Assembly: GCA_903864915.1 (NCBI GenBank) | Contig: CAIPHS010000011.1 | Span: 14,634 to 78,633, forward strand | Direction: 5' to 3' | Source: an uncultured Candidatus Woesearchaeota archaeon | GTDB taxonomy: Archaea > Nanobdellota > Nanobdellia > UBA10117 | DNA length: 64,000 nucleotides | Part shown: positions 1 to 64,000 of the stretch, in pieces | Numbering within the stretch: the first letter of the stretch is position 1 | Layout: the number at the start of each line of letters is the position of its first letter | Program-made: the position numbers and the translations under genes | The notes under the pieces: generated by a model | Told to the model about the DNA's origin: nothing | The model's database searches: none | The model's input: the letters and a program-made list of their open reading frames with translations, nothing else

Positions 1-1
1 G

Positions 2-514
2 CCATTCTTGGGAGATGTAAAAGCACCAGTCACAATTGTAGAATTCAGTGATTTCCAATGCCCGTACTGCGGCAAGTTTGCGGTAGAGACGGAACCACAA
101 ATAATCAAAGATTATGTTAATACAGGCAAAGTAAAACTAATTTTCGAGAATTTCCCGCTTAGCTTCCACGAGAATGCAAAATCAGCAGCGATTGCAGCTG
201 AATGTGCTAACCAGCAAAGCAAGTTCTGGGATTATCACAGCAAGCTCTTTACAAATCAGGCAAACCTAAGCGCAGACAATTACAAAGTGTGGGCTGAAGA
301 TTTGAAGCTAGACATGGACAAGTTCAACACCTGCACAGCAGCAAACGAGACTGAAACGAATGTGGCAAAAGACTTGGCAGATGGTTTGGCTGCAGGCGTG
401 CAGGGAACTCCAACACTGCTCATCGGCAATGCTAAGAACGGCTATGAAATGGTTGTGGGCGCATTGCCTTACGCAGCATTCCAGCAGGCAATTGACGCAG
501 AGCTCAGCAAGTAA
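2..514 (+). CDS. DsbA-like thiol:disulfide oxidoreductase (5' end truncated by window edge)
   Basis: The reading frame is open to the window start. It has the thioredoxin-fold motif VTIVEFSDFQCPYCGKF (CPYC active site) and the C-terminal GTPTLLIG typical of the DsbA family. Confidence 0.8.
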   Translation, partial: PFLGDVKAPVTIVEFSDFQCPYCGKFAVETEPQIIKDYVNTGKVKLIFENFPLSFHENAKSAAIAAECANQQSKFWDYHSKLFTNQANLSADNYKVWAEDLKLDMDKFNTCTAANETETNVAKDLADGLAAGVQGTPTLLIGNAKNGYEMVVGALPYAAFQQAIDAELSK

Positions 515-545
515 ATTTTTAAGCTCTTTATTTTTAATAATCAAC

Positions 546-746
546 ATGGCCAAATTCAAAATAACGCAACAAAGGGAAAAATGCATTGGCTGCGGAGCCT
601 GCGCAGCAGTCTGTCCTGCCAACTGGTTAATGGACGATGATGGCAAGTCAACGCCAAAAAAGACAGAACTGGCTGAAGAAGGATGCAACAAGCTGGCAGC
701 AGAAGCCTGCCCCTTGCAGATAATTAAAATTGTAAAGCTTAAATAA
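546..746 (+). CDS. small 4Fe-4S ferredoxin
   Basis: ATG at 546 inside the longer 360..746 ORF. Contains CIGCGACAAVCP plus a distal C...ACP, a single-cluster ferredoxin pattern. Confidence 0.7.
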   Translation: MAKFKITQQREKCIGCGACAAVCPANWLMDDDGKSTPKKTELAEEGCNKLAAEACPLQIIKIVKLK

Positions 747-767
747 GTCTAACTTTTAGCGTAATAC

Positions 768-1556
768 ATGGCCACTTTGCAGCAAACTGTATCAGACATC
801 AAGTCATTGAAGATACAGGGCTCGCAAACTGTTGCCGAAACTGCTTTGAAAGCTTGGGCTCTCTCAAAAGACAAGAAACTTGCATCCAAACTACTTCGCG
901 ATGCTAGGCCAACAGAACCAATGCTTTTCCGGGCAATTCACGCTGTCGAGACTGGTGCGGACCCTCTAAGATTGGTCGGAAAACTCAGAAAAGATAGGCA
1001 AAGGATAGCGAAAATTGGCGCAGACCTGATAAAAAATGATGCTATAATTTTCACACATTGCCACTCGTCAACTGTCGTGGAAATACTGAAGGAAGCAAAA
1101 GCACAGGGGAAAAGGTTTGAAGTTCATAATACTGAAACAAGGCCAATGTTCCAGGGCAGAATTACTGCAACAGAGCTTGCAAAGGCAGGCATCAAAGTCT
1201 GTCATTATGTTGACTCTGCAGCCATCGACGCGATGAAACAAGCGGACATGTTCTTGATGGGTGCTGACTGGATATCACAGAAAGGCGTTGCCAACAAGAT
1301 TGGCACGGAAATGTTTGCAGAGATTGCAACAAAGTATCTTAAAATCCCGGTTTACTGCTGCAGCCACAGCTGGAAATTTTCTTCCGGAAATATACAAATC
1401 GAGCAACGGCCTGCGAAGGAAGTCTGGCCAAATGCGCCAAAAAATGTTATCGTGCACAACCCTGCTTTCGAGATTGCAGAAGCCAAGCATATCAAAGGTG
1501 TCATATCTGAACTTGGCATGCTAAGCTTCGATAAATTTGTTAAAAGAAAATGGTAA
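768..1556 (+). CDS. eIF-2B alpha/beta/delta family protein, probable ribose-1,5-bisphosphate isomerase
   Basis: Family motifs FTHCHSSTV (Cys-containing loop) and GADWISQKGVANKIGT. It shares an operon with form III RuBisCO. At 262 aa it is shorter than characterised members. Confidence 0.7.
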   Translation: MATLQQTVSDIKSLKIQGSQTVAETALKAWALSKDKKLASKLLRDARPTEPMLFRAIHAVETGADPLRLVGKLRKDRQRIAKIGADLIKNDAIIFTHCHSSTVVEILKEAKAQGKRFEVHNTETRPMFQGRITATELAKAGIKVCHYVDSAAIDAMKQADMFLMGADWISQKGVANKIGTEMFAEIATKYLKIPVYCCSHSWKFSSGNIQIEQRPAKEVWPNAPKNVIVHNPAFEIAEAKHIKGVISELGMLSFDKFVKRKW

Positions 1557-1918
1557 AAGGAAACCTCCGCAAAAAGATTGAAAAAGAATTCTTATACGAA
1601 CTAATCGTATTTTGTGCCAGTATAGTTGCGATTTCATTACTATACAAAAATAATCTTTTGCTAACCCTTCTCTTAATTGCATTTTGGGGTATTTGTTTAA
1701 AATTATGGCACACCAAACGCGATTTCTTTTTCTTTGTATCAGGCGCCATTATCGGACCCGTAGCAGAAATAATAGCGATTTATTTTGGAGCTTGGCATTA
1801 TACAAATCCAACACAATTAGGCATACCAATTTGGCTGCCGCTTGCGTGGGGCATATTTACAGTTATGATAGTACGAATTGCAGATACGTTTGCTAAATTT
1901 TGGGGGATAAAATGGTAA
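1550..1918 (+). CDS. small integral membrane protein, unknown function
   Basis: Several hydrophobic helices. The start overlaps the upstream stop and the stop overlaps the rbcL start, indicating translational coupling. Confidence 0.55.
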   Translation: MVKGNLRKKIEKEFLYELIVFCASIVAISLLYKNNLLLTLLLIAFWGICLKLWHTKRDFFFFVSGAIIGPVAEIIAIYFGAWHYTNPTQLGIPIWLPLAWGIFTVMIVRIADTFAKFWGIKW

Positions 1919-3192
1919 AATACACTGGGTACTGGCAACCTAACTACAAGCCGACTAAGAACGACTTGGTCATGCTGTACAAGATGAAGCCTGCGCGGGG
2001 AATTTCAATGAATCAGGCAGCAGAAGCTGTTGCCGCAGAATCTTCTATCGGAACCTGGACAACAATTGCAACCATGTCACCTGAAATAAAGAAGATGGGT
2101 GCTAAAGTTTTCGAGATTAAGGGAAACATGGTAAAAATTGCATATCCGCTGGAACTCTTTGAGCCAGGCAACATGCCGCAAATATGGAGTTCTGTTGCTG
2201 GAAATATTTTCAACATGAAGGATGTTGAATTCTTAAGATTGGAAGATGCCAGCTGGCCAAGAAAGCTGGTAACTAGTTTCAAAGGACCCAAATTCGGAAT
2301 TCCTGGCATTAGAAAACTGCTCCGCGTGAAAGACAGACCGCTTTGCGGAACAATAGTCAAACCAAAATTGGGGCTGAGCGAAAAAGGGCATGCTAAAGTC
2401 GCTTATGAGGCATGGTCAGGCGGCCTGGATATTGTAAAGGATGATGAAAACCTAACCTCCCAGCCATTCAACAAATTCCACGAACGAATTATCCAGACAT
2501 TAAAACTCAGGGACAAGGCAGAGGATGAAACCGGGGAAAAGAAAATCTACATGCCCAATGTTACTGCCGAGACAAGCGAGATGATCAAGAGGGCAAAATT
2601 CGTGAAAGATTGCGGTGGCGAATACGCCATGGTTGACATACTGACCATAGGATGGTCTGGCCTGCAGTCTATCCGAGAAGCAAATGAAGATTTGAAATTG
2701 GTTTTGCATGCGCACAGGGCGATGCACGGCGCATTGACAAGAAACAAGAATCACGGTATTTCGATGCTGTTTATTGCAGATACTGTCAGATTAATTGGTG
2801 TCGACCAGCTGCATATCGGAACTGCGGTGGGCAAAATGATGGAAACCAAGGAAGATGTAATGATGGTTGGCGAGGAAATCGAGGGAGGTTTCGTGAAAGC
2901 AAAAGGTCACAGGTTGCAAGAAGACTGGCACGGAGTAAAACCTGTTTTCGCGGTTTGCTCTGGCGGCCTGCATCCAGGTTTAATTCCTCCACTGATCAAA
3001 ATGCTGGGCAAAGACATAATTGTGCAAGCTGGCGGTGGCGTGCATGGTCATCCTTCCGGCACGAAGGCTGGCGCAGCAGCAATGCGGCAAGTCATAGACG
3101 CTGTAATGAAAAAAGAAAACGTCAGGGAGTATGCAAAAACACACAAGGAACTTGACCAGGCCATAAAAAAGTGGGGCCTTTACAACAAGTAG
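1912..3192 (+). CDS. rbcL: ribulose-bisphosphate carboxylase large subunit, form III (archaeal type)
   Basis: Contains GTIVKPKLGLS, the carbamylation and metal site DIVKDDENLTSQPF, HAHRAMHGA, SGGLHPG and GGGVHGHPSG. No small-subunit gene is present. ATG at 1912 is preferred over TTG at 1900. Confidence 0.95.
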   Translation: MVKYTGYWQPNYKPTKNDLVMLYKMKPARGISMNQAAEAVAAESSIGTWTTIATMSPEIKKMGAKVFEIKGNMVKIAYPLELFEPGNMPQIWSSVAGNIFNMKDVEFLRLEDASWPRKLVTSFKGPKFGIPGIRKLLRVKDRPLCGTIVKPKLGLSEKGHAKVAYEAWSGGLDIVKDDENLTSQPFNKFHERIIQTLKLRDKAEDETGEKKIYMPNVTAETSEMIKRAKFVKDCGGEYAMVDILTIGWSGLQSIREANEDLKLVLHAHRAMHGALTRNKNHGISMLFIADTVRLIGVDQLHIGTAVGKMMETKEDVMMVGEEIEGGFVKAKGHRLQEDWHGVKPVFAVCSGGLHPGLIPPLIKMLGKDIIVQAGGGVHGHPSGTKAGAAAMRQVIDAVMKKENVREYAKTHKELDQAIKKWGLYNK

Positions 3193-3252
3193 AATAGTCT
3201 TTACTGCAGAATTGTTACAGAACTTTAAATTGAGTTATTCCGTTCACTTATC

Positions 3253-3537
3253 ATGGCAATTCAAAAATTGGATGAAAAACATGTTGCACTAACACTAGGC
3301 AGTTTATTTGCTGCAGTAAGTGCTGTGTGGGCAGGATTAGTGTATGCTGGCTATGGCCAGACATTTGTAAACTGGATGACTGGCGTGCATTTCATACAGG
3401 CGCAAGCAATAGTAATCCCATTTGACATCACCACAACAATCGTGTTGATACTGGCAAAGTTCATAATTGGTGCATTGCTAGGTTATGCATTTGCAACAAT
3501 CTGGAACAAACTATCGAACAAGAAGCGGGCCCGATAA
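3253..3537 (+). CDS. small membrane protein, unknown function
   Basis: 94-aa ORF with 2-3 hydrophobic helices and a basic C-terminus. Confidence 0.45.
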   Translation: MAIQKLDEKHVALTLGSLFAAVSAVWAGLVYAGYGQTFVNWMTGVHFIQAQAIVIPFDITTTIVLILAKFIIGALLGYAFATIWNKLSNKKRAR

Positions 3538-3544
3538 GCCCCCC

Positions 3545-3554
3545 TTTATTTTTT
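3545..3554 (+). terminator. oligo-T tract (archaeal intrinsic terminator candidate)
   Basis: tttatttttt lies immediately after the TAA at 3535-3537. Confidence 0.3.
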
Positions 3555-3561
3555 AAATTAA

Positions 3562-3571
3562 ATTTTATAAA
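3562..3571 (+). promoter_or_regulatory. TATA-box-like element upstream of the permease gene
   Basis: attttataaa lies about 22-31 nt upstream of the ATG at 3593. No Shine-Dalgarno sequence is present, which suggests a leaderless or short-leader mRNA. Confidence 0.35.
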
Positions 3572-3592
3572 CTCAGTTTTACATAAAATTAT

Positions 3593-4849
3593 ATGGCCAC
3601 CAAACTCAAGCGTGCTCTAAACCTGTTTGAGGTTACTTTCTACGGTGTTGGAGTTATTCTGGGTGCAGGCATCTATGCTTTAATTGGCAAGGGTGCAGGC
3701 CTCGCGGGAAACATGGTCTGGGCTGCCTTCGCCATAGGCGCTTTGATTGCAGCATTTACAGGCCTAAGCTACGCAGAATTAAGCTCGATGTTCCCGAAAT
3801 CTGGCGGCGAATATGTTTTCGCGGAGAAAGCATTCAACAAAAGAATTGCATTTCTAATAGGCTGGCTAATCATTATTGGGGGATTCATAGCTTCTGCAGC
3901 GGTATCATTAGGATTTTCAGGCTATTTCAGCGCAATTTTCCATACACCAGTCATTCCGATTGCAATGACTTTGATCATGTTATTATCTTTACTAAGTTTT
4001 TGGGGCATAAAGCAATCCGCATTTGCTGAAGTCGCTGTAACATTCGTTGAAATTGGCGGATTGATTGCAATTATTTTATTCGGCATAAAATATGTGGGGC
4101 ATGTCAGTTATACCACCCTGCCACCTTTGGGATTTTCAGGCATATTAAGTGCCACGGCGCTGATATTTTTCGCATATCTTGGATTTGAAGACATAGTAAG
4201 GCTCTCCGAGGAAACTAAAAAACCCACAAAAACCATACCGACGGCGCTGATTCTCGCCATAGCCATTTCAACGATCCTGTACATAGGAACTGCAATTGCT
4301 GCAGTAAGCGTTGTTGGCTGGCAGGCGCTGTCGCAATCGGCTGCTCCGCTCGCGCTTGTTGCACAAACCGCCCTTGGAGAGAAGGCATTCCTATTCCTCG
4401 CGATAACCGCTTTATGCGCTACATTCACAACTGTTCTTGGACTTTTGATTGCAACATCAAGAATGCTTTACGGCATGGCTGAAGACGGGGGAATGCCAAA
4501 AATAATCCACAAGGCAGTGCATAAAAAATTCCAGACGCCATGGCTCGCAATTTTAATCACAGGCATAATATCCATAGCTTTTGTATTGCTTGAAAAGATT
4601 GAACTTGTTGCATCACTAACCGATTTTGCATTATTCGTAACATTTGCGCTTGTGAACCTGTCACTATTGATGCTGCGGTTCAAGCAGCCAAAAACCGCAA
4701 GGCCATTCAAAACTTGGGCTCTGCTTTCGGCATTTGGCATGATATCCAGCATAATAATGCTATTCTACCTGGACATGAAAATCTGGATAGCAGGGCTGGT
4801 CATAATTGGAGCAGGATTGCTGGCGCACGAATTATTTAGAAAAAAATAA
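3593..4849 (+). CDS. APC-superfamily amino acid/polyamine permease
   Basis: About 12 predicted TM helices. The N-terminal FEVTFYGVGVILGAGIYALIG and the SGGEY motif are typical of APC transporters. Confidence 0.85.
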   Translation: MATKLKRALNLFEVTFYGVGVILGAGIYALIGKGAGLAGNMVWAAFAIGALIAAFTGLSYAELSSMFPKSGGEYVFAEKAFNKRIAFLIGWLIIIGGFIASAAVSLGFSGYFSAIFHTPVIPIAMTLIMLLSLLSFWGIKQSAFAEVAVTFVEIGGLIAIILFGIKYVGHVSYTTLPPLGFSGILSATALIFFAYLGFEDIVRLSEETKKPTKTIPTALILAIAISTILYIGTAIAAVSVVGWQALSQSAAPLALVAQTALGEKAFLFLAITALCATFTTVLGLLIATSRMLYGMAEDGGMPKIIHKAVHKKFQTPWLAILITGIISIAFVLLEKIELVASLTDFALFVTFALVNLSLLMLRFKQPKTARPFKTWALLSAFGMISSIIMLFYLDMKIWIAGLVIIGAGLLAHELFRKK

Positions 4850-4860
4850 AACAGAAAAAT

Positions 4861-5022
4861 TTACTGCTTGCTTTGCACGTGCTGTATGCCCATTGTCAGG
4901 AACATCAGCGCATACAATATCACTGCAAATGGTATGTTCTGCTTCATTACGAGCAAGATACCCAATACTCCTGTTAAAAGCTGGGCATAGCCCATCAAGT
5001 TGTGTGTTTTGTCATGTGCCAT
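4861..5022 (-). CDS. possible 53-aa two-helix membrane peptide (below the ORF-track cutoff)
   Basis: Hand translation gives MAHDKTHNLMGYAQLLTGVLGILLVMKQNIPFAVILYALMFLTMGIQHVQSKQ. It fills an otherwise empty gap. Confidence 0.3.
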   Translation of the reverse strand: MAHDKTHNLMGYAQLLTGVLGILLVMKQNIPFAVILYALMFLTMGIQHVQSKQ

Positions 5023-5065
5023 AAATCAATCACGAAAAGTGCATATTTATTTGTGTGTCTCTACT

Positions 5066-5710
5066 ATGAAAGAACAGCAACAATTCAGCAAGATATTTAA
5101 TCGAGCCATTAGTTTTATACACATGATACCAGCTGCACTGCAAGATGTTCTTGATGTCATTAACGAGACAATTCTGGCCATAAAAGAGCGAAGGCATGCA
5201 GACCTGCACGCGATTTCAGACCATGTGCTGCACGACATGACAATCTACCAGGATTCGGATATTGTTGACCTTGCGATAGCAGTCTATGCGCTGAACAAGA
5301 TTCTGGAGACTGCGAAATACAGCGAACACCCGAAAATGAAGTTATTCGTCAAGACTATAGTGAGTTTGCTGAAAGAAGCCAAAGCATTGCTTGAAAAGAA
5401 AGATTACGAACACTTTTCCGAGACTTTGAAAGAAATCCTTGAAAACATACAAGGATTTAGCAAGTCAATCAAGTTCTACATAGAGGACATACTGCATTTT
5501 GCAAGGATAAAGAAAGGTACGAAGCTGTACGAGCACGGCCTGTCATTAGGCAGGGCTGCGGAAATAACCGGCGTGACGAAATGGGAACTGATGCCCGCAA
5601 TCGGCGAGACTGCAATACATGAGCAGTTCGAGACCCCTGCAAAAATGAATGAACATAGGATCAAATTTGCAGAGAAACTGTTCAAGTCGAAGAAAAAGGG
5701 GCAACAATGA
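5066..5710 (+). CDS. protein with C-terminal UPF0175-like HTH (antitoxin-like) domain
   Basis: The C-terminal LYEHGLSLGRAAEITGVTKWELMPAIGETAI resembles the UPF0175 antitoxin signature. The ATG at 5066 is preferred. The stop overlaps the downstream start by 4 nt. Confidence 0.5.
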   Translation: MKEQQQFSKIFNRAISFIHMIPAALQDVLDVINETILAIKERRHADLHAISDHVLHDMTIYQDSDIVDLAIAVYALNKILETAKYSEHPKMKLFVKTIVSLLKEAKALLEKKDYEHFSETLKEILENIQGFSKSIKFYIEDILHFARIKKGTKLYEHGLSLGRAAEITGVTKWELMPAIGETAIHEQFETPAKMNEHRIKFAEKLFKSKKKGQQ

Positions 5711-6384
5711 GCCTGTTTTTTGACTCGTCAACATTGATTAGCATGGCCATCACCTGTTCGCTGCCCCTTCTGAGGAAACTCAAGCAATCTTACGACGGCA
5801 AGTTTTACATCACGGAATCTGTTTATGGCGAAACCATAAGCAGGGCAATGCAATCCCTGCGTTTCAGGTATGAAGGCTACCGCGTAAAAGAGCTTATTGA
5901 TGATAAAATCATAGAGGTCTATCCCGACAAGCATCTGGCTGGTGACATAAATGAGCTGATGAATACCATAAACCACACTTACTTTGCTGAAGGCAAGCCG
6001 CTCAATATCGTTCAGTTAGGCGAAATGTCTGCAATAATTGCTGGATTTGAAGAAAAGACAGACGCGATTGCAGTTGATGAAAGGATAGCCCGGCTCCTAA
6101 TAGAAAATACTGACTTATTGAAACCCTGGCTTGAGCACAAATTGCATACTAAAGTAACCATAAACGAAGAAACTATGAAAAAATGGTTTCCCAGAGTATC
6201 AAACAAGTTTGTCCCGCTGAGGTCTGCAGAATTTGCAGTGACTGCCTGGAAGAAGGGCATTTTCGGCGACAATAAAGATGTCTTGTATGGGCTGCTTTGG
6301 GCGCTGAAATTCGCGGGATGCGCAATCACGGAGCAGGAAATAGACTTTTATATGAAGAAATCAACTCATCAAAATGGCCAGTAG
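5707..6384 (+). CDS. PIN-domain (DUF3368-type) nuclease-like protein with C-terminal extension
   Basis: The acidic residues follow PIN order: FFDSSTLI, ITESVYGE, LGEMSAII, AVDERIARLL. Confidence 0.5.
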   Translation: MSLFFDSSTLISMAITCSLPLLRKLKQSYDGKFYITESVYGETISRAMQSLRFRYEGYRVKELIDDKIIEVYPDKHLAGDINELMNTINHTYFAEGKPLNIVQLGEMSAIIAGFEEKTDAIAVDERIARLLIENTDLLKPWLEHKLHTKVTINEETMKKWFPRVSNKFVPLRSAEFAVTAWKKGIFGDNKDVLYGLLWALKFAGCAITEQEIDFYMKKSTHQNGQ

Positions 6385-6652
6385 ACAATTAGTTTTGCTA
6401 GAGGAACAAACAGTCCTTTCAAGAGAAAGGACGATGCAGCAATATATGACAACTGGGCTGGCATTCATCGGAGCAGGACTAATTGTTGTGCGGCTATTCC
6501 TAGGAGAACTGTACATGCTAATGGGCACAGTCCTGATTGTAATCGGATTCTGGCAGATTTATCAGGCGTATTTGAGATTCAAGCGGTACAGGTCTATGGC
6601 ACGAAAGCTCAGGCGCAAGGAAAAAAGATTGGGCTTGGATGTCGGTGAATAA
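6374..6652 (+). CDS. small membrane protein, DUF202/YidH-like
   Basis: LSRERTMQQYMTTGLAFIGAGLIVV followed by a second helix resembles the DUF202 pattern. Confidence 0.45.
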   Translation: MASRQLVLLEEQTVLSRERTMQQYMTTGLAFIGAGLIVVRLFLGELYMLMGTVLIVIGFWQIYQAYLRFKRYRSMARKLRRKEKRLGLDVGE

Positions 6653-6658
6653 CGAAAA

Positions 6659-7273
6659 TTAAGTGCTTAACGTATAAGAAAGTTCTGTTATCTTTAGTTG
6701 GGTGCCAGGTTCTACGTATGCTACAATATCCCAGCTGTTTCCGGTCCAGCTTACAGCGTCCAGGAAACATGTTTCCAAACACGTTCGACCGAAAGAGCCG
6801 CCACCGGTATTAAATCCAAGGTCACCAGGCCACGCAAGTTTATTACCTGTGCTTAATATCATCTCATCATCAAACTCTGCGTTTGCGGGATTTGCGGCTA
6901 CTGCAAGTCCTGTTATGAGGTTCGGCCTGTTTGGCTTGCCTACGTTGCCATAAACCATAAGTTTGTCACCCGCGCTGTTGCGTAAATAAACAGCGACATC
7001 ACCATCGCCGATTATCTCGCCAGATATTGCTAGATAATTCAGCGACGCTGATTGCCCGCTTTTTGTGTGCATCTGGATTAGTTTGCTTTCATCCAAAGTC
7101 ATATTGATCTGCTGTCTTTGTGCATCTGAAGAAACAAAACCAGTAATTGAAGGCTTTAACAAAACAAGGGGTAAAAACAAAAGGAGAACAATTACTGCGA
7201 CCAGTTCCAATTTTCGCAATCTCGTCGACCAAATGTTTGCCTTTACCATTTTATTAGAGGATATAAGCCTCAC
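6659..7273 (-). CDS. secreted/anchored protein, unknown function
   Basis: An N-terminal hydrophobic helix is followed by KPSITGFVSS, the same motif seen in the two giant proteins. GTG start lies 1 nt after the upstream stop; alternative ATG at 7249. Confidence 0.55.
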   Translation of the reverse strand: MRLISSNKMVKANIWSTRLRKLELVAVIVLLLFLPLVLLKPSITGFVSSDAQRQQINMTLDESKLIQMHTKSGQSASLNYLAISGEIIGDGDVAVYLRNSAGDKLMVYGNVGKPNRPNLITGLAVAANPANAEFDDEMILSTGNKLAWPGDLGFNTGGGSFGRTCLETCFLDAVSWTGNSWDIVAYVEPGTQLKITELSYTLST

Positions 7274-7274
7274 T

Positions 7275-7793
7275 TTAAAGTTTTTCTATGCTCTTTCTGG
7301 CTCGGATGCTATGAAAGACCCAAGTTAAAATCGCCATGCTAAGCCCTGCCACAAACATCGGCACAGCTAGCATCAGGCCATTAGTTGAAAATTGAGTTGC
7401 CAGCATGCTGATTGTGCTGCCGGTTAGTGGCATCTGAATGAAAGTGAAAATGAGCAGCAGACCAACCATAGTCAATAGAGCAACATGCAGCGCGGTAAGC
7501 GCATATTTAACGCGCTCTGATAACTTCTCTTGGTTCAGCGCCAGGATGGCAAATAAAAGTACCAACAAAAGCATTAGGGGGGTCGCATATATTAGATTTG
7601 GAGCAGTAGCTGGCTTGATGCTAATAACATCAGCACCCACACATTGTGCCGCATTAGAAACGACCTCTAAAAAATTACCAGTGGCAGTAAAATATGGGGA
7701 AGGGCAGTGCAAAGTCAGAAACACAGTCGCGATGATTAACAATAGCAACAAAATTACGACATTTGTTTTTCCGTCTAGTTTCTTTTTAGACAT
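7275..7793 (-). CDS. polytopic membrane protein, unknown function
   Basis: 172 aa with 4-5 hydrophobic helices. Confidence 0.5.
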   Translation of the reverse strand: MSKKKLDGKTNVVILLLLLIIATVFLTLHCPSPYFTATGNFLEVVSNAAQCVGADVISIKPATAPNLIYATPLMLLLVLLFAILALNQEKLSERVKYALTALHVALLTMVGLLLIFTFIQMPLTGSTISMLATQFSTNGLMLAVPMFVAGLSMAILTWVFHSIRARKSIEKL

Positions 7794-7880
7794 AGTCCGT
7801 AAACCGACACTAAATGACCGTCCCCTAATATAAGCATTATACTCTAAAGGTATATAAAAATATTGTGACTAAAAGGAACT

Positions 7881-8540
7881 TTATTGTGCAACCAGATTGA
7901 TTTCCTTTCCAGCTATCCTTACATTATCGACTGTGCCTGATATCTTCAACTCGTTTTTGCTAACCACAAAAATTCCAACAAAATTTTGCAAGTCTAGCTT
8001 CTCGTTATCAAGCGAGACTGTCGCTTTGCCGGAAGCCATGCTGACGCTGCCGGAAGAAGTGTAAGAAAAGGTGTCTAAGCTCAAATCCAAGCTTATCGCA
8101 TTATAATTAAGCTGGCCGTTTATATTCAAACTTTTCACATTTGGTAAGATTGCGATTTCATTAATTGCAAGCTTTTGTGTTTTACCAGAGAGATTTGCAG
8201 TCTCTGTTATATTAATAGAACCGTCGAAGGGTTCTGCAGTAAGTTCACCTGACGTCACATTTGACAAGTCCAGACTTTCAGAATTCACGGAAACACGATC
8301 TGTCGGATTCTCAAACGCTATCGATATTGAGTTTGCTCCTTTCAAGTCTAAACCTTTAAACTCCAGCACAGCATCTATTGGTATTCTTGAGCTCGAATTT
8401 CCGCCTGAGCCAGCAAATGCGCTGTCTATTTTCTCTATCAAGCCAGGGGCGAACTTTGTAATCCCGATACCCGTGCCTACTGAAGCTGCTAGAAAGAGCA
8501 AAACGAGGATAAGTAGGGTAGCCTTTCGTTTTAAAGTCAT
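7881..8540 (-). CDS. secreted beta-rich protein, unknown function
   Basis: N-terminal signal/anchor, then a repetitive beta-strand-like sequence rich in S/N/L. Confidence 0.5.
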   Translation of the reverse strand: MTLKRKATLLILVLLFLAASVGTGIGITKFAPGLIEKIDSAFAGSGGNSSSRIPIDAVLEFKGLDLKGANSISIAFENPTDRVSVNSESLDLSNVTSGELTAEPFDGSINITETANLSGKTQKLAINEIAILPNVKSLNINGQLNYNAISLDLSLDTFSYTSSGSVSMASGKATVSLDNEKLDLQNFVGIFVVSKNELKISGTVDNVRIAGKEINLVAQ

Positions 8541-8626
8541 AGTCTTACTGCTAAAAGATAACTTCTATAAAAGACTTAGTAGAGTTCAGCAAACATTTAA
8601 TACTACTGCATTCATCTACGTAATCT

Positions 8627-9436
8627 ATGGTCCTTGAATGGCTGGTTGATGTTCACAAGATGGAAGGTAAGCCATGGAAGATGGTTTTCTTCGGCTTTAT
8701 TTACAGCGTGATTGCTGCAGGCCTGGCTTTGCTGATGCTGCCAAAGTTTGCAGGCCCAGTCATGCTCGCGTTCACAATGGTAGCCTTTGTTCCTCTAATG
8801 ATAAGCCTGATGAAGGAAGAGGAATTGAGGGATGAAGGCCGTAAAAATAAATTTGCACACTGGCTTGTCAAGGAACACTGGCCAGCTATGAAGTTTTTCA
8901 TTTGTATGTTTGCGGGCATGCTTCTCGCATATACAATTTTATTCATACTTTTACCAAAACAGTATGCAACAAACCTGTTCTCGATGCAACTTGACATGAT
9001 CACGAGCAGGAGTGTACAGCTCGGGGCGTTAATCGGTGATGGAAAATTACTGGCAATTCTGGCGAATAATTTCAAGGTCCTCGCCACAGGCTTGTTTCTG
9101 GCATTCATCTACGGGACTGGCGCAATTTTCATACTGAGCTGGAACGCTGCAATCCTCGGCACATTAATTGGCGACATAATTAAAACATCAATACAGACCG
9201 GCGCGGTGCCTTTGTCAATAGGAAAATTCCTGCTGCACGGCATACCTGAAATCACTGCGTATTTCATAGCAGGCCTTGCAGGCGGCATTATCTCCATAGC
9301 TGCGGCAAAACACAAGCTCGGCGATCCACAATTCAAGGAAGTTGTGAAAGATTCCCTAGAATTAATACTGCTTTCAGTAGTTCTGTTGATAGTCTCTGCG
9401 TTGCTGGAAGTTTATGTATCGCCGCTGATAGGTTAG
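8627..9436 (+). CDS. SpoIIM/DUF95-family membrane protein
   Basis: Polytopic. The motif LLHGIPEITAYFIAGLAGG is characteristic of the family. Confidence 0.65.
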   Translation: MVLEWLVDVHKMEGKPWKMVFFGFIYSVIAAGLALLMLPKFAGPVMLAFTMVAFVPLMISLMKEEELRDEGRKNKFAHWLVKEHWPAMKFFICMFAGMLLAYTILFILLPKQYATNLFSMQLDMITSRSVQLGALIGDGKLLAILANNFKVLATGLFLAFIYGTGAIFILSWNAAILGTLIGDIIKTSIQTGAVPLSIGKFLLHGIPEITAYFIAGLAGGIISIAAAKHKLGDPQFKEVVKDSLELILLSVVLLIVSALLEVYVSPLIG

Positions 9437-9563
9437 TAATCTTTATACGCTTTAGTGTTGTATAATGACACTATGGAAGAGGCACACTATTGGATAATAT
9501 TCTTTGTTATAATTATAATAATAATAGCACTTGTCGCAATTTTTTCGAGCAATCCAGATTTAA

Positions 9564-12500
9564 TCAGCGGGTCTTTCTTTTAGCTTCTTTTTCTTCTGCC
9601 TCTCTTTTTTTCTTCCGCCATATCGCCCAAATCAAATACAAAACTACTAAAAATGTCAATAATGTTTGTACATAGAACATATAACTTGGGGCAAATGCTA
9701 CTGAGGCTAACGGCTTTTCAAGGATTCTGACAGTTAAGTAGGCGCTGCCTGCTTCTATCCCATTTAACGTAATTCGGACATCTGCAACACCATCATCAGT
9801 CACATCAACATCGCCGCTCTCGTTGACGCCTAATTTAAGGCGAGATACTTTTGATTCTATCTGCAAATCTACAAAGTTGTCTGCAATCTGCAGAGGTGTG
9901 ATTGTGTGGTTAACTCCATCGTAAGTAAATACATGACTCTCGTTGACGCTGCTGTTATAATCATATACTGATGTGAAATTGAAATCACCTATGTAATATG
10001 TGCCAGTATATCCCGCCTGCCCTGGTAAAGTTTCATTTGCAACAGCTGAGACATTTGTGGTTGGCTTGCGGTGCTTTAGTATGCTTTCAAAACCTGATGG
10101 TGTCAGTGTTGTTGAAGTTGTTGTAAAGTTGTAAGGCCCTGATGTTACACAATTATTATACTGGTCGCACGATGTAACATTGAAGAAATATGTTGTGTTG
10201 GCGGATAAGCTAGCAAGTGCAAGGCTATGTGACAGGACAAAAGATGCACTGGTTATGTTGCTGCCCAACGCCAAGGTCGTGTCATAATCGATTGTGGAAT
10301 TCGCGAATACATTGGTGTCCCAAAGGATTTGTGTGCTGTTATCTGTAATAGATTGCGCGATTACATTACTTATTACTGGCGGAGTGATGTTTATCCACCA
10401 TGTCTCGTAAGCAGCAGTATAGTTCTGATTTCCTAAGAATTCTGCAGTAATATTATGCACTCCAAGCGCGTCGAACAACGTCACGTTTTGAGATGGTGAG
10501 GCTCCCGAATAGATTTGAGTTCCGTTGTCATACACTTGCATATCGCCTGTTCCGCTTACTAGAACTGCAGATATATTCACATAAGTATTATTCGACGTTG
10601 TAAAGTTAGCTCTTGATCCGTTCAGGTAGAGATAGATAACTCCGGTCACTGGATTAATTACATAAGAAAAGCCCGTACTTGCCGAAGTATAGTTTTGGCT
10701 TGCGGAAGTATTACAAACATAATTGTAAGTGTTTGCAGCCAGTGTTGTGTACATATTATTTTCGCTAGAGGTTACATCTACTCCGTCCCGGTACAGCTCA
10801 GTGGCAGCTTCAGGATTTGTGCAACTGCAAGATGCGTTTATTGCAGTTCCATAAGTCTGAGGTGATGTTGGATTAAATGCGAGATTGCAGCTTGATGTAT
10901 TCTGATTAACCGTCAGGAACCACGTTTCAAAGCTGCCAGTATAATTCTCATCACCTAAATTGACTGCAGTGTAATTGTAAGTGCCCGCAGCTAAAGTTGC
11001 GATGTCCTGGTTACTTACAGAACTTCCTTCTCTGTAAAGAGTTACAGACCCTACATCTGTCACAGCAGTCGCATTTGTCTGGCTCGGATATGTGACCGTT
11101 TCATTTGCTCCCATTCCATCCAGATAAAGCTGAGTGCTTGTTGATGTTTTGTTTATTGTCAGCGTGTTTGAAGCTGACTCTGAAGTATAATTTTGCGAAG
11201 CGGTATTATTGCAGACATAATCGTAAGTGCCTGCGGCATGAGTTATTGTGTAAGGAATACCCACAAACGTTCCATTTACATATAATTGTGGTGTTACCTC
11301 TGCATTATTCGCTGAACAATTGACTGTTGTTTCCGTCGGATATGTGTTTGTCCAGCTTGGAGATGCTGTCAGACTCAGAACTGTTGTTACCGGATCAAGC
11401 TCGTATATTGAACTGTTACTTGCTGTTGACCAATTGCCTGTTTCTGTTACATTACAGACATAGCTGTAGTTTCCCGCTGCGAGAGATGCGAACACATTAT
11501 TCTCAGTCGCTGTAACATCTGCATCGTCTCTGTACAATTTGGCTGACGATTCAGGATTTGTGCAACTGCAGCTCGCATTTACTGATGTCGGATATGTCTG
11601 TGGTGACGTTGGATTGAAATTCAGATAACAGTTGGATACATTTTTGAGTGTTACAGCTAACGTATTCGAAGTTGAAGCCTCTGTGTAATTCTGGGTTGCT
11701 GAGTTGTTACAGATATAATTATAGTTGCCTGGTGAAAGTGTTTGAACATCTGGATTGCTTGCTGATGTGCCGTTTCTGTAAAATGAAGGTGTTACTTGTG
11801 GTGTGTTTGTACCACAACTGACATTTGTCTGTGTTCCGTTAAATACAACCCATCCCGGACTTGCAGAGAGCGTAAGAACTGATATTGCCCTATCTACTAT
11901 TAGCAATCTTGCGGGGCTTGAGCCAGCTGTATAATTAACTCCGCCAGTCGTGTTGTAAACATAAGTGTAGTTACCTGCTGCCAGGGTCTGTACATCTGAA
12001 GCCGGGTCTCCCGAATTTGCCAGGATGCCATTTCCGTACAAGTTGAACGTCAAGTCTTGATTATTAACGAGGTCCGACCATCCGGTTGCGTTCGATTGAG
12101 TGCCATAAGTTATTGCGGTATCACTTTCTATTCCGTTTAATGCCAGTCCGAGGTTGCCAGAAGGATTTGCCCGAGTTATTGTATAGTTTGAACTGTTGCT
12201 TGCTGATGTATAGTTTTGTGAAGCTGAAATGTTGCAAGTGTAATTGTGAGCTTGCGCAGCCAATACAGTGTTTATGTTATTCTCAGTCACTGTAACATTT
12301 GCACCGTCTCTGTACAATGTAGCTGATGCTTCTGGGTTTGTACAACTACAAGATGCGTTTATTGCGGTGCCATAAGTCTGTGGTGATGTTGGATTAAAGC
12401 TAAGGGAGCAAGTAGATGTGACTTGACTGACAGTCACATAATATATTATTCCAGTCCCGTTTGCAGTATAATTCGTATTACCGGTGGTGTTCGCTTTGTA

Positions 12501-15500
12501 CTGATAATAACCGGCTCCAAGCGAAACATTCGTGTTCTTCTCACTCGTTACATTTGTTCCATTACGATAAATCTGGTCAGTGCCTGATGTTGAACTTGAG
12601 CTTGCATTAAGATTAGCACCATAAGGTATTGTTACATTATTTTGGATACCATTAAGAGTCAAATTAACAAAATCGTTCGCAGTACTGATCGTGAGATATC
12701 TTACTACTGTGCTTCCAGCAGTGTAATTAGTTCCGCCTGTTGTGTTGTACACATATACATAATTGCCTGCACCAAGAGTTGCAAGTTCAGTTGCCGGACT
12801 TCCGCTTGTAATAAAACTTCCATTTCTGTACAGATTAAATGTTAGGTCCTGGCTGACAGTTGAGATGCCTGTTGCATTGCTTGGGGTCCCGTAAGTTATT
12901 GTTGCATTGTTAAGAGCACTTTGTAAGTATAAGCTAAGCGAGCCAGATGGATCTGCTTTGTTTATCAACAATGTGTTTGTCTGCTGTGTACAATCAGAAT
13001 AATTTACACCACCTGTCCACTGGCAAGCATAATTATAAGATCCGGCTGTTGCGACCGCATCTGGTGAGCTCTTTGATGTGGAGTTCCTTGTGAAAGTCAT
13101 GCTTCCATCGCTTGAACCAGCTGAAACAGTACAGTTTGTGCTTGAAGATGTGCTATCGTAAGTCCTTGTCCAATTTTTGTCTGTAGCTAGCGTACACGTT
13201 CTTGTTGCCTGGTTTATTACAAAGTTGCTGGTGTTTGTGGCGCTGGTATAATTAGCATTACCTGTTGTGTTACATTCATATGCCCAGGTACTAACTCCAA
13301 GTGTTACAGCAGTCCCGTTTTCAGTCGCGGTTACATTAGTTCCATTTCTGTATAAAGCAACGGTGCCAGAGTTAGCTGTGCATGAACAAGTGGCTGTTAA
13401 GGCCGCACTATAATTCTGTGGTGTTGTCTTATCAAATGTTAAATTACACACTGATGTGCCCTTGTTCACAAACGCATAATAGGTGACGCCAGTGGCATTG
13501 TCGCTGTAGTTCGTATTTCCAGTTGCATTAACTTTGTAAGCATAAGTTCCGTTACCCAAAACAGATATGTTTACTTGTGGTGAAGCTCCGCTTGCCAGCA
13601 ACGTTGCATCCCTATACAAGAAAACAGTTCCAATTAGAGTTGTGCTGGTTGCGTTTATTGATTGTGGGTAAGTGTAAGTGCTATTTGCCTGCGTCCCGTT
13701 CAAGTACAGATTTACTGGATTGTCTGCCTTGCTTACTGTGAATGTTTGCTGCGCGCTTGCATTTGTGTTGCCAACAGAATCATTTGCGTAAGACTTCCAG
13801 TAGTATGTTCCGGCCCCAATTGTTGTACTGTAACTCCATACTCCGCTGGCATTTGTTCCTGACACAAGAGCCGCAGTATAGTTTTGAGCTGAGCCAGACC
13901 AGTTGCCGTCTATTTGTACTGTTGAGACATTGATATTATCTGCCCAAGTTATATTAAATACTGATGGTGTTGCGCTATATGTCAATGGAATACTTGATTG
14001 ATTATTGCTCCAGGTTGGTTTTGTATTGTCAATTGTAATTGTTCCGGCAGGATTGAATGAACTTGAATTGACAGTTCCGTCTCCAGCAGTGCAGTTGATA
14101 TCGACAACTTGCGATGCAAGAGCTGAGATATCCCAGTTGTATGCTCCTGTTGTGGATGAGTTAATGATATGCCATGTTCCGCTATCATTTGCACCTATGA
14201 AATACGTAATAGTATCTGTGTCCGCATCAGTTGAGCCTGTGCAGTTTATTGGGATTGTGCTGTTTGTGCCACCGTACATACCGGTTGTTGGTGTAAGTGT
14301 AGTTGGTGTTGTTGGTGCTGTGTTCTGAACAGTAGCGGTGCTTGAGTTTCTCCAACCAGTTGATTCGTTTGCGATACTATCACTTGCCATAGTAGCACAA
14401 ATTATTTGGTCGTTTTTATCTCCATTTCCAGCAATAGAAAGGTCCAAGGCGGAACTTACTTGTCCGCTGATTAAACCGTTGTTCTTGTACCATTGGTAAT
14501 ACCAGGCTGCTACGTCCCCATTAACATCAGTGAAGCTGCCATTTGTACAAGTAAGTACTGTATTTGTGGCAGGCGTAAGATTGCTTAGTGTAGGATTAGT
14601 TGAAGTTGGTGCTGTATTACTTGTTGTAAATGTCTGCGATGCGGATTTAGTCCATGTCCCTGTTGAATCATTTACCCAAACGTACCATCCAACAAGGCGA
14701 TTGTTTGTGGCATTGTTCAGTATGGTTATATTGCACCAGTTGGAGTTTCCGCTTAAAGAAGTAAATGATGTGTTAACAAAACTGCTACCTGTGTTGTTAT
14801 GTTCGATTTTACAACCGGATAGTCCATCAATGTCTGTAACATTTGCAGAGTAAAGCGCATTTACATTATGATTTGTGTCATTCATCGTAAAAGAAGCAAA
14901 TGTTGTGGCAGAGTCAGATATTGTTCTTGATGCTGAGTTAGATGTCCCGTTTACAAATGTGTCAGTTGGTATAACAGTACAAGTCCATGTCTGGCCTTTT
15001 GATAGGTTCCCGCTTGAAAGGTTGAATGATGTCTGTGAAACAAGCCCTGAAAGCACAGTGGTTGTTCCGTTAGTCCAGTTGAAGTAATATGAAATTGTAT
15101 CGCTGTCTGAATCAGTGCTTCCGGAAACCGAACAGTTCAAGTTGTCTGTTTTGTAAGCGGTTGCCGGAGCTATTGTAACAGTAGGTTGTGTAGGTGCATT
15201 GTTTGGATAAGTATTTGTGCCAGTAACTGAAGCAACGGCATTGCTCGTGTCATTGACTGTTATATTTATTGAAAGTGCTTTTACGGTTGTGGTATTAGTG
15301 CATCTAAATATAGTTTGATTGGTTGTTGAATTAATGCTTGTAGATGCTATTAACGTGCATTCTGTACTGTTGACTGTGACTGTACTTAGGTCTGTGTAGC
15401 TGTCCACATCAGTTACATTCACAGTTGCATTGAATGAATGTCCTGTTGTGTTGTTTGCGAAAGCAATTGCTGATATTGTTGGTACGCTGTTCTGGATTGT

Positions 15501-18500
15501 AATATTTGTTGAGTTCTTTGCAGTACCGTTCACAGTTCCATCATTTGGGATGACCTGGCAAGTCCAGTTATCTCCCTTTGTAAGGTTCCCTGATGTAAGA
15601 ATTGTAATATTTGTGTTTGTACCGTTTGTTATGCTAGTTTTTATTCCGCTAAAGTTTGCAGCGTTGTTCTTATACCATGTGAAATAAGCAGTAAGGCTTG
15701 TTTGTTCTGCGTCTGTGAGCGTTGCGTTACAATATAAGTTGTTAATTTTATAGGCAGTTGTCGGGTCAATTGTTGGAGTAGTCGTGTTTGGAGCTGTGTT
15801 TGGAACTGTTACATTTATTGTCGCGATATCTGTAACATTCCAGTTGCCCTGTGTGTCATTCGCCCAAATTCTCCAGCCAATTATGCCACTCACAGAACTA
15901 TTACTCCACGTGAAATTAGACCAGTTTCCAATGCTTGGGCCTATTTGCAACGGAGAGCCATAAACTCCGCTCTTGTTTGCCCACGCACCAGTCTCGTTTG
16001 TTGATAGAACAGCATAGCTTAGGTTAACATTGTCTGTCCAATAAGCTGAAAGTTTGACAGAGTCGGTATTGTTGATTGTTGAAGCGTTTTGGCTCTGGTT
16101 TGACCATCCTGGAGCCTGTATGTCCGTCCAGTTTACCTGCAGCAAAGGCCTTTGGTTTGCTGTCGCACTATTACTAGTTGTATATGTTTTTCTGGTGTTT
16201 TGTGTAGCCTCGTTACTATCTATTATTATCCATCCCTGGTTTTTGCTTTGGTTATCTGCAAAGATTTGTACATCATTAGTTACGTTAAACGAATAATACC
16301 CAGTTATGCTTACACCTGTGCTGGTTGAAAGAGTGGCGTTGTAATCGCCGCCAGCAGTTGTCCAGGCATTTCCTGTCGTATAATTGTTCCATGTTGCTTG
16401 AAGTTCGACCCATGTCCTGTTATCGTAAATTTTGTAGACATTGTGTGTTCTTGCGCCGGCGTCAGTAGCTGTAACATAAAATGTCAGATTGGCTTTGTCT
16501 ATCCTTACTCCAGAAGGAATACTTGAAAGATTGAATTTAATTAAGCTTCTATAAGCTCTGCCAGCGGCATTCCATTTACCAACTATCATGGTTGTGATGC
16601 TGCCATAATTGCTGTTGGCGCTTGCTTGATATATTTGCGTATCATTCGTCAGTGCAGTGCCGTTGAATTCGGCATATCCAGGATCGCCAGGTGTAATTGT
16701 TATGTTGTAAAGCGTTCCAGGCGTAAGTCCATATGCAATCGTATGCCACTGGCCTTCTTCACAAGTTTGCGCTGCGAAAGTATAATTGTCGCATTTTGTA
16801 AGTACACCTCCCGTAAGATTTACAGTAATGTTTGCTGTTTGGAAGCTGCCTAGCGGATTGACCGCAAAAATGTTTAATGCGCCATCCGATAGTCCTGGTT
16901 TATCAAACCCAGGCAATATAAAATTTGAATCAACGGTATAATTGTAGTACGTAATACTAATTGTTGGCGTATTTACTGGAGATATTTTTATAGTATAATT
17001 CCCAGCTATTAGGTCAAATGAGTATGTGGTGTTTGTCTGCAGGTATACTATTTGCCCCGTTGAATTTATTATCGTAAGAGTTGCATTTATCGCAGAACCG
17101 TTCGCACTTGGTATCGACTCATTCTGCTGCTTTGATACTGCTAAGGTTTGCGCTGTATTGTTTACCCATGTTGAGTTCACATTTCCAGCATTGTCTGCAG
17201 TCCTTATTTGTATCTGGTATGTTGTTGAATTACTTAGTCCGGTTGCATTGTAGTAGTTGTTTGAAGTATTTGTTTTGAATGTCCCGTTTAGCCATGCTTC
17301 TGCGTGATTAAAGTCAGCATCAGCAGGGTTTGTCCAGTTCCAGTATATCCAGTCTAATCCATACAACGGCGCAGACAATCCAGTAATTGTTGCAGGAGGT
17401 GTTGTGTCTAGTATTGTAACATTTGCATAATAAGTTACATTTGATGCAGTGTAATTCGTATCTCCAGGGAATGAGCCTGTTACGTTGTAATAACCTACCT
17501 GTGAAAGTGTCGTAATGTTAGTCAGGGGTGTAACTCCAGATTGCTGTGTCCATCCACTTATGTTTGTGTCCAGATAGACTGTCTTTCCGCTGGCATTTAT
17601 TGTAACAGTGAAGTTCGCGACATCACCCGTATTGTAACTTCTGTTTCCTTCAGTTCCGTTTAAGAAAAGTCTTGTCAGTGTTGCTGCCTTGTTCACTACA
17701 TAATTTGAGCTGTTAGTTGCACTAGTATAATTAGCATTGCCGGTGATATTGCACGTATAATTATATGTTCCAACCCCCAATGTTACATTTGAGTTTATTT
17801 CAGTTGTTACATTTGTTCCGTTCCTATAAAGCTGGGCAGTTCCTGCTGTGCATGAACATGAAACATTGAGTGATGTGCCATAGGTCTGTGGTGATGTTGG
17901 ATTAAAGCTAAGCGAACAGGCGCTAGTTGCCTGGTTCACAAAAGCATAGTAAGTGACACCAGTTAAGTTGTCACTATAGTTCGCATTGCCGGTGGCATTA
18001 ACTTTGTAAGCATAAGTCCCGTTGCCAAGATTTGACAAGTTAGTCTGTGGAGAAGCCCCACTAACCATCAAATTCCCATCGCGGTAAACATTAACAATGC
18101 CACCAGTTGAAGTACCAGTAGCATTAACAGTTGCTAGATAAATATACGTAACATTACTGTTAAGCGTACCATTTAAGTACAGGTTTACATTAATTGCTGT
18201 TTTATTTATGGCGAATGTCCAGTTTGCTGTGGAGTTCGGGTTCCCGTTAGTGTCATTAGCGTAAGACTTCCAGTAAAATGTTCCTGCAGGAAGTGTAGCA
18301 TTATAGCTCCAAATACCATTGGCGGTTGTTCCTGAGATAAGTGTTGCAGTGTAATTCTGCGGAGAACCTGACCAGTTCCCTTCTATCAAAACAGTTGAAA
18401 TATTTACGTTGTCTGCCCAAGTTATATTAAAGATTGAGATCTGCGAAGCATTATACTGTGTGGGGAAACTCGACTGATTAGTTGACCATGTTGGTGGATT

Positions 18501-20807
18501 TGTATCAGGCACAGTGTAATTTATTGTAACAGTATAATTTGCAGGAGCAAAACTGCACTGCGACCTGTTGTCACAGGCCCGGCAGTTCCACAAAATTGCA
18601 CCATTATTCAGATTCGTCCTGTTAAATGTAGTTTGATTTGATGTTCCGGAAGCATTCACTGTGCCATTAGCCAGGAAAGTTCCCGTATAATTCCAGTAGA
18701 AGGTGATATTAGAAAGTTTAATGTCATCAGTTGCATTACATGAGAATGTAACATTGTTTGACGTCGTTACATTTCCGTTTGCTGGGCTGACTAATGTTGC
18801 GTTAGGAGAAGTATCTGGAGTATAAGTAACATTAAAGAATAAAACATCCCAGAAGCCAACACCATTCGCACTTGGTGCGCCAACGCGTGTGATTTCTGCT
18901 TTTGCAAGAGCGCCTGTTGCGCTGGCACCAAAGAAGTTGCTGCAGCTCCAGCTTTCGTTGGCTGTTATGTTCTGACACGTCATGTTTGTTGGTTCTGATG
19001 TAGGTGGAATGGTGGTGTTAACTACAGTGTAGCTTGCTCCATTGTTAGCGTCCACTGATATATTGGCTACCGTTATGGCAGAACCGCTGTTATTGTACCA
19101 CCATTTGTAACATAAGGATACAGAGACTAGCGAACTGCAATCTGTAACGCTGGTGTTAGTAGAGTTTATCCTTATACCGCCATAATATGAGCTGGTAGTA
19201 TTTCTTCTCCAAGTGTGTAATTCGTAGCTGGTGTCGTCTGCGGTAAGAGATGATCCATTAGCCACCGTGCATGCGGCACCAAAACTATTCTGCGCTGCTG
19301 TGTCCTCTGCTGCACAATTTGTTATAGGTATTTGCGCGTACGCAGGGTCTTCTGGCGTTAGTACGAAACTATAATCCTGGCCCGGTGTTATACTTTGCAC
19401 AAATACCCAATCACCAGTGCAAATCTGATTTGCGAAATCCCAATCCTTACATTTATATAAGGAATCTCCGACAGCTGTACCTGTGACTGTTGCGCTAGTG
19501 AATTTAAACTGAGTTGGGTCGATTGCATAAATATCTACAAAATCGCCTGATGCTGACGGATTATCAATTTTAATGAAATCGGTAATATTTTGTTGGATAT
19601 CCAGATTTTCAAAGTCTATTTCTTTAATAGGATGATTTTGCAATTTGACATTAATGTTATATTCGCCCCTTGGAATGTCAAGACCTGGCTCGCCGGCAGC
19701 TTCTTCAATCGGTGCTTGTGTTTCGCTGGAGGCTAATGGCATTGGCTGTTCAATCTGATTTTCTGCAGGTGTTGTCTGAGCAGGAGTTTGCTCTGTCAGT
19801 GCGGAAGGTTGTTTTGCTGCTAGCTCTTTAAGTGTAACCGCTTCATCGCCTTTTTCGCTCTTTCCAATTGCTTCGACAGCATTTGTTTTGGTATTTGCAA
19901 ATTCGATGGTTGCTGGCACAGCATCTCCATTGGAATCTACTATTGTTGTTCCAAAAAATACAGTCTCATTTGTCTGGTTAACAGCTTCTGACTTGTTTGA
20001 GAGGGAATACGAAACCTCATCAATCTGCAATTCACTATGGTCAACTTCTATGATTAATTCGTAATTGCTCGCATCCAAGCCGTCTGGAAGCAGGCAGGTA
20101 TCTTCACAGACGTCTGTAAAGCTTATTGTTCCTGTTTGTTTCTCTGTGGTTACATTTGTGGCGTTAACCAAGGTCTCGTTTGTTGCATTTTCAGTAGGTG
20201 TGGTTAAATTCTCTTCGAGAACAGTAATGTTTTCAGCAGGCACTGCATTCTCGGATTGATTTTCAGTTGCACTTTCAGGGCTTAGCTGTTCCATTGGAGT
20301 TCCTTCGCCATTATTATCTGCTGAAATCGTGTCCGCTGCAACTGCGATGCTTTTTAGAGCACTCGAAGCATCAGAAGGTGATTGTGATTCCAGCTGTGCA
20401 GGTTCGCCCCCGCTGTCAGAAGAAGAGGCCGAACTTCCAGTAACATCTGTGAATAAACCAGTGGCCAAATCAGTAGCCTTATTCCTTAAAAGGTTTACAG
20501 AGTCAAAAACAATGAACGTCCCACTTGCCGTTTTAAGGAGAACTTTTGCCTGGCCTTCGCCTGAAAAATTGCCTGAGATTTTTACCGATTTCAAATTATA
20601 TGGCTGGCTTTCAGCGATATTTAAGACATAAGAGCTGTTTGAAGTATAAACCTCATTAACTGGGGTTGAAAAATTCTCTGAGGAAACAAAAAACCTTCCG
20701 GTGATTGCTGGGCCGGTGATTAAAAGGTTTGTTAAGATTATAAGATTTAAAGATATGATTAGTATGAACATGATTTGCGACATTGATAGCTTTCGCTTAC
20801 TCTTCAA
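9564..20807 (-). CDS. giant (3747 aa) repeat-rich, sequon-rich cell-surface protein
   Basis: Uninterrupted 11.2-kb ORF with a TTG start preceded by AAGGTGGTG. It has an N-terminal signal anchor and a C-terminal TM helix with a KR tail. In between are tens of ~85-aa Ig-like modules, two FN3-like modules and a DNRLRE-like module. Confidence 0.9.
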   Translation of the reverse strand: MKSKRKLSMSQIMFILIISLNLIILTNLLITGPAITGRFFVSSENFSTPVNEVYTSNSSYVLNIAESQPYNLKSVKISGNFSGEGQAKVLLKTASGTFIVFDSVNLLRNKATDLATGLFTDVTGSSASSSDSGGEPAQLESQSPSDASSALKSIAVAADTISADNNGEGTPMEQLSPESATENQSENAVPAENITVLEENLTTPTENATNETLVNATNVTTEKQTGTISFTDVCEDTCLLPDGLDASNYELIIEVDHSELQIDEVSYSLSNKSEAVNQTNETVFFGTTIVDSNGDAVPATIEFANTKTNAVEAIGKSEKGDEAVTLKELAAKQPSALTEQTPAQTTPAENQIEQPMPLASSETQAPIEEAAGEPGLDIPRGEYNINVKLQNHPIKEIDFENLDIQQNITDFIKIDNPSASGDFVDIYAIDPTQFKFTSATVTGTAVGDSLYKCKDWDFANQICTGDWVFVQSITPGQDYSFVLTPEDPAYAQIPITNCAAEDTAAQNSFGAACTVANGSSLTADDTSYELHTWRRNTTSSYYGGIRINSTNTSVTDCSSLVSVSLCYKWWYNNSGSAITVANISVDANNGASYTVVNTTIPPTSEPTNMTCQNITANESWSCSNFFGASATGALAKAEITRVGAPSANGVGFWDVLFFNVTYTPDTSPNATLVSPANGNVTTSNNVTFSCNATDDIKLSNITFYWNYTGTFLANGTVNASGTSNQTTFNRTNLNNGAILWNCRACDNRSQCSFAPANYTVTINYTVPDTNPPTWSTNQSSFPTQYNASQISIFNITWADNVNISTVLIEGNWSGSPQNYTATLISGTTANGIWSYNATLPAGTFYWKSYANDTNGNPNSTANWTFAINKTAINVNLYLNGTLNSNVTYIYLATVNATGTSTGGIVNVYRDGNLMVSGASPQTNLSNLGNGTYAYKVNATGNANYSDNLTGVTYYAFVNQATSACSLSFNPTSPQTYGTSLNVSCSCTAGTAQLYRNGTNVTTEINSNVTLGVGTYNYTCNITGNANYTSATNSSNYVVNKAATLTRLFLNGTEGNRSYNTGDVANFTVTINASGKTVYLDTNISGWTQQSGVTPLTNITTLSQVGYYNVTGSFPGDTNYTASNVTYYANVTILDTTPPATITGLSAPLYGLDWIYWNWTNPADADFNHAEAWLNGTFKTNTSNNYYNATGLSNSTTYQIQIRTADNAGNVNSTWVNNTAQTLAVSKQQNESIPSANGSAINATLTIINSTGQIVYLQTNTTYSFDLIAGNYTIKISPVNTPTISITYYNYTVDSNFILPGFDKPGLSDGALNIFAVNPLGSFQTANITVNLTGGVLTKCDNYTFAAQTCEEGQWHTIAYGLTPGTLYNITITPGDPGYAEFNGTALTNDTQIYQASANSNYGSITTMIVGKWNAAGRAYRSLIKFNLSSIPSGVRIDKANLTFYVTATDAGARTHNVYKIYDNRTWVELQATWNNYTTGNAWTTAGGDYNATLSTSTGVSITGYYSFNVTNDVQIFADNQSKNQGWIIIDSNEATQNTRKTYTTSNSATANQRPLLQVNWTDIQAPGWSNQSQNASTINNTDSVKLSAYWTDNVNLSYAVLSTNETGAWANKSGVYGSPLQIGPSIGNWSNFTWSNSSVSGIIGWRIWANDTQGNWNVTDIATINVTVPNTAPNTTTPTIDPTTAYKINNLYCNATLTDAEQTSLTAYFTWYKNNAANFSGIKTSITNGTNTNITILTSGNLTKGDNWTCQVIPNDGTVNGTAKNSTNITIQNSVPTISAIAFANNTTGHSFNATVNVTDVDSYTDLSTVTVNSTECTLIASTSINSTTNQTIFRCTNTTTVKALSINITVNDTSNAVASVTGTNTYPNNAPTQPTVTIAPATAYKTDNLNCSVSGSTDSDSDTISYYFNWTNGTTTVLSGLVSQTSFNLSSGNLSKGQTWTCTVIPTDTFVNGTSNSASRTISDSATTFASFTMNDTNHNVNALYSANVTDIDGLSGCKIEHNNTGSSFVNTSFTSLSGNSNWCNITILNNATNNRLVGWYVWVNDSTGTWTKSASQTFTTSNTAPTSTNPTLSNLTPATNTVLTCTNGSFTDVNGDVAAWYYQWYKNNGLISGQVSSALDLSIAGNGDKNDQIICATMASDSIANESTGWRNSSTATVQNTAPTTPTTLTPTTGMYGGTNSTIPINCTGSTDADTDTITYFIGANDSGTWHIINSSTTGAYNWDISALASQVVDINCTAGDGTVNSSSFNPAGTITIDNTKPTWSNNQSSIPLTYSATPSVFNITWADNINVSTVQIDGNWSGSAQNYTAALVSGTNASGVWSYSTTIGAGTYYWKSYANDSVGNTNASAQQTFTVSKADNPVNLYLNGTQANSTYTYPQSINATSTTLIGTVFLYRDATLLASGASPQVNISVLGNGTYAYKVNATGNTNYSDNATGVTYYAFVNKGTSVCNLTFDKTTPQNYSAALTATCSCTANSGTVALYRNGTNVTATENGTAVTLGVSTWAYECNTTGNANYTSATNTSNFVINQATRTCTLATDKNWTRTYDSTSSSTNCTVSAGSSDGSMTFTRNSTSKSSPDAVATAGSYNYACQWTGGVNYSDCTQQTNTLLINKADPSGSLSLYLQSALNNATITYGTPSNATGISTVSQDLTFNLYRNGSFITSGSPATELATLGAGNYVYVYNTTGGTNYTAGSTVVRYLTISTANDFVNLTLNGIQNNVTIPYGANLNASSSSTSGTDQIYRNGTNVTSEKNTNVSLGAGYYQYKANTTGNTNYTANGTGIIYYVTVSQVTSTCSLSFNPTSPQTYGTAINASCSCTNPEASATLYRDGANVTVTENNINTVLAAQAHNYTCNISASQNYTSASNSSNYTITRANPSGNLGLALNGIESDTAITYGTQSNATGWSDLVNNQDLTFNLYGNGILANSGDPASDVQTLAAGNYTYVYNTTGGVNYTAGSSPARLLIVDRAISVLTLSASPGWVVFNGTQTNVSCGTNTPQVTPSFYRNGTSASNPDVQTLSPGNYNYICNNSATQNYTEASTSNTLAVTLKNVSNCYLNFNPTSPQTYPTSVNASCSCTNPESSAKLYRDDADVTATENNVFASLAAGNYSYVCNVTETGNWSTASNSSIYELDPVTTVLSLTASPSWTNTYPTETTVNCSANNAEVTPQLYVNGTFVGIPYTITHAAGTYDYVCNNTASQNYTSESASNTLTINKTSTSTQLYLDGMGANETVTYPSQTNATAVTDVGSVTLYREGSSVSNQDIATLAAGTYNYTAVNLGDENYTGSFETWFLTVNQNTSSCNLAFNPTSPQTYGTAINASCSCTNPEAATELYRDGVDVTSSENNMYTTLAANTYNYVCNTSASQNYTSASTGFSYVINPVTGVIYLYLNGSRANFTTSNNTYVNISAVLVSGTGDMQVYDNGTQIYSGASPSQNVTLFDALGVHNITAEFLGNQNYTAAYETWWINITPPVISNVIAQSITDNSTQILWDTNVFANSTIDYDTTLALGSNITSASFVLSHSLALASLSANTTYFFNVTSCDQYNNCVTSGPYNFTTTSTTLTPSGFESILKHRKPTTNVSAVANETLPGQAGYTGTYYIGDFNFTSVYDYNSSVNESHVFTYDGVNHTITPLQIADNFVDLQIESKVSRLKLGVNESGDVDVTDDGVADVRITLNGIEAGSAYLTVRILEKPLASVAFAPSYMFYVQTLLTFLVVLYLIWAIWRKKKREAEEKEAKRKTR
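13209..14021 (-). repeat. intragenic segmental duplication, copy B (aa ~2263-2533 of the giant protein)
   Basis: Collinear with aa ~771-1040: PTWSxNQSS...NITWADN...YYWKSYAND...NLYLNGT...GNGTYAYKVNATGN.NYSDN.TGVTYYAFVN...CSCT...LYRNGTNVT. Confidence 0.8.
17688..18497 (-). repeat. intragenic segmental duplication, copy A (aa ~771-1040 of the giant protein)
   Basis: Partner of 13209..14021. Shared nucleotide strings include tctgcccaagttatattaaa. Confidence 0.8.
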
Positions 20808-20812
20808 AGTCT
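20666..20812 (-). repeat. leader cassette copy A (start codon plus signal-anchor coding region)
   Basis: Near-identical to 26071..26217, including a 38-nt exact run at 20743..20780 = 26148..26185. Confidence 0.9.
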
Positions 20813-20984
20813 GACACCACCTTCAATTGTGACCATCCTCCAATATACATTACAATAACAAAAGTGCCTATAAAAACATTTTGCAATTCAATATACCATT
20901 AAAAAAGGATAATAATATAATAACAAACTGTGAAAAATGATCCAGCCCAACAATTATTATCCCTTTCGAGTAATCCTGGTTTAA

Positions 20985-21797
20985 TTAGCGGCTCTTTCTT
21001 TTAGCTTTTCTTTTTTTGTTGCCTTTCTCGCTCTTGTAATACTGCCAAACTATGACTCCAACGAGTCCCAATAAAAGCCACCAGTACCAGCACAGGCTGA
21101 GAATTTCATAGCACGCATAGCTAACTTGTGGGCAATTCCCACCCGCTGTTACTTTTCCCGGCAATCCATATATTATAAAATCAGAGAATGATAAAAATTG
21201 AGCAGTGTAGTGGTAATAAACAATATCGGAACCCGTATTATTAACGTTTAAAACCTGCATATTACCATCATTAAATTTTTTAACGCCTATTGCCGATGGG
21301 CTTACGTTATGAATGGCTAGCCAGACTTTTGAAACCCTGAAGTTCAAATTGGCAGCGTTATACTGGTTAACAGTTATGCCATCGATGCGCACAGTTGCGC
21401 AATCGTAAAAAATCTCGCCTTCCTGCAGGCTATGATTCTGGCATCCTTCAGTGGTTATGTTTATAGTTCCTGAGTTGATATCCTGTGCAGCAACAAGAGT
21501 TAACCGGTCAAAAGGACTTCCAAACACGTCAATAGGAAAAGTTAGATTATCCCCCGCATGGACCGCATTCTGAATCGTATGCACGCCTTGAACGTAAATA
21601 TCTATGTAAGGTACGGTGGCATTCATTGCGCCGGCACCTGCATTTCCGCCTGCTTGCGGTGAAGGAGACGGCGGCGGTGTTGGACTACCTGGAACTGTGA
21701 GTGTAGCCCCAATGCCACCACTAGAATCGGCATGAACCGAATTAATAAAAACAAAAAGGGAAAGCACGATTAATGCCACCAAAAACTTCTTATCCAT
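20985..21797 (-). CDS. secreted PGF-pre-PGF-like domain protein with C-terminal TM anchor and KR tail
   Basis: Signal peptide (VHA/DS), Pro-rich linker and NLNFRVSKVWLAIHNV...VKKFNDG...YYHYTAQFLSFSDFIIYG. The ATG at 21797 overlaps the upstream TGA (TGATG); the ORF track extends to TTG at 21803. Confidence 0.7.
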   Translation of the reverse strand: MDKKFLVALIVLSLFVFINSVHADSSGGIGATLTVPGSPTPPPSPSPQAGGNAGAGAMNATVPYIDIYVQGVHTIQNAVHAGDNLTFPIDVFGSPFDRLTLVAAQDINSGTINITTEGCQNHSLQEGEIFYDCATVRIDGITVNQYNAANLNFRVSKVWLAIHNVSPSAIGVKKFNDGNMQVLNVNNTGSDIVYYHYTAQFLSFSDFIIYGLPGKVTAGGNCPQVSYACYEILSLCWYWWLLLGLVGVIVWQYYKSEKGNKKRKAKRKSR

Positions 21798-22300
21798 CAG
21801 CAATTCATCGTCACAGTTATTGTTTGGTTGTAAGTTGCGGGGTTTTGCGATGCCGGAACTGCCACACCAAAGTATAGTTGCAATGATGCCAATTTATTCA
21901 AGTTTCCACCAGCTATCACAACATCACTTGCAGTCAAAGCTGTTCCTGCGCCATACGTAAATCCGGATGTGCTGTATTGTGTCTGACCTACGACAAAGTT
22001 ATTAACACCGCCATCACTCCATTGCGTCCCTCTTGTGGTTGTGTTTGTTGCCTGCGCATTTCCATTGTTCGTTACATTAACAACTTGATTTGTAGCACCT
22101 GTATTTGTTCCGGCAGCTACTGAGCCAAAGCCTATTGAGCTTGTGTTTAGCGACAACATGCATTCCGCAGGAACCGTAACTTGTCCTGTTACATTGTTTG
22201 AGCTTGTATATGCATAAGCCATATCCACTGTGGCTAATAGCCCGACAATCGCCAGCGCTACAAAACCAACTATACCTATTAGCATTTGCCAGTTTTTCAT
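21797..22300 (-). CDS. small secreted pilin-like beta-sandwich protein (SCPU/Csu-like by eye)
   Basis: Signal peptide with an AYA cleavage-type site. The mature protein is a paralog of the C-terminal module of the 1142-aa protein and ends YNQTITVTMNC. GGAGGT lies upstream of the ATG. Confidence 0.7.
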   Translation of the reverse strand: MKNWQMLIGIVGFVALAIVGLLATVDMAYAYTSSNNVTGQVTVPAECMLSLNTSSIGFGSVAAGTNTGATNQVVNVTNNGNAQATNTTTRGTQWSDGGVNNFVVGQTQYSTSGFTYGAGTALTASDVVIAGGNLNKLASLQLYFGVAVPASQNPATYNQTITVTMNC

Positions 22301-22301
22301 A

Positions 22302-22793
22302 TTACCTCCGTCTCCTTATAATGCTCTCATACACTATATAGAGCAATATAAATATTATGGTTAGCGCAATTAGTAGCAAGCAAACTTCGGTTTTCAAAGA
22401 CAGCGAAACCTTATACACAAAATTCTTTTCCATCTCAGTCTGCAACACCACAACGCCACTAGCACCCCTTTCGTGCCCAAGCGCACGGACCTTACCGCTA
22501 AAACTACCTAAATGTTCCGCAGTTGCGGTTACATCGATTTGCTGCTGACTATGTGGCACTAACGTAAAATTTGCAGGCGAAACTGAAACTGTATTACCCA
22601 CATAATACGTGTTAACATCTATAGTAGTCTCGCCAGGGTTTACAACCCAATAGGTCAATGTTTTGTTTTCGCCTAACTTCAGTGTTCCAAAGTCCAATAC
22701 GCCCGCAGTCTGGCCAAATTCTGCACTCGCTATGCTCAGTGTTGCAGACAGCAACATACCTAACAACACTAGCACTTTAATCTTATTTTTCAT
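22302..22793 (-). CDS. membrane-anchored single Ig-fold protein (PapD/ASH-like by eye)
   Basis: Signal peptide. The segment LDFGTLKLGENKTLTYWVVNPGETTIDV...VSPANFTLVPHSQQQIDVTA follows the ASH/MSP/PapD-like pattern. C-terminal TM helix plus RRRR. Confidence 0.65.
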   Translation of the reverse strand: MKNKIKVLVLLGMLLSATLSIASAEFGQTAGVLDFGTLKLGENKTLTYWVVNPGETTIDVNTYYVGNTVSVSPANFTLVPHSQQQIDVTATAEHLGSFSGKVRALGHERGASGVVVLQTEMEKNFVYKVSLSLKTEVCLLLIALTIIFILLYIVYESIIRRRR

Positions 22794-22801
22794 TGTTTCC
22801 C

Positions 22802-25800
22802 CTAACAGTTCATTGTAACTGTTATTGTTTGATTGTAAACCGCGGAATTTTGTGCATTCGGAACTGCAAGGCCCCAGTATGTATCCAAACTTCCACCAGA
22901 TGAAATATTGCCATTTGCCAAGGCAGCATCTGATGCTGTCAAAGCGCTGGTCAATGACGTATAAGTTACATTTGTATCACCATACTTTGTGTAATTAACA
23001 ATGAAGTTATTACTGCCGCTATCTGTCCAATTGGTACCGCGTACAGTCGTATTTGTTACTGTCGCAGTTCCAGTGTTATTGATCCTTAACAACAAACTGT
23101 TCGCCCCCGTATCGGTGCCTGGCGCAACTGTACCGAAGTTCAGCAAGCTTGTTGACAGAGAGGCTATACACGTGGTGTTTACATTAACTGTTAATGTCCG
23201 GTTTGAAGATGCAAATGCGCAATTTGCGGAAGAATCACAGGCTTTGCAGTTCCATGTATAAGTACCAGTTGTAAGGTTGAGTGTGAAGTTTGCATGGGTT
23301 GACGTGCCCGAAACAACTGCTGTCTGGTTAAGGCTGAATGACTGATTGCTTGAATTAGTTATGTACATGCTGATGTTCTGCACATTATTGTTATCTGTTG
23401 CGTTGCACTGGAACGCAACTGTTGCTGGAGATATTGTGCTGTAACCGTTCAGCGGGCTGCTAAGTGCGACGCTGGGCAGAGTTGTGTCTATGATGTTTGC
23501 GTAAACATATTGTATGCTGTTGCTCACGCCGTTTATGTCAGTGGCATTTATTGTTATCTTATACGTGTCAACATAATTCGTGTTTGAGTAACCTGTTTCC
23601 CAAAGTCCGGATGTTGCATTGTAGATTAGTGAAATTATTTCATATCCAATACTATATGATATGTTTGCGGTGACTGTGCTCACTCCAGCTGCGTCTGTTA
23701 CATTCGCCTTGATAGGTATTATGCTTCCAAGCACATAATTGGTTCCATTTACGGGGCTTGTGATGTTTACAGTCGGAGGCGTGATACTATATGCGAAATT
23801 GTATGTTGTGTTAACATAACTGCCATCAACATTTCGTATTGTGCCGCCTGTGCTGTTCATGCAGGCTGCGTAAATTCTATATGCGCCATCTCCAAAGCTG
23901 AGGTTGTTTGTACTGTAGTTCATTGGGTTCCAGATGGTATCGAGCTTTAATATCTGGGATGGCTGCAGTTGCCTCGGCGTTGTTTCGTTTACAACAACGT
24001 CATCATCTAACCATGTGGTGCCGTTCCAGTACTGTGTTTTCATTAAGAGATAGCATGATGCATTTGTTGTTCCATTGTTTAACAACTTGCTCTGGTTTTC
24101 GGGAGCTGTGGTGACTGTCTTGAAAAAGTTAAATTCGGCCAATCTCCATTCAAATCCCCGGTTGTTGGCGATTGCCCTGAACTGTATGCGTGCCTGACTT
24201 ACATTTGTCTGGTTGAAACTTGCTATTGTCCAGGCACTGTCAGTAAAAGAACTGTTGTAGATATTTATCCAGCTGCTGCCATTGTATATGTCAACTGTTG
24301 CAAGGTCAACATCAACTGACTTTGCATTAAACCTTATCTTGTCTGAAAGCACAGGAGTTCTATTCAAATACAGATAGAAACTCATTAGTCCATCCGGATC
24401 ATTTGCTTCATGATAGCTGCGGGTTTCTGTAACAAGTTCATCATCAAATGCAGATATTTCATTATCCCATTGGTTTGAAGGATCATCGTAACCTGTTGCG
24501 GATACCCAGCCCACCGCAGCAGGGCCTGTGGTGAATGACTGGTCCGAACCATTTGTCTGTCCAGCGCTGTTGTTAATCTGCGCAATAAAGTGATATGTCT
24601 TTCCGTTTTGCAGTCCGTTAATTCTGCTAGACATAGAAAAGACTGTGTATTCTGGAGACTGCCAGTCAGTTGCGTTTGTATATGAAGTATTTTCTCCGTA
24701 AATGAACCTTATCTGGCATTTGTCTCCACCATCACTAAGAGTGGTAGCATGAAGAATTGCAGTATCATCTTCTACTGCGGTTGCTTCTCTCGTCGTGACA
24801 ACTGGCAGGTTTACCTGCGTGGATATGTTATAGAACTGGAACTCGTACAGCCAGTATATCCAGCCGCCAACAGTATAGTTAAACCTGAACCTTCCGCCCG
24901 TAACATTTCCTATTGTGAAATTTGCTTCATACCAATTAAGATTGTCAATAGGGCCTTGGTAAACATCAGTCCAGTTGCCATCCCTAACTACATCTATGTC
25001 AACTGCATTTACCTGCGTATAGTAATCTGCCCAAACTCTGACACGGTCAGATGTTATCTGGCTAACATTAAATGTTATGAATGAACCCCAACCTGCACCA
25101 GGGTTGGAATTATCGCTTGCATAGGTATGCGTATCGCCATCCATCGAGTTAGGCAAGTTTGTCCAAAGCCCGGTTGGGTCAGAGTTATTTGATGGTAATA
25201 TCCATAAACCAGGCGGGTCGCCAACGCTTATGTATGAATAATACTTTTTGCCCAGGCTGTTTGTGGCTGTAAGCAGAACTACGTAATGCCCTGGCAGCTT
25301 GTTTCCAGAGGACCATATTGCCTGCCATGTGCCGTCAGTTGAACTTCCATTAACAAGACTCAAAGACACTTCTTCGCTGCCTGCCGAGGTCGGTATCTGT
25401 GCAGTTACGTTTGATACTGCACGACTGCCCTTAACATGTGCAGATATAAGCAGTTGAGAAGATTCAATTCCCGTCAATCCAAATCTGCCAGAACCTCCAC
25501 CTCCGCTTGGACCAACATAAGTACTTGTAATCTGAGGAGCATCAGCATCGGATTCATCAGGGTCGGTTATGTTGATGCCTTGATTTGCAGTATAGCCTTC
25601 TTTTAGCGTATGTACTTGTATGGAAAGGTTCTGGTAGCTTACAGTTACATTCCTTGTTTCTGTAGAGTTGCTGTTTCCAATCGTGTCTATTGCGGTCGCA
25701 TTGAATAAGTAAAGTCCATTGGACAAATCAGTAAAGTTCGCAAAATTAGGTGACGTTAAAGTTGTAGTTGAATTAATTAATGATGTAGAGTTATACAAAT

Positions 25801-26230
25801 TGATAGTTATGTTAGCCAAACTAGCGTCTAAAGCTGTTGCATTAATCAGCACGAAATTTCTATTTATAGAAGAACCTGATGTTTCTGTCGGAGTTACAAA
25901 TTGTACCTGTGGGTCTGGAGCGGCTATAATTATGTTTCTTGTTTCAGTTGTATTTTCAAGTGAAACATTTTCAGCAGGCGCTGCATTCCCTGATTGATTT
26001 CCAGTTGCGTTTTCCTGGCCCGGTTGTTCTGTTGGAGTTCCTGTGCCGGGATTAGGAATTGAAAAGTTAGTTGAAAAATTTCCGGAGGAAACAAAAAACC
26101 TGCCCGTGATTGCTGGGCTGATGATTAGAAGATTTGTCAGGATTATGAGATTTAAAGATATGATTAGTATGAACATGATTTGCGATATTGATAGCTTACG
26201 CTTACTCTTCAGATATGACTTTCTCGCCAA
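22802..26230 (-). CDS. 1142-aa multidomain adhesin-like surface protein with C-terminal pilin-like module
   Basis: TTG start preceded by GGGAGGTGGTGG, and the same leader as the giant protein. Contains Ig-like modules, an FN3-like module, two discoidin-like modules, and a last ~125 aa homologous to the 167-aa protein. Confidence 0.85.
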   Translation of the reverse strand: MARKSYLKSKRKLSISQIMFILIISLNLIILTNLLIISPAITGRFFVSSGNFSTNFSIPNPGTGTPTEQPGQENATGNQSGNAAPAENVSLENTTETRNIIIAAPDPQVQFVTPTETSGSSINRNFVLINATALDASLANITINLYNSTSLINSTTTLTSPNFANFTDLSNGLYLFNATAIDTIGNSNSTETRNVTVSYQNLSIQVHTLKEGYTANQGINITDPDESDADAPQITSTYVGPSGGGGSGRFGLTGIESSQLLISAHVKGSRAVSNVTAQIPTSAGSEEVSLSLVNGSSTDGTWQAIWSSGNKLPGHYVVLLTATNSLGKKYYSYISVGDPPGLWILPSNNSDPTGLWTNLPNSMDGDTHTYASDNSNPGAGWGSFITFNVSQITSDRVRVWADYYTQVNAVDIDVVRDGNWTDVYQGPIDNLNWYEANFTIGNVTGGRFRFNYTVGGWIYWLYEFQFYNISTQVNLPVVTTREATAVEDDTAILHATTLSDGGDKCQIRFIYGENTSYTNATDWQSPEYTVFSMSSRINGLQNGKTYHFIAQINNSAGQTNGSDQSFTTGPAAVGWVSATGYDDPSNQWDNEISAFDDELVTETRSYHEANDPDGLMSFYLYLNRTPVLSDKIRFNAKSVDVDLATVDIYNGSSWINIYNSSFTDSAWTIASFNQTNVSQARIQFRAIANNRGFEWRLAEFNFFKTVTTAPENQSKLLNNGTTNASCYLLMKTQYWNGTTWLDDDVVVNETTPRQLQPSQILKLDTIWNPMNYSTNNLSFGDGAYRIYAACMNSTGGTIRNVDGSYVNTTYNFAYSITPPTVNITSPVNGTNYVLGSIIPIKANVTDAAGVSTVTANISYSIGYEIISLIYNATSGLWETGYSNTNYVDTYKITINATDINGVSNSIQYVYANIIDTTLPSVALSSPLNGYSTISPATVAFQCNATDNNNVQNISMYITNSSNQSFSLNQTAVVSGTSTHANFTLNLTTGTYTWNCKACDSSANCAFASSNRTLTVNVNTTCIASLSTSLLNFGTVAPGTDTGANSLLLRINNTGTATVTNTTVRGTNWTDSGSNNFIVNYTKYGDTNVTYTSLTSALTASDAALANGNISSGGSLDTYWGLAVPNAQNSAVYNQTITVTMNC
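26071..26217 (-). repeat. leader cassette copy B
   Basis: Partner of 20666..20812, offset 5405 nt. Confidence 0.9.
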
Positions 26231-26489
26231 AATCCACCACCTCCCTTAGTTTGACAGGAACGCTAAGTATGTGAAAAACTTCCAGAACATTGCGAAGATT
26301 TGCAAAAGAAACTGTGATGCAACCTTTTCCTAATCGCTGGCAACTGAATTTCTGCACAGCCCCGGGATGGAACTTGCCGTTTGCATTATATCCGAAGAGC
26401 CTTTTGTTTAGCAGAACTCGAGTGGCCTCAGGGCTGACATTTTCCCAAAAGACCAAATAGATGCGATTCTCTCTCCCAGTTAGCTCCAC
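26202..26489 (-). CDS. 95-aa cytoplasmic protein, unknown function (candidate locus regulator)
   Basis: GTG start preceded by GAGG. It is the first gene of the surface locus, and its 3' end overlaps the adhesin start and its Shine-Dalgarno sequence by 29 nt. Confidence 0.45.
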   Translation of the reverse strand: MELTGRENRIYLVFWENVSPEATRVLLNKRLFGYNANGKFHPGAVQKFSCQRLGKGCITVSFANLRNVLEVFHILSVPVKLREVVDFGEKVISEE

Positions 26490-26503
26490 GTGGCCTCGAA
26501 GGT

Positions 26504-26542
26504 AAGGTTACGTTCGTAACTAATAAAGGTTACGTTCGTAAC
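26504..26542. promoter_or_regulatory. tandem palindromic operator-like site
   Basis: AAGGTTACGTTCGTAAC occurs twice (26504-26520 and 26526-26542, period 22 nt). Each copy contains the inverted repeat GTTACG-nn-CGTAAC. Confidence 0.5.
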
Positions 26543-26680
26543 CGTCAGTTGAGAATTTTGTTTTACAATTTTACCAGTTAATTTATATTCTGCATAAAAT
26601 TATACACCAATCAAGCATGCAAGCTTCGCTTGTAGGTAATTATCTTACCTGCATGCTAACAAGCATGCATACTAAATCTA

Positions 26681-27895
26681 TTGAACATGAAAATCAAAGA
26701 CGGGTACCTGAAAGCAAATTCAATTCTATTCCTTACCATGCTTGGCTATGGCCTGGTAACAGCACTGCTGTCGGTTTACCTCAACAAGCAGGGTGTAAGC
26801 CTTGCAAACATTGGCCTGATTTTTTCCGTCGGCGCAATAATCGCTGGCCTGTTCAGAGTTCCGATTGGAATACTGGTTGATTGCCTTGGCAAAAAAAGAT
26901 TTTTGATAATAGGCGCCATCGGCTACCCGCTCTTCTCCATAGGACTAATTTATGCGAGCACTGTCAGTCATTACATCCTGCTGAATTTAATGGTAGCTTT
27001 TTTTGACGCGGTCTTCTGGACCGCATTCAGCGCACACTTCTTTGACGTAATGTCAAAAGGCGAGGAAGGCATTGGCATGGCTGGCCGAAACATCACATTA
27101 TACACTGCAACAGGCATCGCACCCATAATCTCTGGTGTCCTGGCAACTAAATTCGGATTTGGAAACCTGTTCATGCTCGGTGCGGCAATTTCTGTTTCGG
27201 GCATCCTGATTGCCCTGACCTTAAAAGACCACAACCACGCAAAAAAATTATGTTATCAGGCCATGCACGAAGAATATGCCAACATACTAAAAATAAAGGG
27301 GCTTCCACTTATCGCCGGAATAATTTTCCTAGTGGATTTTGTCTTTGTTTTCTGGTCTATTTTCATGCCAATCTGGCTGCTGCAAGTTGGAGTTAGCCTT
27401 GGTGTAATAGGTGTGCTTCTGTCTGCCAATTTGCTAATAGGTGTGTTTTTGCAAATCCCAATTGGAAAAGCCATTGACAAGTGGCCAATCAGAACCATAC
27501 TGATTCCCGGATTCCTGATGTTCTGGCTTGGTGGCGTGCTGTTCTTCGCTTTCAAGAATTACATATCGTACTTCTTTAACCGCGCGATTATGCTGGGAAC
27601 AGGCTCTGACATGGCATACTGGCCTGCAGTCAGCATGCTTGCAAAATTAACGCCGACTGTGGACAACGGCGGCGCTGTTGCTCTGATATTTGGCCTGTCA
27701 GCCGCAATCAAAGGGTTTGGCGCTCTTGCCGGCGGATACTTGGCACAAATGTTTGGCATCGAAACAGTTCTTGTATCTATAAGTTACCTGGCCCTTGCTG
27801 CTGCAATAATCCTGATTCCATTAAAAATTCTGAAGAAAAAAGGCACACAGTTCCATAAAGTGCACCACCACAGGGCACACATACCCCTCCGCTAA
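26681..27895 (+). CDS. MFS transporter
   Basis: 12 predicted TM helices. The loop motif GILVDCLGKKR matches the MFS D-R/K-x-G-R-R/K type. Confidence 0.85.
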   Translation: MNMKIKDGYLKANSILFLTMLGYGLVTALLSVYLNKQGVSLANIGLIFSVGAIIAGLFRVPIGILVDCLGKKRFLIIGAIGYPLFSIGLIYASTVSHYILLNLMVAFFDAVFWTAFSAHFFDVMSKGEEGIGMAGRNITLYTATGIAPIISGVLATKFGFGNLFMLGAAISVSGILIALTLKDHNHAKKLCYQAMHEEYANILKIKGLPLIAGIIFLVDFVFVFWSIFMPIWLLQVGVSLGVIGVLLSANLLIGVFLQIPIGKAIDKWPIRTILIPGFLMFWLGGVLFFAFKNYISYFFNRAIMLGTGSDMAYWPAVSMLAKLTPTVDNGGAVALIFGLSAAIKGFGALAGGYLAQMFGIETVLVSISYLALAAAIILIPLKILKKKGTQFHKVHHHRAHIPLR

Positions 27896-27926
27896 ACTTT
27901 TAAGACTTATTTTTTAAACAAATCTT

Positions 27927-28457
27927 ATGGAAGAAGAAACTCTCGTTCTAGTAAAGCCTGATGGCGTCCAGAAAAACATCATTGGTGAAGTTGTATCGCG
28001 ATTTGAAAGGTCTGGCCTGAGAGTAACTGGCCTAAAAATGGTAAAACCAACCGAAGACCAGCTTGAAAGCCATTATGTTCTTGCACCGGAATGGGTTTCC
28101 GGCCTGGCACAAAAAACAAGGGAATCGTTTGCCAAAAAAGGAATAGAATTGAAAGAGACAGATATGCAGATTGCCAAACGAGTGCAGACCTGGCTGAAAC
28201 AAAGCCTTGGCTCCGGCCTGATAGTTGCCATGGTAATAAGGGGAAACTGCGCTGTCGAGATTGTAAGAAAACTGGTTGGCTCAACAGAACCAAGGTCTGC
28301 AGCAGCGGGAACCATAAGAGGAGATTTCTCCGTTGACAGCTATGACTTAGCAGATGTTGAGAAAAGGTCTGTAAAGAATGTCATTCACGCATCAAGCAGC
28401 GTTGATGAAGCCAAGAGGGAAATAGCAGTCTGGTTTCAAAGAGTCATTTACTACTGA
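27927..28457 (+). CDS. ndk: nucleoside diphosphate kinase
   Basis: Contains ETLVLVKPDGV, GTIRGDFS and NVIHASSSVDEAKREIAVWF (active-site His). It carries an internal insertion relative to minimal NDKs. Confidence 0.9.
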   Translation: MEEETLVLVKPDGVQKNIIGEVVSRFERSGLRVTGLKMVKPTEDQLESHYVLAPEWVSGLAQKTRESFAKKGIELKETDMQIAKRVQTWLKQSLGSGLIVAMVIRGNCAVEIVRKLVGSTEPRSAAAGTIRGDFSVDSYDLADVEKRSVKNVIHASSSVDEAKREIAVWFQRVIYY

Positions 28458-28458
28458 T

Positions 28459-29058
28459 TTATTTTCTAATCTCGCCTTCCAAGCCGGCTGGCACCCAACC
28501 TTTTGAGCGCTCCAAACTAATCAGCTCAGACAATTTGTTAAATCTTGAATCAACTAAATCTATTTTGAAGGTTTGGTTATCCCTATCATTATCTCTTACA
28601 TCAGATGTTGCTCTTATAGCGCCACCTGAAAAACGCATATCATAAACTCTAAGGCAGTCCCGCAGATAAGCGCGGTCTATCACGGGAGCCCACCCGTACA
28701 AAAATGGGCTGATTTTCGTCGTGAATAATTCGTTTATGTCTATGTCGGGAATCTTATAGTCAACTTTTTTAGCGTAAAGTCTTTCTTGCCTAGTTTCGCC
28801 CTGCACTGCTAAGAGATAAATATTACATGCCGCAAGCCCATCGCTAACTACAACTATCTCTTTTGGGACATCGCCGGGTGTGTAAGGAAGGTTAAAACTA
28901 ATTGCACTAAATGGCTGGGTTTCATATCCTTCATCATACTTGTTCCATTTTTTTGGAGCACCGCTGGCAAACCAAGAGAATTGATCAATTTTGTGTACGA
29001 AAACCTTTTTGCCGTCTCTCTCTTCTTCATCAACTGACTCGAATTTTGTGTCCGCCAT
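28459..29058 (-). CDS. hypothetical cytoplasmic protein
   Basis: 199-aa ORF with protein-like composition and no recognised motif. Confidence 0.5.
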   Translation of the reverse strand: MADTKFESVDEEERDGKKVFVHKIDQFSWFASGAPKKWNKYDEGYETQPFSAISFNLPYTPGDVPKEIVVVSDGLAACNIYLLAVQGETRQERLYAKKVDYKIPDIDINELFTTKISPFLYGWAPVIDRAYLRDCLRVYDMRFSGGAIRATSDVRDNDRDNQTFKIDLVDSRFNKLSELISLERSKGWVPAGLEGEIRK

Positions 29059-29126
29059 AAATTTTAGGCGGATTAAAGTCTTTTAAAAGAAGCGATTTTG
29101 TAACCTTAATCCCAATAATTCAAAAT

Positions 29127-29873
29127 TTAATAAATCTCGTAAACTACATTGACATTTGCGGTTACCGTAACATCCTGCGGCAAGATTGTTGCCGATTCCT
29201 GGACTGCAGCAACTCCCGCATCATTCTTCATAGCGTAAGCGTAAGGAAGGGCATAATACTGGTTTTCCGATACAGAAACTACTTTACCTAAAGTAACCCC
29301 TGAACCACTAGCCATTGCTTCTGCTTTTGTCCTAGCGCTTGCGGTTGCCTCTTTTATTGCCTGGGTTTTATATTCATTCTCTTTGGACGATGATAAATAG
29401 AATTCCACACTGTTGATTTGATTTGCCCCATTGTTAACTGCAACATCCACAATAGTTCCTACTTTTGTAAAGTCGCTCGTTTTAACCTTAAGATTTTGGG
29501 ATGCAGTCCAACCAGTCGTGCATCCTGGAGACATAGAAGGATCATATGGGCAGGATTGTTGGTATAAACTAACACTTTCAGTTTCTATATCTGAGGTACT
29601 AATTCCCATTTGTTTTAATGCAGCTATAACATTATTTGTAACATTATTTGTATAAGCCTGTGCTTCCTGAGCTGTGGGCTTTACAATAGATACTCCAACA
29701 TAAACTCTTGCCAAATCAGGTGCAACAGTTATTTCAGAATTTCCCTGAGCCTGGATAGTACTTTTGTTTACGAGGTTTTGATTAAAATAAGCATAAGTAC
29801 CAATTAATAATAAAATAGCTATGATTATTGTTCCGGATATAATCCATATTTTTTTGTCTTGTTGGTGAACCAC
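29127..29873 (-). CDS. SIMPL/DUF541-family secreted protein
   Basis: N-terminal anchor, then ITVAPDLARVYVGV...AQEAQ...VTNNVIAALKQMGIS..DIET, typical of SIMPL-domain proteins. GTG start. Confidence 0.7.
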   Translation of the reverse strand: MVHQQDKKIWIISGTIIIAILLLIGTYAYFNQNLVNKSTIQAQGNSEITVAPDLARVYVGVSIVKPTAQEAQAYTNNVTNNVIAALKQMGISTSDIETESVSLYQQSCPYDPSMSPGCTTGWTASQNLKVKTSDFTKVGTIVDVAVNNGANQINSVEFYLSSSKENEYKTQAIKEATASARTKAEAMASGSGVTLGKVVSVSENQYYALPYAYAMKNDAGVAAVQESATILPQDVTVTANVNVVYEIY

Positions 29874-29994
29874 AAATTAACTAGTGAGAACTGCCTTATT
29901 AATATTACGATAACTTGTTACATGACACATTCAGTATGATTTTTGTAACCTTTTTAAACCCCTTCCTAATAGTGGTCTTAGATGGTGATGCTAC

Positions 29995-31767
29995 ATGATG
30001 CGACAACCAATAATAACAGTGATGGGGCACGTAGACCACGGCAAAACCAGCCTGCTGGACTATATTCGTGGCACTGCGGTAGCAGCAAGGGAAGCTGGAG
30101 CCATCACGCAACATGTCGGTGCATCGTCTGTTCCGCTTGACGTAATACAGAAATTATGCGGGCCACTTCTTGAAAAATTCAAGCTCAAATTCACCATACC
30201 TGGCCTGTTGTTCATCGACACGCCAGGCCATGAAGTTTTCACAAACCTGAGACGAAGGGGAGGTTCAATTGCAGATTTGGCAATTGTCGTGATTGATATA
30301 ATGCAGGGCATGCAACCACAGACGAAGGAAGCAATTGAATTGCTAAAAAATTTCAAAGTCCCTTTTGTCATTGCGGCAAACAAAGTTGACATGATTGTCG
30401 GCTGGAAAACACATGATTTAGTTTTCATAAAAAACTTTGAAAAGCAGATGGTGCTCTCAAAAGAACAGTTCAACAAAAAATTATACGAATTGATGGGACA
30501 GATCTCGCAAATAGGTTTTGATTCGGATATTTACACAAACGTTGATGATTACACTAAGAAGATTGCAATCGTGCCTGTTTCTGCAAAGACTGGTGAGGGC
30601 ATTGCAGAGCTACTTGCATTGCTGACCGGACTGGCACAGAGATTCCTCGAATCTTCATTGAAAATGGAAGCCAAAGGTCCGGCAAAAGGAACAATCCTTG
30701 AAATCAAAGAGGAAAAAGGCCTGGGAACGACTGCTGACGTGATAATATATGACGGCACGCTGAAAGTCGGCGACACAATTTTGCTGGGTGGGATTGACAA
30801 AGTAATCAAAACAAAGGTCAAGGCCCTGCTGCGGCCATTGCCGCTGGTTGAGATGCGCGATGCTGGCAGGAAATTCGAAATCACAAAGGCAGTTTCTGCT
30901 GCAACAGGTGTCAAAGTTATCGCTCTTGATATAAAGGAGGCCATTGCGGGCGCACCTCTCATCTCTGTTGCAAACGAAAAGGATATTCCAAAACTTGAGG
31001 AAGAACTGATGAAGGAAATCGAATCCATCACGCTGCAGATACATAAACCGGGAATCATTTTGAAAACTGATGCCCTGGGAAGCCTTGAAGCCATGTCAGC
31101 CATGCTTGCGCGGAAGCAGTTGCCGATACAGAGGATGTCAATCGGCCCGATAAACAAGAATGATGTCATGGAAGCTCTTGCAAACCTTGAGAAATTTCCT
31201 TTGCAGGCTTTTGTTCTGGGATTTAACATACCAGTAGACGTTGATGCGAAAGCCCTTGCCGAAAAGGAAGGCGTCACCATACTCACAGATAATGTAATCT
31301 ACCATCTTATTGACAAGTTCGAAGAAATGATTTTGAAGAAAAAAGCAGATACAGAAAAAGCAGCCCTTGCTGGATTAATCTGGCCAGCCAAGTTCAGGAT
31401 TTTACCCGGCTTTGTGTTCAGGCAGACCAAGCCAGCAGTCTTCGGAATTGAAGTTTTAGCTGGAAAGGTAAAGACAAAATTCGCACTCCTGACAAGCGAT
31501 GGAAGGGAAATCGGCGAAATAAAGAACATCGAGAACGAAGGGCAAAAGCTTGATGAACTGCCTGCCGGCCAGAGGGCGGCAATATCCGTTGATGGCATCA
31601 CGATAGGACGGCAGGTCAAGGAAGGTGACATATTGTTCACGGCGGTTGACGAGGAAAGCTTCAGGAAACTGAAGGCAAAGAAAGAGCTCATCACAAAAAG
31701 TGAGATTGACTGCCTCAAGGAAATCGCAGAGCTCCAAAGAAAGCAAAAGCCGACTTGGGGATTGTAA
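29995..31767 (+). CDS. infB: translation initiation factor aIF5B
   Basis: GTPase motifs GHVDHGKTSLLD, DTPGHE and NKVD. The length and domain order are typical of aIF5B. Confidence 0.95.
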   Translation: MMRQPIITVMGHVDHGKTSLLDYIRGTAVAAREAGAITQHVGASSVPLDVIQKLCGPLLEKFKLKFTIPGLLFIDTPGHEVFTNLRRRGGSIADLAIVVIDIMQGMQPQTKEAIELLKNFKVPFVIAANKVDMIVGWKTHDLVFIKNFEKQMVLSKEQFNKKLYELMGQISQIGFDSDIYTNVDDYTKKIAIVPVSAKTGEGIAELLALLTGLAQRFLESSLKMEAKGPAKGTILEIKEEKGLGTTADVIIYDGTLKVGDTILLGGIDKVIKTKVKALLRPLPLVEMRDAGRKFEITKAVSAATGVKVIALDIKEAIAGAPLISVANEKDIPKLEEELMKEIESITLQIHKPGIILKTDALGSLEAMSAMLARKQLPIQRMSIGPINKNDVMEALANLEKFPLQAFVLGFNIPVDVDAKALAEKEGVTILTDNVIYHLIDKFEEMILKKKADTEKAALAGLIWPAKFRILPGFVFRQTKPAVFGIEVLAGKVKTKFALLTSDGREIGEIKNIENEGQKLDELPAGQRAAISVDGITIGRQVKEGDILFTAVDEESFRKLKAKKELITKSEIDCLKEIAELQRKQKPTWGL

Positions 31768-32375
31768 TGGTGAAAATAATAATTTTTGATATGGGTGGTG
31801 TGATAAGTGGCACAGATAGTGCAATACGTGCTATAGAAGACGAACTTCTTGAAAAAACTGGTGTTAGGTTATTTCCAATTAAAGATCAACCCAGTCCGCG
31901 ATACAGAGAATTCCAAACAGGCAAGATTAGCTCTGAAGAGTATTTCCAGAATTTGATAAATTTGTCCAAAGCAAAAATTTCTGTCAAAGAACTAATAAAC
32001 GTGTACAAACAAATTTACTCAAACGTAAATAAATTTGATTCTAAGATGATAAAACTTGTAAAGGATTTGCGAAAGAAATATGCTATTGCCTGCTTTTCAG
32101 ACACCACTGAAGTTCACAGACAAATAAATGAAGAAAATGGATTTTTCAAACTGTTTGATTTCAGTTTCGTATCGTGTGGATTAGGTGTCACAAAGAATGA
32201 AGTACGGGCTTTTGAAATTGTTATCGAAAAGCTAAAAGTAAAGCCAGAAGATTGCATATTTATAGATGACCGAGAAGGCCATGTTGAAAGGGCAAAATCA
32301 ATCGGCATAGATGCCATACATTTTCAGAGCTATGAGCAATTAGTTAGTGAACTAAAAACTAGGAAGATAATTTAG
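31767..32375 (+). CDS. HAD-superfamily hydrolase
   Basis: IIFDMGGVI (DxG/DxD-type motif I) and FIDDREGHV (motif IV). The ATG overlaps the infB TAA (TAATG). Confidence 0.75.
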   Translation: MVKIIIFDMGGVISGTDSAIRAIEDELLEKTGVRLFPIKDQPSPRYREFQTGKISSEEYFQNLINLSKAKISVKELINVYKQIYSNVNKFDSKMIKLVKDLRKKYAIACFSDTTEVHRQINEENGFFKLFDFSFVSCGLGVTKNEVRAFEIVIEKLKVKPEDCIFIDDREGHVERAKSIGIDAIHFQSYEQLVSELKTRKII

Positions 32376-33402
32376 AAACTGAAAATCCAATTAATCTTAC
32401 TCTTCTCTCATCTTCGAGGAAAGGAATCAGCAATTCTCTTGCAGTTAATTGTGCTGTCTTCTCATCATCTGTTGTCAGAATAGTTTTTGCCTTTGAAGTT
32501 GTGTAAAAATCTTCATACCTGACTTTGATTGTAATCGTCTTGTACTTTAACTTCTCAGATTTCAGCTGCGTTATGGTGTCGCTGATTATTTCTGCAAGCG
32601 TCTCAAGGATTTTCTTCCGGTCTTTCGTATCCCTTTCAAACGTTGTCTGCCTTCCGATTGATTTTGTCTCCCATTTCTCCACAATCGGCGATTCATCTAT
32701 ACCGCGGGCTTCATCATACAGCACAGAACCGAACTTACCAAACCATTCAATCAGTTGGGGTTTGGAAATATTTCTTAAATCAGAAATCTTGTAAATATTA
32801 ATTTCATTCAGCCGGAATTTTGTCTTTGGTCCGACACCCAGCAGTTCATCAACATCCATGGGCGCAAGGAAATCCAAGATGTAATCCTGCCGCACAACAG
32901 TTACACCGTTTGGCTTGTGCTTGCCGGCAGCAATCTTTGAAATCAGTTTGTTTGGCGCAACTCCGATTGAGCAGGTAATCTTTCTTTTTTCTTCCAATTC
33001 TGATTTTATGCTGTTTGCAAGCGCAACTGCTTCAGTAAAATTCTTGCATCTTTTGGAAACATCAAGGTAAAACTCATCTATGCCACCTATCTCAAATGCA
33101 TCTGCGTGCTTCCTGAAAATCTGCTGGCATTCAAGTGATTCTGCAACATACTTATCCATGTTCACTGGGATAAAAATGCATTTTGGGCATTTCCTGTATG
33201 CGATTGATATAGGCATTCCAGACCGGACACCATATTTTCTGGCCTCGTAATTGGAAGTTGATACAACGCCTCGTCCCCTGCCGTCTTTTGGGTCAGCGCC
33301 GACTACAACGGGCTTGCCTTTCAGTTCAGGCCTGTCTCGTTCTTCAACAGATGCGTAGAACGCGTCAAGGTCTATATGCAAAATTATTATCTTCTGCTCC
33401 AT
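32359..33402 (-). CDS. dinB: Y-family DNA polymerase IV (Dpo4/DinB)
   Basis: ILHIDLDAFYASVEE and SIGVAPNKLISKIA, with a little-finger region. Confidence 0.9.
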   Translation of the reverse strand: MEQKIIILHIDLDAFYASVEERDRPELKGKPVVVGADPKDGRGRGVVSTSNYEARKYGVRSGMPISIAYRKCPKCIFIPVNMDKYVAESLECQQIFRKHADAFEIGGIDEFYLDVSKRCKNFTEAVALANSIKSELEEKRKITCSIGVAPNKLISKIAAGKHKPNGVTVVRQDYILDFLAPMDVDELLGVGPKTKFRLNEINIYKISDLRNISKPQLIEWFGKFGSVLYDEARGIDESPIVEKWETKSIGRQTTFERDTKDRKKILETLAEIISDTITQLKSEKLKYKTITIKVRYEDFYTTSKAKTILTTDDEKTAQLTARELLIPFLEDERRVRLIGFSVSKLSS

Positions 33403-34241
33403 CTCTTTTTCTTCTCAAATCTTCTTTCCTCAGCAAATCTTTCCTTTTGCTTTTGCTCTTTTGCAAACAGCAGCCTTCTCAGGCCACCGACCTCATCATC
33501 TGCAAGGAAACGCCACTTTCCGATTGGCAAGTCCTTCATTTCCAGCTCGCCAATCTGGACTCGTTTCAATGTCAGAACAGGGAAGCCGACGGCTTCACAC
33601 ATTCTCCTGACTTCCCTTTTCTTTCCTTCAGAAATCCTTATGACAATTACGGAGTAACCTTCCTTGCCTCTTCCCAAAATCCTCACAGTTGCAGGCTTTG
33701 TCCTGTACCTCTCGGTCTTGTCCGGCTCCCAGACAGTAACCCATACGCCTTTTGATAATTTCCAGGCTGCCTCATCTGTTATCGCGCCCTTGACTTTCGC
33801 GACATAGACTTTTTTTATCCTGTATCTTGGATGTGTAAGCTTTAGCGCAAAATCGCCATCATTTGTAAACAAAAGCATGCCTTCAGTGTTAAGGTCAAGA
33901 CGGCCGACATTAAACATGGAATTTAATTCTGCCTCAGACAGCTTCTCGTTATTTAGTGAAGGTGATTTCAATAAATCGTAAGCAATTTTCCTTCCCCGTT
34001 CATCTGACTTCGCAACGAGAAAATCAACTGGCTTGTTCATCATAATGTAAATCTTCCTTTTTACCGGCTCGACTTTGAGGTTTGCAACCTCAACAACGTC
34101 CTTGTCAGCGTTGACTTTGTCGCCCAGCTTTGCAACCCTCTTGTTGATGAGAACTTTGCCTGCCTTGATGAGCTCCTCAGCCTTTCTTCTTGATGAAGCA
34201 AGGCCGGCTCTCGCCAGAAATATCTGCAGTCGGGCTTCCAT
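33387..34241 (-). CDS. S4-domain pseudouridine synthase, RsuA/RluB family, with Lys/Arg-rich tail
   Basis: S4 domain: RLQIFLARAGLASSRRKAEELIKAGKVLIN. Catalytic motif: VGRLDLNTEGMLLFTNDG. Confidence 0.85.
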   Translation of the reverse strand: MEARLQIFLARAGLASSRRKAEELIKAGKVLINKRVAKLGDKVNADKDVVEVANLKVEPVKRKIYIMMNKPVDFLVAKSDERGRKIAYDLLKSPSLNNEKLSEAELNSMFNVGRLDLNTEGMLLFTNDGDFALKLTHPRYRIKKVYVAKVKGAITDEAAWKLSKGVWVTVWEPDKTERYRTKPATVRILGRGKEGYSVIVIRISEGKKREVRRMCEAVGFPVLTLKRVQIGELEMKDLPIGKWRFLADDEVGGLRRLLFAKEQKQKERFAEERRFEKKKRWSRR

Positions 34242-34356
34242 AATCTTCCATTAAACTTACTCTATAAAAGCATATATACTGCGATATAAGCCCATTTTCC
34301 AAAAAAAGGCCTTCAAAAAGCTTAAAAACGGGGAGTATATATACAATATAGCAAAC

Positions 34357-34734
34357 ATGGGAAAACTGAAGTCAAAAGCTGAACAAATCGTTAATGATTA
34401 CACAACAACCTATAATTCGCTTACCGAGCTCTGCAACAAGGCATTGCAAAGCCAAGTTCGCGATCCTGAACTTTTAGAACGAATTAAAGGCCAACATAAA
34501 CGATTTGTTAGCTTAAGCGACAAAATTGAAGATATGCCTGTAGCTTGGAAATATCTTCTGAGTAAATATTCGCCTGACCGGAATAGTCCACAACCCGCTA
34601 CAAAGAATGATAAAAAAGCATATGACATCTTATACAGCCATGCTGCAGAAATAGCCAAAAAAAGTCTTCAAATTCTAAGCGAAAGCTTACACAAGCCAAA
34701 TGACAACTTAGATAACCGCATAATGTACGCCTAG
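34357..34734 (+). CDS. hypothetical helical protein
   Basis: 125-aa ORF with a TATA-like tatatata upstream. No recognised motif. Confidence 0.4.
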   Translation: MGKLKSKAEQIVNDYTTTYNSLTELCNKALQSQVRDPELLERIKGQHKRFVSLSDKIEDMPVAWKYLLSKYSPDRNSPQPATKNDKKAYDILYSHAAEIAKKSLQILSESLHKPNDNLDNRIMYA

Positions 34735-34768
34735 TAAGGTTTATATTTACAAAATCTGAGATATTTAC

Positions 34769-35128
34769 ATGGCCACAGATAAGTTTTCTAAAAAGGAAAA
34801 AGGAATATTAAACCACATAACTCAAGATGCATTCGAATTAGTTTCTGAATTACCAAATCCAATGAACCTTCAAAAAGAAATAAATCACGTCCAAAAAATA
34901 GAACGAAAGTTATTGGAGCTTCAGCGTTATGTCGTGTTTAATGCCAGCCTGCACGAATACGTACAACAAACCCTTACTTTATTTGAAAAGTTTAGAAAAG
35001 AAACCCTGGAAGAGCTGCGTGAGGTGAAAAAATTAACATCGTCTCAAAGAGAACATTTGGACAACGAAAGGCGCCAGATTATCTTAATGGGCTACGCCAG
35101 AATCAGTGAGATCAAAAATAAAGTGTGA
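34769..35128 (+). CDS. hypothetical coiled-coil-like protein
   Basis: 119-aa ORF with charged heptad-like composition. Confidence 0.4.
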   Translation: MATDKFSKKEKGILNHITQDAFELVSELPNPMNLQKEINHVQKIERKLLELQRYVVFNASLHEYVQQTLTLFEKFRKETLEELREVKKLTSSQREHLDNERRQIILMGYARISEIKNKV

Positions 35129-35165
35129 ATATAAATAAAAGAAAATAGGACCTTTATAAACCAAC

Positions 35166-35624
35166 TTAGATGTTGGCCAAGTCTCGTTTCATCCTGTCCG
35201 CCATGGCATTTCGCTCAGCCATTTCATCCTTAAGGCGCTGTATCCATTTTCCCATATCCGGGATCTTGCCCAATTCAGACAAGACTGTAGCGGCTGTCTG
35301 GACAAGAATTGTCTCAAAGTTCTTCTCGCTGGTATATGCAAGCGTTCTGTAATGGAGAATATTAGTGACATCTCCTTTCCTGGCGGCAGCGTACATGTTA
35401 TCAACGTCTGCTTTCCACTGTTTTTCCATGTGTTTTAGACCTGCGCGCAAATTCTCAATTTTCCCCCAGAACGGTGTCCTGAAACCCTTGTGCGAAGCTA
35501 CGCCGACATTATTTATTGCGTGCAGCAGATTCTCGATTTGTTCGTCCACATTAATCATCGGAATTTCCAGGTCGTGAACATCTTTAATGCCTGCTTTTTT
35601 CGAAGAATATGCATATGCTGCCAT
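35166..35624 (-). CDS. hypothetical protein
   Basis: 152-aa ORF with protein-like composition. Confidence 0.45.
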   Translation of the reverse strand: MAAYAYSSKKAGIKDVHDLEIPMINVDEQIENLLHAINNVGVASHKGFRTPFWGKIENLRAGLKHMEKQWKADVDNMYAAARKGDVTNILHYRTLAYTSEKNFETILVQTAATVLSELGKIPDMGKWIQRLKDEMAERNAMADRMKRDLANI

Positions 35625-35660
35625 GTTAACTGGTTTAGAACTTCTCTTTTATTTAAGCCT

Positions 35661-35744
35661 TTTTAAACGTCAAAACCTGCAAGCCGAAAACAACGATTTT
35701 CGGCTGCACCATCGGAAACAGAAGCGTTTCCGATACGTTTAAAA
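35661..35744. repeat. nested inverted repeats forming a predicted three-way junction (candidate structured RNA or operator cluster)
   Basis: Outer 10-bp stem 35661-35670/35735-35744. Inner hairpins are 35683-35690/35697-35704 (8 bp) and 35711-35719/35726-35734 (9 bp). All pairs are perfect. Confidence 0.45.
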
Positions 35745-35766
35745 GACTGACATATATAATAACAAT

Positions 35767-36171
35767 ATGGCAAATAGTGGGGTAATGAGGTTAATAGCTG
35801 ACCTAAAGACACTAGATACCCTGGTTGATTCTCTTGAAAATCATGCTGAAGCAGACATGCCTTTGGACGAAAAGCAGTACATGCTGACTGAAGACATATG
35901 CGGGATTTACAATGCGCAGGCATGGTACCTTTCCTGCAAGCAAAGCCTGCTTGATAATCCACCTAAAGAGGAAGAGTCTATGGATGTAAGAATTTATATT
36001 CACAAAAAAGTAGACTTGAAAGAAAGGGCTGTTCTGAACAAGTTCAAGGACTTGAGGGAAAAAATTTCCAAATACCAGTTAAATGAAAACAACAACAAAC
36101 GCATAAACAATTACATAACATCACACCCTGTTCTTTCAAAGTGGGTTAGTCTTGGCAAAGAAGCAGACTAA
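35767..36171 (+). CDS. hypothetical protein
   Basis: 134-aa ORF with no recognised motif. Confidence 0.4.
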   Translation: MANSGVMRLIADLKTLDTLVDSLENHAEADMPLDEKQYMLTEDICGIYNAQAWYLSCKQSLLDNPPKEEESMDVRIYIHKKVDLKERAVLNKFKDLREKISKYQLNENNNKRINNYITSHPVLSKWVSLGKEAD

Positions 36172-36211
36172 CAAAAACATTTATTAGCAGACATGAGCCT
36201 ATTTCATCTCA

Positions 36212-37372
36212 ATGGACACGGCTACTAAGTTTGACTTAATCATGGCTCCTCCGACTGAGGAAGTTCTCACTGAAGGCGATGTCAAATCCGCACTTGACAT
36301 AGGCTTGCCATTAAAGCATTACATTGGCTTTGAGATTTCAGGCCTGATGCATCTCGGAACAGGCTTGGTGACTGCTATGAAGATTGCTGACCTGCAGAAA
36401 GCAGGCGTTGATTGCTCAATTTTCCTTGCAGACTATCATGCATGGATTAACGATAAGCTCGGCGGAGACCTGGATTTAATCAAGAAAACTGCTGTCAACT
36501 ACTACAAAGACGCTTTCAAAAAATCCTTGGAAGTTGCAGGTGCTGACCCTGACAAAGTCAAATTCGTTCTCGGCTCAGAACTGTATGAGAAGATGGGCAA
36601 TGACTACTGGACAACTGTTCTCGAAGTTGCAAAAAACGTAAATCTTGCCAGAATCAAACGTTCCATAACAGTCGCAGGCAGGACTGAAGGCGAGACCATC
36701 AACTTTGCAATTTTAATGTATCCTGTAATGCAGGTTGCAGACATTTTTGCACAACAGGTAAATCTAGCGCATTCCGGTGCAGACCAGAGAAAAGCACACG
36801 TTATCGCAAGGGAAGTTGCCAGCCATCTGAAATACTCGATGCCCTTAAAGAGAAAACACGGCAATCACGAGGATATTTACAAACCAATTGCACTGCACCA
36901 TCATCTAATTCTTGGCTTGCAGGAGCCGCCAATCTGGCCGATACCAAAAGACAAGCTGAAAGAAACTATTTCGGCTATGAAGATGTCAAAATCAAAACCC
37001 AACACCGCAGTATTCCTCACAGATTCTGAGGAAAACATTAAAAGAAAGCTCATGGGCGCGTTCTGCCCGCCAAAACATGCGGAGTATAATCCTGTCCTGG
37101 ACTGGGCAAAAACCATAATCTTCAAGCTCAACAAGGAATTGACAATAGAAAGGTCTGCCAAGTTCGGGGGCGGACTGCACTTTGACGATTACAAGGAACT
37201 GGAAAAACTATATTTGGAAGGCAAGCTGCACCCTATGGATTTGAAGAACGCTGTTGCAGATGAACTGATAGATATTCTGGCACCAATAAGAAAACATTTT
37301 GAGACCCCTAAAAATCACCAGATGATTGAAGAGCTGGAAAGGGTGACAGCAGGCATCAAGAAACCAACATGA
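36212..37372 (+). CDS. tyrS: tyrosyl-tRNA synthetase (archaeal type, with insertion)
   Basis: [13 protein letters not shown] (HIGH region), [15 protein letters not shown] and the C-terminal [25 protein letters not shown]. It aligns by eye with archaeal TyrRS. Confidence 0.9.
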
Positions 37373-37923
37373 ACAATGCATTCGTACCAAAGAAAGTTTT
37401 TTTTACAAAAGGCGTTGGAAGGCACAAGGATTATTTGCAGAGTTTTGAGGCTGCCCTGCGCGATGCGGGCATAGAGCAATTCAATCTTGTTTCAGTCTCG
37501 TCAATCCTGCCTCCTGGCTGCAAGATAGTGCCAAAAGATGAAGGCCTGAAATTGATGCAGTCAGGCCAGATTGTATTTGTTGTCATGGCAAGAATCGCCA
37601 CAAATGAGCCGAACCGATTAATGGCGTCAGCAATAGGTGCCGCAATACCTTCAGATCCGAATACCCATGGTTATCTTTCAGAACACCACGAATTTGGCGA
37701 AACTGATGAGAAAGCTGGTGAGCATGCTGAAGACATCGCAGCAGAAATGCTTGCTACCACTTTGGGCATTCAATTCGACCCGAACAAGGACTGGGATGAG
37801 CTGGAGCAGGACTTCAAAATGTCTGGCAAGATAGTCAAGACAAGAAATATCGCACAGTCTGCAGAAGGGGACAAGAACGGCCTCTGGACAACAGTCATAT
37901 CGGCAGCAGTATTCTGTGAATAA
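37369..37923 (+). CDS. pdaD: pyruvoyl-dependent arginine decarboxylase
   Basis: [39 protein letters not shown], including the Ser-Ser self-cleavage site. ATGA overlap with tyrS. Confidence 0.9.
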
Positions 37924-37924
37924 A

Positions 37925-38470
37925 ATGCGAATACCCACTATTGAAATAATTCAGGATAAAGACTTACCCAAAAATTATACAGACTTGATGAACAAATGGA
38001 GAAAAATTGAATTCGGACCTGATGAAATTAAACATTTTAAAAAAGATTATTTTCCTAGCGCGAAATTCTTTTTTGTAAAAGATGGGAAAGAGATTGTGGC
38101 TTTTGGGGGATTAAGGGATATTTCGATAAGCTACCTTGGCAAGAATCACAAAATCTTGGGAATATGCAACATAATATCTATTGAAAAAGGAAAAGGCTAT
38201 GGGCAAATACTAATCTCTGCAATGATCAGTTATTTGAAGAAAACTGGAAAAACAGGACTAGGATTTACCAAAAAAACAGCATTCTTCAAAAAAACTTTAT
38301 TGAATATAAGGAAGGATTTCATAAAAAGGTTCGTTTATCGAAATCCGATTACAAAAGAAGAAATAGTTGATAACGCAGGTGATGGAATTTATTATGATGG
38401 CAAAGATGGCTTCATAAAAAAGGTTCTATCGACAAATTCTATAGTTTATATCGACATACCTCATTGGTAA
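37925..38470 (+). CDS. GNAT-like acetyltransferase (weak)
   Basis: IEKGKGYGQILISAMISYLKK resembles the acetyl-CoA-binding motif Q/RxxGxG/A. The ATG lies 1 nt after the pdaD stop. Confidence 0.45.
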   Translation: MRIPTIEIIQDKDLPKNYTDLMNKWRKIEFGPDEIKHFKKDYFPSAKFFFVKDGKEIVAFGGLRDISISYLGKNHKILGICNIISIEKGKGYGQILISAMISYLKKTGKTGLGFTKKTAFFKKTLLNIRKDFIKRFVYRNPITKEEIVDNAGDGIYYDGKDGFIKKVLSTNSIVYIDIPHW

Positions 38471-38570
38471 AGTAAATCTGTAGTTGTACTATACCGCGGC
38501 TTCTAAGAAAAACGCTTATAAAACAAACTGCTTAACCATTTGCCCAAACCTAGTTTTGGGGTCAAATTTG

Positions 38571-41165
38571 ATGGCAATCGAGCTGGAAACGTCCGCGCAT
38601 ACGGACAGCGAGATATTCAGCCAGTTGAATGGCTTGGTTAGCCAGTGGTTCAAAGGAAAATTTGGTTCTTTCAGCCCACCACAACGCGGTGCGATTCTAA
38701 ACATACACAACAAGCAAAACACGCTGATTTCCGCGCCAACGGGCTCGGGAAAGACGTTTGCGGCGTTCACAACCATCCTGTCGGAACTGGCAAACCTGGC
38801 ACAGAAAAACGAGCTGCAGGACAAAGTATATTGCCTATATATTTCCCCGTTAAAGGCCCTGAACAACGACATAAAGAAAAATTTGCTAGATCCTCAAGAT
38901 GAATTAAACAGGCTGGCAAACAGGGATTTAGGCATACGGGTTTTTGTAAGGACTGGGGACACAACAGCTTCTGAAAAATCAAAAATGATATCAAAACCAC
39001 CACATATTCTCGTGACAACTCCGGAAACGCTGGGCATCATACTTGTCGCCCCGAAGTTCAGGGAATTGCTAAGAGATATCAAATGGGTTATTGTTGATGA
39101 GATACACGCCCTGGCATCCGGAAAAAGAGGCGTCCATCTTTCATTATCTTTAGAGAGGCTGCAGAACCTTGCTGGAAATTTCACAAGAGTTGGATTATCT
39201 GCAACAATCGCGCCTCTGGACAAAGTTGCGCAATTCTTGGTAGGCCTTGACAAGGAAGAACCCAGGAACTGCAAGATTGTCAATGCACAGTTCATAAAAA
39301 ATCTTGACTTGGAGGTTCTTTCTCCAGTTGGAAATATAATGAACGTCACAGAATCGCAGCTGGAAAAAGCAACTTACGAAACATTACATGATCTGATACA
39401 AAAACACAAGACAACTCTGATTTTTACAAACACACGCGCGGCAACTGAAAGGGTTGTGTACAACCTAAAACTAAAATATCCTAAATTCTACACAGACAAC
39501 ATAGAAGCGCATCACTCATCCCTGTCAAAAGAACTCAGATTTTCCACAGAACAGAGGCTGAAGGAAGGCAAGCTGAAAGTTGTGGTCTCATCAACATCCC
39601 TTGAGCTAGGAATCGACATCGGCTATGTCGACCTGGTCATCCTGCTGGGCTCGCCAAAGTCAGTCTCGAGGGCATTGCAGAGAATCGGCAGGAGCGGCCA
39701 CAAGCTGCATGATTCGATAAAGGGCCGTTTCATCATACTCGACAGGGATGACCTGATCGAAGACGTGGTAATTGCAAAATTCGCCAAGGAAAAGCTGATT
39801 GACACCATAGCGATACCTGAAAACTGCCTTGATGTTCTTGCACAGCACCTTTATGGCATGGCTATAGAAAACAAGGATCACATTGAGAATTTCTATGCAA
39901 CAGTCAAACGAAGCTACTGTTACAGAAACCTGCCGAGAGAAGAATTTATCTCGGTAATAAAATATCTTGCAGGCGATTACGCCGAGCTGGAATACCAGCA
40001 TGTTTATGCGAAAATCTGGTATGATGCTACCACAGGTTACATTGGCAAGCGCTCAAAGCTTGCCCGTGTTTTATACTGCACAAATATAGGCACCATCCCG
40101 GATGAGTCTTATGTTCTTGTCAAGATTGGCGAACAAGTCATAGGAAAAATTGCTGAAGAATTCCTCATGCGCCTGAAAAAGAGTGATATCTTCGTATTGG
40201 GCGGGCAGACTTACAAGTTCGGATTCAGCAGGGGAATGGTCGCACAGGTGACTGCTGCGCCCGGCAAAGTCCCGACAATACCTTCATGGTTCTCAGACAT
40301 GCTGCCGCTTAATTTCGATGTGGCGATGGGAATACAGAGATTCCGGCGCCTAATGGAAGAGAAGTTCAACAAGTACAAGCCGAAAAGCGAAATAATAGAT
40401 TTCATAAAAGAACACCTGAAAACCGAGGAAAGCACTGCAAATTCCATCTATGAATATTTCAAGGAACAATGGGAATATGCGGAAATACCTCATGACAAGA
40501 AAATGCTGATTGAAAAATTATTTTTCGAGGACAAGCATTATCTGATATTCCATGCATGTTATGGAAGAAGGGTCAATGATGCGTTGTCAAGAGCCATTGC
40601 GTACATCGCATCAAGGCTGTACCACATCAATGTAATGGTCTCCATAACAGACCAGAATTTCTACCTGGTTTCGAGAATGGAACTAAACATAAAGGAAATG
40701 ATGGAGCAATTGAAAAAGGAAAATCTCTATGAGTTGCTAAAATTAGCAATAGACAACACCGATGTTTTCAAGCGAAGGTTCAGGCATTGCGCCGGTCGTG
40801 CTTTGCTGATAATTAGGAACTACAAGGGAACTAGAAAATCTGTTGGCAGGCAGCAGGTCTCTTCGCAGATCCTGATAAATGCATGCAAAAGAGTTTCAAA
40901 AAATTTCCCTGTGCTGAAGGAAGCGCAGCGTGAAGTCCTTGAAGATTTGATGGATGTAAAAGGCTGCCAGAAGCTACTCGATGATATCAAGACTGGCGAG
41001 CTACGTGTCAGGGAAATTGAAACATTGATACCTTCCCCTTTTGCTTTGAACTTGATCGCAAGAGGCTATTCGGACGCTATCCGCGCTGAAGACAGGTTGG
41101 AGTTCATCAAGCGAATGCACTCAATGATACTTGCAAAGATAGGGGTGAAAAATGGCAAGAAGTGA
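38571..41165 (+). CDS. lhr: Lhr-family ATP-dependent DEAH-box helicase
   Basis: SAPTGSGKTFAAF (motif I), VIVDEIHAL (motif II), SAT and QRIGRSGH (motif VI), plus the DEAD/H-associated C-terminal region. ATG at 38571 is preferred over TTG at 38484. Confidence 0.85.
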   Translation: MAIELETSAHTDSEIFSQLNGLVSQWFKGKFGSFSPPQRGAILNIHNKQNTLISAPTGSGKTFAAFTTILSELANLAQKNELQDKVYCLYISPLKALNNDIKKNLLDPQDELNRLANRDLGIRVFVRTGDTTASEKSKMISKPPHILVTTPETLGIILVAPKFRELLRDIKWVIVDEIHALASGKRGVHLSLSLERLQNLAGNFTRVGLSATIAPLDKVAQFLVGLDKEEPRNCKIVNAQFIKNLDLEVLSPVGNIMNVTESQLEKATYETLHDLIQKHKTTLIFTNTRAATERVVYNLKLKYPKFYTDNIEAHHSSLSKELRFSTEQRLKEGKLKVVVSSTSLELGIDIGYVDLVILLGSPKSVSRALQRIGRSGHKLHDSIKGRFIILDRDDLIEDVVIAKFAKEKLIDTIAIPENCLDVLAQHLYGMAIENKDHIENFYATVKRSYCYRNLPREEFISVIKYLAGDYAELEYQHVYAKIWYDATTGYIGKRSKLARVLYCTNIGTIPDESYVLVKIGEQVIGKIAEEFLMRLKKSDIFVLGGQTYKFGFSRGMVAQVTAAPGKVPTIPSWFSDMLPLNFDVAMGIQRFRRLMEEKFNKYKPKSEIIDFIKEHLKTEESTANSIYEYFKEQWEYAEIPHDKKMLIEKLFFEDKHYLIFHACYGRRVNDALSRAIAYIASRLYHINVMVSITDQNFYLVSRMELNIKEMMEQLKKENLYELLKLAIDNTDVFKRRFRHCAGRALLIIRNYKGTRKSVGRQQVSSQILINACKRVSKNFPVLKEAQREVLEDLMDVKGCQKLLDDIKTGELRVREIETLIPSPFALNLIARGYSDAIRAEDRLEFIKRMHSMILAKIGVKNGKK

Positions 41166-41889
41166 CATCATCAAGGAATTCGAGATTATTGATCTGGGAT
41201 TATGGATTCCAGAACAAAAGATACTTGCATTCAGCGATTTCCACATCGGCTACGACGAATACCTGAACAAGCATGGAGTCTTCATACCTAGGCACCAATT
41301 GTTAGATACTTTGGACAGATTGAAGAAAATTTTCATTGAGTTGGAACAAAAACCAGAAACAATAGTGATATGTGGCGACCTGAAGCATGAATTCGGCACT
41401 GTGAACAGGGAAGAGTTCTTTGGTGTAAGGGATTTGCTAAAACTTCTGCTGAAGAATTGCAACAAAGTCATAATCACCAAAGGAAATCACGATACAATTC
41501 TTGGTTATGCCAAAATGGAAAATGTGGAAATAGTTCCGTATTTTTTTGTTGATGACTTATTGTTTACCCACGGGGATTCAATCATACAAAGTCCGAATTC
41601 TGCCAAAGCAAAAACAATAATCATAGGCCATTCACACCCGACACTGAAACTTACGGATGATATGATTTCTGAAAAAGTCAAGTGTTTCCTCAAGGGCAAA
41701 TGGAAAGGCAAAAATGTCATAGCGCTGCCATCATTCAACCTTGTTACTGAAGGCGCAAATGCGATTGCGGAACACGGATTTTCCCCTTATTCAGATAACA
41801 TGAAAGACACTGAAGCGTGGGCCGTACCCTCCTTTAATGATGTACTTTATTTTGGAAAGATAAAGAACATTGAGAAATTTATTGGGTGA
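41152..41889 (+). CDS. metallophosphoesterase (Lhr-associated MPE type)
   Basis: Calcineurin-like motifs SDFHIG, GDLKHE, GNHD and GHSHP. Overlaps the lhr 3' end by 14 nt. Confidence 0.8.
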   Translation: MARSDIIKEFEIIDLGLWIPEQKILAFSDFHIGYDEYLNKHGVFIPRHQLLDTLDRLKKIFIELEQKPETIVICGDLKHEFGTVNREEFFGVRDLLKLLLKNCNKVIITKGNHDTILGYAKMENVEIVPYFFVDDLLFTHGDSIIQSPNSAKAKTIIIGHSHPTLKLTDDMISEKVKCFLKGKWKGKNVIALPSFNLVTEGANAIAEHGFSPYSDNMKDTEAWAVPSFNDVLYFGKIKNIEKFIG

Positions 41890-42598
41890 CTTTGATGTTC
41901 AGTTTTTGCTGCAAAGGCTCTTCGCCCGCAAATGTCAAATAACAATAGAATTCTGGGCTGCCGCTGAAATCTGAAGTTGGTGTCAACGTAATGAAAAAGT
42001 CTGCCTTGTTTTTGCCAAACTGGTTGCCATCCAGCTCAACAGTCTGCAAATGGTCTGTAGTGAAGTAGCTGTTAAACATCACGCCTGAAGCAACATCCCC
42101 ATTACGGGTGGCTCTTACAGCGGGGTCTGCCTTGTCTGAGCAGAAGAAATTTGCAGTCAATCCATTTGATCTTAGTTCGCCGATATTAACCAGGAAAGTC
42201 TTTATCGCTGAACTGCCCTTGAACAGGAAATCATTATTGCTCATCTGCGTGCATGTCGAATCATTACATACAAACGCTTCATCCATGGACCTCATGTCGC
42301 TGACATGGCTGCTGATTATAACTTTCTGCGGACAGGTGTAGCTGCAATCCTCAACACAACCTGTTGTAAACGTGGCGAAATCACAGCGCTCGGAAGCCTC
42401 GCATTTCTTGTCTCCGCAGGATGAGACTTTAAGGAATACCTGCTGCACAGTCTCGTTGCTTGTTTCATTGGCAACAACTTCCTGCGTTGTTTTTTCCGAA
42501 GACCTGACTACCTTGTAATCAGTAACGAGGAACATGCCGACGACAAATATAACTAAAGCAGCAATGAAAGTGAATACCAATAGCGTGGTTATTTTCAT
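41879..42598 (-). CDS. membrane-anchored Cys-rich extracellular protein
   Basis: N-terminal TM helix and the Cys cluster SSCGDKKCEASERCDFATFTTGCVEDCSYTCPQ. ATGA overlap with the upstream gene. Confidence 0.5.
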   Translation of the reverse strand: MKITTLLVFTFIAALVIFVVGMFLVTDYKVVRSSEKTTQEVVANETSNETVQQVFLKVSSCGDKKCEASERCDFATFTTGCVEDCSYTCPQKVIISSHVSDMRSMDEAFVCNDSTCTQMSNNDFLFKGSSAIKTFLVNIGELRSNGLTANFFCSDKADPAVRATRNGDVASGVMFNSYFTTDHLQTVELDGNQFGKNKADFFITLTPTSDFSGSPEFYCYLTFAGEEPLQQKLNIKVTQ

Positions 42599-43704
42599 TT
42601 AGAAGCGTTGACCTCGGAATTATTTAAGGATTGTTGCACTCCACCATCCAGTTTGCTCAGCATGTCTCTGGCGAAACTGACCAGGAAGTGCTCATCATTA
42701 GAAAGGTTTGTAGTATTGTAATCGCCATTCTGGTTGTAGTACGAGGCATAGAACATCTTGTTATCTTTTGCAACATATACCAGCAGCGGAACCTTGCCCT
42801 CTCCAGCCTTATAGCCTCCAATAATCGCCTTGTCGCCAATACCTAGGTTTGTGACCGAAGCCCACACCAGCATGGATGTAAAGTCTTTGTTATTTTCAAG
42901 AGTTGCCTTGTCAGGATAAACGCGCAGCCAGACATACAGGTCTTCAGCACCTTTTGTGTAATGCCACATCGCGGCATCGCTGATGTTTTGCTGCATCCAC
43001 TGTGCCCTCAGGTCTGATGAGACTTCTGCAAGGTTTGTCCTTGAATCATTCAGCGTCCAGCCTGCCAGCAGACTTGTCGGCTCGTAAACCGCCAGACCTG
43101 TGGTTTTCACAGCGTTAGGATTATTTGGGAAATAACTTCCATTTATGTTGTGCACCGTCAGGAAAAATAAAGCAATCATCAAAATAGCGGCGATTGCTGC
43201 ACCGCCAATAAACCATTTCATCATGCCAGAACCTGATTTTTTTGCAGGCTGTTCCGGCGCTTGCGGTAATTGAATATTAACTGACTCTGATTTTAGTTCG
43301 GGACTTATTTCATGCGCAACGCCTGCCTCTTTCTCGATTTTTTCTGTCTTTGATTCTATCATTTCAGGCTTTGCAAACTTGATCTCAACAGGCTTCTCTT
43401 CAGCCCTCGGAGCAAATTTGGGTTTGACCTCAGCAGGCTTTTTTGTGATTTCCGGCAAAGGCGTCCTTACGACTTTTTTCATTGGTTTTGCCAGCTTTGG
43501 CTTAATTCTTACCTTAGGAGTTTTAGTGAGATTAACAATTTCATCATCATCAATTGGACCTAATAATTCAGGTTCCATCTGAGGCTCTTCGATAGGTATT
43601 TGTGGCTCTTCAATTTTCAATTTCAGCTGCTTCTTTCTCGGCTTCTTTATGGGCTCTTCAATCTTAGGTTCAGGCTCAATATTCCCGTCTTCAAAGTCGT
43701 CCAT
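42595..43704 (-). CDS. single-pass membrane protein with K/P/E-rich cytoplasmic N-terminus
   Basis: About 165 aa of low-complexity IEEP/KPK repeats, one TM helix (WFIGGAAIAAILMIALFFL), then a ~180-aa external domain. Confidence 0.5.
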   Translation of the reverse strand: MDDFEDGNIEPEPKIEEPIKKPRKKQLKLKIEEPQIPIEEPQMEPELLGPIDDDEIVNLTKTPKVRIKPKLAKPMKKVVRTPLPEITKKPAEVKPKFAPRAEEKPVEIKFAKPEMIESKTEKIEKEAGVAHEISPELKSESVNIQLPQAPEQPAKKSGSGMMKWFIGGAAIAAILMIALFFLTVHNINGSYFPNNPNAVKTTGLAVYEPTSLLAGWTLNDSRTNLAEVSSDLRAQWMQQNISDAAMWHYTKGAEDLYVWLRVYPDKATLENNKDFTSMLVWASVTNLGIGDKAIIGGYKAGEGKVPLLVYVAKDNKMFYASYYNQNGDYNTTNLSNDEHFLVSFARDMLSKLDGGVQQSLNNSEVNASK

Positions 43705-43796
43705 TGCTGTTTTCCTTGAGAAAAAGGAATAAAAAGGTTGTCCACGTCACTTGCCATATAGGTAAAACTTATATTGGCTTTTTTGGACTTCAAACC

Positions 43797-45488
43797 ATGG
43801 CTGAGGACATTAATGCTTTGATTGAAAAACATGCGCTTGCCAATGCATTTTCTCATGGCGGCAAAGCGCAACCTGGTTCAATCATAGGAAAATTGATTGC
43901 TGATAATCCCAAATACCGGGAGCAGATGAAAGAACTTGCCCCGAAGATTGCAAAACTCGTTTTTGAAGTTAACAAACTTACAATAAAGCAGCAGGAAGAA
44001 AAGTTGCTTAAGATTTTTCCGGAATTCTTTGAGAAGAAAGTGCACGAGGAAAAGAAAGATCTGCCCGAACTACCTGGTGCTAAGATGGGAAAAGTTGTTA
44101 CGCGCTTTGCACCATATCCGTCTGGTGCTTTGCACATAGGCAACCTCAAACCCGCACTTATCAGTTACATGTATGCGAAAAAATATGATGGCAAATTTAT
44201 CATTCGAATAGAAGATACAAATCCCGAAAAGATGAAACCAGAATATATTAAGTATATCGGGGAAGACCTTGATGCTCTCGGGCTGAAGCCAGACATTCCA
44301 ATATACAAAGTATCAGATCATTTCGACTATTATATAGACTTAGCAAAAAAATTAGTTAAAGAAGCTAAAGCCTATGTGTGTACTTGCTCTACAGTTGGCC
44401 AAAAAAAAGGTCGATTGGCGTCAATTAAAACTGAATGCAAATGCAGAAAACTTCCAACTAAAGAGCACGAAGCTAGATTTGCAGATATGATCTCTGGCAA
44501 ATACAAAGAACATGCTGCAATTTTGAGATTAAAAACAAACATTAATGACCCGAACCCTGCGTTAAGAGACCCTACGCTTTACAAGATAAGCGATATACCT
44601 CACGCAGTAACTGGTAAAAAATATCATGTTTATCCGATGTATAACTTTCAATGCGCAATCGAGGATCATGATTACGACATAACTCATGTTTTCAGAGCAG
44701 TAGAACATACTGCAAACACAGAAATACAAAAGAAAATATTTGATGCTTTTGGCTGGAAAAATTTTCCAAATGTCGTGAACTTTGGCTTTTTGTATCTAAT
44801 TGGAACAAACATTCACAAAAGATATATCCGTGAAGGTTTCGATAAAGGTATTTACAAAAGCTGGGATGATATTGTTCTTGGCGAACAATGTGGTATTGTC
44901 CGTGCTTTGTTGCGACGTGGAATACAAAGACATACTTTCGAACATTTAGTAATTGAATTAGGAGTAAGCCCAAATGTTGCAAGGATAAGCTGGGATATGA
45001 TTTATTCTATAAACCGGAAGCTTATCGATCCTATTGCACACAGGTATTCATTTGTTGCAGAACCTGTCGAGCTTAATATAAAAAATGCACCAAACGTAAA
45101 AGAAATCGAAGTCAAGCTGCATCCGGACAGCGACAAGGAATTCAAGAAAATCAAAGTCAACAATTCGGTTTACGTCTGGGGAAAGGATTTCAACAGATTC
45201 AAAGGCCAGGAAGTCAGATTAATGCACCTTTACAACATCAAGCTAAACCCAAAAGCAGAATTCACGAGCAAGGAAAACAAGCAAATTCCAAGAATCCAGT
45301 GGGTACCTACTGATTTTGCAGTCAAAACAGAAGTTTTGATGCCAACTGGTGATGTGGAAAAAGGATTTGCCGAGAAGAATGTTGAAAATCTCAAAGTCGG
45401 CGATATAATCCAGTTTGAAAGGTTTGGCTTTGTAAAATTAGAGAAGAAAGGCAAAGACAAATTTATTTTCTGTTACACGCACGGCTGA
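43797..45488 (+). CDS. gltX: glutamyl-tRNA synthetase (archaeal type)
   Basis: RFAPYPSGALHIGN (HIGH region) and the archaeal N-terminal ALANAFSHGGKAQPGSIIGK segment. ATG at 43797 is preferred over the 43704 ORF start. Confidence 0.9.
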   Translation: MAEDINALIEKHALANAFSHGGKAQPGSIIGKLIADNPKYREQMKELAPKIAKLVFEVNKLTIKQQEEKLLKIFPEFFEKKVHEEKKDLPELPGAKMGKVVTRFAPYPSGALHIGNLKPALISYMYAKKYDGKFIIRIEDTNPEKMKPEYIKYIGEDLDALGLKPDIPIYKVSDHFDYYIDLAKKLVKEAKAYVCTCSTVGQKKGRLASIKTECKCRKLPTKEHEARFADMISGKYKEHAAILRLKTNINDPNPALRDPTLYKISDIPHAVTGKKYHVYPMYNFQCAIEDHDYDITHVFRAVEHTANTEIQKKIFDAFGWKNFPNVVNFGFLYLIGTNIHKRYIREGFDKGIYKSWDDIVLGEQCGIVRALLRRGIQRHTFEHLVIELGVSPNVARISWDMIYSINRKLIDPIAHRYSFVAEPVELNIKNAPNVKEIEVKLHPDSDKEFKKIKVNNSVYVWGKDFNRFKGQEVRLMHLYNIKLNPKAEFTSKENKQIPRIQWVPTDFAVKTEVLMPTGDVEKGFAEKNVENLKVGDIIQFERFGFVKLEKKGKDKFIFCYTHG

Positions 45489-45802
45489 TCTGGGAAATAC
45501 GTCTTCAAATCATCTATTTTTTTTCTAAAGACAGCGCGTTCAGCTATCTGCGCTGGATTTCCAGACAGGCAGGTCTTGTCCAGACAGTCACCCAAATAAT
45601 TAACCAGAATATCTGCCAGATATTTGAACTCAGGTCTTCTTTCCTTAGGTATTTTTGTAAGGATGCTATATACCTCATTTGAAACCGTGCCTTCAAAATC
45701 CTCTGGCTTGGTAAGCGTTTTCTGTGTGAGCAGGGTCTCGAGTCTGGAGAGCGCTCTCTCGCTTTCCTGTTTATACCAATTCATTTGTGCTGCTTTGCCC
45801 AT
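45473..45802 (-). CDS. hypothetical protein
   Basis: 109-aa ORF convergent with gltX, with a 16-nt 3' overlap. Confidence 0.4.
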   Translation of the reverse strand: MGKAAQMNWYKQESERALSRLETLLTQKTLTKPEDFEGTVSNEVYSILTKIPKERRPEFKYLADILVNYLGDCLDKTCLSGNPAQIAERAVFRKKIDDLKTYFPDQPCV

Positions 45803-45854
45803 TTAATCACCACAGCAGCGATATGTTTAAAAAGGCACTTTCTAAGACAACTTT

Positions 45855-46316
45855 ATGCCAGAAGTGAATAAAGAGCGAGCTGCACAAGCGTTGCAGTTGC
45901 TCAATGAGGTTCGTGTGCAAGGCAAGATTAGAAAGGGCACCAATGAAGTTACAAAATCTGTTGAGCGTGGCGAGGCAAAATTAGTTGTTATTGCCGCAGA
46001 CGTCAACCCGCCCGAAATAATCATGCATTTGCCGATTTTATGCGAGGAAAAGGGAATCGCATGCATTTATGTTGATACAAAAGCAGACCTTGGCGCAGCA
46101 GCAGGACTGCCTGTTGCCACATCTGCTGTCGCAGTTGCAAATGCTGGCGATGCAGCAAAGAAGCTGACTGACTTTTCAGAACAGATAAGGGGAAAGCCAA
46201 AACCTGCCAAACCAGTTGCGCCTGTTGAGGAAAAGAAAGAAGAAAAGCCTGCAAAAAAGCCAAAAGTAGCAAAGCCTGCTCCTACAGAGGTTGTAGCAGC
46301 GCCTGTTTCTAGTTAA
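45855..46316 (+). CDS. rpl7ae: ribosomal protein L7Ae with K/P/A-rich C-terminal extension
   Basis: [30 protein letters not shown]...[10 protein letters not shown]. About 40 extra residues follow: [28 protein letters not shown]. Confidence 0.9.
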
Positions 46317-46321
46317 TAATT

Positions 46322-46627
46322 ATGGCAAAGCCACCTGTTGCTGAGAAAAAGGAAAAAACTGAAGAACCACAGCAACAGCAACAACAGCAGCAAAAAAAGC
46401 AGACTGAATTTGTTAGCGGCGAGATTATTCCTGCTCAGATCCTGGAACTTGTTGGCACAATGGGCACAAGGGAAGGCGGAAGACAGGCACGAGTAAAGCT
46501 TTTGTCTGGAAGGGAAGTCGGCAAGATAATGAGAAGGAATGTCATTGGCCCGTTCAAGATTGGCGACATTTTGATGCTTAGGGAAACAGAAATTGAAGCC
46601 TCGCCCGCAAAAGGCAGAAAGCACTAG
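46322..46627 (+). CDS. rps28e: ribosomal protein S28e with N-terminal extension containing Q8
   Basis: Core sequence ARVKLLSGREVGKIMRRNVIGPFKIGDILMLRETEIEA. The N-terminal ~30 aa include a QQQQQQQQ run at nt 46370-46393. Confidence 0.85.
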   Translation: MAKPPVAEKKEKTEEPQQQQQQQQKKQTEFVSGEIIPAQILELVGTMGTREGGRQARVKLLSGREVGKIMRRNVIGPFKIGDILMLRETEIEASPAKGRKH

Positions 46628-46663
46628 CGAAAAGGTTTTAGTTTAGTATTCTCTAGTTTATTC

Positions 46664-46900
46664 ATGGTGCATATTCCCTGCGAGAGTTGTGCAATGCCTA
46701 TTCGTGAAGGCCAGAAATACTGCAGATTCTGCGCTCCTGATGGAAAATTATTGCCGCTGAGCAACATAATCGAAAACATGTCGGACGTCATGGCCAAGAA
46801 GCATGGCCTGAACGAGGAAGATGCTTTCAACAAGACTGTAAACTACTTGAAGAAGATGCCAGCCTGGACGGAAACATTAGAAAAGCTTGAGAAGAAGTAA
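46664..46900 (+). CDS. zinc-ribbon protein
   Basis: CESCAMP...YCRFCAPDGKL forms a CxxC...CxxC ribbon, followed by a helical tail. Confidence 0.5.
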   Translation: MVHIPCESCAMPIREGQKYCRFCAPDGKLLPLSNIIENMSDVMAKKHGLNEEDAFNKTVNYLKKMPAWTETLEKLEKK

Positions 46901-46942
46901 CTATGCAGAAAGCTTTTTAATGCAACTTTTGGAGACTTAACC

Positions 46943-47131
46943 ATGCCAATATGTGCTTATTGCAAAAAGGACTTTGACAGGACAAGCGGAAAGGCAGTTA
47001 TCATGAATAGTGGCAAGATTCTCTATTTCTGCTCAGGCAAGTGCGATGCGTACATGCTTGAATTGGAAAGAAACCCAAAAAGGCTCAAGTGGACCAAGCC
47101 AGAAAAGCTAAAGCCAAAAGCCAAGACTTAA
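46943..47131 (+). CDS. rpl24e: ribosomal protein L24e
   Basis: CAYCKKDFDRTSGKAVIMNSGKILYFCSGKC...NPKRLKWT. Confidence 0.85.
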   Translation: MPICAYCKKDFDRTSGKAVIMNSGKILYFCSGKCDAYMLELERNPKRLKWTKPEKLKPKAKT

Positions 47132-47302
47132 TCAGTTGTTATAATTTCTGAATTTGTTAAAACCTAAGCCCCAATTTCGGATATCGTTTATCTGATAGAT
47201 TGCCTCATCCTTATCAAAATCCGGGCCCCGCCATTCAAGATCTGCGAGGGCTTTCTGCTCCATAAGAATCTGCGATTCCAAAGTGGAAACTTGTTTTTCC
47301 AT
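47132..47302 (-). CDS. possible 56-aa protein, last gene of the orphan operon (below the ORF-track cutoff)
   Basis: Hand translation gives MEKQVSTLESQILMEQKALADLEWRGPDFDKDEAIYQINDIRNWGLGFNKFRNYNN. GAGAGGGG lies 2 nt upstream of the ATG, which is 8 nt after the upstream stop. Confidence 0.4.
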   Translation of the reverse strand: MEKQVSTLESQILMEQKALADLEWRGPDFDKDEAIYQINDIRNWGLGFNKFRNYNN

Positions 47303-47309
47303 ACCCCTC

Positions 47310-47819
47310 TCACCGGCGTAATTTCTTCTTTATTTTATGCATTTTTACAGCGATGCCGGCTTCAGTTTTTTCCAACGCTTCTTTTTCTTTCTTGCTCATC
47401 TCATAAGGAGGTGTGCTTACTGGCGTTCCAGGCAATTCCCAGAACCAGTCACCTGCAACATTATTCGGGTCGTAAGTAAACTCTAACCGCTTGTCTTCTT
47501 TTGGCAGAGGCTTGTCTGTCAGCTCTGCAAGTAAAGCAGACAATTCCAAATGATATCCCACTGATGGCTTTTCCTTTCCAGACTTGCAGTCTTCGCAATA
47601 CTTCATATGCCACTGGTAGATATCTTCCAATTGCTCCCTTAGGCAAGGCTCAGATTTGTCCAGCTCATCATCAGGGTCAAAATGTATTATGAGCTCAAGG
47701 TCGCCTAGCGTGCTTTTCAGCTTGGCACATTGCTTGGTAATCTCAAGAATCTGAAAGGATGAGTAATGCGAATCCAAGGTGATATTTGCTCCCAAATATT
47801 TATCCTGTTTATTCGGCAT
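47310..47819 (-). CDS. hypothetical cytoplasmic protein (orphan operon gene 3)
   Basis: The ATG at 47819 is preceded by GGAGGAA; the ORF track extends to 47843. Contains a CEDC pair but no recognised family. Confidence 0.5.
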   Translation of the reverse strand: MPNKQDKYLGANITLDSHYSSFQILEITKQCAKLKSTLGDLELIIHFDPDDELDKSEPCLREQLEDIYQWHMKYCEDCKSGKEKPSVGYHLELSALLAELTDKPLPKEDKRLEFTYDPNNVAGDWFWELPGTPVSTPPYEMSKKEKEALEKTEAGIAVKMHKIKKKLRR

Positions 47820-48312
47820 TGGTTCCTCCAAGCAAGTCATCAAGGCTTTTATCTGCAGTCATGTCTTTTATCGGTGCTGTTATAATATAACCTAAACCGT
47901 AATATGTATAATTCTCCTCTAAATAACCGCGTTGGTCGCGCGGATAAAATCCGCTCATCTGCATACCTTCTGCAAGAACATCAACATATCTTCCACGGAA
48001 TATTCCCATGTCAGATCTTCTGGCATGATACTCGTTAGACTCATCAGACACATAAAAAACACCGCTCTTAATCAGCCAGATGCCAACATCCTCTGGTTTT
48101 GGAAATTCTGGCTTCTCACCCCTTTCATTTCTGGCGCTAAACACTGCTTCTTTAAACAAAAACATACTTCTATCTTCTTCTGAAAGTGATTCTAGGTGTT
48201 TTTTGTATTTTTCAGAATCTATCAGATATTGCTGAACTCTTTTGTGCACTTCTTCAGGCGTTAAACCTAAATCTCCCCTTCTTTTGCATGTCTTACAAGC
48301 GTCTTCTTCCAT
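47809..48312 (-). CDS. hypothetical cytoplasmic protein (orphan operon gene 2)
   Basis: The ATG at 48312 lies 1 nt after the upstream TGA; the ORF track extends to TTG at 48324. N-terminal CKTC pair. Confidence 0.5.
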   Translation of the reverse strand: MEEDACKTCKRRGDLGLTPEEVHKRVQQYLIDSEKYKKHLESLSEEDRSMFLFKEAVFSARNERGEKPEFPKPEDVGIWLIKSGVFYVSDESNEYHARRSDMGIFRGRYVDVLAEGMQMSGFYPRDQRGYLEENYTYYGLGYIITAPIKDMTADKSLDDLLGGTNAE

Positions 48313-48313
48313 A

Positions 48314-48880
48314 TCAATCAACAAGTTTCAATTGCTTAGCTTCTGCCATTAACGATTCTCTTTTACCGGCCTCTTTCCGAATCTTCTTCTCTTCTGCACT
48401 TATTCTCTCCCCTGCTTGTTCCTGCTTCTCTTGTTTCTTTAACCAAGACTTATACTTAGATATGGCTTTTCGCTTTCCTAATTTAATCATGCGCCCCATC
48501 GCAGCTTCCCAAGGACCAGATATGTAGACCGCAAGCTCCTCAATATTATAGCTGTTTTCATTGTAACTGGCCTGGAAAACATGCTGATAGCCACCCCCGC
48601 CATCGTAATTAATATCCATCTTGTCTGTATTGTGGGAGTAATGTGTTCCGCCAGTCTCCCAGGTTATGCCAAACCCTAGAAAGTCAATTATTTCCCGCTT
48701 GACGTATATGTTAGTGGAGCCTTCCTTGCGGTCAACCTCTGTGTCCAAATCAGTATTATCTAATCCAAGCATCACATTTTCAAGAAAATTAATTGTCTTG
48801 CCAATGAATTTTTCTCTTGACTTGACTATCGTTTCAAGCTCTTTTACGGGCAATGACTCTAGGTCTTTTGACTCAGTCAT
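48314..48880 (-). CDS. hypothetical cytoplasmic protein with K/E-rich tail (orphan operon gene 1)
   Basis: 188-aa ORF with a GGGGYQH segment and a charged helical C-terminus. Confidence 0.5.
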   Translation of the reverse strand: MTESKDLESLPVKELETIVKSREKFIGKTINFLENVMLGLDNTDLDTEVDRKEGSTNIYVKREIIDFLGFGITWETGGTHYSHNTDKMDINYDGGGGYQHVFQASYNENSYNIEELAVYISGPWEAAMGRMIKLGKRKAISKYKSWLKKQEKQEQAGERISAEEKKIRKEAGKRESLMAEAKQLKLVD

Positions 48881-49001
48881 ATACTACTAAACGCTGACAA
48901 CCTATAAAAGAATTATTCTGCTGGACTAAACGGGATAAGAGCTGAGGCATAGATTTTTATATATCTCTTTTGGATTAAGGGTTAGTGGAGGACATATTAA
49001 C

Positions 49002-49340
49002 ATGCCTGCTAAAAAAGCTACTATAAAACCTAAGGCTGCAAAGGTAAAGCCAAAAGATATCGCTGTAAAAGCCAAGCCAGAAGGCACTATGACTGGAAAG
49101 AAACTTGTCGGTACGGTAACACACTTCTTTGACAAGATTTCGGTTGCTGTGATCAAAGTTAACGCTCCGGTTGCAGTCGGCGATGAGCTCGCGATTGAAG
49201 GCCCGCAGACCAACATCAAAATGAAAATAACATCCATGCAAGTCGAGCATGAGGTAATCAAGTCTGCAAAGAAAGGCGACGATATCGGAATGAAAGTCCC
49301 TGGTCCAGTAAAGGCCAAAGACCTTGTTTTCAAGGTCTGA
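49002..49340 (+). CDS. small EF-Tu domain-2-like beta-barrel protein with Lys-rich N-terminus
   Basis: VGTVTHFFDKISVAVIKV...VGDELAIEG......VEHEVIKSAKKGDDIGMKV resembles a translation-factor domain II barrel. GGAGG lies upstream. Confidence 0.55.
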   Translation: MPAKKATIKPKAAKVKPKDIAVKAKPEGTMTGKKLVGTVTHFFDKISVAVIKVNAPVAVGDELAIEGPQTNIKMKITSMQVEHEVIKSAKKGDDIGMKVPGPVKAKDLVFKV

Positions 49341-49356
49341 TTTTTTCTTATTTTTT
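49341..49356 (+). terminator. double oligo-T tract
   Basis: ttttttcttatttttt lies directly after the TGA at 49338-49340. Confidence 0.3.
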
Positions 49357-49394
49357 ATCGCTTCTGTTTTAAAACTAACTAAGCAGAGCTTTCT

Positions 49395-50936
49395 ATGAGT
49401 AATGTAATATTGACAAATATTATGAAAGTGCGGGACTACAGCTGTGCCCCTGTGAGCCTGCCCATACTGGCCAGCTATGTCGAGCATAACACCGAAGCGG
49501 ATGCTGAGATTTTTGACATGACGCTGGAGATGGCTAAAACCCAGTCATACAAAAAGTCGCTCAGGAATCTTGAAAAAAGGCTTGACAATTGCGAAGTCCT
49601 CGGCGTCCATACCATAACCCCAAATTATTACCTGGTTGTAAATATGCTGCGGGGCCTGAAGAAGATTCACGGAAAGCTCCCGACTGTTGTGCTGGGAGGC
49701 CCGCATGCAACAGCGGTACCAGTCATAACTCTTGAACAGACCAAGGGTCTTGTTGATGTCATAGTCATAGGCCCTGGCGAGAGGCAGCTTGCCGAGATTG
49801 TAATGGGAACACCTCTGGAAGAAATCCCAAACATAGCTTACCGGGAAGGCAGGAAAATAAAGCTCACAAAAAGAAAGCTCATGGAGCCTTTCGATGAAAA
49901 AATCGAAAGAAAATTCCTTGAATTCTGCATGACTCCAAGCTTCAGCAAGCGCATGGGCAAGTTAAAGGAACTTTCAGACATCAGCAGGTACAGCTGCCCA
50001 AACCAGTGTGATTATTGTTCCTGTGTTAGGGTCAGGGGAGGGACATTCAACAGAGACCCTGATATCGTGGCTGAGGAAATTGCAGAAATCAACGACAGGA
50101 AGAAACTGGAAAACATAATCTTTGTCGATGACAACCATTTCCTGGATTTTAATCACGCCGTGGCTCTTGACAAGGCACTAAAAGAGCAGGGCATCGAAGC
50201 CTCAAAAACAAGCTATGCAGACCTCGACACGCTTACAAAACCAAACCTGCAGAGCATAAAGAACATGAATTACGATGCGCTGTTTGTCGGCCGTGATTTT
50301 GTTACAAACAGGCTTGCAAGGATTTACGGCAGAAGGCTGGCAGGCAGAATAAGGGATGTTGAAAGTGAAAAGAAAATATTGGACAGGGCGGCGAGGACAA
50401 TCCCGCTGACAATTAGTTACATCATTCCGGCGCCCCACTACACCATGGAAGAAGTCAAGAAGACTGTGGATGACATGTGCGATTATTGCTGGCAGGGCGT
50501 AAGATACGGAATCTTATCGCCCCTTCCCGGCACAAAAATAAGGGAAAAGCTGCGGAAAGAAAAACTTCTGAACAGCTGGGCAGCCAACTGCGACAAGATG
50601 AACGGAAGGCCGCTGGATTTCACATTCAGATTTTTGAACAAGGACGTTGAGACATGGACGTACAGCAACGCTGTGGAAGAAATAAAACTCGATTATTACG
50701 AAAAAAGCCATGAAGGTACCTGGAAGCTTCTTAATTTTGGCAAAGCCAACCTGCTCATTGCATCAGCAATAACATATTCCAGTGACAAGCTTGATCACTG
50801 CATGAACAGGTTTGCAAAATACTGGAGCGAAGAACAAATTTCTGCCTCGAAAGATTACCTGAAGGTTTCAAAAACATACATGAAAGACAAGGATTTTGTC
50901 AGCTTCTGCAAAAAAACCATAAAAAATTACGCTTAG
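49395..50936 (+). CDS. B12-binding-domain radical SAM protein
   Basis: An N-terminal Rossmann-like B12-binding-type region (VVLGGPHAT) and the radical SAM cluster CPNQCDYCSC. Confidence 0.8.
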   Translation: MSNVILTNIMKVRDYSCAPVSLPILASYVEHNTEADAEIFDMTLEMAKTQSYKKSLRNLEKRLDNCEVLGVHTITPNYYLVVNMLRGLKKIHGKLPTVVLGGPHATAVPVITLEQTKGLVDVIVIGPGERQLAEIVMGTPLEEIPNIAYREGRKIKLTKRKLMEPFDEKIERKFLEFCMTPSFSKRMGKLKELSDISRYSCPNQCDYCSCVRVRGGTFNRDPDIVAEEIAEINDRKKLENIIFVDDNHFLDFNHAVALDKALKEQGIEASKTSYADLDTLTKPNLQSIKNMNYDALFVGRDFVTNRLARIYGRRLAGRIRDVESEKKILDRAARTIPLTISYIIPAPHYTMEEVKKTVDDMCDYCWQGVRYGILSPLPGTKIREKLRKEKLLNSWAANCDKMNGRPLDFTFRFLNKDVETWTYSNAVEEIKLDYYEKSHEGTWKLLNFGKANLLIASAITYSSDKLDHCMNRFAKYWSEEQISASKDYLKVSKTYMKDKDFVSFCKKTIKNYA

Positions 50937-50981
50937 GCTTCCATTCAAAACCATTTTAAACTCTATCGAATACTTTAATCC

Positions 50982-51314
50982 ATGCCTCTGAAGACGATTT
51001 CATCAACGGCGCGGGAGAGGAAGCGGTATCTTCTTGTGAAAGTCGAATCTGAATCTTCTGTGGAGAAAAAAGAACTGGAAAATGCAATTCTGAATTCCTG
51101 TTTGCAGTTCCTGGGAGAACTTGGGGTTGCGAAGGCAGGCATACAGGTTGTTTCAGATACCTGGAATGGCAAAACTGTAATTGTAAAAACCGGGCACAAA
51201 TATGTGGATGAGACAAAATTTGCCCTAAATCTTATAAAGTCGATTGCAGACAGAAAAGTGAGGCTAAGTGTTACGAAAGTCTCAGGCGCTATATTAAAAT
51301 TAAAAGGTGAATAA
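50982..51314 (+). CDS. rnp2: RNase P protein component 2 (Pop5)
   Basis: ARERKRYLLVKVES at the N-terminus and VSGAILKLK at the C-terminus. It occupies the canonical position upstream of psmA. Confidence 0.75.
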   Translation: MPLKTISSTARERKRYLLVKVESESSVEKKELENAILNSCLQFLGELGVAKAGIQVVSDTWNGKTVIVKTGHKYVDETKFALNLIKSIADRKVRLSVTKVSGAILKLKGE

Positions 51315-51315
51315 A

Positions 51316-52008
51316 ATGCAAATTCTACCACAACAGGCAATGGGTTACGACAGGGCAATAACTGTGTTCTCGCCAGACGGACGACTATTACAGGTTGAAT
51401 ATGCTAAAAAAGCAGTAAGTCATGGTGCCATGACTTTAGGAATAGTCTACAAGGATGGAATACTTCTGGTTTCTGACAGGAGAATTACTGAAAAGCTGAT
51501 GGTTGCAGAATCTGTCCACAAGATTTCAAAGATTGATGATCATGTAGCTGGGACATTCGCAGGCTACACATCTGATGCACGAGTTCTGATAAAGAAGTGC
51601 AGGGTTTTTGCACAGCAGCACAAGCTGACTTATGGCGAGCCTGTTGACATCGAAGGCGTTGTCAAGTATGTATCTGACCTGGAACAAGCCTACACGCAGT
51701 ACGGCGGAATAAGGCCATTCGGAATCGCATTCTTATTTGCGGGTATTGACAAGAGGGGCTCACAATTATACGAAACAGACCCTTCAGGAATATACACTCA
51801 ATATCTGGCAAGAGCTATCGGAATGGGTGCTCCGGAAGCCAACAAAGTTATTGAAAGGAAATACAAGGATGGCTTGAAGCTGGAAGATGCCCAGAAATTA
51901 GCCCTGGAAGTTTTCAAGGAAATACTCGACAAGGAATTCAGCCTGGAAAAGCTGGAAGCCGCAACAATTACAGCAAAAGGCACAGATATGTTGCAAATGC
52001 GTGAGTAA
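51316..52008 (+). CDS. psmA: proteasome subunit alpha
   Basis: YDRAITVFSPDGRLLQVEYA signature. Confidence 0.95.
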   Translation: MQILPQQAMGYDRAITVFSPDGRLLQVEYAKKAVSHGAMTLGIVYKDGILLVSDRRITEKLMVAESVHKISKIDDHVAGTFAGYTSDARVLIKKCRVFAQQHKLTYGEPVDIEGVVKYVSDLEQAYTQYGGIRPFGIAFLFAGIDKRGSQLYETDPSGIYTQYLARAIGMGAPEANKVIERKYKDGLKLEDAQKLALEVFKEILDKEFSLEKLEAATITAKGTDMLQMRE

Positions 52009-52009
52009 A

Positions 52010-52744
52010 ATGCCACAAGGCAGACCGTCAAATGTATTCGTGAAGGAAAAAGTTGCATTCAATATAGCCCGCATGAAGAAAGGCGGCGAAGATTTTGAAA
52101 TTGTTTTGAAAGACCCTGACAAGGCTTTGGAGTTCAGGCAGGGGAAGGAAATCGACCCTAGGGACTTCTTGGAAAATTTAGAAGTTTGGGTTGATGCTAA
52201 GAAAGGTGAAAGGCAATCTGCTGGAAAGATAAAGCTATGGCTTGGCGTTGATAACCCGATTGACGCGGCAAAAATAATTCTAAGGAAAGGCGAGCTCGCC
52301 TTGACAGAAGAACAGAGAAAGAAAATGTTTGAAGTCAAGAAAACCAAGATCATACAATACATTCACCAAAACTCTTCAGACCCAAGGACTGGAGCGCCGC
52401 ACCCTGTACAAAGAATTGAACTTGCAATGGAGCAGGTCAAAGTACATATTGATGCTTACCAGCCGGCTGAGGCCCAGATTGAGCCTATCATAAAGCAATT
52501 GCGCGTAGCTTTGCCATTAAGCTTTGAAAAATCCAAATTCACAGTCCAGCTGCCTGTGCAGTATGCTGGTGCAGCTTATTCAACTTTAAAGAAAAAATAT
52601 GCCTTGCAAAATGAGGAATGGCAGAACGATGGCTCTGTAAAATTCAAGATGGAATGCCCTGCTGGCCTGAAGACCGAAATATGGGCAGTAATAAACAAGC
52701 TTACAGCGGGCGAGGCAACAATCGAAGAAGAGAAGAAACAATAA
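52010..52744 (+). CDS. sdo1: ribosome maturation protein SDO1/SBDS
   Basis: ARMKKGGEDFEIVL, RKGELALTEEQRKK and PHPVQRIELAM are typical of archaeal SBDS. Confidence 0.9.
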   Translation: MPQGRPSNVFVKEKVAFNIARMKKGGEDFEIVLKDPDKALEFRQGKEIDPRDFLENLEVWVDAKKGERQSAGKIKLWLGVDNPIDAAKIILRKGELALTEEQRKKMFEVKKTKIIQYIHQNSSDPRTGAPHPVQRIELAMEQVKVHIDAYQPAEAQIEPIIKQLRVALPLSFEKSKFTVQLPVQYAGAAYSTLKKKYALQNEEWQNDGSVKFKMECPAGLKTEIWAVINKLTAGEATIEEEKKQ

Positions 52745-52751
52745 TTCCTGC

Positions 52752-52952
52752 TTATTTTTTCAGCCTTTTCAATAAAATCAAATTTAAGGTAAAACCAATA
52801 ACAGCTACCCCCATTATGAGATAGTTATACATCAAAATTTTGCCTTGGGCAGCATTAGTATAATTCATAACCATATTAATTGAACTGTAAACAAGAGCAC
52901 CTATCCAAAAACCAATTCCATACTTATATGATTCTTTCATATTTTCACACAT
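52752..52952 (-). CDS. small two-helix membrane protein
   Basis: 66-aa hydrophobic ORF in a gap of the superoperon. Confidence 0.35.
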   Translation of the reverse strand: MCENMKESYKYGIGFWIGALVYSSINMVMNYTNAAQGKILMYNYLIMGVAVIGFTLNLILLKRLKK

Positions 52953-53094
52953 TTCATCTCTTCCTTTTAAGAGCTTCTTTCAAAGGAGGGCTAAGCAAAC
53001 ATTTATAAATCAATATTTTTTTAGCTTTTTTGAAAAGGATAGACAAATTCCGGAAACGGTAAGACAAAAGATATGTTTCCATGTCTGACTTGTG

Positions 53095-53778
53095 ATGGAA
53101 AAACTGTACGTGAGCGACAGAGAAATTGTAGTTCCTGGTGATATTCTTGCTGAAGGTATCGAATATCTGCCTTCCGGAAAAGCTTACAGGGAAGGCGAGA
53201 AGATTTTCGCTTCAGTTATGGGCATGGCTTCAGTAAAAGGCCGTGTTGTAAAAGTCATACCTTTGGCCGGCAGATACATGCCAAAAAAGATGGATGCTCT
53301 TGTCGGAAAAGTAATTGCAGTTTTGCCTGGCGGATGGTCAATTGAAATAAACTCACCATATGCCGCAGACTTGCCATTAGCAGAAGGCACTTCAGAATAC
53401 ATACCAAGGGGCGCAGACCTTACAAGATTTTTCGATTTGGGAGATTATATTTTCGCCGAAGTCACTTTAATCACAGAAACAAAATTTGTAAAATTATCCG
53501 CATCAAGGCGGCCTTACAGGCGCCTGAGAGGCGGCATATTGATTGAGATATCACCTGTAAAAGTGCCAAGGTTAATCGGCAAGCAGGGCTCAATGGTTGG
53601 CATGATAAAAGATGCAACCGGCTGCGAGATTGTCGTGGGACAAAACGGCTGGGTTTGGGCAAAGGGCACACCTGAAAAGGAAGCTCTTGTTGAAAAAATC
53701 ATAAAGACAATAGAAGTTGAATCTCACAAGAAAGGTCTTACTGATAAAATAAAGAAAATGCTGGAGGAAAACAAGTAA
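53095..53778 (+). CDS. rrp4: exosome complex RNA-binding protein Rrp4
   Basis: S1-like then KH domain (RLIGKQGSMVGMIKDATGCEIVVGQNGWVW). Sits in the superoperon. Confidence 0.9.
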   Translation: MEKLYVSDREIVVPGDILAEGIEYLPSGKAYREGEKIFASVMGMASVKGRVVKVIPLAGRYMPKKMDALVGKVIAVLPGGWSIEINSPYAADLPLAEGTSEYIPRGADLTRFFDLGDYIFAEVTLITETKFVKLSASRRPYRRLRGGILIEISPVKVPRLIGKQGSMVGMIKDATGCEIVVGQNGWVWAKGTPEKEALVEKIIKTIEVESHKKGLTDKIKKMLEENK

Positions 53779-53779
53779 A

Positions 53780-54553
53780 ATGGGCGGAAAAAAAGCAGGC
53801 TCTCCTGATAAGTTAATTGTCAACGGAAAGAGATTGGACGGCAGGAAACTAGACGAACTAAGGCCAATAACAATCAAGGCAGGCGTAATACCGAATGCTG
53901 ACGGCTCCTGCGCATTAACCATGGGTGAAACCAGGGTTGTTGCAGCAGTCTACGGGCCAAGGGAATGTTTCCCGAAGCACTTCCAGCTGCAGGACCGCGC
54001 TTACATGGAATGCATTTACACAATGGTTGCATTTTCAACCACAGACAGGGCAAGGCCAGGTCCGTCAAGAAGAAGCACGGAGATTTCAAAGGTCATAAAG
54101 GACGCTCTGTTGCCGGCAGTCTTTATGGAAAAATACCCAAGGACAAAGATTGATGTTTACATAGAAGTCACGAACGCAAATGCAGGAACAAGGACAGCCG
54201 CAATAAACGCTGCAGCTGTTGCACTTGCTGATGCTGGCATTGAAATGCGGGACATTGTCACTGCAATTGCCAGTGGAAAAATCGAAGGCCAGGTTGCCTT
54301 GGATTTGTTTGAGCCTGAAGACAACTTCGGCGAGGCGGACATGCCACTCGCAATGATGCCTAAGACAAAAGAAATCACGCTTTTGCAATTAGATGGCGAA
54401 ATAACCCGAGAAGAAGCTGAACAGATGATTGAAATGTCAATGAAAGCCTGCGAAGAAATCTATGAGCTGCAGAAGAAGGCTTTGAAGGACAAATACGCTT
54501 CAGAAAAGTCTGCTGAAGTGGAAGGGGAAGGAGATGAAAATGGATCAGTATAA
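53780..54553 (+). CDS. rrp41: exosome complex exonuclease Rrp41 (RNase PH-like)
   Basis: DGRKLDELRPITIKAGVIPNADGSCALTMGETRVVAAVYGP. Confidence 0.9.
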   Translation: MGGKKAGSPDKLIVNGKRLDGRKLDELRPITIKAGVIPNADGSCALTMGETRVVAAVYGPRECFPKHFQLQDRAYMECIYTMVAFSTTDRARPGPSRRSTEISKVIKDALLPAVFMEKYPRTKIDVYIEVTNANAGTRTAAINAAAVALADAGIEMRDIVTAIASGKIEGQVALDLFEPEDNFGEADMPLAMMPKTKEITLLQLDGEITREEAEQMIEMSMKACEEIYELQKKALKDKYASEKSAEVEGEGDENGSV

Positions 54554-55316
54554 AACTCTCGTAACTTCATTGTTGGAAAAGGGCTTGCGACACGACAGCA
54601 GAAAGCTGATGGATTACAGGCCTATTGAAGTTGAAGTAAACCCAATACCAAGAGCAAACGGCTCTGCACGAGTAAAGATAGGCAACACTGAAGTCATTGT
54701 CGGAGTCAAATTTGATGTTGGCACACCATTCCCAGACACGCAAGACGAAGGTGTCCTTATGGTTAATGCTGAGTTAAGTCCTTTGGCTAACCCCGACTTT
54801 GAACCAGGACCACCAGGCCCTGCAGCAGTTGAACTGGCAAGGGTTGTTGACCGCGGTATCAGGGAATCACACTGTATAGATTTCACAAAGTTATGCATCA
54901 AGGAAAAGGAAAAAGTCTGGATGACGTTTGTTGACATTTATCCAATGAATGATGATGGCAACCTGCTTGATGCTGCTGCATTGGCTGCAGTTATTGCTCT
55001 AAAGAACGCTGTTCTTCCAAAATATGACGAAAAGGAAGAAAAAGTCATGTTCAAGGAAATGTCAAAGAAGAAGCTGGACATGAGCAAATTGCCAGTCTTG
55101 GTGACATTCGCCAAGAATGCCAGCTACATATTCATAGACCCAGACAGGAAAGAGGAAAATGTGTTGGACACTCGATTATCAGTATCTTCTCTGGCAGACG
55201 GAAAACTTGTTGCCATGCAGAAAGGCGGACAAGGCACCTTCACGAAAGAAGAACTCCTGAACATATTTGACCTTGCTGTCGAGAAGGCAAAAGAGCACCG
55301 CAAGCTAATCAAGTAA
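54534..55316 (+). CDS. rrp42: exosome complex component Rrp42
   Basis: Second RNase PH-like protein: [40 protein letters not shown]. Confidence 0.9.
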
Positions 55317-55317
55317 A

Positions 55318-55536
55318 ATGGTTGAAAAAACTGAATTTGGGACATACACTAAATACGAGGTAGCGCGCATAATCGGCGCAAGAGCCCTGCAATTAGCAAT
55401 GGGCGCACCACTTTTGATAAAGAGACAGAAAGACATGTTCGACACCACAGAGATTGCAAGTTCTGAATTCAACTCGGGCGTTTTGCCAATATCAATCAGA
55501 AGGCCAATGCCTCCGAAAGTCGAAGAGATTGCATAG
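55318..55536 (+). CDS. rpoK: DNA-directed RNA polymerase subunit K (Rpo6)
   Basis: [21 protein letters not shown] signature. Confidence 0.9.
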
Positions 55537-55575
55537 AACTATTTTTAAGCCAGGATTTTATAACTAAAACTGGCC

Positions 55576-56697
55576 ATGAGGATTAACACAATATCTGCAA
55601 AAGCTATTCTTGACAGCAGAAAGAAGCCAACGATACAGATTTTTGTCAATGGCTGCTCTGGCGCTGCGCCATCAGGAACTTCGAAAAGCAAGTATGAAGC
55701 TCTTGATTATCCTGTTTCGGCAGGGGAATCTGTGAGGTTCGTTAATGCAAAGCTAAAACACATACTAAAAGGTTTCAGGTTTGAGGATTTCTCGGACCTT
55801 GAAAAGCTGGAGAATAAACTTCCAAACATCTTTGGTGCAAATCCAACCATTGCGCTGGAATTTGCAATCCTGAATGCGTGGGCAAAAGATGAGAAGAAGC
55901 CTTTGTGGAAATTATTGAACCCAAAAGCAAAAGTCATGCCAAGACTGCTGGCAAATGTTGTTGGCGGCGGCGCGCATGCTGAAAAGTCCATAGAAATACA
56001 AGAAATCCTCGTATCACCACAAACTGATTCTTTCGCATCTGATGTAAAAGAGGCACAACATATTCACAAAACACTTGGGAAAAAACTAAGGGCTGGAAGA
56101 CAAACTTTGGAACATGCATGGGTGACCAGCTGGCCAGTCCATAAGGTGCTGAAACTGGTTTCGGATGTGGCAGGCCAATCACAAATCGGCTGTGATTTTG
56201 CGGCATCAAACATGTTTGCGCATAACGAATATCACTGGCGCGATTTCGGCGCATTGAAAGCAGACAAACAATTAGAACTGATTGCACAACTCGCCTATGA
56301 ATTCAATTTATTCTACCTGGAAGACCCGTTCCAGCAAAATGCGGTCATGGATTTCACAAAACTTCTGAAAAAGCAGAAATATTCCATGGTTTGCGGTGAT
56401 GATTTGGTTGCAACTAATCTAAAAAGGATGGAAAATGCTGCAAATGAGAACGCGATAAACGCAGTCATAATCAAGCCAAACCAGGCTGGTTCCCTGATAA
56501 AGACAAAAGATGTCTTTGATTATGCTGTGAAAAAAGGAATAACTCCAATAATTTCTCACAGGTCTGGCGAAACAACAGATGCGACAATTGCACATCTGGC
56601 ATTTGCCTGGCAGGCTCCTTTTGTCAAGTTCGGCATTGCAGGGAAGGAAAGGCTTGCAAAGCTAAATGAGCTGATAAAAATCGAAAAGAAATCATAA
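55576..56697 (+). CDS. eno: enolase-family protein (short, divergent)
   Basis: AILDSR, GGGAHA...IQEILVSP, CDFAAS, LEDPF, CGDDLVATN, IKPNQAGS, ISHRSGETTDATIAHLA and VKFG are present. The canonical GDEGG loop is not recognisable. 373 aa. Confidence 0.8.
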   Translation: MRINTISAKAILDSRKKPTIQIFVNGCSGAAPSGTSKSKYEALDYPVSAGESVRFVNAKLKHILKGFRFEDFSDLEKLENKLPNIFGANPTIALEFAILNAWAKDEKKPLWKLLNPKAKVMPRLLANVVGGGAHAEKSIEIQEILVSPQTDSFASDVKEAQHIHKTLGKKLRAGRQTLEHAWVTSWPVHKVLKLVSDVAGQSQIGCDFAASNMFAHNEYHWRDFGALKADKQLELIAQLAYEFNLFYLEDPFQQNAVMDFTKLLKKQKYSMVCGDDLVATNLKRMENAANENAINAVIIKPNQAGSLIKTKDVFDYAVKKGITPIISHRSGETTDATIAHLAFAWQAPFVKFGIAGKERLAKLNELIKIEKKS

Positions 56698-56701
56698 TAT
56701 T

Positions 56702-57055
56702 TTATTTTTTATAGTCTAATATTTTGTAAGAATGAATTACGCAACAAGGTATATACAGATTTCCCAACACATCAAAGGTCAATCCATGTTCGTGTATGCC
56801 CGCTACAGAACCCACAACTTTCTGTCCTGGTTTTTGTGTCACTTCTCCCCGAAAAGGGATATCAAATTCTCGTCTACCGCCATATTCGCCCCAATTGCCC
56901 CTTGTTTCACCACTATCATATTTTGCTCCTTCAAATAAAATAACCTCCAATAGCATTCCTTCCATAATATGATCTGTTTTCATTTGTTCTTCAATACTTG
57001 GGGTTTTGCTATCCACACCCTTTTGGGTGGATTTGCGACTTTGTGATATTACCAT
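56702..57055 (-). CDS. hypothetical protein
   Basis: 117-aa ORF between eno and rps2. Confidence 0.4.
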   Translation of the reverse strand: MVISQSRKSTQKGVDSKTPSIEEQMKTDHIMEGMLLEVILFEGAKYDSGETRGNWGEYGGRREFDIPFRGEVTQKPGQKVVGSVAGIHEHGLTFDVLGNLYIPCCVIHSYKILDYKK

Positions 57056-57169
57056 ACCTCCTAGTACTTAGATAGTTATTTAAAATTACATAGTTCCAAT
57101 ACGAGCTGATAAAAAAAATCGAAAGGGCTGCAGCATAACCCTTTTATGACTTTCCTTTTTGTTTACTGC

Positions 57170-57607
57170 ATGATACATGTTAAAGCGTTTCAAGTGGCGG
57201 CAAAATGGTGGGCAGACCATCTCAGAGACATAAACTACAAACATCAGACAGGCGATGACAAGATGGATATGTTTGCAACAACGCAACTCGCCACAAAACC
57301 AAAAATCAAGAACGAAAAGATTGATATTTTTGAAAAAGAGCTAGAAAAATTACTTGTAAAAGAATACAAACAAATGGTGGAAGATTGTAAATGGGGTGGA
57401 GTTAGCCATCAAAATAGGTACTATAATATTGACATCGATTATGAGCCTTGCGGAGTGTTTTTAGAAGCCGCTAAAAAAGCAGACATAAGTGAGAATGATT
57501 TGGCATTCCGTCTGCCATCAAAATCTGGCATGGGGATTAAGCCAACTTGCGTAATAGCACGTGCTGGCTACCAGCAAGATTATCAAGTGCTCTACAAATC
57601 GACATGA
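57170..57607 (+). CDS. hypothetical protein
   Basis: ATG at 57170 is preferred; the ORF track starts at 57146. No recognised motif. Confidence 0.4.
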   Translation: MIHVKAFQVAAKWWADHLRDINYKHQTGDDKMDMFATTQLATKPKIKNEKIDIFEKELEKLLVKEYKQMVEDCKWGGVSHQNRYYNIDIDYEPCGVFLEAAKKADISENDLAFRLPSKSGMGIKPTCVIARAGYQQDYQVLYKST

Positions 57608-57620
57608 GTCAATGCACAAC

Positions 57621-57630
57621 GTTTAAATAA
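57621..57630 (+). promoter_or_regulatory. TATA-box-like element upstream of rps2
   Basis: gtttaaataa lies about 21-30 nt upstream of the ATG at 57651. Confidence 0.3.
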
Positions 57631-57650
57631 CCCTTCCGAAAGGCGAAACT

Positions 57651-58259
57651 ATGTCTGACGATAAAGAAATGGTTATTGAGGAACAGCTTCTTGTACCAAT
57701 GGAACAATATCTTTCATCCGGCGTTTACATAGGCACAAAAATAAGGACGAAGCAGATGATGCCTTTCGTTTACAAGATAAACCCCCAAGGCCTTAGCACC
57801 CTGAACCTTTCTGAGATAGACAGAAGGCTAAGGATGGTTGCAAAGATACTCTCAAAATACAACCCTGAAGACATTTTAGTTGTCTGCAGAAGGGAAAATG
57901 GCTGGAAAGCTGTCAAGGCTTTCGGCAAATACACTGGTGCAAAAGTTTTTGCAGGCAGGTACCCTGCGGGCATCATAACGAATCCTGCTTTGGCAACCTT
58001 TTTCGAGCCAAAAATAATACTTATTGCAGACCCATACCCTGACAAGAATGCTGTCCGCGATTCACAGATATCGGGAATCCCATTAATTGCGCTGTGCGAC
58101 ACAAACAACACTCTTGAAACGGTTGATTACCTGGTGCCTTGCAACAACAAGGGCACGAAATCACTCGGCCTGATATTCTGGATACTTGCAACGCAATACC
58201 TGAAAGAAAAGAACCTGTTGCAGAAAGAGCTGTCCCAAGACGAGTTCATGGGCGAGTAA
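57651..58259 (+). CDS. rps2: ribosomal protein uS2
   Basis: YLSSGVYIGTK...LNLSEIDRRL...ILVVCRR...DPYPDKNAVRDSQISGIPLIALCDTNN. Confidence 0.9.
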   Translation: MSDDKEMVIEEQLLVPMEQYLSSGVYIGTKIRTKQMMPFVYKINPQGLSTLNLSEIDRRLRMVAKILSKYNPEDILVVCRRENGWKAVKAFGKYTGAKVFAGRYPAGIITNPALATFFEPKIILIADPYPDKNAVRDSQISGIPLIALCDTNNTLETVDYLVPCNNKGTKSLGLIFWILATQYLKEKNLLQKELSQDEFMGE

Positions 58260-58262
58260 GGG

Positions 58263-58934
58263 TTACTCTTCAGAAACATCCAATTCTTCCAGCAAGTCTT
58301 CAATCATCCTTTTTGCAGACGCATCTTTCTTCTTAGCCAGAATTTTTGCAGTCCCAGTATTGAGATTTTCGTAAAGGCCAAGGTGCCAAATCATATTATA
58401 GATTATGCATTTATTCCTGCTTTCTTCAAGATTTTTTGTTTTGGACAACTGGGGATCATAGAACATCAACTTATTATCGTAGCTATAAAATGAAACCCGC
58501 AACTGGCCTAATACGCCCATGGCCTCTAAGTTATCTGCATCTTGCAAGGCTAGTATTTCCTTAATATCGGTCGGCGTCTTTTTGCCCCATGGCTTCGTAT
58601 CATCGTGAAGGTGAATGCACGCAACGACACGATCTATTTCATCTTTGGGCACATCCATGCTGCGCAATACACCCCTTGCATACTGCTCACTGTATTCTAC
58701 ATGCTTCTTCCGCGATTTATCGCCCTCCTTCAGGCATCGCTGGTGACCAACGTCATGCAGCATTGCTGCTGCAAACAATACATTATCATTCACATAATCG
58801 AGCCAACTCTCACCTTTCACAATTTTTCTGGCATAACTATAAACCCTGTCTGAATGGTAGATATCATGCCCAGTATTATCTTCTCTCAAAACTTCCGCAA
58901 CCCGCTCCCTGAGCTTAATCTTGTAATTATCCAT
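58263..58934 (-). CDS. HD-domain phosphohydrolase
   Basis: H...HD motif (MLHDVGH) and a downstream HLHDD. Confidence 0.75.
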   Translation of the reverse strand: MDNYKIKLRERVAEVLREDNTGHDIYHSDRVYSYARKIVKGESWLDYVNDNVLFAAAMLHDVGHQRCLKEGDKSRKKHVEYSEQYARGVLRSMDVPKDEIDRVVACIHLHDDTKPWGKKTPTDIKEILALQDADNLEAMGVLGQLRVSFYSYDNKLMFYDPQLSKTKNLEESRNKCIIYNMIWHLGLYENLNTGTAKILAKKKDASAKRMIEDLLEELDVSEE

Positions 58935-58936
58935 TT

Positions 58937-59644
58937 TTATCCGCGGATAATATCAGGATTAGTTACCCAGCCGCCTTCAAGCCTCATCGGCTCTATTTTA
59001 CCATAAACGCATTGTGGCAAAAGTTCTTCCAGTCTCTTAGTGCCTTTTTCTATTTGCTTTTCGTTAGTTGCGCGACCGAATTGCATCCACACTATCCCGC
59101 GAACAGTATAATCCAAAACTTTCGGATTCAGCGCTTTGGCAAATTCCTCATTATGGCTCCAGTAATCGCTTCTTAGCAAGCCATAAGTCAGGATAAATTC
59201 GCTATGGACTTTATCGTTGCAAATGTGGCCCTCTTTGGTCAGTACTTCTTCCTTAATAACATCAAAGTCTTTTATCTTCCTAGTCAAAATTCTTTCCCTA
59301 CCGTCAAATACCCCCGGCAAGTACAAGTGATTACTTGCGATATCAATGTCTGCTAGTAAGAGCGCATCGTCAATTACAGAAGCAAAATCGCCTTGGGCGA
59401 CATCGTATCTCTCTCTGCTGAGGGTATCAAGAACAAAGGCTAAAGCTGTATCTTTATTCTCTCTGCTAAGATTTCTATAAACAGAGCCTATTGCATTGTA
59501 AATAGAAATTACTCCATACCTTTTATCAGGCAACTGTTCATGCACCGTACCAATTTCTGACAATGCTTTCGCAGGATCTTTCTTGATGGCAGCTATAAAA
59601 TCATAAATAATTTTGCTTTCTTTATCTTCGATTTTTGTGCCCAT
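58937..59644 (-). CDS. hypothetical protein
   Basis: 235-aa ORF, 2 nt upstream of the HD gene. Confidence 0.45.
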   Translation of the reverse strand: MGTKIEDKESKIIYDFIAAIKKDPAKALSEIGTVHEQLPDKRYGVISIYNAIGSVYRNLSRENKDTALAFVLDTLSRERYDVAQGDFASVIDDALLLADIDIASNHLYLPGVFDGRERILTRKIKDFDVIKEEVLTKEGHICNDKVHSEFILTYGLLRSDYWSHNEEFAKALNPKVLDYTVRGIVWMQFGRATNEKQIEKGTKRLEELLPQCVYGKIEPMRLEGGWVTNPDIIRG

Positions 59645-59695
59645 AGGAAAAATTGTGTTGCAAGTCTTTTAAAACTTCTCAGGAATGAAATTCTC

Positions 59696-60292
59696 ATGGG
59701 CAAAAACTCCAAAGTCATAAGAAGCACTTCAAGCGATCTTTTTTTTGATGCAATACACACATTACCTGTAGTGCCCGAAACCGGCAGTATAGCGTTACTA
59801 TTGGGACCTATTCCTAGAACCCTCGAAGCGCACATTGCCAGATGCATAAGTGAAGGTGCAATCCCTTATTCAGGTTTGGGCATAGAGTATGATAAAAATA
59901 AAATAGACATTGAAGAGGAATGTTTATTCTGTGGTAATGAAAATTCCCAACAGCAAAAATTAGCTTTCCTCGAAGGACTAATTAAAGGCGGGCGCCCTTA
60001 TAGCTTCGGAATTAATTTTGACAAACATAATTTTCAAACAGCACAAAATCTTACAGACAGCTTGATTTCAAATCACTATCAAATTTATGAAGCAGACTTT
60101 ACATTGAACTCACGTCATGAAGAAGAGAAAACTAAGACCGGTTCTCGTTCATCTTATTTTGTAGACCTTTCTTTAAGTTTGGTAAAGGAAAGGTACTACA
60201 CCTTACAACTGGATTCCAAAGTTGGATTTAAAATCAATGAGAATGTTCTAAATTGGTACAATGCCCTTGCAGATAAATACAAATCAAAATAG
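59696..60292 (+). CDS. hypothetical protein
   Basis: 198-aa ORF divergent from 59644. Confidence 0.45.
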   Translation: MGKNSKVIRSTSSDLFFDAIHTLPVVPETGSIALLLGPIPRTLEAHIARCISEGAIPYSGLGIEYDKNKIDIEEECLFCGNENSQQQKLAFLEGLIKGGRPYSFGINFDKHNFQTAQNLTDSLISNHYQIYEADFTLNSRHEEEKTKTGSRSSYFVDLSLSLVKERYYTLQLDSKVGFKINENVLNWYNALADKYKSK

Positions 60293-61177
60293 AAGGATTG
60301 CAAGCACATACCCTACTATGGAGAATGCTGCGATGAATGGCAGTGCTGGTATGAATCTGAACTTCTTGACCATCAGCAGATAATGATTGAAAACTAATCC
60401 GACAACTGAGCCAGCCATTATTGCAAGGGCAGCGGGCAATCCTGCTGTTGCATATGCTGAAACTGCAAACAAGGCAGGGAATGCCAGGTCTCCGGTTCCT
60501 AACATCAAGACTTTCCCGCCTGTTCCTTTCAGTTTTGCTTTCGAGACCTTATGCACATTTGCTGTAAATTGATACGGGCTTTCTGGAACTATGATTGCAA
60601 GAGGCGCTCCTCTCTTCAGCAATTGCTTGAACATCGAGACCATCGTCTTTGTCTTGAAGACTGCAATGAAATCATAGATAGACAATGCAATTAAGAGTAT
60701 AATAATTTCCGGCCAAGGCCTTAAACTCGTTCCTAATAAAGCTGCAACGCCTGCAACGCCCAGGAAAATCGCAATGTTATGCGTTATGAGGTTTGGTTTC
60801 CACCATCTCAACGCAATTATTCCGATTGCCAAAGCAATTGAAAGAATTAGAATTGAAAGATCATTTAACATGTTGCTGGATACTGACAGCAAAGCTGCAA
60901 ATACGGTTTGCGAGCCTATGAAAATCAGGAATGCGAAAAATAGCCCAAACGATATTGGGGTTTTCAAATACTTCAATAAAAGCACAATCACTACAAGCGC
61001 AACAAGGAAAGCGACAAGGAACTGCCCCAGTCTCCAGAAACCGCCTTCAATCGGCGGCAATTGTGCCTGGCCAGTCTTCAGCAAAAGCACGCCAGTGCCT
61101 AATGCTATGAATTGCACGCAAAGGAACATGAGGCTTTCATATGTCAAAAGCATGGGTTTGAAATCTCTAATAGCCAT
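60284..61177 (-). CDS. presenilin/signal-peptide-peptidase homolog (A22 intramembrane aspartyl protease)
   Basis: Polytopic membrane protein with the three family signatures in order: SIYDFIAVF (YD), MLGTGDLAFP (GxGD) and IPALPFI (PAL). Confidence 0.8.
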   Translation of the reverse strand: MAIRDFKPMLLTYESLMFLCVQFIALGTGVLLLKTGQAQLPPIEGGFWRLGQFLVAFLVALVVIVLLLKYLKTPISFGLFFAFLIFIGSQTVFAALLSVSSNMLNDLSILILSIALAIGIIALRWWKPNLITHNIAIFLGVAGVAALLGTSLRPWPEIIILLIALSIYDFIAVFKTKTMVSMFKQLLKRGAPLAIIVPESPYQFTANVHKVSKAKLKGTGGKVLMLGTGDLAFPALFAVSAYATAGLPAALAIMAGSVVGLVFNHYLLMVKKFRFIPALPFIAAFSIVGYVLAILLF

Positions 61178-61223
61178 AGCTCCATTAGTTTTAACGGTTT
61201 AAAAACCTTTCAAAGTCGCATAG

Positions 61224-61233
61224 TTTTATAAAT
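61224..61233 (+). promoter_or_regulatory. TATA-box-like element
   Basis: ttttataaat lies about 21-30 nt upstream of the ATG at 61254. Confidence 0.3.
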
Positions 61234-61253
61234 AGAAAAAAAGAAATATCGCT

Positions 61254-61445
61254 ATGGCAAAGGATGAAGAAATTGGTTTTCACAAGGGAGCTATAACAAC
61301 ATTGCTAAAAGAAAGGCAGGAAATGATACGCCTGATTGGAATCATTGATGCTTTGTTGAAAGCACATTCCGAAGCTTTGCAAAAACTTGGCGTCAGTTTG
61401 GAAGCCCCGAAAGAAGAAGCACCTAAGGCCAAGAAAAAGAAATAA
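61254..61445 (+). CDS. small helical protein with Lys-rich tail
   Basis: 63-aa ORF with a TATA-like box upstream. Confidence 0.4.
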   Translation: MAKDEEIGFHKGAITTLLKERQEMIRLIGIIDALLKAHSEALQKLGVSLEAPKEEAPKAKKKK

Positions 61446-61465
61446 TCACACTTACTGAGGCACAA

Positions 61466-62713
61466 ATGAGATTACACTGTTTAGGCGGTTTTAGGGAAGT
61501 TGGCAGGAATGCTATTTTTCTTGAAGGCGAGAAAAACGTAATGCTCGATTACGGCACAAAAGTAGAGACCAGCGAAGCTCCTAAGATGCCGAAAGAAAGG
61601 GTTGATGCCCAATTTTTGACACATGGGCATTTAGACCATCTCGGCAACACAGCAATGCTTTTTAGCAAGACGCACTGCAAGTCATACACAACCGCACCAA
61701 GTGTAGAGTACTGCGATTTATTGCTGCATGATTCTATGAAGATTGCAAAAATCAAAGGCTACCAGCTCAAGTACGGGCTGGGAGATGTATTGGATCTCAA
61801 GAAGGCATTCCAAAGGGTCAGTTATGGTGATGAAATCAGAGTTGGGCCAAAGACAACTGTAGGCATCTGGGATGCAGGGCACATTCCAGGAAGCTGCATC
61901 TTTGTCGTGAATTCCGATGGTAAAAAGATTCTCTATACTGGGGATTTCAAGCTGGACCCACAAAGAGTCGTTGCTGGCGCCAGATATGATGGTAAAAACA
62001 TAGACACGGTTATCATGGAAACCACATACTCGAGCAAAGAACATCCTGACAGGGCAGAGTCTGAGAAGGGACTTTACAGGGAGATCAAAGAGACTGTTGA
62101 GAGCGGCGGCATTGCCCTGCTTCCGATTTATTCTATTCGTGCACCAGAAATCCTGATGATACTTGACAAGTTCGGCGCCAACTGGCCAATTTACCTGGAT
62201 GGTATGGCCAAAGCTGCAACAAGCATTGCAATGTCACATCCTGAATTTGTACAAGACCACAATGCTTTGCATTCAGCAGTCGAGAATGCAATCCCACTTT
62301 ATGAAACTGAAGAAAGGAACAATGCAATGCGCGAGCCTGGTGTAATCTTAACAACGGGGGCAGCGATGGAAGGCGGGCCAATTGTACATTACATGAAGCA
62401 GCTTTACCCAAGAGAAGACTGTAAAATAATCTTTACAGGTTATCAGATTCCAAAGACAGCTGGGCGATATTTGCTAGATACTGGGCAATATATCTGCGGC
62501 GCAATCAACATGAAAGTCAAGATGAAGATAGAATCATTTGACTTCAGCTCTCATGCCGGAAGAAGCGAACTGCTGAAATTCGTGCAAAAGATAAAGCCAG
62601 AAAAGGTTGTCTGCGTACACGGCGAATACTGCGAAAAATTCGCCACAGAGATAAACAGCAGGTTCGGAATAAAAGCCATCGCGCCAAAGATGGGTGACGT
62701 AGTAAAGCTATGA
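61466..62713 (+). CDS. metallo-beta-lactamase/beta-CASP family ribonuclease (KH-less, aCPSF2-like)
   Basis: THGHLDHLG (HxHxDH), DAGHIPGS, and a C-terminal H in VHGE. 415 aa. Confidence 0.8.
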   Translation: MRLHCLGGFREVGRNAIFLEGEKNVMLDYGTKVETSEAPKMPKERVDAQFLTHGHLDHLGNTAMLFSKTHCKSYTTAPSVEYCDLLLHDSMKIAKIKGYQLKYGLGDVLDLKKAFQRVSYGDEIRVGPKTTVGIWDAGHIPGSCIFVVNSDGKKILYTGDFKLDPQRVVAGARYDGKNIDTVIMETTYSSKEHPDRAESEKGLYREIKETVESGGIALLPIYSIRAPEILMILDKFGANWPIYLDGMAKAATSIAMSHPEFVQDHNALHSAVENAIPLYETEERNNAMREPGVILTTGAAMEGGPIVHYMKQLYPREDCKIIFTGYQIPKTAGRYLLDTGQYICGAINMKVKMKIESFDFSSHAGRSELLKFVQKIKPEKVVCVHGEYCEKFATEINSRFGIKAIAPKMGDVVKL

Positions 62714-63909
62714 AATTTGACAATATATTCAAATTAATTGCCATAAATTTTTTCAACCGTTTGTTTTTCTTTAATGCTATAGTAACTTTTATCTATTTGC
62801 AGAAAGGTTTGAATCTTTTCCAAATTGTCAGCTTGGAAGCTATACTGATCATGTTCATACTTTTCTTCGAAGTCCCAACTGGAATCTTTGCGGACCGCTA
62901 TGGAAGGAAAACATCAATTATTGTGTATTGTTTAGTGCTTATCCTTTCAGAAGTGATATTTTTGTTTGGGCAAGGTTTCTTGATGCTGGCGCTTTCCTCT
63001 GCTTTTGCAGGCATAGCTCTTTCATTTTATTCCGGTGCCGGTGAAGCGCTGCTATACGATTCTTTGAAGGACCAGAAGAAAGAACATCTCATGCATAAAT
63101 ACATGGGCACAATAGGAGCATCTACTTTAGCAGCAGGTGTCATTGCAAGCGTTAGCGGCAGTATTATTGGCGCAGATCTCTCAATGAAATCATTTATACT
63201 TCTCATCCAAATGGCAATAAGTGCAATAGTTATTGGGACTTTATTCTCGCTGACGCTAAAGGAGCCAAAATACAAGGAGAAAAAACGAGAGTTAAATCCT
63301 TTCAAATCACTTCCTGAAGGGCTTAAACAACTAAAATCAAATCCTTCCTTACTAAGGATTGTTTTGCTAAGTATTTTTGCGGCGCCATTTTTCCACATAA
63401 TAACTTTGTTGTACCAGCCATACTTGAAATCATTAGGGATTAGTGTTGCATTGCTCGGTACAATCCTTGCGGTTTCGTTTGTGCTTTCAGCGCTAGCCAG
63501 TAAATATGCCTACAAAGTTGAAGAAAAACTTGGTGTTAGCAAAGGAATTTTATTTGTAACCTTAGCACCAGGCATTCTCTACGTAATATTAGCCTTATTT
63601 AAAAATCCGTTAATCGCTACTGCAGCATTCATAGCCATAGTTGCAATTAGCGGATTTGGCGAACCTTTGTTCGCACATTACCGAAATGTTCACATCAAGA
63701 GTTTCAATAGGGCAACAGTCCTGTCAGTAATAGCCCTATTAGGCGCATTATATGAAACTACTGTGAGGCCCACACTAGGCTGGATTGCCAATACAAACAT
63801 AAATTGGGCTTTTCTAGTAATGGGCATAATTATAATCGTTGCATCACTTACAATAAGACTAAAACCAGAGCATGTTACGCACAAGTTGCATCAAACTTTT
63901 AAAGAATAA
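62710..63909 (+). CDS. MFS transporter
   Basis: About 12 TM helices. The loop GIFADRYGRK is MFS motif A. ATGA overlap with the upstream gene. Confidence 0.8.
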   Translation: MKFDNIFKLIAINFFNRLFFFNAIVTFIYLQKGLNLFQIVSLEAILIMFILFFEVPTGIFADRYGRKTSIIVYCLVLILSEVIFLFGQGFLMLALSSAFAGIALSFYSGAGEALLYDSLKDQKKEHLMHKYMGTIGASTLAAGVIASVSGSIIGADLSMKSFILLIQMAISAIVIGTLFSLTLKEPKYKEKKRELNPFKSLPEGLKQLKSNPSLLRIVLLSIFAAPFFHIITLLYQPYLKSLGISVALLGTILAVSFVLSALASKYAYKVEEKLGVSKGILFVTLAPGILYVILALFKNPLIATAAFIAIVAISGFGEPLFAHYRNVHIKSFNRATVLSVIALLGALYETTVRPTLGWIANTNINWAFLVMGIIIIVASLTIRLKPEHVTHKLHQTFKE

Positions 63910-63927
63910 CAATTTAGTCAAATTATA

Positions 63928-64000
63928 ATGAAAATAAAGATAGGTACGAGTGCAGGGGTTGCACGAACTTTTAAGGAAGCTGAAAAATTTGCGATTAAAA
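63928..64000 (+). CDS. 5' fragment of an unidentified ORF running off the window
   Basis: ATG at 63928 with an open frame (MKIKIGTSAGVARTFKEAEKFAIK) to the window end. Confidence 0.2.
   Translation, partial: MKIKIGTSAGVARTFKEAEKFAIK

Follow-up and report, generated by a model that had tools for sequence, protein, structure and literature searches.

The four small genes packed between a U32_C-like gene and rpl24e in the archaeal genome studied here are probably a composite that occupies a slot of accessory-gene turnover, and not a dedicated four-component system. The DNA analysed (the window) is a stretch of 64,000 nucleotides corresponding to bases 14634-78633 of contig C11, from an assembly of 650 kb in 13 contigs that is 83% complete. 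The genes were designated A, B, C and D. Outside the population of this species a conserved four-gene unit was not encountered: other loci carried A and D only, a homologue of B only or a homologue of C only. The preliminary description of this DNA had compared the four genes to the compact cassettes typical of defence or conflict systems or of lineage-specific complexes, and had made that comparison depend on conservation of the cassette as a unit elsewhere. Since the cassette is not conserved in this way, it is removed from the candidates for a new defence system.

According to the interpretation that we favour, A and D would be the stable core of the slot in this genus and B+C an indel between them. 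Each gene has a distribution of its own: A patchy and multi-copy throughout the class, B in one other lineage at the same slot, C in one other genome at a different place, and D only together with A. The products are acidic, soluble proteins of the cytoplasm that purifying selection maintains. The four proteins might still act jointly in this species, since genes coupled so tightly would also be expected for a functional complex; adjacency is all that speaks for such a joint function.

Gene layout and signals for expression

The cluster is bordered on one side by the plus-strand genes for L7Ae, S28e, a Zn-ribbon protein and L24e, and on the other side by a divergent pair of genes, one for a U32_C-like barrel protein and the other for a B12-binding radical SAM enzyme. 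The features of the region are as follows (window coordinates).

48314-48880, minus strand: gene A, 188 aa
47809-48312, minus strand: gene B, 167 aa, counted from the ATG start
47310-47819, minus strand: gene C, 169 aa, counted from the ATG start
47132-47302, minus strand: gene D, 56 aa
47303-48312, minus strand: B+C segment, 1,010 bp, present in the window and absent from the sister species
48881-49001, no strand: divergent intergenic region, nearly identical in the two sister species
47082-47100, minus strand: hairpin followed by TTTTT, candidate terminator, a pattern match only

The open reading frames of four co-oriented, tightly packed minus-strand genes were as originally described. A and B are separated by a single nucleotide (TGA-t-ATG) and B and C overlap by 11 nt, again in agreement with the preliminary description; the gap between C and D (TGA-GAGGGGT-ATG) is 7 nt and not the 8 nt given there. 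The stop of D (47132) abuts the stop of rpl24e (47131) end to end, so that the fourth gene does end where rpl24e ends. All four products are hydrophilic and acidic (pI 4.7-6.0) and none contains a transmembrane segment, which bears out their characterisation as soluble and charged. The two CxxC pairs are also present, CKTC at residues 6-9 of B and CEDC at residues 75-78 of C, and the K/E-rich helical tail ascribed to A was modelled as a single helix (residues 136-183). A comparison of base composition and codon use had been proposed as a check; made against the genome, it set apart one gene only. A, C and D were ordinary in their GC content and codon usage, and the GC3 of B was low (0.32 vs a genome value of 0.44 ± 0.056, i.e. 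2.1 SD under the mean).

Two strong Shine-Dalgarno-like sites had been claimed, one before C and one before D. The 16S rRNA of this genome ends in ...GGATCACCTCCT. C is preceded by GGAGGAA, in which GGAGGA lies 5 nt before the ATG and is a good Shine-Dalgarno match to this terminus. D is preceded by GAGAGGGG, of which GAGG alone pairs with the 16S rRNA end, at a distance of 3 nt from the ATG. The site of C therefore stands, and that of D is not a strong one. Upstream of A, the sequence TTTTATA is found 23-29 nt before the ATG and is kept in the two sister species. Its placement fits the TATA box of a leaderless archaeal first gene and suggests a role as promoter. A second TATA-like box in the divergent intergenic region faces the U32_C-like gene. 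At the other end of the cluster, a hairpin followed by TTTTT is situated within the 3' end of rpl24e, 32 nt past the stop of D, which makes it a candidate terminator for transcription of the minus strand; three hairpin-T sites were found in the scanned region, where 2.3 were expected by chance.

From this arrangement A, B, C and D are probably co-transcribed as one tight cluster. The transcript would start at the TATA-like box about 26 nt upstream of the ATG of A, with A being leaderless. B would be reached through termination and reinitiation over the 1-nt gap, C via the GGAGGA site lying inside the end of B, and D via the weak GAGG site.

It might be objected that such small genes without recognisable relatives are not genes at all, or that the cluster was put together during assembly. 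The order A-B-C-D was called identically in three longer assemblies, and fragments with 99.6-100% identity were present in at least six further assemblies of the same population. Overall the four-gene order was found in at least nine independent assemblies of this population, and it was stable and identical in every one that spans the cluster. The cluster is therefore not an assembly artefact. Compared with the two sister species described below, dN/dS was 0.22-0.27 for A and 0.07-0.14 for D, and neighbouring housekeeping genes gave 0.05-0.19 in the same comparison. A and D are under purifying selection. These values, together with the existence of diverged homologues of B and C and the gene order in independent assemblies, establish that all four open reading frames are real protein-coding genes. 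Variants of the population without B+C were looked for among public contigs and none was found, the contigs being merely fragmented. One public contig (L065) matched the window at 100% identity as far as base 48074, within B, and then continued into an unrelated Gly-rich open reading frame (L065 3283-3740); it is probably a chimeric assembly join.

Contents of the slot in related archaea

Two sister species were available for comparison, one represented by the metagenome contigs L010 and L011 and the other by L014 (GCA_026396475.1). In both of them the slot is flanked as in the window, by the U32_C-like gene and the gene for L24e. The A protein of the window is 87% identical to that of L010/L011 and 81% identical, by alignment, to that of L014. 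Between the window and L010, identity amounts to 95-96% for L7Ae, S28e, PsmA and Rpp14. In both sister species the stop codon of A is followed by one base and then by the ATG of D, without B or C in between. Because D directly follows A in these species, B+C amounts to an indel of 1,010 bp. Against L010, L011 and L014 the left edge of this indel reads TGA-T-ATGGAA|GAAGAC and the right edge GGGGT-ATGGAA|AAACAA. The sequence (T)ATGGAA is thus common to both edges. About four of its bases are informative beyond the obligatory ATG, and since so few are shared the microhomology is merely suggestive. With (T)ATGGAA at both edges, the downstream gene regains its start codon and its Glu codon in either case, insertion or deletion. 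In other words, an insertion and a microhomology-mediated deletion would both leave an intact stop-1nt-ATG-GAA junction behind.

More distant relatives with the same slot were found in a lineage designated Z, which is represented by several independent assemblies (L034-L038). Between Z and the window identity has fallen to 63% for L7Ae, 59% for S28e and 50% for Rpp14. In Z the slot contained a homologue of B alone, divergent from the U32_C-like and radical SAM genes, and A, C and D were absent from it. The stop of this homologue abuts the stop of the L24e gene as TGATTA, which is the same arrangement as that of D and rpl24e in the window. The L24e gene itself, with 61 codons on the minus strand, had not been called in these assemblies (L034 2705-2890, and likewise L035, L037 and L038). 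The presence of B at the same slot in an outgroup implies that B may be old there and that the A-D form may have arisen by deletion. The absence of A, C and D from Z argues against a ready polarisation of the event. An extra codon common to both A-D species at the C-terminus of A indicates that these two may be closest kin.

The 1,010-bp segment could be thought to be a selfish or addiction-type module of two genes, for instance one resembling a toxin-antitoxin pair, which inserted into an A-D operon via the ATGGAA microhomology and captured the translational coupling of A. We consider this unlikely. B and C do resemble type II toxin-antitoxin systems and other two-gene addiction modules in being small, overlapping genes (11 nt) of similar size with an extremely sparse distribution, which close relatives either possess together or lack together. 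The clean edges of the segment, the low GC3 of B and the fact that the 3' end of the segment provides the displaced D with a new Shine-Dalgarno-like site would all be in keeping with an insertion. However, the two genes were never found together elsewhere, the B homologue being alone in Z and the C homologue alone in another genome (G007), and with 167 and 169 aa the proteins are large for modules of this kind. No match to a toxin-antitoxin, defence, transposase or phage model was obtained. There is no second copy of B+C in the genome of the window and no terminal repeats, inverted ones included, were found around the segment. Finally, the finding of a B homologue in this slot in a lineage as remote as Z speaks for B being old there, and the A-D form may have come about by deletion.

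The preliminary description had recognised no family for any of the four genes, and database searches led to the same result. Searches of Pfam, NCBIfam and PHROGs with all four proteins gave nothing significant, and PDB sequence searches with the profiles of A, B, C and D returned noise only. PADLOC-DB 2.0 likewise yielded nothing significant: the best match was that of A to AbiEi (E 0.012, 13.8 bits), and B, C and D had no match. Neither IMG/VR viral contigs nor GenBank phage records contained relatives of A, B or C, and the cluster showed no domain of a nuclease, ATPase, transposase or toxin. Two candidate assignments found no support in these data. Identification of B+C as a type II toxin-antitoxin system, by homology or by a DNA-binding antitoxin domain, failed in Pfam, NCBIfam and PADLOC. 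A mobile element or prophage remnant was not indicated either, in view of the lack of PHROG, phage or IMG/VR relatives and of terminal repeats, the GC3 of B being the only value that was low.

The idea that the four proteins constitute one species-specific complex or conflict system, serving defence or interaction with a host, must be judged against the same data. The tight coupling of the genes and the stability of their order across assemblies speak for such a system, and conflict genes share with them rapid evolution, a patchy distribution and a position in a hot spot of turnover. Against this, the cluster is not kept as a unit, its parts occurring singly or in other combinations, it encodes no enzymatic or sensor domain, PADLOC found nothing significant in it and viral relatives did not turn up. 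We therefore regard a joint conflict system as quite improbable, and the role in defence suggested in the preliminary description is not supported. Its alternative suggestion, a lineage-specific complex, was correct as far as lineage specificity is concerned and failed with respect to conservation as a unit. A composite in a turnover slot is the reading that we retain.

Relatives and predicted properties of the individual proteins

On the strength of profile similarity, A is a member of an undescribed protein family of the Nanoarchaeia that is patchy and often multi-copy. With a profile built from the first hits, 11 of the 39 genomes of the order and 22 of the 401 genomes sampled from the class proved to contain relatives, at up to three copies per genome. 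Tandem pairs of A-family genes occurred in two genomes (loci L043 1707-2764 and L042 158-1579). The genome of the window itself has a second paralogue on contig C1 (17515-18102). This copy belongs to a syntenic paralogue group in which a gene for an MBL-fold protein is followed by the A-like gene and then by that of a class I aminoacyl-tRNA synthetase. Beyond close kin no conserved neighbour of the family was observed in the 26 loci examined. In an alignment of 15 family members (A4), conservation extends to an N-terminal helix with LExxV...E, to a six-stranded antiparallel sheet that carries DFxGF, IxYxG and YxxGxWE, to a charged linker or helical tail, and to (R/K)AKxLxL at the C-terminus.

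An AlphaFold2 model of A, calculated from an alignment of eight sequences, reached a pLDDT of 80.7 and a pTM of 0.70. It comprises a helix at residues 12-39, six antiparallel strands within residues 46-119, and two further helices at 123-134 and 136-183. Foldseek found no significant neighbour of this model in the PDB (best E 0.31) or in BFVD (best E 0.07), so that structure comparison, too, left A without a recognisable family. The top matches in the PDB were p32/gC1qR/MAM33 proteins (PDB 1p32 and 1yqf). The p32 fold consists of an N-terminal helix, consecutive antiparallel strands and C-terminal helices, in the same order as in the model, and has seven strands, where the model of A has six. 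The similarity is nevertheless not significant (E 0.31, probability 0.11, TM 0.2), and none of the 15 family members, which had no Pfam match of any kind, matched the MAM33 model PF02330. Membership of A in the MAM33/p32 family was rejected for these reasons. The existence of tandem A pairs in G009 and G013 also led us to consider B or C as diverged tandem paralogues of A. With hhalign the probabilities stayed under 0.3%, and the idea was dismissed; A, B and C are mutually unrelated.

By its distribution D is a conserved partner gene of A. It was seen solely alongside A, in three close species. Its sequence is 84-89% identical in the two sister species, in which the stop codon of A and 1 nt precede it, and it was not found elsewhere in the 39 genomes of the order. 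Conceivably, A is a helix-sheet-helix adaptor whose conserved C-terminal peptide serves for docking, and D would be the small protein that partners it.

For B, a search of 1.84 billion representatives with phmmer retrieved one relative, a protein of 162 aa with 45% identity (E 1e-22), which is the homologue that fills the slot alone in Z. The two share long conserved blocks, among them DxCKTCKRxGDL and GIFRGRxxDVL. B was not found in the 400 other sampled genomes of the class (1 of 401 overall), and a pattern scan of JGI metagenomes located its homologue at one locus. An AlphaFold model of B made from two sequences had a pLDDT of 43, too poor for a structure search. Residues 56-104 of B (window 48010-48157) also matched a motif that recurs along a protein of 5,105 aa and that we take to be an NHL-type repeat (phmmer E 2e-7, summed over the repeats). 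As a single short recurring motif set against the 167 aa of B, this match was judged not to be meaningful.

C was present in two of the 401 sampled genomes of the class. Its only homologue is a protein of 132 aa with 50% identity (E 1e-34) in G007, a genome of the same family and another genus; the pattern scan of JGI metagenomes gave no match for C. Three histidines (H18, H46 and H71) and the pair C75-x2-C78 are invariant between the two proteins, and C has in addition a K/E-rich tail. In G007 the gene lies at an unrelated locus (L009 5608-6523, contig G007:C4), with an AsnC-type regulator upstream. There is an 8-nt overlap with the start of a gene for an ATP:corrinoid adenosyltransferase of the CobA/CobO/BtuR type (Pfam E 6e-53). 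A gene for a 730-aa protein is situated 1.6 kb away and is presumably that of a class II ribonucleotide reductase, a reading made from its sequence and not from a family search. In both genomes that carry it, C is thus within 2 kb of B12-related genes.

This neighbourhood is the sole functional lead for C, and a weak one. Carried further, it would make C, and perhaps the whole cluster, an accessory of corrinoid (B12) handling tied to the neighbouring B12-binding radical SAM enzyme. The gene overlap and the putative ribonucleotide reductase in G007, the divergent position of the cluster next to the U32_C-like and radical SAM genes in the window, and the invariant histidines and CxxC pair of C are all compatible with such a role. 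With only two genomes carrying C, however, the association has an n of 2. Moreover, G007 lacks the radical SAM enzyme, CobA is absent from the window genome at its 83% completeness, and the sister species L014 possesses the radical SAM enzyme without C. We consider a corrinoid accessory very unlikely. In keeping with a composite of separate parts, B and C could be independent small proteins, possibly metal-binding ones.

Gene flow around the slot and its significance

The surroundings of the slot bear marks of exchange between lineages. The radical SAM gene next to the cluster (window 49395-50936) is 95.8% identical at the protein level and 85-99% identical at the DNA level to its counterparts in L034/L036, although the ribosomal proteins of the lineages that share this near-identical gene are only 59-63% identical. 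In the adjacent U32_C-like gene and flank the identity between the window and Z is 73-83%, and beyond them it drops to background. Judged by these values, the similarity of the radical SAM genes looks as if a transfer or a gene conversion had recently taken place between lineages of DPANN archaea.

Two further observations concern the genes on the other side of the cluster and the sister species. The GluRS gene of the window (43809-45488) is only 59% identical to that of L010 (10965-12569), though the adjacent L7Ae, S28e and PsmA are 95% identical; the GluRS of L010 is in turn 84% identical to that of the distant lineage (L034 3771-5447). This pattern looks like the replacement of an aminoacyl-tRNA synthetase allele. 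The sister species also hold other, different orphan genes in and next to the slot. L010 has extra genes in or beside its L7Ae-S28e-L24e operon (6743-9777), namely an orphan of 118 aa between D and L24e, a gene for a 393-aa FAD-dependent protein resembling geranylgeranyl reductases, and orphans of 118 and 190 aa. These extra genes show a high gene turnover in the core operon.

The slot resembles the strain-variable genomic islands and hot spots in having alternative contents at one syntenic position between recombining flanks. It differs from them in being very small (0.5-1.8 kb), in lying within the archaeal translation/exosome superoperon region and in having no integrase, tRNA or repeat at its boundary. 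A likeness also exists to the lineage-specific hypothetical protein families of DPANN archaea, of which PMC8204110 and PMC9258230 give surveys. Like the proteins considered here, these are small, soluble, devoid of annotated domains, confined to parts of the DPANN radiation, patchy and often present in several copies per genome; the comparison is one of general traits and not of family numbers. The slot with its alternative contents, on the other hand, is specific to the present locus.

A bolder view can be formulated in which the A family, with its helix, six-strand sheet and long helix, its lack of a structural neighbour and its C-terminal docking peptide, is a new class of adaptors throughout the Nanoarchaeia. 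The slot would then serve for the recombination-driven exchange of fast-evolving partners (B, C, D and others) in conflicts between symbiont and host or with viruses, and A to D would act jointly in this species. This is speculation, and we hold it to be rather doubtful.

What the composite nature of the cluster means for these organisms is more modest. The A family, which is confidently modelled and patchy across the Nanoarchaeia, could enter the catalogues of DPANN-specific proteins. The B+C segment shows in clean form how translational coupling can survive an indel, with the segment present as well as absent. The conserved translation/exosome neighbourhood of these ultra-small archaea is, finally, also a site of gene turnover and of recombination between lineages.
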